Assembly (NCBI RefSeq): GCF_001194135.2
Contig: NC_068989.1
Location: 77,581,163 to 77,645,162 of the forward strand
DNA length: 64,000 nucleotides
From: Octopus bimaculoides
Taxonomy: Eukaryota
Direction of reading: 5' to 3'
Shown: in pieces, positions 1-64,000 of the stretch
Position numbering within the stretch: position 1 is the first letter of the stretch
How the letters are laid out: each line of letters begins with the position of its first letter
Notes under the pieces: generated by a model
What the model was told of the DNA's origin: nothing
What the model saw: only the letters and a program-made list of their open reading frames with translations
Databases searched by the model: none
Made by a program: the position numbers and the translations under genes

Positions 1-197
1 GTGTCCCCCCCCCAACATCGTGTGTTTACATCGATACTGGTGTGTTTACGTCCCCGTAACTAAGCGGTTCGGCAAAAGAGGCTGATAGAATAAGTACTAG
101 GCATTCAAAGAATAAGTTCTGGGGTCGATTTACTCGACTAAAATCGGTGCTCCAGCATGGCCGCAGTCAAATGACTGAAATAATTAAAAAGAGTAAA
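1..197 (+). mobile_element. SINE family A, 3' half (bipartite tRNA-derived SINE)
   Basis: ccaacatcg...gcggttcggcaaaagag...ccagcatggccgcagtcaaatgactgaaa, recurring in >12 places in the window. Confidence 0.85.
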
Positions 198-642
198 GAT
201 ACATATATGCATAGCTGCACGCATACATATATGTGCATATGTGAGATACAAAGCGAATTAGCACAGTGCTAACATTTTGAACTAAAAGCTATCATCAGTA
301 GAGTCACGTATATATATGATTGGATATATTCACGCAGTTCGCCATACCAGCCGTCCATACCATCATACCATGGACACCACTTTCATTTAAGATAACTCAC
401 GGAAACACGGAAAAAAGAGTAGAAAATCACACACAAACACACACACACACACAAACACACACACATACACATTCGCACACACAACACACTCAAGCATGCC
501 AAGTGGGAAGGGTGTATTGATTCAAACCCACAATGGTATGCATTCATCGCATTAAATATGCATGCGGAGGCGTATGTGTGAGTATACAAATATAAACATA
601 TACACAAATATACACACAAATATGTATGCATGTATATATAGT

Positions 643-690
<48 letters not shown>

Positions 691-694
691 TACA

Positions 695-844
695 TTTGTT
701 TTAGTCATTTGACTGCGGCCATGCTGGAGCACCGCCGTTAGTCGAACAAATCGACACCAGGACTCATTCTTTGTAAGCCTAGTATTTATTCTATCAGCCC
801 ATTTTGCCGAACCGCTAGATTACAGGTACGTAAACACACCAGGA

Positions 845-882
<38 letters not shown>

Positions 883-1048
883 CGCACACATACGACAGGC
901 TTCTTTCAGTTTCCATCTACCAAATCCAAACACAAAGCTTTGGTGGTCCCGAGGCTATGATAGAAGACAGTTGTCCAAGGTGCCACACAGTGGGACTGGA
1001 CCTGGAACCATAGGTTGAGAAGCAAGGTTCTTACCACACTGCCACTCC
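695..1048 (-). mobile_element. SINE family A, full copy with central (CA)n
   Basis: Reverse complement of head gagtggcagtgtggtaagaacc...ggttccaggtccagtccc, central microsatellite and 3' half. Confidence 0.85.
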
Positions 1049-1101
1049 TATGGATATATATTATACACATACGTACATCTAAATATATATATATATACAC
1101 A

Positions 1102-1152
<51 letters not shown>

Positions 1153-1260
1153 ATGTATATTGACACACGTAAATTTAATATTTATAGCAATTGCTATCAA
1201 AATATATATACGAAGAATATATATATATATTTATTCTTCGTGTTGCTATCATTATTATAT

Positions 1261-1389
1261 CCGCTAAGGTCCACTTTGCCTTTCATTCTTTCGGGGTCGA
1301 TAAATTAAGTACCAGTGAAACACTGGGGTTGATGTAATCGACTTGTCCCCTCCACCGAAACTGCTGTCCTTGTGCCTATAGTAGAAAGG

Positions 1390-1390
<1 letters not shown>
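1261..1390 (+). mobile_element. Nin/Deu-domain-like SINE, 3' part with (ATT)n tail
   Basis: gcctttcattctttcggggtcgataaattaagtaccag resembles the Deu/Nin central SINE domain; recurs many times in the window. Confidence 0.75.
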
Positions 1391-1424
<34 letters not shown>

Positions 1425-1838
1425 CATTTCTTAAAGGTGTCTGATTTGGCCCTACACAACTTCATAGGATGGTCACGTCGGGCTTACGGAAGCCTAGGAA
1501 CTTTTAAGTTGCATGTGGTTAGATCAGAGCGTTTTAAATAACAATATATGCAAACCTACTAAATGTGTTGAGTATCTCTTTCTTTCGTTTGCCCACTCAC
1601 ACATATGTATTTACACANNNNNNNNNNNNNNNNNNNNNNNNNNNNNNNNNNNNNNNNNNNNNNNNNNNNNNNNNNNNNNNNNNNNNNNNNNNNNNNNNNN
1701 NNNNNNNNNNNNNNNNNNNNATATATATGCTAAAAGCGAATCACATTAGAATAGCCCTTCAAAAATTATTACACTGGCAGTGCTCCAGCATGGCCACAGC
1801 CTCTGGGCTGAAAAGTATAAAAATTTAAAGAATTTTGT

Positions 1839-1869
<31 letters not shown>

Positions 1870-1873
1870 TATG

Positions 1874-1907
<34 letters not shown>

Positions 1908-2266
1908 TGTGTGGTGGAAGAAGTTTACTTCCCGACGCCATAATTCCAAGTTCAGTTTTTGTGCGTGGAACATTCGGCATGTGTTTTCTAGTTTAGCCTA
2001 AGGCCGAAGAAAGCTTTGTGAGTGAATTTGGTAGACAGAAGCTTAAAGAAGAAATCATATAAATATATATATATATTTATGCGTGTGTTGACAAACGCTT
2101 GACAACCAGTATTGGTATTTCCGTCCCTGGAACTTAGCAGTTCGGCAAAAGTGTTCGACAGGATAAGTACCAGGGTTTCAAAAAATCCTGGTGTCGATTT
2201 GTTCGACTAAAACCCTTCAAGGTGGTACCCCAGCATGGCCGCAGTCAATGACTAAAGTAAAAGAAA
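1908..2266 (+). mobile_element. SINE family A, diverged full copy
   Basis: Both halves align by eye to other family A copies. Confidence 0.75.
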
Positions 2267-2283
2267 AAACATGTTTGTAAGCG

Positions 2284-2483
2284 CAGGAGTGGCTGTGTGG
2301 TACGATGCTTGCTTCCCAACCACATGATTCCAGGTTCAGTCCCACTGCGTGGTACCTTGAACAAGATTCTTCTGGTATAGTCACGGGCCGACCTAAGCCT
2401 TGTGAGTGGATTTGGTAGACGGAAACTGAAAGAAGCCTGTCGTGTATATATATATATATATATACACATATATATATATATAT

Positions 2484-2522
<39 letters not shown>

Positions 2523-3123
2523 NNNNNNNNNNNNNNNNNNNNNNNNNNNNNNNNNNNNNNNNNNNNNNNNNNNNNNNNNNNNNNNNNNNNNNNNNNNNNN
2601 NNNNNNNNNNNNNNNNNNNNNNNNNNNNNNNNNNNNNNNNNNNNNNNNNNNNNNNNNNNNNNNNNNNNNNNNNNNNNNNNNNNNNNNNNNNNNNNNNNNN
2701 NNNNNNNNNNNNNNNNNNNNNNNNNNNNNNNNNNNNNNNNNNNNNNNNNNNNNNNNNNNNNNNNNNNNNNNNNNNNNNNNNNNNNNNNNNNNNNNNNNNN
2801 NNNNNNNNNNNNNNNNNNNNNNNNNNNNNNNNNNNNNNNNNNNNNNNNNNNNNNNNNNNNNNNNNNNNNNNNNNNNNNNNNNNNNNNNNNNNNNNNNNNN
2901 NNNNNNNNNNNNNNNNNNNNNNNNNNNNNNNNNNNNNNNNNNNNNNNNNNNNNNNNNNNNNNNNNNNNNNNNNNNNNNNNNNNNNNNNNNNATATATATA
3001 TATATACACATATATATATATATACACACACATATATATATATACACATATATATATATGTTAAAAATGGAGAGGAGAAGATGTTAAAATTTTTAAAAGA
3101 ATTTTAATACATGCGTACAATCG

Positions 3124-3180
<57 letters not shown>

Positions 3181-3395
3181 GCGTGTCTGTTTGTCCTCAC
3201 CCCACCGTCGCTTGACAACCGATTTTGGTGTGTCTACGTCCCAGCATCTTAGCGTTGCGGTTCGTCAAATGAAACCGATAGGAGAATAGTAGGCTTACAA
3301 AGAATAAGTACTGGGGTCGATTTGTTCGAGTAAGGCCGGTGTTCCAGCATGGCCGCAGTCAAATAACTGAAACATGTAAAAGAATAAAAGAATAA
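2284..3395 (+). mobile_element. SINE family A: 5' half (2284-2442) and 3' half (3185-3395) separated by (TA)n, an N-gap and (TG)n
   Basis: caggagtggctgtgtggta...gaaactgaaagaagcctgtcg, then cgcttgacaacc...ccagcatggccgcagtc. Confidence 0.75.
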
Positions 3396-3454
3396 ATGAC
3401 TATATATGTGTGCATTGTACGCCAGCAAACATATAGTAAGCCTTACACCTATTT

Positions 3455-3783
3455 AAAAACCTTCTTCGGTCACGTATGACCATAGAACTGCACCTCAGGT
3501 GCCCCCCCCCCTGTCCTGAGGGACAAATCTGGACGAGGCTGTTTATAGAAGGCCAGTAGTTACCCGTGCATACCAGCCTCTCCTCTCCACACCACCGATA
3601 TTGTCCAATGGAAAAGGAAAAGGGGCCGATACAGTTTGGCACCAGTGACGCCACAACTCATTTCTACACTTGAGTGAACTGGAGCAACATAAAATAAAAT
3701 GTCTTGCTCAAAAACAACAACGCACTACCTGGTCCGGGAATCGAACTCACTGCCTCATGATTGTGAGCCCGATGCTCTAACCA
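3455..3783 (-). mobile_element. SINE family B (tRNA head plus gcaagacact-type central domain)
   Basis: Minus strand has A box ggttagagcatcggg and B box gagttcgattcccgg; second copy follows at 3962-4273. Confidence 0.75.
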
Positions 3784-3961
3784 CACACACACACACCCAC
3801 ATATATGCATGTATGCATATACATATATACACATACACACACACAAACATATCTATGTGTAAAGTAACAGTTTTAGAGAAAAACCATTGGTTTCATATGT
3901 AGCGTGAACTAGACATTTCTTTAGTTTCTTTCAACGATAACTGTTCTGTGTGTGTATATAT

Positions 3962-4273
3962 TAGGGACCCCCATTCGGTCATGAGCGACCATGGCCTTGA
4001 ACATTCATTCCCTTCTGATGAACAAGTGAGGGTAAGTTGTTAATGGAAGACCACCAGTCACCCATGCTTACGCGCTTTCCTTCTCCATGCCACCGATATT
4101 GTCCAAGGGAAAGGTAAAAGCCTATGCCGTTTTGCACCAGTGACGTCACATTTTATTTCTACAGCTGAGTGAACTGCAGCGACATGAAATAAAGCGTCTT
4201 GCTCAAGAACACAATGCACAACTCGGTCCGGGAATCGAACTCAACCACACGATTGTAAGCCCGACGCTCTAAC
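3962..4273 (-). mobile_element. SINE family B, second tandem copy
   Basis: Shares ccaccgatattgtccaa...gcaccagtgacg...gagtgaactg...gtcttgctcaa...ccgggaatcgaactc with 3455-3783. Confidence 0.75.
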
Positions 4274-5070
4274 TATATACACACACACACACATACATAC
4301 ACGCACACACACACACACACACACACGTTCACTAACACACACATACTCACACATGCGCGCGCACACTCATAAATAGATACAAAGTGGAGAGACGGGAGGG
4401 GAACATTTGTGAGAAGTAATAAAAGCCAGTAAATGCGTGTTGAGGGCAATGTATGAGTGTACGCGTGTATACCTGTCTAAAATAGAGAAAACCCAGATTT
4501 CTTCATGCATCCACTAACATAGAATGCTGTAAGATATAACGCAAAGATGTACATCTGAAGAAAGCCACAAACAAATGAAACGAAAAACATTTATAGCTTG
4601 TGAGAGGAATTTTATCAGAGGTACGTTTCCTGTCTTTGAATGCGAGTTTTGTGTGCGTGCGTGTGTATGTGTGCGTGTGTATGTGTGTGTGCGTGCGTGT
4701 GTATGTGTGCGTGTGTATGTGTGTGTGCGTGTGCATATATATNNNNNNNNNNNNNNNNNNNNNNNNNNNNNNNNNNNNNNNNNNNNNNNNNNNNNNNNNN
4801 NNNNNNNNNNNNNNNNNNNNNNNNNNNNNNNNNNNNNNNNNNNNNNNNNNNNNNNNNNNNNNNNNNNNNNNNNNNNNNNNNNNNNNNNNNNNNNNNNNNN
4901 NNNNNNNNNNNNNNNNNNNNNNNNNNNNNNNNNNNNNNNNNNNNNNNNNNNNNNNNNNNNNNNNNNNNNNNNNNNNNNNNNNNNNNNNNNNNNNNNNNNN
5001 NNNNNNNNNNNNNNNNNNNNNNNNNNNNNNNNNNNNNNNNNNNNNNNNATTGTGTATAGAGGAATATATT

Positions 5071-5363
5071 ATTTTGTTTAAAAGAGTTCCAACACTGTCT
5101 GTTTTTTATGTTTTATTTATATTCCTGCAGAACCAATGTGGGGTATAGAATATGGAATATACAATATATAATATAATATACAATATATAATATAAAATAA
5201 AATAAAATAAAAATTGAATAAAAATGGATGGCACCATGAAATAAAGTATTGAATGTAGATGAAATATTGAGTGTTCAATATAAAGGATCAAATATATAAA
5301 TATCAATATGTAAAGGCGACTCGAGTTTCAGGGCTATTTCCCTTCGTCATGGCCGGTATGACA
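5071..5363 (-). mobile_element. AT-rich interspersed repeat with 5' hammerhead-like motif (probable Penelope-type pseudo-LTR), copy 1
   Basis: Close match to 45457-45753 (attttgtttaaaagagttccaacac ... catggccggtatgaca). Confidence 0.7.
5315..5354 (-). ncRNA. Minimal type I hammerhead-like motif with non-canonical core
   Basis: Minus strand GGC-C-A-UGACGA-AGGG(AAAUAG)CCCU-GAA-ACUCGAGU-C-GCC: 4-bp helix II, palindromic helix III, GUC triplet, 3-bp helix I. Confidence 0.6.
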
Positions 5364-5478
5364 GACTTTAATATATATATACCTATGTATACATATATAC
5401 ACATATACATATATAGATACATATAAATATACATAAATATGTATGCATACGTATATACACATATACAAATATGAATAC

Positions 5479-5661
<183 letters not shown>

Positions 5662-5860
5662 ATTTTCTCAGATCTCCCTAAATTCCCGAACTCATGCAAA
5701 ACATATCCTTTTATATTGGAACATACATACATACAATCACCCGCGCGCGCACACAAACACACACACACACATACACACGCACGCACATATGTCAGTGACA
5801 CTCTTTAACAACCATCAACAGTCGCTCTGAATATGTGTGTGTGCACATATATACATATGT

Positions 5861-5903
<43 letters not shown>

Positions 5904-6614
5904 CACTCTCACGCGCACATACACGCGCGCACACACTTGATAAGATGTGAAGTCTGGCCAATTAAATTGAATATGTGCAGCTGATAAGATTTGAAAAGAC
6001 TGAAGTATGTCTGTGGTATTTTATCATTTGGCACTAAAAGCAAGATCCATTCACATCAACATTGTATATAGTTTTCTTCTGAAATCTAAGCTACCTGACA
6101 CATTTAGCGGGAGATTTTGTTATCTATCTGCAAGGATAATCTCAGGTTATTGACTTATTTTCGAATCACAACATTACATATGAAACTCNNNNNNNNNNNN
6201 NNNNNNNNNNNNNNNNNNNNNNNNNNNNNNNNNNNNNNNNNNNNNNNNNNNNNNNNNNNNNNNNNNNNNNNNNNNNNNNNNNNNNNNNNNNNNNNNNNNN
6301 NNNNNNNNNNNNNNNNNNNNNNNNNNNNNNNNNNNNNNNNNNNNNNNNNNNNNNNNNNNNNNNNNNNNNNNNNNNNNNNNNNNNNNNNNNNNNNNNNNNN
6401 NNNNNNNNNNNNNNNNNNNNNNNNNNNNNNNNNNNNNNNNNNNNNNNNNNNNNNNNNNNNNNNNNNNNNNNNNNNNNNNNNNNNNNNNNNNNNNNNNNNN
6501 NNNNNNNNNNNNNNNNNNNNNNNNNNNNNNNNNNNNNNNNNNNNNNNNNNNNNNNNNNNNNNNNNNNNNNNNTGTACATACCTACATCTACATGTATATA
6601 TAGATGCATATCTG

Positions 6615-6720
6615 GGTACAGGACGTAGCAAAAAAAAACGTGGACAAAATGATAAACGGAGAACAGAAAGGATACAGGCCACATAGAGAACATTTCCTTC
6701 ATCAGCTACCGCCATTCTAA
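6615..6720. repeat. Microsatellite-anchored repeat family D (tacaggacgt...), related copies at 44259-44350 and 46104-46290
   Basis: Each copy starts with g-tacaggacgt/tacaagacgt just after a CA/TA tract; 44.3 kb and 46.1 kb copies align over ~80 bp. Confidence 0.55.
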
Positions 6721-7424
6721 TATATATATATATATATATTTCTAAACTCAAACATATACACTCACGTATGCGTACAGAACTACAAAAAACACACGCACAT
6801 AGATTCAGTAATGTCTCGGTATGCGAGTTGATTTGTTCCCGGAGTCCGCTCGTAATGCGAAAACTCATACATCAGAGTAATAATTTCTCATAGTAACAAT
6901 GTTATAAGTCGTAATTCGTTCACAGGAAAATATTTTTCCCATAAAATTTATAATGCTCGTAAATAAATGGCAATAAAACAACAGTAAAATGTAAAGAATA
7001 TTTTAGGTAAAGTAAAAAGAATGTCAAGATCGTTTATAATAAAAGATATTGTAATCGTTTTCTGAACCGCTTTTACTCGCGCTAGACTCGCGCACAACAA
7101 TCACTTGTAAACGCGACAGCCGATTTACAAGCACTCGTAGGCGAGCTTGTAGATTTCTTTTTAAAAAAAACAAGTCTAGAGTTGTTTGGTTAGAAGAAGC
7201 TTGTTTTCGCTTTCAGAACCAGTGTTGCCACATGCTACGATTTTGCTCCTCCCCCCACACACACACACTCACACACACACAAACACAAAATGGATGTTTA
7301 ATCTTTATATATTTATTATAAAATAAAACTCGTAAACCCGGTGTCTCGTAAAGCGGGGTCCTCGTAAAGTGAGTCATCTTTATATCAATAACCAATTGGG
7401 CATGTGACGATGAGAATACACATA

Positions 7425-8006
7425 TTATTTTCTACTCTAGGCACAAGGCCTGAAATTCTTGGGGAGGGAGCCAGTCTAGATCGACCTCAGTACGCAACTG
7501 GTAATTAATTTATCGACCTCGGCGAAATTTGAACTCAGAACATATGACATGAAATACCGCTAAGCATTTTGCCTAGCGTGCTAACGTTTCTTATTTCATT
7601 ATTGCCCACAAGGGGCTAAACATAGAGGGGACAAACAAGGACAGACAAGGAGATTAAGTCGATTACATCGACCCCAGTACGCAGCTGGTACTTAATTTAT
7701 CGACCTCGAAGGATGAAAAGCAAAGTCGACCTCGAATGAATTTGAACTTAGAACGTAACGGTAGACGAAATACCTATTTCTGTATTGCCCACAAGAGGCT
7801 AAACATAGAGGGGACAAACAAGGACAGACAAACGGGTTAAGTCGATTACATCGACCCCAGTGCGTAACTGGTACTTAATTTATCGACCCCGAAAGGATGA
7901 AAGGCAAAGTCAACCTCGGCGGAATTTGAACTCAGAACGTAACGGCAGACGAAATACCGCTAAGCATTTCGCCCGGCGTGCTAACGATTCTGCCAGCTCG
8001 CCGCCT
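7425..8006 (-). mobile_element. Trimeric Nin/Deu-like SINE composite
   Basis: Three successive units, each with tggtacttaatttatcgacc (or a variant); complete head at 8006. Confidence 0.85.
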
Positions 8007-9292
8007 TCGAGAATGGATATATTGTATGCTCCATCATGAATTACTTATATTTTAGTCTCGTTCTTCTGGGTTGGCCTTCATTTTCGTAAAATAGAAAGTG
8101 TTAGTGGATTTATAGTCTGTGGGGTTCCCTTTGGTTTTCTTCATAGGTAACCTAATTAGGCTTTAACAATGCTTAAATGTTGGTGTCTAGATTTGGGAGG
8201 TTCTGTGGCGTATATAGTCGTATACATTCAAACGGACATACGTATATCTGTTTGTGAGTGTACGTCTTTCATGCGTGCGTACGTGTTTGTGTGTGAGTGT
8301 ATGCGTGTGCGTGTACCGCACTAATATCGAATGAAGTGCACTCAAAACGGAAATAGATTCTAGAATGTTCTACATTCGCCGGAACCAGAGCTCGTCCAGT
8401 AGCATGGCTTTCAAGAACCCCGAAGAAAAAGTACATCGCGAACTTTCAGTCTGCAACTCTCAATAATCGAAATGTCTTGCAAAAAATCGCTTCCGATCTG
8501 ATTCCGGCAGATCTAACAATATATATGTGTGTGTGTGTGTGCGTGTGCGTGTGCGTGCGTGCGTGCGTGTGCGTGCGTGCGTGTGCGTGTGCGTGTGTGT
8601 GTGTGTGCGCGCTTGAGTGTAGCAGTGCAAATGAGATGTTCACAACGCTACTGAGTTCGATCCCGTTGCAGGAACCACAGCGCTAAGTTAATGTGATCAG
8701 AAGAAGGTTCATGCATACATACATATACATATACACCGGTATGGATTCTTACGTTCCCGGTACGGTATGGCTTATCCTGATCATTTCAATTTATAGCTAA
8801 CCTTATTATCGTCCAAATTCTGGATAAAATAGCTAATGATGTAGAATGCATTTGTCCCAAGTTAGCGAAGTAACCACGCATAGAAATGCGTTGTTTAAAT
8901 GCGTTAACTGTGGTGCCTATTTTGATATTTACTATTAGTTTGTGTTAACGTCTCGCGTTTATATTCAACGTTCTTATGCATGCATTACCCGCCCAGTAGC
9001 AAATCCATAGGGTTTACGTTTCTCAAAGCTTATCAAGAATATATACATATAAACTTATATTTAATATATCCAATTTGTTTATTTGCATAATTATGTCTAT
9101 ATTTGCTCAACTTGATGCTTCTTATAGCCATTCTTTATGCTGTAGAATTAATCCTCTGTAAAGTCATCGGAGTCTAAGTTCGAATCATTTGAGCACTACT
9201 GTCTTCTATACTGAAAATCTCTGGAACTCACATGTTGACTTAATATATATATATATACATATATATATAAGAGCCCAAAGTTTACGTACGCC

Positions 9293-9330
<38 letters not shown>

Positions 9331-9747
9331 GAAAACAAGCAATGTTAATTCTCTAAATTTGTTTTCACTTGTTCGATATCAGTGAAGAATTTCACTGGAA
9401 ATATACATACATACATTATATATANNNNNNNNNNNNNNNNNNNNNNNNNNNNNNNNNNNNNNNNNNNNNNNNNNNNNNNNNNNNNNNNNNNNNNNNNNNN
9501 NNNNNNNNNNNNNNNNNNNNNNNNNNNNNNNNNNNNNNNNNNNNNNNNNNNNNNNNNNNNNNNNNNNNNNNNNNNNNNNNNNNNNNNNNNNNNNNNNNNN
9601 NNNNNNNNNNNNNNNNNNNNNNNNNNNNNNNNNNNNNNNNNNNNNNNNNNNNNNNNNNNNNNNNNNNNNNNNNNNNNNNNNNNNNNNNNNNNNNNNNNNN
9701 NNNNNNNNNNNNNNNNNNNNNNNNNNNNNNNNNNNNNNNNNNNNNNN

Positions 9748-9832
<85 letters not shown>

Positions 9833-10673
9833 CGTAAGGGGTTTCCGTAAACTGATTTAAAGTAATAGGTATGTACTATGAGTGCTCCGTTTGGTTTGCC
9901 ACTAAAAACACCGGTCTGAACTGCAACTGAACATGTGATGTTGAGACTGCATATCAGAAGCGGTTATAGGTGGTTATGCCTTGAGCAAATAGATATAGAG
10001 TAAAGTGAAAATGAAAAGACAAATTATATTGTTTACTTTTTCCATTTTCACTTTCACACACACACACACACACATGCTTTACGTATCCAGCTCTTTTTTT
10101 CCTCTTCTTTGTAAACCAACTAACTTCCATCAATAGACTGATGTCTTTCAAGAAACGACCTATGTAGCATGGGTAGAGTTGAATATATCTAATCAAATAT
10201 TTTGCAGTTACTTTGTTTCATCGATCTCTGAGGCATAAAAGTAAGAAGAGACCTCGGCTGGATATGAAGTCAGAAACTAAAGAGTTAAGGCTCAAATATC
10301 GCACGGTATTTTGTCCGACTCTATTATGATTCTGCTAATCCAATGTACTATTTGCGAAGAAAGAAATTAGCCTTGAAGACATCTGATGTACCTAATTCTT
10401 GTAGAACAAAAAATTGGAAGAAAATTGATTTTTAAGATGCATCTAGAAGTTGATACTCGAAAGAAAATTCTTGAAGTACTGAACCAACCAGCTACTATAA
10501 TAATACTCTTGTGTTTTTCTCCATCACAACATATGAATGAGAAAGGAAGGGGTGATAGATGAATAAGGAAGGAAGGGGTAACGGCAAACGAGAAGGGGAT
10601 GATGGAATAATATCAATCGGTGTTCCAACTCTGTGTGAGTATATGTGTATATATGTAAAAGGGAGGTATGTGA

Positions 10674-10705
<32 letters not shown>

Positions 10706-10844
10706 TATGGAAGTGGGATGGTGAACATTCAAAGCTGGAAAGAAAAATCAAACAGCTTTTCAACTCTACGTGATTATATGTGTGTATGTATGTACGTGTA
10801 CAAGGGAAGAATTTGAATGTTTGTATCTGTGAACCAGCGTTCTT

Positions 10845-11143
10845 TCAGTCCAGAGACGACCACTAGATAACATTGACAAGTGTATTAATTTGATTTACCA
10901 TTCATATTCTATCTGTTGTGTTAAAAATAATTATTACACTCACACACACTTATACAAATATATACAGGCGTGGGAGTGGCTGTGTGGTAAGTAGCTTGCT
11001 TTCCAACCACATGGTTCCGGGTTCAGTCCCATTGCGTAGTACCTTGGGCAAGTGTCTTCTACTATAGCCTCGGGCCGACCAAAGCCTTGTGAGTGGATTT
11101 GGTAGACGGAAACTGAAAGAAGCCTGTCATATATATATGTCTG

Positions 11144-11187
<44 letters not shown>

Positions 11188-11750
11188 TGTCTTGTAACTT
11201 AGTGGTTCGGCAAAAAGAGACCGATAGAATAAGTACTAGGCTTACAAAGAATAAGTCCTGGGATCGATTTGCTCGACTAAAAGCGGTGCTCCAGCATGTA
11301 CGCAGTCAAATGACTGAAACAAGTAAAAGAGAGTAAAGAGTAATATACAAAACTTATTAGAGGAAATAATTATTGCCCGAGTTTGTCAAGAATATAAAAC
11401 AACTGCAGTTGAAAGGTATATTATAAATGCACATTTTAATTCAACAGTTTATACATGTCCTTTATTTATATCAAGACAATTTTACCCAGTGTTGTTGCAG
11501 TAGTTATAAATAAACTAACCGGCGTTCTTTCAGTAATTAACGATGATCGATGTCACATCTCAAAATACAAACACTAGAAAACATTGAGAAGTGTGTTAAT
11601 TTGAATTACCATCCATATTCTATCGGTTGTGTTACAAATAATTATTACAATCACACACATCTTCACAAACATATACAAACTCAAAGTAATTATTGCCTGA
11701 GTGTATCAAGAATATTAAACGACTGCAGTTGAAAGGTATATTACAAATTT
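10845..11750 (+). repeat. Local tandem duplication (~230-bp unit); first copy interrupted by a family A SINE
   Basis: cgttctttcagt...cactaga..aacattga..agtgt.ttaatttga and aattattgcc.gagt...ctgcagttgaaaggtatatta occur twice. Confidence 0.75.
10966..11340 (+). mobile_element. SINE family A, full well-preserved copy
   Basis: Head gagtggctgtgtggtaagtagc...ggttccgggttcagtccc, central (TA)/(TG)n, tail gtaaaagagagtaaagag. Confidence 0.9.
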
Positions 11751-12262
11751 GGTAAGAAAAGAATTATTAAACTAAAAACTTGGCTTTGTACTTTATTTAT
11801 ATATAAAATACTACAATTAACAGTAATTTTTTTTTTTTTACGGCAAGAGGCCAGCTAGTAATAGTTTCAAATGTAGGCACAAGTTCTGGAATTTCGGTTA
11901 GGAATTTGGTATATACCATTGACTTCAGTTCTTGACATTTACTTCATTTTATCCACCCTGGAGGTTTGAAATGGGGAAGTTAACACCAGCGGGAACTCGT
12001 CTAAGAAAAATTAAGGATACCTCGAAAATATATAGTAAAAGAATGCATAATGGTTCCTGATATAGGCACAGTGCCAGCAATTTCTTAAGGAAGACGGTTA
12101 GACGATATCAACGATACCAGCACTTGACTTGCGCTTTATGTTTCGGACCTTAGAGAAATGACAGGCAAAGGTGATTCGCTGGGATTTGAACTCATTTTAA
12201 CAAGGAATAATAATAATAATAATAATAATAATGATAATATTAATAATAATAATAATAATAAT

Positions 12263-12450
12263 ATCTCGTGAAGTACGTGGAACAAATAGGGGCTGAAATA
12301 AGGGTGGAGCACTTGTAGAAAACAGCACTGCTTGGAACCGCTTGAATACTCTGGAAGGAGCTCGAAAAATAAGAGGAGTTACCTTAGTTCACTGGTAGTG
12401 AACAGATGACACTGTAATACATCTCCAGCGTTAGAAGCTGTGCAAAAGCC
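12263..12450 (+). mobile_element. 3' end of R4/Dong-like non-LTR retrotransposon within (AAT)n
   Basis: Translates LVKYVEQIGAEIRVEHL*KTALLGTA*ILWKELEK*, matching the QKxALLGTARILRKVL C-terminus of RLE-type elements; (AAT)n on both sides. Confidence 0.75.
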
Positions 12451-12514
12451 AATACTACTACTACTACTACTACTACTAATAATAATAATAATAATAATAA
12501 TAGTAATAATAATA

Positions 12515-12726
12515 CTTTCTAACACAGGCAGAGTGTCACAAATTTTGGGGAGGGGTTGATTTCATCGATCTCATTGGCTAAAATTTCGTCTGATTACTTT
12601 ATGCTGTCGACTCGGAAGGTTCAAAGGTAAAGTTGACCTCGGCGGGATTTGAACTCAGAACTTAAACAGTACTCTAAATAAACAAATACCTGAGCAAGGA
12701 AGAGTAGTAGTAGTAGAAGTAGTTTC

Positions 12727-12770
<44 letters not shown>

Positions 12771-12980
12771 CTTTTCTCCTATATGCAGAAGGCTTGAAAC
12801 TGGTGGAGAGGGGCCAATCGATTACTTCGACTCCAGTGTCCAGCTCGTACAATTTTTATCGTCTTCCAAAGGATCAATTGCAAAGTGGACCTCGGAGGAA
12901 TTTGAACTCAGAATGTAAAGACGGACGAAAGACGCTGAGTATTTCGCCCGGCGTGCTAACGATTCTGCCAGCTCGCTACC

Positions 12981-13030
<50 letters not shown>

Positions 13031-13243
13031 CCTTTTTACTATAGGCAGAAAGCCTGAAATTTGGGGAGGGGGATAGTCGATTATATTGACCCCAATACTG
13101 AACTCGCACTTAATTTATTGACCCCGAAAGGATGAAAGGCAAATTCGACCTTGGCGGAATTTGAACTCAGAACGTAAAGACAGACGAAATACCGCTAAGC
13201 ATTTCGCCCGACGTGCTAACGAGCCTGCCAGCTCTCCGCCTCA
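12515..13243 (-). mobile_element. Cluster of three Nin/Deu-like SINEs (12515-12662, 12770-12982, 13031-13243) separated by (AAT)n
   Basis: Each has gacctcggcgg(a/g)atttgaactcagaa or a variant; two keep the head gattctgccagctcgc or a variant. Confidence 0.8.
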
Positions 13244-27156: not shown

Positions 27157-27230
27157 TCATATAGAAAGGGACCTGCTACGGTCTTGCACACAGACAGGCT
27201 CTTGTTTCTGAGGAAACCCCCTCAAAATAG

Positions 27231-27395
27231 GCTTTGGCTATGTTGCAAAGAAGCTCGCCTTGAAACAACCATGTGGTTGTGGATTCAGCTTCTCTGCGCA
27301 GTACTTTGGGCGAGTATATTCTCATATCGCCCCAGGTCAACTAATTCCTTGTGGATGAATTTGTTAAAAAGAAACTGTGTGGATGCTCATAGTAC
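27231..27395 (+). mobile_element. SINE family A 5' half, highly diverged
   Basis: aaccatgtggttgtggattcag...tttgggcgagt...ccttgtggatgaatttg. Confidence 0.55.
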
Positions 27396-27615
27396 ATACA
27401 TACATACATACATGCAGAGTAAGAACCTGGCGGTGCTCCGGATAGTCAGCAGACTTGAAGTGCCATAGTGTCTGGAAGGTGACAGCTTGAAGTATTTGGC
27501 ATTGTGCTAATATGTAGTGTGTTGTGAAGACACACACACACTCAAATTCACATTTACACATATTTTATATATATATGTGTATGTTTTTAAGCATGTATGC
27601 ATGAATATATCTATC

Positions 27616-27661
<46 letters not shown>

Positions 27662-27676
27662 NNNNNNNNNNNNNNN

Positions 27677-27710
<34 letters not shown>

Positions 27711-27814
27711 GCTTTGCAAAACTTATAAGGAATAAACAAAGCTTTAATGCTAGTATTATTGAGAACGAGTGGACTTGTGGTGAGGATGCATGGCTCATAA
27801 TCCTTTCTACTACT

Positions 27815-27978
27815 GGCAGAAGGCATGAAATCTCTGAAATCTCTGTTACGTGCTCAAATGCTGCATACTTTATCCACTCCGACCAGATGAAAAGCGAAGT
27901 CGATCACGGCAGAATTTGAACCCGAATGCCGCCCAGCATTTTGCTCGGCATGCTTACTATTCTGTCAACTCGCCACCT
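27815..27978 (-). mobile_element. Nin/Deu-like SINE, diverged
   Basis: agatgaaaagcgaagtcgatcacggcagaatttgaacc...attctgtcaactcgccacc. Confidence 0.65.
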
Positions 27979-28409
27979 TTGTACGGTTCATGACCAGTAG
28001 GATGCAGGTCCGATTCTTTGACCAAGTAATGTCTTTGAGCAAGACACTTCAACTACACTGTTCAAGTGTAGTTAGCTGCAGTTGGCACCAGTCGGATGCT
28101 AAAGCAGCCCTCTCTCCATCTAGCACATTTTAGATATTTTGCTGAAGGAACTGAGATAGGGTTTATGTCTGGCAACTAAAATAATTAGCGCTTGTAAGTG
28201 ATGGGTGGCAGTACCTTCGTTTCAATGCTTGTTTCTTACAATAAACATGAGTCGCTATACGTACGAATTGATGATGTAATTGTCACACCTTTATTACAAC
28301 CGATTAGCATTCAATGGTTTACTTCTGTTCTATGTCAAATATTTTAAATCACGATGGTAAAAAAAAAGTAAACTATATTAGAGGTAGCAGATTTACCAAA
28401 TCCACGTAC

Positions 28410-29018
28410 AAAGGAGTCCTTTTTGCAACATAGTCACACATTTATCCGAGTCTATATTTCCGTCACACTCTACCAGCTCTGATCAACCATTGCCCCAAAA
28501 TGCTCCCAAGACCATCACAGAATAACTGCCGTGTTTCATAGTTGGCTGCAATCTTTTCACATCAAATTCTTGATCACACAGTCTCCAGATCCACACTCAA
28601 CCACTGTCAGGAAATACAGCAAATCAGAACTCATCAGAGAATATGACTGTGTCCCAAAATCCCAGTGGCCCCTCCACCATCCCATTGACTCTTCTCCGCT
28701 TGATGTTGGCTGGTCGAAGAAATGGCTTCCTTCTTGCTGCTCTGCCATAGTAACCAAGTTTGTGACGTCAACTTGTTCTGCTATGTCGGAGGCCTTGCAA
28801 CGAAGATTATCCTCCACACTTCTCTTAACAAAGAGAAGAGTCCTATCAGAGGGCCATAGTTGATTTGGGCGAGGTGATGTGGAGTCCTTCTCCTCTCTGG
28901 TGAATTGCACAATCCCTTTATTAACTGTAGAAAGCGGGATCCGGTTTTCTGCGAATTTGCGCTATGTTCACCTTCAGAATAACCCACAATACGGCTTCTT
29001 TGAAATTTCAGACAGTTC
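28410..29018 (-). pseudogene. Tc1-like (IS630-Tc1-mariner) transposase relic, N-terminal two-thirds
   Basis: Frameshifted translation ELSE..RSRIVG / LSTVNKGIVQFTRE / LGYYGRAARRKPFLRPANIKRR / FWDTVIFSDE / VKRLQPTMKHG.YSVMV.GA. Confidence 0.85.
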
Positions 29019-29209
29019 CAAAGCTTCTTTTGTACATGGCATGATTAAACAGTTACATATAGAATCTGAAACAAAAATGTCAATTAATAAAGAATATAAC
29101 TTTTACAAGTTGACTAAACATAAAACGATGTTTTATGGGGTGGCTATTTATTCTGTTATGTCCATGTGTGTATGTGCGTGTGCGTGCGTGCGTGCGTGCG
29201 TGTGTGCGT

Positions 29210-29241
<32 letters not shown>

Positions 29242-29249
29242 TACAGGGT

Positions 29250-30800
29250 TTTCCCTCCACCGTCAACAGCAGTCTCAGTTTCGTTATATTCAGTCTCAAT
29301 TACGTTGTCTATCTCGATTTCGTCACCATCATCTTAAATACCACTGTAAGATGGAGCGAGTTGTGTTTCTCTTGTTCTTGTTTTTTTTTTTTGTTATGAA
29401 CAGACATTGCTATCAGTGATCATTTGTTGCAAAATTTTAAAAGTATATAAACATTAAAACGCTTTGTAAATGACTGTAAAATCTGAATAATAGACATTGA
29501 CTCATCTTATATTAATCTAGATATACGTACATTTAGAACAGTTCTTAGATGTTCGTAGAACTAATTACTATATATGAAGTATCTGACTTCAGATATTTGA
29601 TCACTGTAACAAAATACAATAAAATGTTCCCTTGATGACACATTGCGTTTGGGCATCAAAATGCCCTTAGAACATCCAATACCAAGTTTCAAATAACCGC
29701 ATTGTGGGAACGTACGTTGGAACTATATATTTATACTAGCGTTTCTCTTAATTTTCCAGTATATATACTAAGTATATTATAACTGATAACAGTGTTAAGT
29801 ACAGTGGTCGACTAAACATAATCCTGGAAGCTAACTGGATAACGATAGTCTGTGTACAGTTCTAACTCATACAGTAATAGTCGTGTATCTTCCTGTACGC
29901 ACAAGGTATATACGACATGACGAAGACAAAAATAGACGACGTCACTTTAATCGTACATTCATTATTTCATAGTTTTAGATTTCTTAACATATTCTTAAAT
30001 CACTCAGCACAATGAACGATTGTCTTCGGCAATCAGTCTGTCCAATATGGATGAATATGCGCATTTACCGACGTAAATACACGCACACACACACTTACAC
30101 ACATACACAGGACATTATTTTTCGCTCTCCGTCTCTCCTGTCATCCCTTTCTCTCGAAGAGAAGCGGCTCGAAACGTCAAAGGCTTTTCTATTTTTCCCG
30201 AACACTTTCTTGTTGCAATGCACTTGCTTGTTGTTCCCTCACCTGTGTCTGTCTTTTGTTTTCTGTGCATTTGAATTATATATATNNNNNNNNNNNNNNN
30301 NNNNNNNNNNNNNNNNNNNNNNNNNNNNNNNNNNNNNNNNNNNNNNNNNNNNNNNNNNNNNNNNNNNNNNNNNNNNNNNNNNNNNNNNNNNNNNNNNNNN
30401 NNNNNNNNNNNNNNNNNNNNNNNNNNNNNNNNNNNNNNNNNNNNNNNNNNNNNNNNNNNNNNNNNNNNNNNNNNNNNNNNNNNNNNNNNNNNNNNNNNNN
30501 NNNNNNNNNNNNNNNNNNNNNNNNNNNNNNNNNNNNNNNNNNNNNNNNNNNNNNNNNNNNNNNNNATATATACATACAAACTTGTAATCCGTTATAAAAC
30601 ATTTTAATGTTTACAGTCTTTTACAAATTGTCTGACAACTAATCACAAATAAATATGTCTGTTCACAACAAAAAAAAAAAAAGAAAAAAAAAAAAAAATC
30701 CTCTGTCCTAAAGAATCGACGTTTAAGTTGATATCGCGATAGACAACATGATCGAAACTGAAGATAACGAGATTGAGGCTGACGACGGCGAATTTGAGAT
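29250..30800. repeat. Inverted repeat pair with ~220-bp arms (29250-29470 and 30590-30800)
   Basis: Reverse complement of the left arm matches ttttaatgttta..., atgtctgttca.aacaaaaaaaaaaa and atcg.gatagacaac.t.at.ga.actgaa.ataacga in the right arm. Confidence 0.7.
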
Positions 30801-31144
30801 TGACGTTGAGTAGATTCTAGTTGATTAAGATGAACTTGAGGAGGAAACGCACTGTGTATATATGTGTGTGTGTGTGTGTCTGTGTGTACGTTTGTGTGCT
30901 TCTGCTTTATATATAATAAGTTTCGGAAACAGAAGCACGGCAAAGAAACGAAAGGGGAAATTGACACACGACGAGGACGGGATCTTTCTTCGTCAATTAT
31001 TGCCAAAGAATAAAAGCCATTACAATTTCACGCCTTTAACGATATGTACATATAACCGTGTGCGTGTGTGAGTATGTGTGTTTGTGCACACACACACACG
31101 CAGAGATAAAAAGATAACATTTCTTTCTCTCTTTCTCCCCATAG

Positions 31145-31162
31145 TTAGATAGATAAATAGAT

Positions 31163-31194
<32 letters not shown>

Positions 31195-31263
31195 TAGATA
31201 GACAAATAGATAGGTAGACAAATAGATAGCTAGCTAGATAGCTAGATAGACAAATAGATAGGC

Positions 31264-31310
<47 letters not shown>

Positions 31311-31350
31311 CAAATAGAAAGAAAGAAAGAAAGAAAGAAAGAGACAGACA
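31145..31350. repeat. Compound (GATA)/(GACA)/(GAAA)n microsatellite
   Basis: Tetranucleotide runs. Confidence 0.9.
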
Positions 31351-32415
31351 GACAGTAAGAGGGAAAGCGAGAGAGAGGAAACATCTCAAATTTAGGCTGG
31401 AAAGTATTCTTGAGCAAATTTATGCCGAAATGTCGAATGGCCCTTTTGTCGATGTGAGCTAAGGTATGTCTGTGCGTGTGTGCGCATTATGCCGCATCAG
31501 CCCCCTTCATGACATGAAAGCAGTACTTCATTGTCCTTGTTGAGTGCCAATAATTGCTGATTACTATTGGTATTCGATGAAAAATACATAGATGATAATT
31601 TTTACTTAGAATGAAATGGAATTTGTGTTGGAGTCGGGGTGTGTTCGTGTATGTGTACTATTGTGCATGTGTGTGTGCTGTTTGTCAATATTTTGTAGCC
31701 ACTTAATAAAATAACAATTTTAAACGTCACCAGTTGTCTAAGCATATAAAATTAAATAGAAATCGAAGGGACACTGCGTTAAAACAAATATTTAATAAAA
31801 GAGAATTTTTATGTAAACGAAAAACTGTTTTCAAAAAAACACTATTGAAAAATACTTCCACATGAAAATACTTCAGAAAGCATATGAAGTGTGTGAGCCT
31901 TTCAATTCAATTTTCATTTAATTAATTTATTTCCAAAGAAAGTAACACCCTCACAAACACACACTTTAAATGTTTCTTAAAGTGCGTATTGCATATATTT
32001 GAAGCTGCACGAATTTTAAACATCAGAAAGAAAAATATATTAGCTTCTATGTGAATAACACTTCGTCTCAGAGAACAGATTGTAAGATTATAAAAGAGGA
32101 GGTTAATAAATTTACGAATTTGTGTGTATGCAATTTATATTGCTTTTGCTAAACAAGCAAATCATTGGTTAATGGCTTGCAATGGATTTAATAAGGGAAG
32201 TATTACATTCTTAGTAGTGAGAATGAGAGGTCATTGCGCAATTGAGAAGAAGGAATAATAACTCACCGGATATTTTTATTCGATCGCACCAGACTTTTCG
32301 GATTTATCGGCAATGTTTACGCCCGAAAATTACGTACATGTAACCTTCTCAAGTGATTTTTATCATCATCATCATCGCTACCATCGCCGTTGCTGTCATC
32401 GTCGTCGTCGTCATT

Positions 32416-33176
32416 GCATGGCTGTGAGGTTAAGAAGCTTACTTCATGACAATGTGGTTTGGGGTTCAGTTCAACTGCGCGGCACTTCGGGCAAGTATCG
32501 TTTACCGTAAAATCGGGACGACAAAAGCATTATGACTGTATTTGGTGGACGGAAACTAGAAGAAGCCCACCGAGTTTATACATACATACATACATACATA
32601 CATGTATGTATGTATATATGTGTGTGTGTGTGTTTGTGCATGATCCCCGCCCCCAACGCTTGACAACCAGAGTTGATTAGGTTACATTCCTGTAGCTTAA
32701 CGGTTCCGGCAAAATAGACCGATAGAATAAGTACAAAGAAAGTAAGTACAGTAATCGCTCAACTATCGCGGATGTTACGTTCCAAAACCCCCGCGATGAG
32801 TGAAAATCCGCGAAGTAATAACAGTAGTGAACTATATTTTTCTTTAATATTTTAATAATTTGTATATACTTATTTTATTCCGATTTTGTATTTGTATAAA
32901 TATTTAGATCATTTTTGTCATTGTATAAATAAGTAAATGAGTGGAAATCGGTGAGTGTGTTAAATTAATAAGGCACTAAAAGTGAATGACTCTCCCCAAA
33001 CACAATACAATTAATTTTATTATAAATGCAAAACAACACCAAGGAGGAATCGACGTAAGCTGAAATAATAAACCGCGATATGGCGAATAATTACTGTAAT
33101 GGTCTCGATTTGCTTCACTAAATCCATCAAAGTGGTGCTCCTGCATGGCCATGTTTCAATGGATGAAACAAGTAAA
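32416..33176 (+). mobile_element. SINE family A copy interrupted by a pogo/Tigger-like MITE
   Basis: 3' half breaks at a TA in the aagaataagTA region and resumes at 33099. Confidence 0.7.
32749..33096. mobile_element. pogo/Tigger-like MITE
   Basis: TIRs cagtaatcgctcaactatcgcgg / ccgcgatatggcgaataattactg with TA on each side. Confidence 0.75.
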
Positions 33177-33656
33177 CGATATTTGTGTAAATGAAAACAG
33201 ACACATAATGTTCGTTTTCGTGCGATGTTATAGAAATTAAACATACCAAACGACTCAACATTAGGCAGAAGGATAATTCAATACATCTTCGAGGAGTACA
33301 TGTATATGAAATTTTACAAGAGGAGTGATTGCGACTTCGAGGTTTCGGCTCGCTAGTCTTCTTCAAGCTTTCAGAAAAAAAAACTTCAGTAATCGTCACC
33401 TTCTGGTTCTAAAAGTGTAATGCATATATGTATACTTGTAATTGAGAGTGTATGCTTGGATGTATAAATAGGCAAGCGAACACACACACACACATTTATC
33501 TATGTGTTATCTGTTGTATAAAAAGGCGTCTATTTTTCGGTAGAGAGGTCTGTACCGGGAAGTTTTATATCGTTGTTATGTTAAATTGTCCTTAACTGAA
33601 TTTGGCCAAATTCAGTTTTTTTTTGTTTTTTTTTTTAATATTTATTCTTGCTATGT

Positions 33657-34202
33657 CGGCGAGCTGACAGAAATGTTAGCACGCCGGGCGAAATGCTTAG
33701 CGCTATTTCATCTGCCGCTACGTTCTGAGTTCAAATTCCGCCGAGGTCGGCTTTGCCTTTCATCCTTTCGTGGTCGATTAAATAAGTACCAGTTATGCAC
33801 TGGGGTCGATGTAATCGACTTAATCCCTTTGTCTGTTCTTGTTTGTCCCCTCTATGTTTAGCCCCTTGCAGGCATGGTCGACTTTGCCTTTCATCTTTCG
33901 GGGTCGATAAATTAAGTAGCAGTTACGCTCTGGGATCGATGTAATCGACTTAATCCCTCTGTCTGTCCTTGTTTGTCTTCTCTATTTTTAGCCCCTTGTG
34001 GGCAATAAAGAAATAAGAAACATTAGCGAAATGCTTAGCTGTATTTCGCCTGTCTTTACGTTCCGAGTTCAAAGTCCGCCGAGGTCGACTTTAGTTTTCG
34101 TTCTTTTGAGGTCTATAAATTAAGTACCAGTTGCGTACTGGTTCGATCTAATCGACTGTCCCTCTCCCCGAACATTTTGTGCCTTGTGCCTAGAGTAGAA
34201 AA
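33657..34202 (+). mobile_element. Trimeric Nin/Deu-like SINE composite, second locus
   Basis: Same unit and tail order as 7425-8006, opposite orientation. Confidence 0.85.
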
Positions 34203-34697
34203 AATATTTATTCTAGCTGGTAATAGCTGTTTCTTTTGGCCAAACTATAGTGTCTCTAGCTGCTTCAGATGCCAAAATAGCAAAAATTATCAAAGTGTAG
34301 TCCAACGGTTTTGCTATGGAATAGTGAAACAATTTTGTCGTTTTCTGAAAAAGCAACTTTTTGGTCTTACGACACTTCTGCATAATAGCAACGCTATATA
34401 TTGTATATTCCTGTATGGTTAATGGCTTTTACTGCTGGTCATAGAGATTTTGTCATTTACACAACGGTTGTTGAGGCATAGAGTTCACGCACGCGCGCTT
34501 GTCTGTGTGTCTCAAGGAATGGTATTGAACATTTTGGGGATCATTATTTGTGCTTGAGATCATGCCGTCCCACATTCCTGAGCCTGCGACATATAATGGC
34601 ACCGGATATCCTGCCCTGGCTTATCTTTAGATCGTGTCAATAGGGTAAAGAGTATCTGTGAATTAATGTGTAAGCTTTAATGGACCTAAAATTTTAG

Positions 34698-34933
34698 GTT
34701 GTTCAATCGCTGGTGAGGCAAGTATCCGATATCCGGTCGAATACGTGGACACCTCGGAGGGTATGGAAACGGTGGACGCAAGCCTGGGTGAATCCGACTG
34801 CTTATACAATGACCTCATGCACAGGCATTGCAGGCATTTTGCACGGAAAGTAGTCAGTGACAGTCTTCCTAAGTCAGTAGAGGGCAACCATCATATATAT
34901 GACGTAGTTCATCCGAAATTAAGAAGCGCCTAA
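34698..34933 (+). other. Unassigned coding-like segment (possible terminal exon or decayed coding relic)
   Basis: Non-repetitive open frame GCSIAGEASIRYPVEYVDTSEG...HHIYDVVHPKLRSA* after a weak attttag acceptor; no family recognised. Confidence 0.25.
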
Positions 34934-35434
34934 ATTTTATCCTATCAAAATAGATTACCAATGAAAACAATTGTACAATGTCAATATATATGATGATACG
35001 ACCAGTAAAACCACCATAAGCTATGGATCCTTTTCAAAGTTTAACTTTACAAGAAGGAAGGACTACTCAGGATAGCGAGAACCCTAGATAGAAAAAAAAA
35101 AAACAAGCATGTCAAACACATATTCCCATCATCAGCTGCCTAACAGATATCAATTTCATTTCTACACCTGGCCTGTAGCATTCAATCCGTGAGCGTCAAC
35201 AGCGTTGAAATCATAAACGCTGTCTGGGAATCAAGAGAGAAGTTGCAGGTGCGAAACGTTAGCGTAATATGTCCTCTACATCTCCACCTAATTATTATTA
35301 CAAATACCACTTAAGGCTGTGAGCTTGAAGTATCGTTAGCACGACCTAAAAGAGCTAGAGGAAAAGATCACGAGAGCGGCAGATATGTATTTCAACGTAG
35401 GTGCAGCCTATCAGTGTTGCGTAGTCGTATTACT

Positions 35435-35835
35435 TCCGAAAGAAAATCGTATCCGATTGTCTGATGAATATACTGTTAGTAGGTAAACTATCAACTGGTT
35501 TGCAATCTCGAAGTGATTTCTTTCACTTAGCTCTGAAGTATGCTGTGTGTGTGTGTTTTTTTTTTTTTGTTCACACAATATGTCTTTAAAGGGTCTTTCT
35601 TCCGGAGAAAATCCCCTTAATAACGTATAAAGAAATCGCTTGAAAAGTAATCATAAGAGCGACAAATACGTATTTATTATTAATTGCAGTCTACCAATCT
35701 CAAGACTGGTGCCTCTTCCGAAACTAAACCGAATCCGTTCGTCTAAAGAATATATAATGGTGGGGTGATTTCTTTCGCTTAGCTCTGAAGTATTTGGGGG
35801 TGTTTTTAACACAATATGACTTGATAGGGGTTGTA
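35435..35835 (+). repeat. Local direct duplication (35435-35595 and 35717-35835)
   Basis: ttccgaaa...atccg.t.gtct and gtgatttctttc.cttagctctgaagtat...acacaatatg repeated. Confidence 0.65.
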
Positions 35836-36436
35836 CCCTAAAACATCCGGAGCTTATGACGTTTAAGCAACACACATATTTGGAGTATGTTGTACTGATA
35901 ATATATTTATATTTTATTTGATCGTAGGCCGAGGTTTCTCTTGGTAATGGTGCCCAGCAGCTCGAAAGAATTCAGTTCATAAAACTTTTGTATTTATACA
36001 CATAATATAGTTACCACAAACGTGAGGCAAAGGGAGTTGCTAAGCCGTTATATTAAATATACTTTAGTTGTGAGAATAATTCATACAGAGTGCTCCACCA
36101 TCACCGATTGTGAAATCTGAAAATCTCTAATTCAATAGAAGCTATTATAAATATTTGATCCTTTTTATTTTTCGAAAATTCATCTAGATGTGTTTTCGAG
36201 TAAGCTTTTAGGGGAATGTTAGATAACAACGAAATCAATAATATCAAATTTTCACACATGTATACACATTAAGTGTAACAAATGGGAGACAAAAATATAT
36301 TTATATACGTACATTAAAATAAGCGTATATTCTTAATCGGACATGGTCCACTATCGCTTGCACCATTACTTTTCATTTGATTCTATTATTTATATATATA
36401 CAAATGTGTGTATGTATATATATATACAAACGTGTG

Positions 36437-36477
<41 letters not shown>

Positions 36478-36788
36478 NNNNNNNNNNNNNNNNNNNNNNN
36501 NNNNNNNNNNNNNNNNNNNNNNNNNNNNNNNNNNNNNNNNNNNNNNNNNNNNNNNNNNNNNNNNNNNNNNNNNNNNNNNNNNNNNNNNNNNNNNNNNNNN
36601 NNNNNNNNNNNNNNNNNNNNNNNNNNNNNNNNNNNNNNNNNNNNNNNNNNNNNNNNNNNNNNNNNNNNNNNNNNNNNNNNNNNNNNNNNNNNNNNNNNNN
36701 NNNNNNNNNNNNNNNNNNNNNNNNNNNNNNNNNNNNNNNNNNNNNNNNNNNNNNNNNNNNNNNNNNNNNNNNNNNNNNNNNNNNNNNN

Positions 36789-36820
<32 letters not shown>

Positions 36821-37577
36821 GCACACTCTAACATACTTACGTACAGACCGAGGACGAAAAAGAGACAGAGGAGGTAAAGAGAAGGCCTAATAGATACACT
36901 ATTGTGATTAGTGAAATATGCTTGAGGTAAACGTATTTCGTAAGAAGACGTTGTTTATTCAGCCATGTTTTGTTTTTGAAAAGAAAACCACGGCTGGATT
37001 AGCAAAGACGCGGTCTGATGCAATGCTTTAATAACAAGAGAACTTCTACCAACCACAATTCGTGATCATTTATTCGTATTATTGTATACCTATAACTTTA
37101 TCACGCAATATACTTGTATCGTGTCCAGTATATGTTTAGTATTATTAATCGAATGTCGTGGTTTATATTTAAATAAACACACAAACACATGTACATATAT
37201 AGCTAGGTATACATATAGGTGAGTGCGAGTGTATATACCTAAAGATACGTACACACAAACCTATATATGCACGCGCGCGGCGTTGAACATGTTTATATAG
37301 ATGTATGCGTGTATACACATATATTTGTGTGTGTGTTTGTGCATATATATTTACATCTATCTATCTATCTCTCCCTCTCTCTATATATATGTATATATAT
37401 AATATGTATATACATACGTAATTATGCGTATATATATTTATGCATATATATATACATATTTATATATATATATATATNNNNNNNNNNNNNNNNNNNNNNN
37501 NNNNNNNNNNNNNNNNNNNNNNNNNNNNNNNNNNNNNNNNNNNNNNNNNNNNNNNNNNNNNNNNNNNNNNNNNNNNN

Positions 37578-37650
37578 CAGAACGTAGAGGCAGACGAAAT
37601 ACCGCTAAGCATTTCGCCCGGCGTGCTGACGTTCCTGCCAGCTCGCCGCC
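37578..37650 (-). mobile_element. Nin/Deu-like SINE head fragment
   Basis: gacgaaataccgctaagcatttcgcccggcgtgct...gccagctcgccgcct. Confidence 0.75.
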
Positions 37651-38170
37651 TAAAAACTGTCATGTTTCTCTCGTGTCCGTATATGTGTGCGTGTGCGCGT
37701 GTGTGTGTGTGCGTGCGCACGCGCAGTTTTTTTTTTTCTTTTTTGTAAGGAAGAATAGTAAAGCAAATGACCCCTCACTGCTTCTCCGAGATAGTGGGGC
37801 CTGGAGTGGATACTAGCAGCAGAGTGGACTCCGCTAAAGAGACTCGAGGTACTAAGAGTTATTAGACTGGCTGATAAATTAATCTTATCATTCAATAAAT
37901 GGTATCATTATTGAAATACGGTGGTGTAGTGTGTATCTAGTTGTTACCACTAAAAATACACATAGAACATCTTTCTAAGTAGGTGTATGTAGTCAAAGGA
38001 AAAAAGATAACTAATGGATTCCGAATACCGCGTTCTAGGTTCAAAGGCGAACACTGAGTGAATCGGTGAATTGGAGAACTGCGGTGAGAAGTGATACTGG
38101 AAATTGCATATGATGCCACCAAATACTTCTGCGAATGAGCGAAATGTGCTCTGACTAAGACAATTAGCTA

Positions 38171-38563
38171 GGTGTGGAGGCGCAATGGTCCAGTGGTTAG
38201 GGGAGTGGACTCGCGGTCATAGGATCGCGGTTTCGATTCCCAGACCGGGCGTTGTGAGTGTTTATTGAGCGAAAACACCTAAAGCTCCACAAGGCTCCAG
38301 CAGGGGATGGTGGCGAACCCTGCTGTATTCTTTCACCACAACTTTCTCTCACTCTTTCTTCCTGTTTCTGTTGTGCCTGTAATTCAAAGGGTCAGCCTTG
38401 TCACACTGTGTCACGCTGAATATCCCCGAGAACTACGTTAAGGCTACATGTGTCTGTGGAGTGCTCAGCCACTTGCACGTTAATTTCACGAGCAGGCTGT
38501 TCCGTTGAATCAACTGGAACCCTCGACGTCGTAAGCGACGGAGTGCCAGCAAGCAAGTAAGAG
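38171..38563 (+). mobile_element. SINE family C (tRNA-derived) with 9-bp TSD
   Basis: A box tggtccagtggttagg, B box gtttcgattccc; aattagcta at 38162-38170 and 38564-38572. Confidence 0.85.
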
Positions 38564-39242
38564 AATTAGCTAAGCTCCGAGCTGTCTTCTCAATATAATG
38601 TTGGTGGCATAGTTAGCATTTGATTAAATACGCGAGATACCTGGTGTAATAGGTGAATTGCAGTAAACCGATTCGTTCTATAGAAGGAATTGTTTGTTAA
38701 TGTGTGGTGGTGCTAAGGATGAATGGGCAGGCATAGAAGGAGTGTCGGGAGCATTTAAGGGTACCCGGTTGTATGTGGTGCGCGAGTTCTTCGGATCTGT
38801 AGTTCACGTTATTTCTGAATGCATATAAATGTGGAGAATGAATTGATCGGGGAAGATTGGACGAGCCGGAGCTGTCATAGAACAAAACGCTCAAGAGGTA
38901 ACTTGTTACGATACATGTGAAGGGAAATGAGTTTGTGGGGTAAGGCTAGAGGTAAGTTCAACTTCGCGGGCACGGATGTAGGTGTCTCTGCCAAAAGAAT
39001 GGGGAGGTGACGTACCGTAAGTATGTGTCTGAGGATCTAAGTTAGGGTCGTAGCGGGAGAATATGGAGAAGTGGGTAGTGTAAGGTGAATAGTGGCAGAA
39101 TGGGAATCGTTTAGTTTGTAAATAATAAAGATGGCAATGACGTTGTTAGATTGTAATGCGTAACAATTTTTTTTTCTTTAGTTTGTAAGTATTTTTTTTA
39201 TTATTTGCTTCTATCTAGAAATCAAAGGAAATGTATACTATT

Positions 39243-39546
39243 CCCTTCAAACTTCGCCTTTGTGACCTGGACATATATAATTTGAAACTGGCCTATTTTC
39301 CATTACATTTCAGACAGATTCAGCGCTGAGTTGCTGAAACAGAAATATCGTTATAGCAAGTGTTCTGCTCAATACCACAAACTTGCTTGCCAGTTGCTTG
39401 ACCTTAACCACTTGAGTATGTCCCTTGGTGACTGATAATATGTGCATCTCTGATCATAAGCAGGAGTATTAGGGAGCATCATAGCCATGTGTTGAGAGGG
39501 ATTTTGAGGAGTTTGAATAAATGTAATAAAGGCAAAGTTTGAAGGA
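39243..39546. mobile_element. MITE with ~21-bp TIRs inserted in Penelope relic 1
   Basis: cccttcaaacttcgcctttgt / ataaaggcaaagtttgaagga. Confidence 0.65.
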
Positions 39547-40488
39547 AATATTAGCTATCCCTCATACTTTCTAAGTGTAAGCAAACAGGAAATAACAGTT
39601 GCTAGGCAAGGACAAAAATTGTGTTAAACAGTATTGCCGATGAGAATTGAAGTGTCTAGAAATTTGGCAGGAACGGTTAAGATGGCAAAATTGAATTCAA
39701 AAGCGAGATGAAATGAATCAACAATTGTGGTGTAGGAATATGAAAGAAGCGGCTCTGATATCTTCGTCGATGTAACAACTGCAAAGTTCTGGGTAGGTCC
39801 GATTAACAAGGGTGAACATTAGCCTCAACGGGACAAGTGAACAGATTTGTGCCGTTTAAACCGATCCTTTTTCCCGTAGGCACTCCCCAATGAAGATTTA
39901 GGTTATATTGCCATAAACACTGCTACACTGTGTCATACTTTTTGTTGGCCATTCATCTCTTCTCAATAAAACTATCTCTTTCAGACACCAAAACACACCC
40001 ATAACATAGCAAAGGAAACAGAATTTATCAGCTTCAAAAAATAAGTAAATTAATTAATTAACTTGAATTGTTTCTTATATCTCTTCCATTATTTTGTATG
40101 TCATCAACTTTAAAGGAAACACTTACACTCGCACGGTATTTTGTAAATCAGCATTTATGTATGTGTATCGGTGCACGCTACATCATCACCACTCCCACCA
40201 CCACCACCGTCATCATCATCATCATCGTCGTCGTCACAGCCACTGTCATGATCACTAAAACTTCCTTATCAACATTATCCTCACCGCCACTACAACTACC
40301 ACTTTTCCAAATTTCCTGTAGAAGAGGTCCCCACTCCGAAATATAGAAATAGAATGTAAAACTGCAAGTTTGTTCTGTTTTCTTTTCAATTTGTAGGTCA
40401 CTTTGTACCTTCAGCATTGTTCCAACTTTACACAACTACATTCTTCAAATTATACCTCACAATGCTTCACAAAAACTACCTTATTATA

Positions 40489-40612
<124 letters not shown>

Positions 40613-40860
40613 GCAATTCAATGAATAAGGAGAATAATACATCTAGACATTTTTTATTATATTCAATTCTATAGTATATTCAATTCAAATCTAACACGTA
40701 TTTCTGATACTTTGATATCTTGCAATGTGGTTTTCATTCGTAACCAGTTTATTCATCCGGTTAACAGTCTATGCAGTTTTATGCAAAGTGTTGCACACTG
40801 CTGTGGTTTGCCAGATATCCGCGCAGTAGGTATAAGTCAGACAAATTTAAATTAAGTGTA

Positions 40861-41122
40861 CCGTATACACCTTCTCCTCGACTTGCGACCGAGTTCCGTT
40901 CCGACTGACTGGTCGTATGTCGGATTTCTATTTTTAAACACTATTTTCATTCAATCACAACTAATGTTTGAAAACGACTGAGTGAGAGATAGTGGCTGGC
41001 AGTGGATGCGTGTCAGATGCTGCCCAACGTCCGAAAATCTATTTTTAAAATTTGTAATTTATTATTTATTTACTTTTTGTGGTCGTAAGTGCGGACAGTC
41101 GTACGTCGAGAAGAAGTCGACT

Positions 41123-41123
<1 letters not shown>
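40861..41123. mobile_element. Possible Tc1/pogo-type MITE, degenerate
   Basis: ta-ccgtatacaccttctcctcga..cttgcgacc versus ggtcgtaag...tcgagaagaagtcgactg-ta. Confidence 0.4.
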
Positions 41124-41167
<44 letters not shown>

Positions 41168-41865
41168 GCATGTAGTCATGCTTTATTCAACGCATTCTTT
41201 GAATTGTCTCGGATATACTCTCTCTAAACTACTTATAATGCAAAGAAATGAACCGAGGATTTACCCATCGGATGAAATATATTGGGATTATTCTTTCTGG
41301 AAGAATCCTAGGTTGTACCTTACAATTCGATGCGATTAGTCATAAATTGGATTATATTTGAGTGCTTGGATGGTNNNNNNNNNNNNNNNNNNNNNNNNNN
41401 NNNNNNNNNNNNNNNNNNNNNNNNNNNNNNNNNNNNNNNNNNNNNNNNNNNNNNNNNNNNNNNNNNNNNNNNNNNNNNNNNNNNNNNNNNNNNNNNNNNN
41501 NNNNNNNNNNNNNNNNNNNNNNNNNNNNNNNNNNNNNNNNNNNNNNNNNNNNNNNNNNNNNNNNNNNNNNNNNNNNNNNNNNNNNNNNNNNNNNNNNNNN
41601 NNNNNNNNNNNNNNNNNNNNNNNNNNNNNNNNNNNNNNNNNNNNNNNNNNNNNNNNNNNNNNNNNNNNNNNNNNNNNNNNNNNNNNNNNNNNNNNNNNNN
41701 NNNNNNNNNNNNNNNNNNNNNNNNNNNNNNNNNNNNNNNNNNNNNNNNNNNNNNNNNNNNNNNNNNNNNNNNNNNNNNNNNNNNNNNNNNNNNNNNNNNN
41801 NNNNNNNNNNNNNNNNNNNNNNNNNNNNNNNNNNNNNNNNNNNNNNNNNNNNNNNNNNNNNNNNG

Positions 41866-42155
41866 GACGCCCAAAACGTTATTTCCATGATCATCTCAAG
41901 CGGTCACTCATTGTAAGCTGTGTCCGTCTCAATCGATCGCAAGCCTTGGCAGTTAATCGGAAGAGATGGAGGATCATGTGTGACGCTGGAGTTGAGCGCT
42001 TACAAACCGAACGCCAGAGATTGCATGAAATTAAAAGGGAAATGTCTTCATCGACATTATGTGGTTATTATTTCGGGGGGTCATTTTTGTGCCCTCTGTG
42101 CCAAAGGATCTGTCTGTTTCGTATCGGTCTTGTCAGTCATGTCGCTCCCATAAGA
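41866..42155 (+). pseudogene. RTE-clade LINE, 3' end of the ORF
   Basis: GRPKRYFHDHLKRSL...LAVNRKRWR...GV...FLCPLCQRICLFRIGLVSH matches the RTE C-terminus with a Cys/His motif. Confidence 0.8.
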
Positions 42156-42920
42156 AACGTGTTGGAGATAGAGAATGGTAGATGTTCAGGATCAATACGG
42201 CCATCACCTGTGGTAAGCAAGCAAAAGCCGATAAATGAAACACCACTTCAATACATAAGTAGATACATCACTCTCTCTCTCTTTGACTCTCTCTCTCTCT
42301 CTCTCTTTGACTCTCTCTCTCTCTCTCTCTCCCCTCTCCCCCTCTCTCTCATTCTTTCTTTATTTCTTCAATCTTGCAGCTTTCAGAGCTGGAGAGGGAC
42401 GGGTTTGCTAGTCCCAAGCTCAAACATACACGCATACACTTATTCATTTCATTCCATCACGTTAATAAAATGTTCTCTCAATATCTCTTCAACAAACAAA
42501 CAAACACACACACATACAGCCGATACATTTCCACACACCATACATATTCTCTCAGATGTTTCACGAGTACTTCTGTTCTCTGTTTATCTTATTTCCTATC
42601 TCCCTTCGTTCTCCTAACGCTCAGGCTGATACAGATAATCAACCTCCCTCTCACCATCACACACCATCTTCACTTTTCTATTGTTTTCTCTTTTTCTATT
42701 TGTATCTTCTTTGATTCTATACCTCCGCCCACTATATTTCTGTCTGATCTCTCTCTCTCTCTCTCACATATATATATATAAGGGCATTCTTGTATAGAAA
42801 TGCCCTTATATAAATAAATATATTCTAGGGGATAAATAATGGCTTCTTTCCCCTATGAGGTTTTTCTCACGCTAGCTACTTGGTAAGTTCTTGTAAAAGA
42901 TCTTATCCTATTATTGAATT

Positions 42921-42956
<36 letters not shown>

Positions 42957-44347
42957 AATCACTTCTTACTCTTTCCTCATATGCATATATGAACATACAC
43001 ATGTACATCCATATAAACACAGACAAACACATGCACACACCCACACAATCACAAACGTACTTACATATGAATACTTGCCTTCCCTCTACTTCTTCCTCTC
43101 TCTTTATATATATAGATATGTATATATATACATACTTCTAATATAGGATAAAAAAATTTTCCTAAAATTTCATCAAAGTGTCCAACATATTAAAATACCT
43201 TTAAAGGTCAAATTTATATATAAAGAGAGAAAGATAAATAGATAGATCGATAGATAAATAGAGGGAGAGAGAGAGAGAGAGGGGGGAAGGCGTGACCTAG
43301 TGTTTTGGGTGTTGCGCCAAAGATCACGTGAACGTGGCTTCAATTCCTGGTTCGTTGAGTAAAACACTTCATCTCAGGCTGCTCTGCGATCATTGCGACA
43401 CCTCACTTGTGGCACGCAGTGCAGCTTATCAGGAAACGTCGATTTGCTGGCCGGAGTGAGCGGATGTGTGGCACATACTATAAGCACTCTAAACAAATTA
43501 TTTGTACAGGTCGTTCGGCAGAAACTGAACACTCATACGTCCTCTTCGAAGAAAGTTTCCATCATATAAATTATAATTTACGGTAATTAAATGTGGTTTT
43601 AGAGTCAAAGTTTGACTGCTATTTCAAGCACGGTGGTACCTCTTAGATAAAAAAAATTATAATTTTTGTAATAATTGTCACCTTTGAGGTTTTTATTCCC
43701 ATGCTGGTCGCTTGATAAGATCGCTATTTTTAAATAACAATCTTATATATATATGTCAATAGATATCTTCCACAACTCAATATGAAGACATAATATAATA
43801 CAGAACACTACTAACCTTTCAGTTAATACCACTAACCCCCATTCATCCCATACACATTACATTATTATATCTACCCTAACTGCACCAAATCCAGAACTAC
43901 CTACCTCCCTTACACAATCTTTTTACTCAGGAACTAGTACACCCGACACCGTTCGGTAATTGGTGCGCATTCAAAGCCAGTGAACAGTAATTTTACGAAA
44001 CCCGTATGCCTTTGAATCTCTTTAACAATTCACAATATTGACTTTTATTACTTTTATTCCTACCTCAGTTCATCTAATTCTATATATCTATCATTACTTT
44101 TCACAAAAAGCCTTTACTTTTTTTTTGTTTTTGATTTTCAATGTGCATTTTCCTTTTCTTCTTACTTTCTCCTTACATTTCCACGTGTAGTTTCTATTTA
44201 TTTTTTTGTAACATATTTCTATTACATATATATATACACGCACATACACACATGTGGGTACAGGACGTAACCAACGATGCAAATAACATGAAATACGTAA
44301 ACAAACGAGGGGAAACCGAGTGAAATATGTAAACGAGGAAAATGGAA

Positions 44348-44403
<56 letters not shown>

Positions 44404-44569
44404 TTATATATGTGTGTATGTATGTGTGTGCATAATCTAATTAGGATGAAATTAAATGAAACATATCTGTATTGGTCTGTATGTGTCTGTGTACGCACAC
44501 ACATATATAGAGAAACCATTACAGATACATATTTCATTTAATTTCATTCTAATTAGATTATGCTTTAGC

Positions 44570-44900
44570 TTTTACCTGTCTCTGTTACTTGCTACTCCAA
44601 TTAGTCATCACCATTCTTCAGTTCCCTGTCGTCTCATTTTATCCATGCCAGTGCCAATGACTGAACTCCACGTCTCCTCCTGCTTTTGTCCCTCTCTCCG
44701 TCTGCTGTCAAATAAATTTGACCAATAGATGTTGACACCTCTGTCTCAGAGTGTCAAAATCAGAAGCAAACATAGCGAGGAAGCTGATGAATACTAATAG
44801 TGAGTATATTCAAGTTTTGGTAGACATAGACGCCAATATGCTTTCGCAGCTGGATTTCGTCGTCGTAGGCTAACTTCACCGTCCAGAAGATATGTTTGAC
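44570..44900 (-). pseudogene. Very degenerate RTE-like LINE relic
   Basis: ...KHIFW... and GQKQEETWSSVI...ASNRDR resemble GRPKETWRRT...A.NR..W. Confidence 0.35.
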
Positions 44901-45399
44901 AAGATTACGTATTTTGACAACAGACATTGACAGAAGGTAAAAGTGATTCTCCGAGCACAACAAACATTCAAACGAGACAAGTAAATTTATCCTGGCAGAA
45001 TGTGTTAAGAATGAGTAAAACCAGGAACTGAAAAGTTCCTGGTTTTAAGAGTGTCGCGAAAGGCCTGGCTGGAGATCCAATCTTACGTGCTCTTTTGCAG
45101 GGTGAATTTGAGAGGAGAATATTTTGAATAAAATCATAATTAATTGACCCTCCTATATTTTCTTTTACCAGGAACTTTCAGCTCTCTCGTACATACCATT
45201 GTTTTGATTCTCCCTAATATTTGTAGTTATAATGATGAAAGCTATATATGTTCTTGCTTCCCAACTACAAGGTTCCAGTTTCAGTTCCACTGCGTTGCAC
45301 CTTCGGATAGTATGTCTTCTAATATAGCCTCCAGTCGACCAAAGCATTGTGGGTGGATTTGGCAGTAGGAATCTGATAGAAGCCCACCGTATGTGTGTT

Positions 45400-45456
<57 letters not shown>

Positions 45457-45462
<6 letters not shown>

Positions 45463-45753
45463 TTTAAAAGAGTTCCAACACTGTCTGTTTTTTATGTTTT
45501 ATTTATATTCCTGCAAAACCAATGTGGGATATAGAATATGGAATATACAATATATAATATAATATACAATATATAATATAAAATAAAAATGGATGGTACA
45601 ATGAAATAAAGTATTGAATGTCTTATTGAGTATATGGAATATGTCTTATTGAATAGATGAAATATTGAGTGTTCAATATAAAGGACTAAATATATATAAA
45701 GGCGAATAGGTATTTTCTATAACTTGTGGTATTTCATCATGGCCGGTATGACA
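45457..45753 (-). mobile_element. AT-rich repeat with hammerhead-like motif, copy 2
   Basis: Close match to 5071-5363 outside the motif. Confidence 0.7.
45701..45744 (-). ncRNA. Hammerhead-like motif, variant copy
   Basis: GGC-C-A-UGAUGA-AAUACC(ACAA)GUUAUA-GAA-AAUA(CC)UAUU-C-GCC; helix III 4/4 paired, helix II 4/6 paired. Confidence 0.45.
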
Positions 45754-46015
45754 TGTATGTATTTGTTTATCCGTGTTTGTCCCCCACAATCACTTGGCAA
45801 GCGATGTTGGTGTGTTGACATCACGGTAACTTAGCAGTTTGTCAAAACGGGCCGATGGAATGAGTATTAGGCTTACAAAAAATAAGTCATGGGATCATTT
45901 ATTCGACTAAAGGCGTTGCTTCAGCATGGCCGCAGTCAAATGACTGACAAAAGTAAAAGACAAAAAGATACATACATACATACATACATACATACACACA
46001 TATATATATACATAT

Positions 46016-46050
<35 letters not shown>

Positions 46051-46959
46051 ATATAATGAATAATAAATAACACACACACACACGTGTGTGCATGCACATA
46101 TAGGTACAAGACGTCACCAGCGGTGCAAATAATATTAAACACGTAAGCAAACGATGGAAAAATGAGTGAAATACGTAAACAACGAGAAAAAAATGAAAAG
46201 CAGGACAAGTTAACACAGAGAAAGGACCCTTCCTCACTTGTCGGCTGTCTATCTACTCCTCATTTGGAGCATTCAACGACAATATGAGTCTTCACATCCA
46301 CACACAAATAGCAGCCACATCTGCTTTAAATCTCGCCTATACATCTTAATAAGATAAGAAAACATTATTGCTCAGGTTACACTGCTCTTGAAAAGGGAGT
46401 GGGTTGAAATGATCACGAACAAGGCATAATTTTGATCAATCAAGGTTGTCTTGGTGGTTAACTAACAAATACTGCCACCATGTTTGCGTGGATATATAAC
46501 CTATCTATGCTACCATCTACGAAAATAGGTAAAACAAGAGCGAAGAGCCAAAAGAGGTGAGTCATGGTACATGTCGGTTTGACATAATGAGTAACGAGTA
46601 CCTTTGAACCTGGGCTTTGCATAAGGTTATGAAGAGTTCGACCTATGCTCGTGGAAGTAGCAGCCTAACTGACCTGCTTAAGAAAGTATCAGCAAAACTG
46701 CACACTGTTACTGACCTGCTTATATTATAATCGCCAAAATCTGACGTGGTTATCGGTAAATAATCAGTATGTCACGCCCGTAGTAATAATTGTGTTTTGT
46801 TGCACTTCTCATGCATTTGACCTCTGGGTTCAGAAGGCAATGTGGTCTCTTTTGATGACGCAATTCAGTCCGCTCTTAAATAATCTTGTTCTGAAAATAT
46901 GGAATTATAATATGTTGAAAAAACTTGCATTGGCTCAACAGTTCTTGTAGCTGAACTGT

Positions 46960-47120
46960 TTGGCCCCAGATCCGGGAAATGTACAAACAGGTTACATCCG
47001 GAACCCATCCCGTCTGTGTTTTACAGAACGGTAAGCTAGGGATATTTTCCAATGTATACTTGTCGTTTTAAGACGTCATTATGTCAGTTAAGGGAAATTT
47101 AGCTGCTAATATTTGCTAGT
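46960..47120 (-). mobile_element. Repeat family E copy (another diverged copy at ~46290-46460, + strand)
   Basis: ttggccccagatc...acccatcccgtc...gggaaatttagctgct..tttgctag. Confidence 0.5.
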
Positions 47121-47133
47121 CAGATAATAACAG

Positions 47134-47350
47134 GGCGGCGAGCTGGCAGAATCGTTAGCACGCCGGGCGAAATGCTTAGCGGTATTTCGTCTGCTGTTAC
47201 GTTCTGAGTTCAAATCCGGTGAGGTCGACTTTGCCTTTCATCCTTTCGGGTCGATTAAATAAGTACCAGTTACGCACTAGGGTCAGTGTAATCGATTAAA
47301 CCCTTTGTTTGTCCCCCTCTATTTTTAGCCCCTTGTGGGCAATAAAGAAT
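47134..47350 (+). mobile_element. Nin/Deu-like SINE, full monomer
   Basis: ggcggcgagctggcagaatcgttagcacgccgggcg...gcctttcatcctttcggg...gccccttgtgggcaataaagaa. Confidence 0.9.
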
Positions 47351-47584
47351 TAAAGATTTGCTAGTCAATTGACGCATTGAAGTTTCCTCATCGATTCTTC
47401 ATCATCAGTTAGCAAATGTTATTAATCTCTATTGAGTCAGAGTCACTCCGTAGTTTCATAGCGACAGAGAAAGAAAGAAAGAGATAGAGTGAGAGGGAGA
47501 GAAAGAGAGAGAGAGAATGTAAGTGTGTATGTATGTGTGTGTGTTAGGAGTGTTGTAAACTAACGTCGCATTTCATACAGTGAG

Positions 47585-48210
47585 TTCAAATCAGCATAAA
47601 CATATCGTAAATACGTTTTTCATTCCAAATATAATCGCCCACATGTTTCCTTCTTGAAACCAGTGTTCTGATTCATCGAGAAAAAAATTAGGTTCTTTAG
47701 AAGGGAAAAATGTTCAGGATGACTTTTCGACTTCGTCCCTGTTATCGAGTGATTTTTCCACTGGTAAAGTGTTTAAAAGACCTAAATAAACGAAAATCTG
47801 ACTGTGCTAGGGTCTGTTGATGGAAGATAAGGTAGAACTTCCTAAACTAATGAATTTATCTTTTCCTGGGTTATCTTGTAGAACCCACTGCTTTATTATC
47901 AACGGACAACGCATGACATATCTACCTCCCACCTACAAACATTTTTTTTCCAATCCGTGTGAGATGATCTTGCACAGTGGACCAGATATTATTAAGCCTC
48001 AAAGATAAGTCCCCAATATCTTGATACGGATCCTCTTCAGTTGCTGATTTCACTGTTTTATAATGGAGAACCGTTCTTTTACCTGATTGATATCCATCCA
48101 AAAATTAAAAATTACTGTTTTTGAATTTTCTAAACCACGAGAGCCTCATCGAATCATCGCACCACCAGGCTGTACAGAACAAATTTTCAATTGCTCATTT
48201 TGCCTTGTTG
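47585..48210 (-). pseudogene. mariner transposase relic, internally deleted
   Basis: ...EEDPY...LRLNNIWSTVQDHLTRIGKK (HTH) and DLAQSDFRLFRSF (degenerate SPDLAPSDF.LF). Confidence 0.7.
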
Positions 48211-48247
48211 CTCTTATGAAATTTGTAAAGTATGCAATACCGAATAT

Positions 48248-48306
48248 ACTGGTAGTGAACAGCTGACACTGTAGTACATCTCCAGCGTTAGAAACTGTGC
48301 AAAGGC
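48248..48306 (+). mobile_element. R4/Dong-like 3' UTR fragment
   Basis: Matches 12392-12450 (actggtagtgaacag.tgacactgta.tacatctccagcgttagaa.ctgtgcaaa). Confidence 0.7.
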
Positions 48307-48362
48307 AATAATAATATCGAAAAATACCTTAGGAATGAGAACCCAGGTTCGAAATCTCCCAA

Positions 48363-48408
48363 GACACCTGATGAAGGCTGGAGGGTATATCAGCCAAAAC
48401 GTTGTATT
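48363..48408 (+). ncRNA. Minimal type I hammerhead, copy 1 (G12 mutated to A)
   Basis: GACAC-CUGAUGA-A-GGCUG(loop)CAGCC-aAA-ACGU-U-GUAUU. Confidence 0.7.
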
Positions 48409-48508
48409 AGCAACAAACAAGATGAGGACAAATATCCGTCAAATGTAAATAATGTACATAATTCCTCATCTCTTAAATATAGAACTCTATTTTAAAAAAA
48501 AAGTCCAC

Positions 48509-48583
48509 GAGCATATGACGTAGTGGTTAAGAGTGCGAGATACTAACCCCATGATTCCGAGTTCGATTCCAGGCAGTGACCTG
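48509..48583 (+). promoter_or_regulatory. tRNA-derived Pol III internal promoter (SINE-type head)
   Basis: A box tgacgtagtggttaa (48516-48530), B box gttcgattcc (48561-48570), anticodon-like loop tactaa. Confidence 0.75.
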
Positions 48584-48670
48584 AATAATAACAACAATAA
48601 TATTAACAATAATAATAATAAATTCGAAAAATACCTTAGGAATGAGAACCCAGTTTCGAAATTTCCCGAA

Positions 48671-48716
48671 GACATCTGATGAAGGCTGGAGTGTATATCA
48701 GCCGAAACGTTGTGTT
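48671..48716 (+). ncRNA. Minimal type I hammerhead, copy 2 (core intact)
   Basis: GACAU-CUGAUGA-A-GGCUG(GAGUGUAUAU)CAGCC-GAA-ACGU-U-GUGUU; predicted cleavage after U48711. Confidence 0.8.
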
Positions 48717-48767
48717 AACTACAAACAAGATGAGGACAAATATCCGTCAAATGTAAATAATGTAAAT

Positions 48768-50200
48768 AGTTTTCCCTATTTTCTTCCACGTGCCGGTGTA
48801 AATGATTGAAATTTCACAACCAGTATCCAGTTGTAATCTAGCATTTACTTCGTTTACTTCCACGTGTACAAATTTCCTTATTTGGGAGTCGATTTTACTT
48901 TCTGCTGAGAGCACTTTACAATTTTTTTAAAATATGACCTCTGTAATTTTGTTCTGCAGTGTGAACTCTTGTGTTCAAATTCTTGACAACTGTAACACTT
49001 TTAGTTTTTAAAAGGACAATCTTTTCTGAAATGTTGGCCACCACATCCGTAACATGGATTAAGACCTCGCAATCTTCTTTGGTTATATTTTCTCGGTCGA
49101 CATATCTGTATTTTTGCGAAATCCTTTTTCTTGAATTTTTCTTACATCGTGTTCCAGGTTTACCATTCGTTGATACTCTTCTGCAACAGTCTAAATCTTG
49201 GTTCGCTTGTTCAAGTTCTGAAAGAATTCTTGTCCGTATTTCTGTATCTTCATATGAAGTAAGGCCTTGCACAAAAATGAAGCATTTAAACACATCAGGA
49301 GTAAGTTTTTAAGTTCAAAATTTTCACACATTCTGATGACTGTTCCTGCATACGTAATAAAGTCATCATCCTCTTTTTTAGTGAAATTCCAACACTCCAT
49401 TCGAGTGTGAAATAGAGAATTTTTATCGCTGAATATGTTAGACAGTAATTTGATTGTTTCCTGAAATCAAATTTCACTACACTTTTGTGGGCAATATGAA
49501 ATTACAGTATCTTTTTATGTTCAGATGGAGCTAATTAACGTAATAATAACCTTACGTTTTCTTCGGAATAATAACCTTACTTTTTCTTCGTCTGACCATA
49601 TCTTGTAATCTTCCTTAAAAATATCCTCGTACCTTCAGTAGTACGCTGCAAAAGATATGCCCTCCTCTCGGTTATAATTGAATTCTGTTATGATATCCGG
49701 TACGCCGTCTGGCGAAAACGAACTTATCGCATTTTCGGACTTCTTTGCGTATAGATACATTGATTATTGTTGTTGTTGTACTAGTTATTTCTGCTACTCT
49801 TATTGCTGTTCATGCTGTTGCTTTTATATTATTGAAGCTAATAGGTCTTTCAGCATTTAACAAGTTATATCATGAGCAAATTATTAAATGTCTTACGTGA
49901 GCTTCGAATTCCTCGTCGTCAGATTTTCTATCCTCCGCCTCCAGTGTCATAGTACCGCCACGATATTGTGCGGATGGTTTAGATACACTGTACCAGTGTT
50001 ATAACGATAAACAAGATAATGATGCAGTTATAATAACAACGTAACGAACCAACAATCTCTTCACGAACCAACAATCAATATTCCAAACGAACAAATCAAA
50101 CGACACCTTCCGATTTCATTACGAACTCAATTCGAACTAACGCACAAACTTCACTCCGACCGCAACTGTTTCTCGCAAGGGGGCGTCGTGACTCATCACA
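48768..50200 (-). mobile_element. Ty3/gypsy LTR retrotransposon relic: 5' LTR (49927-50200), PBS (49910-49921), gag, protease
   Basis: LTR begins TGTGATG; PBS TGACGACGAGGA (TGGCGACGAGG type); gag EFNYNREEGISFAAYY, FKCFIFVQGL...EIRTRILSELEQ; protease LQLDTG (48819-48827) then ISII...TWKKIG. Confidence 0.85.
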
Positions 50201-50288
50201 ATGTATAATACATACATATATATACATACATGCATGCATACATACATACATATATATACATACATGCATGCATACATACATACATACA

Positions 50289-50680
50289 AGCGTGGCTGTG
50301 TGGTAAAAAGTTTGCTTCCCAACAACATGGTTCTGAGCTCAGTCTCACTGCGTGGCACCTTGAGCAAGTGTCTTTTACTATAGCCTCGGGCCGACGAAAG
50401 CCTTATGAGTGGATATGATAGACGGAAACTGAAAGAAGCTCGTCGTGTATATACATATGTATATATATTTAAGTGTGTGTCTTTGTGTCAGTGTTCGCCC
50501 ATCCACCACAACCAATGTTGGTGTGTTTATGTTCCCAAAACATAGCAGTTCGGCAAAAGAGGCTAATAGAATAACTAGTAGGCTTACAAAGAATAAGTCC
50601 TAGGTTGATTTGTTTGACTAAAGGCTGTGTTCCAGCATAACCGCAGTGAAATGACTGAAACGTGTAAAAGAGTAAAAGAG
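50289..50680 (+). mobile_element. SINE family A, full copy
   Basis: Both halves present. Confidence 0.85.
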
Positions 50681-51695
50681 AACATATGTGTGTGTGTGTG
50701 TGTTTTGGTTTTGTATCAACGCACGTCAAGTTTCCCCCAACCGATGAATAGTGTAAATTATTGCAATCATGACAATACTGCCTTATTTTCTTGCACTGTG
50801 TTGGCAGGATCACTTTTTAAGAAATGATACCTTCTTCAATAAGGCAATAGTCTGTGATTTTCAGGTGTATTTAACGTCTATTTTTAGCAGGGTGATATTT
50901 TCTTCGTCATTTTGCTTACATGCTACACTTAGTTACCAACACATGTGGAAGATAGGTTAGGTGTTCTTCGGTAGAGTCTTGCGATTAAATGCTAGTGTTG
51001 TAGTATTTTGCAATTTTGTTGATGTAACCGTATAAATATGAAGTACTTACGTTTGTTTCTTAATCCCTCAGGGACGAAACAATCTCAAAGCAAATACAAT
51101 GAGAAAGATATGACAACAGCATGGGTGGGAAATAGGAGGCAAAATATAAAAAAACTAAATCAGGAAGGAGAAATAGTGTGTTTTGTTGTATACGAGGTTG
51201 GGTAGGAGGAGAATATGAATACTGAAATAAATTCTGACACATGACAGGTAGGTCAGCTGGAGACATACAGCTCGACAGATTGTACACGTACCCGTATATA
51301 TACATATATAGATAGAACTCCGTCGTTTTCGGTGATAGTGATCCAGTCGATAGCTCAGCTGTATAAACTGTATATTGAATTAGCATGCAAGTAGCTGAAT
51401 ATATCGTAGACACATATACTTTCTATGTAGTTCTAAGTCAGAATCAGAGTGATAGACTACATGACAAGGCTGTACATTTAAATAAGGGATATCATATATT
51501 CGACGGACTTCTATACAGTTTTCGCTTGTCCCAAATTATTCACAAGACATCGTCAGAGTGAAGTTTTAGAAACTTTATTTTAGCCAGGAAGCCATGCAGG
51601 AGGATCCAACCAAAGGATCGTGGTTGCAAAGAAAATTTATAAGCCTTTAGAGCATGTGATATACACAACACGCCCGCACACTCACACAGATATGC

Positions 51696-51740
<45 letters not shown>

Positions 51741-51825
51741 TGTGTGTGTGTGTGTGTGTATGTGCATTTGTTTACGCATAAATATACACACTGACATATA
51801 TATATATATAATATATATATATATA

Positions 51826-51871
51826 CAGGGTGTCCACAAAGTCTGGGTACATAGGGATTAACACATAATTT
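51826..51871. mobile_element. End of a Tc1/mariner-type MITE (same family as 57545-57759), running into an N-gap
   Basis: TA-cagggtgtccacaaagtctgggtacatagggattaacacata matches the reverse complement of 57717-57759. Confidence 0.75.
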
Positions 51872-52171
51872 NNNNNNNNNNNNNNNNNNNNNNNNNNNNN
51901 NNNNNNNNNNNNNNNNNNNNNNNNNNNNNNNNNNNNNNNNNNNNNNNNNNNNNNNNNNNNNNNNNNNNNNNNNNNNNNNNNNNNNNNNNNNNNNNNNNNN
52001 NNNNNNNNNNNNNNNNNNNNNNNNNNNNNNNNNNNNNNNNNNNNNNNNNNNNNNNNNNNNNNNNNNNNNNNNNNNNNNNNNNNNNNNNNNNNNNNNNNNN
52101 NNNNNNNNNNNNNNNNNNNNNNNNNGGTACATAAATTACATAAAAATATCTTGAGATACTAAAGAGTAAAT

Positions 52172-52923
52172 TTATTCTATAAAATCGCTACTGGCTTCAA
52201 CTATGGCCTCCAGACGACTTCGGAATCTCCTGCAACTTTTCTGGACGATCTCCTTGTTTAGGTTGGTGAATGCTGCAGTAATCGTTGACTTCAGTTCATC
52301 ATTGGTGTTACAAGGAGTTTTGTTGGTCTCTCGATGAACTGCGCTTCACACATAATAATCAATGGGGTTGCATTCTGGGGAGTTAGGTGGCCAGATGCTA
52401 GAGGTGGTGTGTTCGCAAAAATTGTCTGACAACCTGACTGGGTTCTGCTGCTTGTGTGGCATGGTGCAGAGTCTTGTTGCCAGACACAAGACCTAGCAGC
52501 CACCTTCTTGACTCAAAGCAGCACTACCTACTCCAGACACTAGCCGTAGGCCTCCGTGTTGAGTCTGAGTGCGTATGAGAAAATGAATGAGGCATAACGT
52601 TACATTACTAGCGATCACTCCAAACACTATGCTGTTGAATGGATGTTTTTTTAAATCTCGGTACATGTTTTGGGGACACAGCAAGCCAAGCGTTTTTCTG
52701 TGTGTTCACCATCTGTTTGTGCTGGAGCTTTCGGCGCGAATACCAAGAAGTACAGTATGTCGTTTCTAAATTTCTATTAGAGTGAATTGGGTCATGGTGC
52801 TGTTTTTTTCTCTCAGACGGTGCACAACTGACCTTACCATACCGTGTCGTCGATAAAAAACAAACAATGAGCATGTGCGAAATTCAGAATATACAATGGC
52901 GACAATTTACTCATCCTACCCTG
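52172..52923 (-). mobile_element. Internally deleted maT/DD37D-like transposon with 5' TIR
   Basis: TA-CAGGGTAGG TIR at 52923; MTQFTLIEI*KRHTVLLGIRA start at 52795; QMVNTQ.N.WLA.SP, MVFGV-like, VWQQDSAPCHTS, WPPNSP.CNP.DY, FIE*. Confidence 0.85.
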
Positions 52924-53142
52924 TACACATACATACATGCATATAAAATAATAATAATAATAATAACAACAACAACAACAACAAAACTGGTTAAGGTCGT
53001 TGAAAAGATATGCATCTGGTAGGGTTGGATAAACAATTATACATCGTTTGTTATTATTCATATATGTGTGTAAGTGTGCATATATATATATATTCTTTTA
53101 CTTGTTTCTTTCATTTCCGTCTGTCAAATCCACTAACAAGGC

Positions 53143-53173
<31 letters not shown>

Positions 53174-53643
53174 GTGAGTTGAAAAATGTACTGATAATTG
53201 TTAGAATATTTTTTGTTAACGTCTTTAAAGTTACCCGGTTTTACAGTTTACACTCATTTTCTAAATGTTCAGACAAAAAAACGTGGCTTATGTCGCAGCT
53301 GTCTTGCTTCTGAATAGTGTTTCAAGCTTGCCCTATTTTTATTGAGAGTTCATAGCTCAAGTCAGAATTTGTTTGAATAGGACTTGATTGTAGGGGATAG
53401 TCACGTAACTGGACTTAGAAATTTCTTGTAGGTTCTTCACTACGTCTGTGTGTTAGTATCAAGTGACAATATTTAGCGTCGTAAGTTAAGCTGACACGGC
53501 TGACAGAGCAGAATATACTTGACCAAAAAACAAAAAAAAAAACTACTTGGCCATAAAAAAAAGACTACAGTTTCTTTATCAAAATAGAGCGATGTCACCA
53601 AACGTAATTACCCATCAAAACCTGTTCCTATGTACAGGGAACT

Positions 53644-54047
53644 GGTACTTTTTGGTTATCTCACCCCTATTAAAAAATTGGGCTATCTCTCTGGTTTTAT
53701 GAAAAATATCGGTACTGTGGTTATCTCCCTTATGTAAAGAAATTGTTTAACCCTTTATATAAAAAAAATGAATGAAAAAAAACAATGAATACGAAAACTG
53801 AAAAAAATAATAAGCACGAAAACTAGAAATATTATTCATGATATTGAATTTAGTAACATTTGTATAACAAATTGTACCATGCTTATTGAGGAGGTCAAAA
53901 TTCAACAGCATGTTGAATTATTGAATCAAAAGGTTCTAACACTATTAATTCAACTTCTTGTCTCAACAACCTCAATTTTTTAGTGGGGAGGTAATCCAAT
54001 TTTTTAATGGTAATTTTTTGATGGGTGTGAGATAAACAAAAAGTACC
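53644..54047. mobile_element. ~400-bp MITE-like unit with 21-bp TIRs; further copies at 58083-58441 (inverted) and 58561-58935
   Basis: ggtactttttggttatctcac / gtgagataaacaaaaagtacc. Confidence 0.65.
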
Positions 54048-54996
54048 TAGGAAATCAACGAAGCAACCAACCTATCTATATACCTATTTATATGAGAAAC
54101 CCGGAACAATGTGGTTGGTGAGCAAGCTTCTTACCATGTAGCGGTGAATCTACAAACAATTTCTAAGTCCAGTTAAGTGACTATACTCGACAATCAAGTC
54201 CGTTCACACAAATACAGATTTGAGCAATGAACTGTTAGTACAAATTGGACAAGCTTGAAACACTAGTCAGAAGCAAGACAGCTGCGAAATAAGCTACGCC
54301 TTTGGTGTCGTAAGTTAAGGCTGACACAGTTGACTGGCCATGATGAAACAATCAGTGCTCTGATCATTTTCTGTCAAGTGTCTGTAGAGGATCACCACGT
54401 GCTTAAGTTTACAACCATTTGTATACTTCCCGCTAATTCAATGCGTTAGTGTCACGTAAGAGTATATAAGTTGAAAATGCACTGAGAATAGTTATAATAT
54501 ATTTTGTTACCATATTTAAAGTTACCCGGTTTTACAGTTTACACTGATTTTCAAAATGTTCAAATAGAAAGACTTATGTCGCAGCTGTCTTGTTTCTGAC
54601 GAGTGTTTCAAGCTTGCTCTATTTTTTTTTGAGAGTTCATAGCTCAAATCAGTATTTGTTTGAATAGGACTTGATTGCAGATGTAAATCACATAACTGGT
54701 CGTAGAAATTTATTGTAGGCTCCCCACTACGTTCGTGTGTTTGTAACAAGTGACAATATTTGGCGTTGTAATTTAAGGCTGACACAGTTGACAGAGCATG
54801 ATGAAACAATCAGTGCTCTGAACGTTTTCTGTTAAGTGTTTGTACAGAATGAACACATGATTAGGTTTATAACCATGTATACGCTTCCCGTTACGTCCGT
54901 GAGTTAGTGTCAGGTAACAGTATATTTTACGCCTAAAAAAGGATGCCGGCACGGTGTAATTTGCCTGGTGAAATACAGGACATAAACCCGAAATAC

Positions 54997-55390
54997 CAAA
55001 TCATCCCTTTCTATCAATGCAATAGAAGCACTTGAACCCAATTCCGATTCTATAAGGAAACCATTCATTAAAAAATATAAACTGCAACTAAATATCCTCT
55101 TATAATACACTAGAAAGAAGAAAAACTCAATTTCTCTAGAAAAAGCAAACAGATACAATAGATATAATTGGAAAACTTTAGTAAGTCTTACTGCCGGGTT
55201 TCGAAACCGCAAACCAAATCACTATGCAATAAAACCATACACAAATCATCCCTCTCTATCAATGCACTTCAACCCAATTTCGATTGAATCAGGAAGGCAT
55301 TCATTAAAATATGTAAACCGCAACTAAATATCCTTTAATAACACACTAGAAAGAAGAAAGATCTCCTCTACAATAAAGGCCTATTCAAAC
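54997..55390 (+). repeat. Tandem duplication, ~245-bp period
   Basis: aaatcatccct.tctatcaatgca...aacccaatt.cgatt...caactaaatatcct...acactagaaagaagaaa twice. Confidence 0.75.
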
Positions 55391-56109
55391 ACATACTGAT
55401 TTGAGCTATGACCTCTCAATAGAATTAGCGCAAGCTTGAATCACTAGTCAGAAGTCAGACAGCTGCGACATAAGCCACGTCTTTGGCGTCGTGAGTTAAG
55501 GCTGACAGTTGACTGAGCATGTTGAAACAATCACTAGTTTTAAAGTTTTCTGTCAAGCGTTTGTAGAGAATGAACACATACTTAAGTTTATAACAATTTG
55601 TACGCTTCCTGCTACGTCCGTGCGTTAGTGTCACCTGGCCGTATATAAGTTGAAAATGCACTAAGAATAGTTAAGATAATTTTGTTACAATATTTAAAGT
55701 TACTCGGTTTTAAAGTTTACACTGATTTTCAAAATGCTTTTGAATTTCTTTTATTAGGCACAAAACCTCTCATAAAGATAGAGAAAATAATACAGTGGGG
55801 TACACAAAAACGGATGGAATTATGAATAAATCATAAATGAGATGAAATCTCTTACCTGCCCCCACCCCACAAGCAGGCAGTTTCATTTTACTGTTTATCT
55901 ATATCGCTTAACTTTCAGTTCAATTTTCTGTTTTGTATCTTTTTTCACTCTTTTTTATTTTCAAAAAAAGTCACTAGTAATTTTTTAAAAAATTACTTAC
56001 TTTCTTTTACAATAAAAACTGCATTAAATCCTCAAATGCCACCACTGGTGGAATCTCGTCTTATCGAACCTGTAACGGCGTTATTTCAATTTTTTCACCA
56101 AATAGTGTC

Positions 56110-56875
56110 TTTAACCTTTCACCTCTCTCTCTAGCAAGACCGCCCTACCGTCCTCGGTACACTGCCTCCCGGACAACTTGGCTCTAATTGCATTTTTCAT
56201 TTTTGTAACCTTTCTCTCGATCTCTACACACTTTTTGTAGTTTATCATCGTTCGAATGTCTTTACCTTTTGGTACCAACTCCAGGTATTGGTGTCCCATA
56301 TTTCTCTGTATCTCTCTTACTCTTTGTTGTTGCTATCTCTCTTCTCTCTCCTCCGTAATTTTCCTTTTGGCATCTCTGGTCTTTCGCATTGTTTCTCCTC
56401 TGTTTTCTTTTGTCTTTTTCTGTGGACTTTTGGGTGGTGAATTAGCGTTTTCTTCTCTTTTCTTCTTTCTTATTCTACTGTATACTTTTCCCCTACATTT
56501 TCTAACTTTTACTTTGCTTGCATTTGTAATTCCGCTCTTTGTTCCTCTTCCTGCTGCTCTTGTTCTACTTCCTTTTCTTGCTGCTGGCGACACCTTGCTT
56601 TTATATCTCCCCGTACCCCACACTGAACACCTATGGGAGGTCACCCCTCCTCTACAACTCTTAGCCTCGTCTCGTCCGGTAACACTTATTCCTCTGCAGT
56701 TTTGTGGAGTTCTGGTAAAATGATGTCGACCGTCACCTCAAGGCCGCACTCCTACCAGTTCACCTCCGCTGTTCTTGTAATTTTGAAGATTTTTAGTTTC
56801 CTCCTCTGTGTTGTAGAGGATGGCTGCCACCAGCAATGCCTCGTCAATCTCTGGGGGCACTCCTTTTGCTTTTGA
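56110..56875 (-). pseudogene. Non-LTR retrotransposon ORF1 (gag-like) relic with degenerate zinc knuckle
   Basis: GVPPEIDEALLVAAILYN, ITRTAEVNW*..LEVTV, RLRVVEEG*PPIGVQCGVRGDIKARC (decayed CX2CX4HX4C), then a Lys/Glu/Arg-rich tail. Confidence 0.6.
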
Positions 56876-56879
56876 AATT

Positions 56880-57150
56880 GATTAAATGATAGGGGTAGAT
56901 AATATAAAAAATGATCGGCGAATAAAATAAAAAGAATGGAATACTGAAAGTTCGGTCATACTGAGTTATTATAGCATTAGTGGACAAGACAAAGAAAGAG
57001 AAGAAGAGAATAAAAAAGAGTGTGTTTTAGACTTTCAGTCATCTTGTGTGTAGTTCTGTATTCTATTGCGTACAAGGCTTTTCGCTTTTAACGAAGTGTT
57101 TTGGAATCAGAGACTATCTTCTGAAAGGATATGTGAAAGGATATAATATG
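56880..57150 (+). repeat. Extra direct copy of part of the foldback left arm
   Basis: gtagataatat.aaaaa.gatcggcg...gttcggtcatac and ttttcgcttttaacgaagtgttttgga...tatcttctgaa shared with 57465-57935. Confidence 0.75.
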
Positions 57151-57366
57151 CGTAACTGCATGGTAAGTAGCTTGCTTACCAACCACATTGTTCCGGGTTG
57201 TGATATATATATGTTAGGAAGGTGCGTATTTCTACGCAGGAGAAAATATAGGAGAATTTGTTTTTGAAAAGGTATCAGAATTTGAAAAAACTTGTTTTTA
57301 AATAAATTTATTTACATACATCCCAAACTAGTTTAAACATCTTTTTTTTTTTTTTGTTCATGAAGG

Positions 57367-59393
57367 GTGCAAATATTTATGAACAATTTTATTCTAACAG
57401 AATTGAAAATTAGGATGTAGAATACATTTTTAGATGATTAAATGTTCACAAAATTCAATGACAGGAGTAGATAATATCAAAAACGATCGGCGCATAATAT
57501 AAAAATTATAGATTACTAACGTTCGGTCATACGGAGCTATTTTACAGGGAGTCCACAAAGTCTGGCTACATGAAGTAAAAAAAAATTATAACATAAACAG
57601 TTACATATAAGAAATAAAAAAAAATCTTAAAGTATGGGTTAATCTCCATGTGGGTACGTGGAGTAAATAAAATCATTACATAAACAATTAAATATAAGAA
57701 ATAATAATTTCTTAAAGTATGTGTTAATCCCCATGTACCCAAACTTTGTGGACACCCTGTAGAATACATGGACATGATAGAGAAAGGAAAGAAGAAAATA
57801 ATGATTTTTTTTTTTTACAGTTTCTGTCGACTTGCGTATAGGTCTTCATGCCGTCGCGTACAGGGTTTTTCGCTTTTAACGAAGTGTTTTGGAGTGAGAG
57901 AATATCTTCTGAAGGCATATGTGAAAGGATCTAATATGTGATTCGTGATAATTCCGATGACGTCTTATTCTTTCTTTTGGATGTTTTTAATCAAAAAATT
58001 GATTGCGTTTTGGCATTAGTGTTTTGAATGGCTTGTTGGTCAATTTGTCTCTTGGTTGGTTGATTGCTTGGTTGTTTCCCTGGGTACTTTTTGGTTATCT
58101 CACACACATTAAAAAATTACCATTAAAAAATTGGGTTACCTCCACACTAAACAATCGAGCATGTGGCGACAAGACATTGAATTAATAGTGTTAGATCCTT
58201 TTCATTCTATTCTTCAACATGTTGTTGACGTTTGGACTCCTCAATAGGCATGGTATAATTTGTTATAAAAATGTTATTAGATTCAATTGCATGAATAACT
58301 TTTTTCAGTTTTCGTTGTTATTTATTATTTCAGTGTTAATGTTCATTGTTTTTTTTCATTTTTTGTTTATGTTTTATTAATTGTTAAACAATTTATTTAG
58401 GTGGGTGAGATAACCGAAAGGACTGATATTTTTCATAAAACATGAGAACCAAACAGAACACCAAGCTTGACCAAAAAATAGGCAGGTTTTTTTTATCAAA
58501 ATAAAGTGACGTCACGAAACGTAATTACTCATCAAAACCTGTTCCTATGTACAGGGAACCGGTAATTTTTGGTTATCTCACCCCTATTAAAAACTGGGTT
58601 AACACCCCCAGTTGACTGAAAAATATCCGTACTTTTATTTATCACCCCCACCTAATGAAACTGTTTAACCCTTAATAAAACAAAAGAAAAAATGAAGAAA
58701 TTCAATATACATGAAAACTGAAAAAATTAATAAAGACGAAAATTGAAAAGAAAAAATTTTTGTTATTGAATCTAATAACATTTTTATATCAAATCATACA
58801 ATACTTATAAAGGAGGTCAAATGTCAACAGCATGTTGAAGTATTGAATCAAGAGGATCTAACACTTTTAATTCAATCTTGTCTCCACAAACTCAATTTTT
58901 TAGTGGGGAGGTAACCTAATTTTTTAATGGTAACCGGCCAAACGAGCAACAAACCAACGGATACGCTAAAGTCAAAACAAAATCTATTTTTTGATCAAAA
59001 ACAGCCACCACAAAGAATAAGACATCATCAGAATTATAACGAGTCACATATTACATGCTTTCACGTATTCGTTCAGAAGATATTTTCTGATTTCAAAACA
59101 CTCCGTTAAAGACTAAAACCCATGTACGCGATCGAATAAAGAACTACATGCAAGTAAAAAAAAAAATCTCCCTTTTTTATTCTCTTTATTTCTTTCGCTA
59201 TCTTGTCCACATATTCTATAATAACTGAGTATGACTGAATATTTAGTAATCCGCATTCTCTATATTATTCGCTGATCATTTTTGATATTATCTACCCCTG
59301 TGAAAATTTTGTGTGCATTTAATCAATTAAAGTGTTTTCTTCTTCATAATTTTAAATTCTTTTAAAATAAAATTGCTTTATAAACATTTGTAC
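57367..59393. repeat. ~2-kb imperfect palindrome (foldback): arms 57367-58441 and 58611-59393
   Basis: Arms are collinear reverse complements, e.g. gtagataatatcaaaaa/tttttgatattatctac, gatattttcataaaac-type/gaaaaatatc, acgaagtgttttgga/aaaacactccgt. Confidence 0.8.
57545..57759. mobile_element. Tc1/mariner-type MITE with TA TSD and internal ~88-bp tandem duplication, inserted in the left foldback arm
   Basis: TA-cagggagtccacaaagtctgg...cccaaactttgtggacaccctg-TA; absent from the right arm and from the 56880 copy. Confidence 0.85.
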
Positions 59394-60849
59394 TATTGAT
59401 ACACACAANNNNNNNNNNNNNNNNNNNNNNNNNNNNNNNNNNNNNNNNNNNNNNNNNNNNNNNNNNNNNNNNNNNNNNNNNNNNNNNNNNNNNNNNNNNN
59501 NNNNNNNNNNNNNNNNNNNNNNNNNNNNNNNNNNNNNNNNNNNNNNNNNNNNNNNNNNNNNNNNNNNNNNNNNNNNNNNNNNNNNNNNNNNNNNNNNNNN
59601 NNNNNNNNNNNNNNNNNNNNNNNNNNNNNNNNNNNNNNNNNNNNNNNNNNNNNNNNNNNNNNNNNNNNNNNNNNNNNNNNNNNNNNNNNNNNNNNNNNNN
59701 NNNNNNNNNNNNNNNNNNNNNNNNNNNNNNNNNNNNNNNNNNNNNNNNNNNNNNNNNNNNNNNNNNNNNNNNNNNNNNNNNNNNNNNNNNNNNNNNNNNN
59801 NNNNNNNNNNNNNNNNNNNNNNNNNNNNNNNNNNNNNNNNNNNNNNNNNNNNNNNNNNNNNNNNNNNNNNNNNNNNNNNNNNNNNNNNNNNNNNNNNNNN
59901 NNNNNNNNNNNNNNNNNNNNNNNNNNNNNNNNNNNNNNNNNNNNNNNNNNNNNNNNNNNNNNNNNNNNNNNNNNNNNNNNNNNNNNNNNNNNNNNNNNNN
60001 NNNNNNNNNNNNNNNNNNNNNNNNNNNNNNNNNNNNNNNNNNNNNCACACATAAACACTCCAGTGCCCATCTGCCACTCATTCAAAGAGGGAGAGAGAGA
60101 GAGAGAATAATGCATATATTGTGTTGGTAATTTTTCAAGCAAAACTCGTCAAATACTGAATCTCGTACGTAAAAACAGGAAAGGGTGGAGATAAAAAAAA
60201 ATTTAACGAAACGAAATGAAACTAGATAGTCAATGGGACAAAGAATTGCGAGCCGAGTAATTTCGGGTCATGAACTAAAATCTGTTGTTAACGTTTTCTG
60301 CAGTATTGTATGGGAGGATTTAATTTAACTGAGGTAACCAAACTACTTACAATATACCAGTTTCGTTCTTTCTATTTTTATGATCTTGTAATTCTGGGAA
60401 AAAAAAAGCTTATTTTCTATATCGTCGATTATATGAAATCCAGTTTTTATTTCAAACTGGTATTTTAAGTTACTTGACAACACTGGTTTTGGGGCCACAT
60501 ACACAGGCGTATTTGAATATAAAAATATTTACGGTGGGTCGACGCAATTCAAAGCCAAATAGGAAATAATTCACCGTCACTAAAAAGTGATGAAGGGTGC
60601 TAGAAAAAAGAGTCAAAGACTTTTTAGTCACAAAAGCACATGTTCTATTCACTGACAGAAGAGGCAACTTCACTACAGCAAAGGGAAAAAGTATATCCTA
60701 TATTCACACGCTGATATATGACCTACGTTGGACCCCTTATTCGCATAACTACCGAACCTGGAGTTTAACTGTGGTCTATAAATAGCACTTACTCAGCATT
60801 ACCTGAAACCTCTGGGTCTAATTGACACCATTATCGCTCATAACCCCCC

Positions 60850-60880
<31 letters not shown>

Positions 60881-61384
60881 CTGTATATATATTTGTATAT
60901 ATAACACATATACATATATGAATATATATATATATATATATACATTATATATTTCATTTTTGTATATGGTTTGCAAGATTCTTTATGTGAATTCGTGTGT
61001 TGAAGCATATTGTATTGTTTTTAGGGAGAGTCATTCTCTTTCTGTGCCTTTTTAATTTAACACACTCACGGTCTGATTTCCACTCGCTTACTTGTTATTT
61101 TTTACTAAAATTTTCATTGCGACTTGCAACCTCTTCTATAGTAGTTGATTCTGTCCGTTATTGGAATTGCATTCTTTTTTCATTTTTCTATGTTTGGACG
61201 CATACATATATGTATGTATGTGTGTATGTATGTATGTATGTATGTATGTATGTATGTATGTGCAAGTATGCGTGCGTTTATGCATATATAAATTTATGCA
61301 TATGTGCTCATTTGTATGTACTCTGCCTGTATGTGTGTGCATGCATATATATATGTCTGCATGTATGCACGTTTGTATGTATGT

Positions 61385-62480
61385 ATTCTGGTTTACTTTA
61401 CTGTTTGGTATGTAGATGACATCAACATTCTCGCTAGGACAAACTCTGGTAACTGCAATGTAGAAACCGAGAGGAGGATAATGGGGAGCATCCAACATCT
61501 TGGTAACTCCATCTACCAAAGTATGAAGGTAACTATAGATTACCCTACTAGGCACCCTAACAATAGACTCCCTGTTCTTGGTACTGAATTTTGGTTAGAG
61601 ACTGTGAATAGCAGAGTTCAGCTCCTCCACTCCTATTACATGAAACCTATAGCTTCTAAATAGGCTGCTCACAAGTGTGAAAATCGACATACTGATAGCT
61701 GACCTAGTTAAGATAATGAACAAAGAATCCAACCCTATCCGAACTCTATGAAACAAAGAAATATCTACAGAACTCCATGCACTGCATGCAATTCTCTGGA
61801 TATGAACAGAAAGATGGAGTTCGAGTATACAGGGGTGCTAGAAAGGAGTTAGCATTATACGTAATGGAACTAGTGGTACCTGCACTAGATATAGAAGTAA
61901 AAATTGGAATAGGATACAGAGAGTTTGTGACAAAGCAAACAGGGTGAACACGTGGTACAAGACCGACAAATATCAATGAGTGATGTTTGTAGAGGCCACA
62001 GCCCTTGGAGAAATAGCCCGTGCGTTTAGGAAACTCCGAAGGAGACTAAACCTAACATTAAGATCGTTAAAAAGCTAGGGAGCTCCATCAGATCCCAACT
62101 ATGTAGGATGTACCGCTTTGTGAATACCACATGCACCAATGATAACCGCATGATATGTAAAATTAACCCTGGCATTAACTGTAGAACTAGAAGTGTAGAC
62201 TACAGCATACGGTGCATAGATGGTGCTTGTAAAGACAAGAACACGGTATACATAGAGAATTGCGAAGGGACTAAATGAACATCTAAGACAATATGATGAT
62301 AAAAAGAAGAACACTTCTGTATACTTTACAACATGCCAAAGACCAACATAGAAGCACACTGGGTCAACTTGACACCCTCATTTTATCTAAGCATGCGAAG
62401 GACACAACACTCAGAAAAGTACAAGAGTACGTTCTCATTAATGAAACATACCCAAAACTAAATAGAAAATATACATAGAA
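61385..62480 (+). pseudogene. Penelope-like element relic 2 (RT C-terminus plus GIY-YIG endonuclease)
   Basis: YVDD (61409-61420), RLPVLGTEFW, LHSYYMKP, SVMFVEAT-like linker, C.T.SVDYSIRC...C...TVYIE, E...I...PKLNRK. Confidence 0.8.
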
Positions 62481-62529
62481 GACGTTGTACCCTTATACCC
62501 ACAGTTATATATACATAGACAGTGTTGTT

Positions 62530-63215
62530 AGTAGGCTGTTATGTAGGCGTGTGGGTGTCTCTGTGTGTGTAGATGTGCATGTATATGTATGCATATATAT
62601 ATATGTGTGTGTGTGTGTATGCATGTGTATATGTATATGTACGTAGATACGTATAAGGACAGATAGATATACAGTTAGGTACATATGTAGTATGGATAGA
62701 CGGGCACACACACATACACACACACTTATATATATATATACATACATACATACATACATACATAATGCCTACATACAAATGAAGACTGAGAGACATAACC
62801 ACATCCACACACGCACACTTCACACAAGGACACATGGAAACACACATCCACACATACATAGTCACTCAAACCGGTACACAGACACACTCACACATGCACA
62901 CAAAAGGAGACAGAGGTACACACACAAATACATCATACAGACACACATACAAACACAGAAACATAAACAGAAATACAAACACACAAGCACATGGATATGT
63001 AGAATACATACATACATGCACACTCACCCACATATACATACACGCATACATACATATGTGTATGTGTACGCACACACACATGCACACACACGCATGCGTA
63101 CAAACAAAAATACTATACATTTATACATACTGTATACGCACACACACACAGAAACATATATACTAATATACATGCATACATACAGACACAAATACATTAC
63201 ATATGCATTCACATA
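62530..63215. repeat. Degenerate CA/TA low-complexity tract
   Basis: Imperfect (CA)/(CATA)n; source of His/Thr-rich false ORFs. Confidence 0.85.
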
Positions 63216-64000
63216 TAATGTTAGAAGGTGAAAGTATATATTTCGCCATTCACCTTAACCTAGAGATTGTTAGAAAGGCTTATAAACAGATATTTCTATA
63301 ACACTTTCTACAACTTAAAAAGGTTGCTGTTGCGCAATTCCGTGGCGAGCCTTGATCAGGATGACTTAGGGTCATAGAAATTTTGTCACATTAAGATGCC
63401 ACGTACAAGCCACCAACGCACGATTATTGCTTTGTTGACACCAAAAATATCTTTCTATGACTATTAGGTCTTTTTCCTTGTCTCTTCTCGATCCACATCC
63501 TCCATCATCAATAACACTTGCATCTCATTATACCCTTATACATGTTTATATTTATATCACACCATTCTGTTATGTCAATATAACACATACACGCGATCAC
63601 ATGATCATGTCGTTAACAACCTAATCATTCACATTATCTCAGCCCGCTCCATTCTCGCCTTTATAAACAAACATACGTACTCCCACACAACTCCTGATGC
63701 GCGCAAATTCTCCACTTGTGTACACACAGGCGTACATATACTTAAATTGTCACACAAATACGATTTTATACACTCAAACACTCACGCAAACCTATAAATA
63801 AACACATTATTAGGTCTCCCACGTCAAGTCCTTCCCGGCATGCCCGACATCTGTCATCTAATATATTCATAATTCTCAACTAGAAACCACTAACTCTCGC
63901 CTACTTCGGTACGGCTATTATTTTCCTTACTGCTGTTTTTTCTATAAGTGTGTATTATAAGTGTATATACGAGTGTGTGTGTGTATATATATATATATAT

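What the first reader, a model, noticed from the sequence alone, without database searches (positions are those of the whole stretch)
48317..48764. Pol III-promoted, double-hammerhead retrozyme-like element (308-nt unit)
Seen in sequence: two ~140-bp direct repeats 308 bp apart, each with helix I (GACAY/GUGUU), CUGAUGA, a 5-bp helix II (GGCUG/CAGCC), GAAA and a loop-less palindromic helix III (ACGU). Between them lie a tRNA-like A/B-box promoter and (AAT)n. The unit has extra self-complementarity (agatgagga 48420/tcctcatct 48463; ctcttaa 48470/ttaagag 48527). Established: minimal type I hammerheads with palindromic helix III occur in Penelope-like elements and cleave as tandem dimers; non-LTR retrozymes give circular RNAs; schistosome SM-alpha repeats combine Pol III boxes with a hammerhead. 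Inference: this is a SINE-retrozyme hybrid. Cleavage after U48403 and U48711 would release a 308-nt monomer that carries its own promoter, could circularise, and could be reinserted by a Penelope RT. Copy 1 has G12 mutated to A, so this locus may be partly disabled. I cannot tell whether the family is already described.
Basis: partly seen in the sequence, partly recalled or inferred. Interest (0 to 1): 0.88.

Follow-up and report, generated by a model that had tools for sequence, protein, structure and literature searches.

The report
Octopus SINE-like repeat carrying Penelope-type hammerhead
This is a decayed, head-to-tail 1.5-copy remnant of a small octopus retroelement that joins a tRNA-derived promoter module to the minimal hammerhead ribozyme typical of Penelope-like retrotransposons; it is a real and mildly unusual combination, but this copy is a fossil and the kind is largely known.

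Summary
Two direct repeats (48307-48463 and 48614-48771, 92% identical, 308 nt apart) each carry CUGAUGA-A-GGCUGG...UCAGCC-(G/A)AAA-CG-UU. Between them lie a tRNA-like segment with A and B boxes at canonical spacing and an (AAT)n tract.

The ribozyme has the "minimal hammerhead" architecture of Penelope-like elements (PLEs), not the canonical type I hammerhead of animal retrozymes. Only copy 2 meets a full descriptor; 200 random sequences gave no hits. Copy 1 has G12A, a CpG-to-CpA change, and a helix I mismatch.

A third copy with the same head-(AAT)n-body order is the antisense terminal exon of an Octopus bimaculoides NUP42 gene model (E=1.9e-13), so the tRNA-like head belongs to the family.

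The array is cut on the left by a mariner and abuts a truncated LTR-retrotransposon protease on the right, so termini and target-site duplications are lost. The 308-nt unit is not unusually structured (z=-0.2). A T4 run precedes each head.

Best reading: a Pol III-type, tRNA-headed SINE-like element with a PLE hammerhead module. It is analogous to schistosome Sm-alpha and probably PLE-mobilised. This locus cannot release a monomer. Circular RNA, Pol III use and the PLE partner are untested.

The parts
48307..48316 (+). Residual (AAT)n of the upstream unit (AATAATAATA). It lies directly next to the mariner end, so the upstream unit was cut here.
48317..48463 (+). Unit 1 body (repeat copy 1). 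It contains a B-box-like GGTTCGAAATC at 48346-48356 and hammerhead 1.
48363..48408 (+). Hammerhead 1, disabled. Helix I 5' strand GACAC 48363-67; CUGAUGA 48368-74; extra A 48375; helix II 48376-81/48390-95; AAAA 48396-99 (G12->A at 48396); CG 48400-01; U16.1 and U17 48402-03 (nominal cleavage after 48403); helix I 3' strand GUAUU 48404-08 (A.C mismatch).
48464..48502 (+). Spacer present only once. It carries the 3' arm of the 9-bp hairpin (48463-48471), the only T4 run of the unit (48490-48493, a candidate Pol III terminator) and an A9 run (48494-48502).
48509..48580 (+). tRNA-derived head. A box TGACGTAGTGG 48516-48526; B box AGTTCGATTCC 48560-48570; T8-to-G53 spacing 45 nt as in tRNA. The stems are degenerate and this is not a tRNA gene.
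48584..48621 (+). Internal imperfect (AAT)n microsatellite between head and body.
   Evidence: poly-Ile in P0001 at the same place
48622..48771 (+). Unit 2 body (repeat copy 2). It ends at the junction with the LTR-retrotransposon protease fragment.
48671..48716 (+). Hammerhead 2, intact by descriptor. GACAU 48671-75; CUGAUGA 48676-82; extra A 48683; helix II 48684-89/48698-703; GAAA 48704-07; CG 48708-09; UU 48710-11 (cleavage after U48711); GUGUU 48712-16.
47600..48306 (-). Left flank, not part of the element: an internally deleted mariner-like transposon. Its 59-64-nt end (48248-48306/10) recurs at 12391-12454.
48772..49800 (-). Right flank, not part of the element: an LTR-retrotransposon gag (DUF7083), CCHC knuckles and the first ~37 residues of its aspartic protease. 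Homology stops at 48768-48774.

Best explanation
The locus is a decayed head-to-tail array of at least 1.5 units of 308 nt. The units belong to a cephalopod SINE-like non-autonomous retroelement.

One unit contains, in order:
- a short spacer with a T4 run and an A9 run;
- a tRNA-derived head with Pol III A and B boxes;
- an internal (AAT)n tract;
- a body of about 150 nt that carries a Penelope-type minimal hammerhead in the same orientation.

Proposed life cycle (inferred, not shown). The head drives transcription. More-than-unit transcripts from tandem copies bring two hammerheads together, and they cleave as a double hammerhead through the palindromic ACGU helix III. The unit-length RNA, linear or ligated, is copied by the RT/GIY-YIG machinery of an octopus Penelope-like element, which recognises the hammerhead-bearing module. 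Reinsertion yields partial tandems, as for PLE pseudo-LTRs.

This particular copy is a fossil. It shows 8% divergence between units, G12A in core 1 and a helix I mismatch. A mariner has inserted into its (AAT)n, and its outer ends are lost.
For: Shown:
- Repeats and period.
- A full descriptor hits only copy 2 in 64 kb and nothing in 200 composition-matched random sequences.
- The same core and helix II occur in metagenome contigs about 100-1500 nt downstream of RT+GIY-YIG ORFs. In L012 the motif lies between two tandem PLE ORFs.
- Across 15 distinct sequences helix I complementarity exceeds all 2000 partner permutations.
- A and B boxes sit at tRNA spacing on the same strand as the ribozyme. 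The head is about 70% alignable to another tRNA-derived SINE head in the window.
- A third copy with the same head-(AAT)n-body order exists in O. bimaculoides (P0001; E=1.9e-13; sequence).
- No ORF or PLE remnant lies between the repeats.

From the literature:
- Active Penelope families exist in Octopus (PMC13282606).
- PLEs and Sm-alpha need more-than-unit tandems (PMC4209133, PMC6765202).
- PLE insertions form partial tandems (PMC8557442, PMC8969392).
Against: - Only three copies were seen, and one only as protein. No family consensus, termini or target-site duplications are available.
- The outer ends are destroyed by a mariner and a truncated LTR element.
- ARAGORN and the Rfam tRNA model do not recognise the head.
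- The T4 at 48490-48493 would hinder multimeric Pol III transcripts.
- The unit is not unusually structured.
- The nearest-neighbour energy of the double-hammerhead fold (-24.3 kcal/mol) is worse than that of two monomers (-26) or an alternative dimer (-34).
- Differences between the units are no rarer inside the ribozyme (4/47) than outside it (13/158 overall).
- No octopus PLE could be retrieved to test 3'-end homology.
Confidence: 0.55

Rival explanations
1. This is a classical LINE-mobilised tRNA SINE running from the head at 48503 to ...CTATTTT-A9. Its body merely contains a captured, functionless PLE hammerhead fragment. The tandem arose because a second copy inserted into the A-rich tail of the first. 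No ribozyme processing and no PLE are involved.
For: The T4+A9 run sits exactly between the end of unit 1 and the head of unit 2, like a SINE 3' end followed by a new 5' end. The ribozyme shows no extra conservation between the copies. L1-Tx1, CR1, RTE and Dong-R4 LINEs are active in Octopus (PMC13282606). Min-HHRs cleave poorly in vitro (PMC4209133).
Against: The downstream copy would then lack its last ~39 nt and its A tail, and 3' truncation is not what target-primed reverse transcription produces. With TTTT before A9, the A run would not be in a Pol III transcript. Copy 2 still satisfies the full descriptor after ~8% divergence, and the inferred ancestor has a perfect 5-bp helix I.
Confidence: 0.2
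2. There is no composite unit. A hammerhead-bearing PLE-derived element of ~190 nt targets (AAT)n microsatellites and inserted twice. One insertion went into the (AAT)n tail of an unrelated mini tRNA-SINE.
For: Both bodies, and the P0001 copy, start right after an (AAT)n tract. PLEs show insertion bias for microsatellites (PMC8557442). Elsewhere in the window SINE units are chained through (TAA)n tracts (12206-13264).
Against: In both cases where the sequence upstream of (AAT)n can be read (unit 2 and P0001) it is the same rare head. This head has no other copy in the window, whereas the window's abundant SINE families are never the neighbour. Two hits within 308 nt plus a 3'-truncated second copy need more events than one tandem.
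Confidence: 0.12
3. The two repeats are the pseudo-LTRs of a degraded autonomous Penelope-like element that lost its ORF by deletion. A SINE inserted between them.
For: Min-HHRs map to PLE pseudo-LTRs (PMC4209133), and the same core is seen next to RT+GIY-YIG ORFs.
Against: Only 150 nt separate the repeats. There is no RT or GIY-YIG trace in the window by tblastn and no relevant ORF. The head-(AAT)n-body junction recurs in an independent copy.
Confidence: 0.08
4. The hammerhead-like motif is a chance match in an ordinary repeat.
For: Min-HHR descriptors are short. Rfam gives no hit.
Against: There were 0 descriptor hits in 200 random sequences. The motif has all four non-descriptor hallmarks of PLE min-HHRs. 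Identical cores occur beside PLE ORFs with covarying helix I. Rfam also misses the motif in bona fide PLEs, so its silence is uninformative.
Confidence: 0.02

Closest known systems
Minimal type I hammerheads of Penelope-like elements (Cervera & de la Pena 2014, PMC4209133; Lunse, Weinberg & Breaker 2017, cited in PMC7761336)
   Same: Same core. Both have an extra nucleotide between A9 and G10.1, a G10.1-C11.1 pair, no loop 3 with palindromic ACGU, a 4-5 bp helix I, an open helix I (type I) and occurrence in closely spaced direct copies. The identical core and helix II were found beside RT+GIY-YIG ORFs.
   Different: Here there is no PLE ORF. The motif sits in a 308-nt unit that also has a tRNA-like Pol III module and an internal microsatellite.
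Sm-alpha / Sj-alpha SINE-like retroposons of schistosomes (Ferbeyre et al. 1998 and Laha et al. 2000, as summarised in PMC6765202 and PMC2770079)
   Same: A tRNA-derived Pol III promoter module and a hammerhead lie in one short (~300 nt) non-coding unit, in the same orientation and often in tandem. Tandem copies are needed because cleavage separates promoter and ribozyme.
   Different: Sm-alpha carries a canonical type I hammerhead, which Rfam Hammerhead_1 detects and which is active as described. This element carries the loop-less PLE-type variant, which Rfam does not detect. The host phylum differs, an internal (AAT)n is present, and no sequence homology was tested.
Metazoan non-LTR retrozymes (Cervera & de la Pena 2020, PMC7229834; Li, Clavereau & Pollet 2026 preprint, 10.64898/2026.07.22.740005)
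   Same: Non-coding units of ~150-450 nt, low GC (34% here), head-to-tail repeats each with a type I hammerhead, and a proposed dependence on PLEs.
   Different: Retrozymes have canonical hammerheads with loop 1-loop 2 contacts and circular RNAs predicted to be highly self-paired. This unit has a minimal hammerhead and ordinary foldability (z=-0.2). No tRNA-like promoter is mentioned in the two retrozyme papers cited under this entry.
tRNA-derived SINEs of octopus (Ohshima & Okada 1994, cited in PMC10886601) and the SINE families seen in this window
   Same: A tRNA-derived head with A and B boxes, association with (AAT)/(ATT)-type microsatellites, and a length of about 300 nt.
   Different: No hammerhead was found in the other SINE copies of the window. 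The microsatellite is internal rather than a 3' tail.

Membership tests
PLE-type minimal hammerhead (min-HHR) | Conserved core CUGANGA ... GAAA with H17 not G | tested here: met
   Copy 2 has CUGAUGA, GAAA and U17. Copy 1 fails through G12->A at 48396, a CpG-to-CpA change.
PLE-type minimal hammerhead (min-HHR) | [quoted passage not shown] | tested here: met
   A48375/A48683, then G...C closing helix II in both copies. Feature list from PMC4209133.
PLE-type minimal hammerhead (min-HHR) | No helix III loop; palindromic 15.2-16.2, so that helix III forms only between two copies | tested here: met
   A-CG-U is followed directly by U17 in both copies.
PLE-type minimal hammerhead (min-HHR) | Short helix I (4-5 bp) and a relatively long helix II | tested here: met
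   Copy 2 has a 5-bp helix I and a 6-bp helix II. Copy 1 has a mismatch in helix I. Helix I covaries across 15 sequences sharing this core.
PLE-type minimal hammerhead (min-HHR) | Self-cleavage as a dimer | not testable with these tools
   Only an energy estimate is available: double-hammerhead fold -24.3 kcal/mol versus -26 for two monomers.
Autonomous Penelope-like element | RT plus GIY-YIG ORF between the pseudo-LTRs | tested here: not met
   About 150 nt lie between the repeats. There is no ORF and no tblastn hit to PLE ORFs anywhere in the window.
Metazoan non-LTR retrozyme | Tandem non-coding repeats of ~150-450 bp with low GC, each with a hammerhead | tested here: met
   308-nt period, 34% GC, and at least 1.5 units, with the array truncated on both sides.
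Metazoan non-LTR retrozyme | Canonical type I hammerhead with helix III and loop 1-loop 2 tertiary contacts | tested here: not met
   Loop-less helix III and open helix I. There is no Rfam Hammerhead_1 hit even at E<=10. Definition from PMC7229834.
Metazoan non-LTR retrozyme | Unit RNA predicted to be stable and highly self-paired | tested here: not met
   MFE -47.3 versus shuffles -46.5 +/- 4.1, z=-0.20. The minus strand gives z=-0.18.
Metazoan non-LTR retrozyme | Expression as ~unit-length linear and circular RNA | not testable with these tools
   No RNA data are available here.
tRNA-derived SINE | Internal Pol III A and B boxes at tRNA-like spacing | tested here: met
   TGACGTAGTGG (10/11 of TRGCNNAGTGG) and AGTTCGATTCC, with T8-to-G53 = 45 nt.
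tRNA-derived SINE | Head recognisably derived from a tRNA | tested here: inconclusive
   There is no ARAGORN hit on this strand, even at relaxed thresholds, and no Rfam tRNA hit. The head is ~70% alignable to another tRNA-derived SINE head at 3680-3810 and 4174-4304.
tRNA-derived SINE | Dispersed multi-copy family with defined termini and target-site duplications | tested here: inconclusive
   One further copy is known, from O. bimaculoides and at protein level only. The termini at this locus are destroyed.
tRNA-derived SINE | 3' region shared with the autonomous partner | not testable with these tools
   No octopus PLE or LINE DNA is reachable. A PLE protein search returned insect lineages only.
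Sm-alpha-like SINE with hammerhead | Pol III promoter module and hammerhead co-oriented in one short unit, found in tandem | tested here: met
   The description of Sm-alpha comes from PMC6765202.
Sm-alpha-like SINE with hammerhead | Canonical, monomer- or trans-active type I hammerhead | tested here: not met
   This is a minimal variant, with no Rfam Hammerhead_1 match.

The most novel reading that the evidence does not exclude
Octopods harbour a previously unclassified SINE class. A tRNA-derived Pol III head is fused to the hammerhead-bearing terminal module of Penelope-like elements, and the class is propagated by PLE reverse transcriptase through more-than-unit or circular RNA. Such 'tRNA-PLE' SINEs would account for part of the thousands of orphan minimal hammerheads dispersed in animal genomes. 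They would also extend the schistosome Sm-alpha design to molluscs.
Probability: 0.3. Interest if true: 0.55.

Novelty: new variant of a known kind. Interest (0 to 1): 0.4.

Why it matters
Minimal hammerheads number in the thousands per animal genome, and most are "orphans" assumed to be truncated PLEs (PMC4209133). A family that links one to its own Pol III promoter would show that some orphans are riders on SINE-like non-autonomous elements. It would give a tractable case for three questions: whether PLE reverse transcriptases recognise the hammerhead module, whether tandem or circular templates are needed, and what the ribozyme does in PLE biology, which remains unknown. It would also add a partner type (PLE) to SINE classification outside flatworms. 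The locus itself is a decayed fossil. The value lies in the family, which must first be checked against Repbase and Dfam.

Tried and rejected
- Rfam at gathering threshold over the window and at E<=10 over the locus gave no hammerhead or tRNA hit. A control showed that Rfam also misses the motif in bona fide PLEs, so this is a blind spot and not evidence.
- ARAGORN found no tRNA. At relaxed thresholds it only proposed weak tRNA-like folds on the opposite strand over the ribozyme body, which I judged spurious.
- BLASTN of the unit against the window found no further copies, only microsatellite hits.
- Exact-product look-ups of three window ORFs and of P0001 found nothing on record.
- Family-specific DNA patterns in genome contigs and viral contigs gave 0 hits.
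- The metagenome scan with the ribozyme pattern gave 21 loci. They come from other hosts and have unrelated flanks. They were useful as PLE controls but are not family copies.
- Protein-space searches with antisense ORFs of the element returned only P0001.
- I first read the left flank as the continuation of the retroviral-type protease. This was rejected. Pfam and homolog alignments end at the junction, and the flank is a mariner end that recurs at 12391-12454.
- A search for an octopus PLE to compare 3' ends, seeded with the L002 PLE ORF, returned insect-lineage PLEs only.
- tblastn of PLE ORFs against the window found no remnant.
- The papers by Ferbeyre et al. 1998 and Lunse et al. 2017 are not held. 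I relied on how reviews summarise them.

Full report
**1. What is in the sequence**

The window is eukaryotic: 33% GC, 6451 N, dense microsatellites and many tRNA-derived SINE copies.

At the reported place there are two direct repeats, 48307-48463 and 48614-48771. They show 13 differences in 158 aligned columns and a start-to-start spacing of 307-308.

The 36-nt string CTGATGAAGGCTGGAGNGTATATCAGCCRAAACGTT occurs exactly twice in 64 kb and never in 100 shuffles.

**2. The ribozyme**

Each repeat reads as follows:
- helix I 5' strand GACAY;
- CUGAUGA;
- one extra A;
- a 6-bp helix II, GGCUGG(8-nt loop)UCAGCC;
- GAAA in copy 2 and AAAA in copy 1;
- C15.2-G16.2, U16.1, U17;
- helix I 3' strand.

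This is the architecture Cervera and de la Pena defined for the minimal hammerheads of Penelope-like elements. [quoted passage not shown]

I wrote a descriptor that demands all of these features. It finds only copy 2 (48676-48711) on either strand of the window and nothing in 200 composition-matched random sequences. Copy 1 fails for two reasons: G12 is A (48396, a CpG-to-CpA change) and helix I has an A.C mismatch.

Rfam reports nothing. It also reports nothing for the same motif in bona fide PLEs, so its silence is a blind spot.

**3. Independent support that this core is a PLE ribozyme**

A scan of metagenome contigs for the core plus the helix II stem returned 21 loci with unrelated flanks.
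- In L002 the motif lies downstream of an ORF with RVT_1 and GIY-YIG domains.
- In L003, L008 and L012 it lies about 100 nt after a GIY-YIG-containing ORF.
- In L012 it sits between two tandem PLE ORFs.
- The L002 ORF has 458 relatives at E<=1e-10. Those listed that carry an organism name are mostly from insects.

Across the 15 distinct sequences, helix I differs in sequence but stays complementary. The mean run is 2.9 bp, against 0.9 bp for permuted partners, and 0 of 2000 permutations reach the observed value.

**4. The tRNA-like head**

Between the repeats, on the same strand as the ribozyme, lie TGACGTAGTGG (48516-48526; 10/11 matches to the A-box consensus) and AGTTCGATTCC (48560-48570; B box). 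The T8-to-G53 distance is 45 nt, as in tRNAs.

The stems are degenerate. ARAGORN and the Rfam tRNA model do not call the segment. It is, however, about 70% alignable to the head of another tRNA-derived SINE at 3680-3810 and 4174-4304.

It is therefore a SINE-type head and not a tRNA gene. Pol III use is an inference from the boxes.

**5. Is the head part of the family?**

Protein-space searches with antisense ORFs of the element found one hit, UniRef A0A0L8FR24, an Octopus bimaculoides gene model named nucleoporin NUP42 (E=1.9e-13 and 80% identity over 46-49 residues).

Its last 50 residues are YPSSGVLGKFRTWVLIPKVFFDAIIIIIIIIIQVTAWNRTRNLGVSSLCS. They are collinear with the antisense translation of unit 2:
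- PSS covers CUGAUGA;
- the poly-Ile run covers (AAT)n;
- WNRT covers the B box;
- the stop codon falls at the same place.

An independent copy therefore has the same head-(AAT)n-body order.

The hit also places the window in an octopod. So does the best relative of the flanking gag, from Octopus sinensis at 50% identity.

**6. Context and boundaries**

On the right, the minus strand encodes an LTR-retrotransposon gag (DUF7083, E=6e-10), CCHC knuckles and the first ~37 residues of an aspartic protease. Homology to intact relatives stops at 48768-48774.

On the left is an internally deleted mariner-like element on the minus strand. Its terminal 59-64 nt (48248-48306/10) recur at 12391-12454, in both places followed by TA-containing microsatellite.

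The AATAATAATA left of unit 1 is therefore what remains of the (AAT)n of an upstream unit that the mariner split. The rest of that unit, the other mariner end and the remainder of the LTR element are all missing. The array was at least 1.5 units long, and its true termini and target-site duplications cannot be recovered here.

**7. How it most likely works (inferred)**

The unit has exactly one T4 run (48490-48493). It lies just before an A9 run and the head. A Pol III transcript from a head would therefore run through (AAT)n, the body and the ribozyme and stop ~80 nt past the cleavage site.

Such a transcript lacks the 45 nt upstream of the head. Only a more-than-unit transcript, made by leaky T4 read-through or by Pol II, or a circular template can carry a whole unit. 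This is the logic described for PLEs and for Sm-alpha (PMC4209133; PMC6765202).

Two hammerheads in one transcript could pair their ACGU tetrads and cleave as a double hammerhead. The nearest-neighbour energy of that fold is unfavourable: -24.3 kcal/mol, against -26 for two monomers and -34 for an alternative dimer. This fits the low in vitro activity reported for min-HHRs.

The 308-nt unit is no more structured than shuffles (z=-0.20 and -0.18). That is unlike retrozyme circular RNAs (PMC7229834).

In the double-hammerhead geometry each active site is composite. Core 1, which is dead through G12A, would serve the U48711 site. Core 2 would serve U48403 through a mismatched helix I. This locus should therefore not release a monomer.

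The differences between the units are spread evenly, with 4 of 47 ribozyme positions changed against 13 of 158 overall. That is consistent with neutral decay after one duplication-by-insertion event.

**8. Rivals**

- **A classical LINE-mobilised SINE with a passenger hammerhead, the second copy inserted in the A tail of the first.** The T4-A9 boundary fits this. It also needs a 3'-truncated second copy and an A run that Pol III would not transcribe.
- **An (AAT)n-targeting hammerhead element inserted twice beside an unrelated mini-SINE.** This is disfavoured because the same rare head precedes the body in both readable cases.
- **Pseudo-LTRs of a collapsed autonomous PLE.** There is no RT or GIY-YIG trace.
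- **Chance.** This is excluded.

**9. Comparison with what is known**

- As a ribozyme it is a member of the PLE min-HHR class.
- As an element it works most like schistosome Sm-alpha, which combines a tRNA-derived Pol III module with a hammerhead in tandem units. It differs in carrying the minimal rather than the canonical hammerhead.
- It fails two defining features of animal non-LTR retrozymes.
- Full-text searches found no paper that links octopus with hammerhead-bearing SINEs.
- Repbase and Dfam could not be queried, so prior description as an unclassified SINE or Penelope fragment cannot be excluded.
- O. vulgaris has 30 recently active Penelope families and about 900 SINE families, most of them unclassified (PMC13282606). 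Both a partner element and an unnoticed family are therefore plausible.

**10. Verdict**

The finding is a new variant of known kinds, seen here as a fossil copy, and its interest is moderate. No step had to be referred.

Noticed in passing
P0001 (UniRef A0A0L8FR24, Octopus bimaculoides 'nucleoporin NUP42'), residues 145-194: The C-terminal ~50 residues of this gene model are the antisense translation of a copy of the element (ribozyme core, (AAT)n as poly-Ile, B box). This is either exonisation of the repeat as a terminal exon or an annotation artefact.
   Followed up: partly
window 12206-13264: A chain of four to five SINE-like units of ~190-215 nt, each separated by a (TAA)n/(AAT)n tract (period ~255-260). 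Three are copies of the window's common tRNA-derived SINE in minus orientation. This suggests repeated insertion into (TAA)n tails. Dong-R4 LINEs are active in octopus according to PMC13282606. That Dong-type elements target (TAA)n is recalled from my own knowledge and was not checked.
   Followed up: partly
window 12391-12454 and 48248-48310: The same 64-nt sequence (92% identical) ends at ...GTGCAAA(G/A)GC(C)AA|TA in both places, next to microsatellite. It is interpreted as the terminal region of a mariner-like element or its MITE derivative.
   Followed up: partly
window 47600-48306 (minus strand): Internally deleted mariner-like transposase remnant: a weak HTH_48 match and a C-terminal ...DFRLFRSFKHF... 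motif. No opposite terminal repeat was found.
   Followed up: partly
window 48772-49800 (minus strand): LTR-retrotransposon fragment: gag with DUF7083, two CCHC knuckles and the N-terminal third of an aspartic protease, with several frameshifts and stops. The closest relative is Octopus sinensis LOC115227624 (50% identity). The remainder of pol is absent from the window.
   Followed up: yes
window 48346-48356 and 48654-48664: A second B-box-like motif (GGTTCGAAATC, decayed to GTTTCGAAATT in copy 2) lies inside the body, ~20 nt upstream of the hammerhead. The body may itself descend from a tRNA-like sequence. Relaxed ARAGORN instead proposes weak tRNA-like folds on the opposite strand here.
   Followed up: partly
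window 3680-3810 and 4174-4304 (minus strand): Two copies, 494 nt apart, of another tRNA-derived SINE family. Both are preceded by (GT)n, and their B box AGTTCGATTCC is identical to that of the hammerhead element's head.
   Followed up: partly
L004, L005, L009, L017 (metagenome contigs): Some min-HHRs with the same core have G at the nominal position 17. In L004 and L005 helix I pairs in a register shifted by one. These are either inactive copies or a variant cleavage-site register.
   Followed up: no
window 41358-42617 (plus strand): A long ORF interrupted by an N gap. Its C-terminal part looks like the tail of a non-LTR retrotransposon ORF with a Cys/His motif. It was not analysed.
   Followed up: no
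window 7592-7958 and 33745-33998: Near-tandem duplications (periods 183 and 130) made of pieces of the common tRNA-derived SINE.
   Followed up: no
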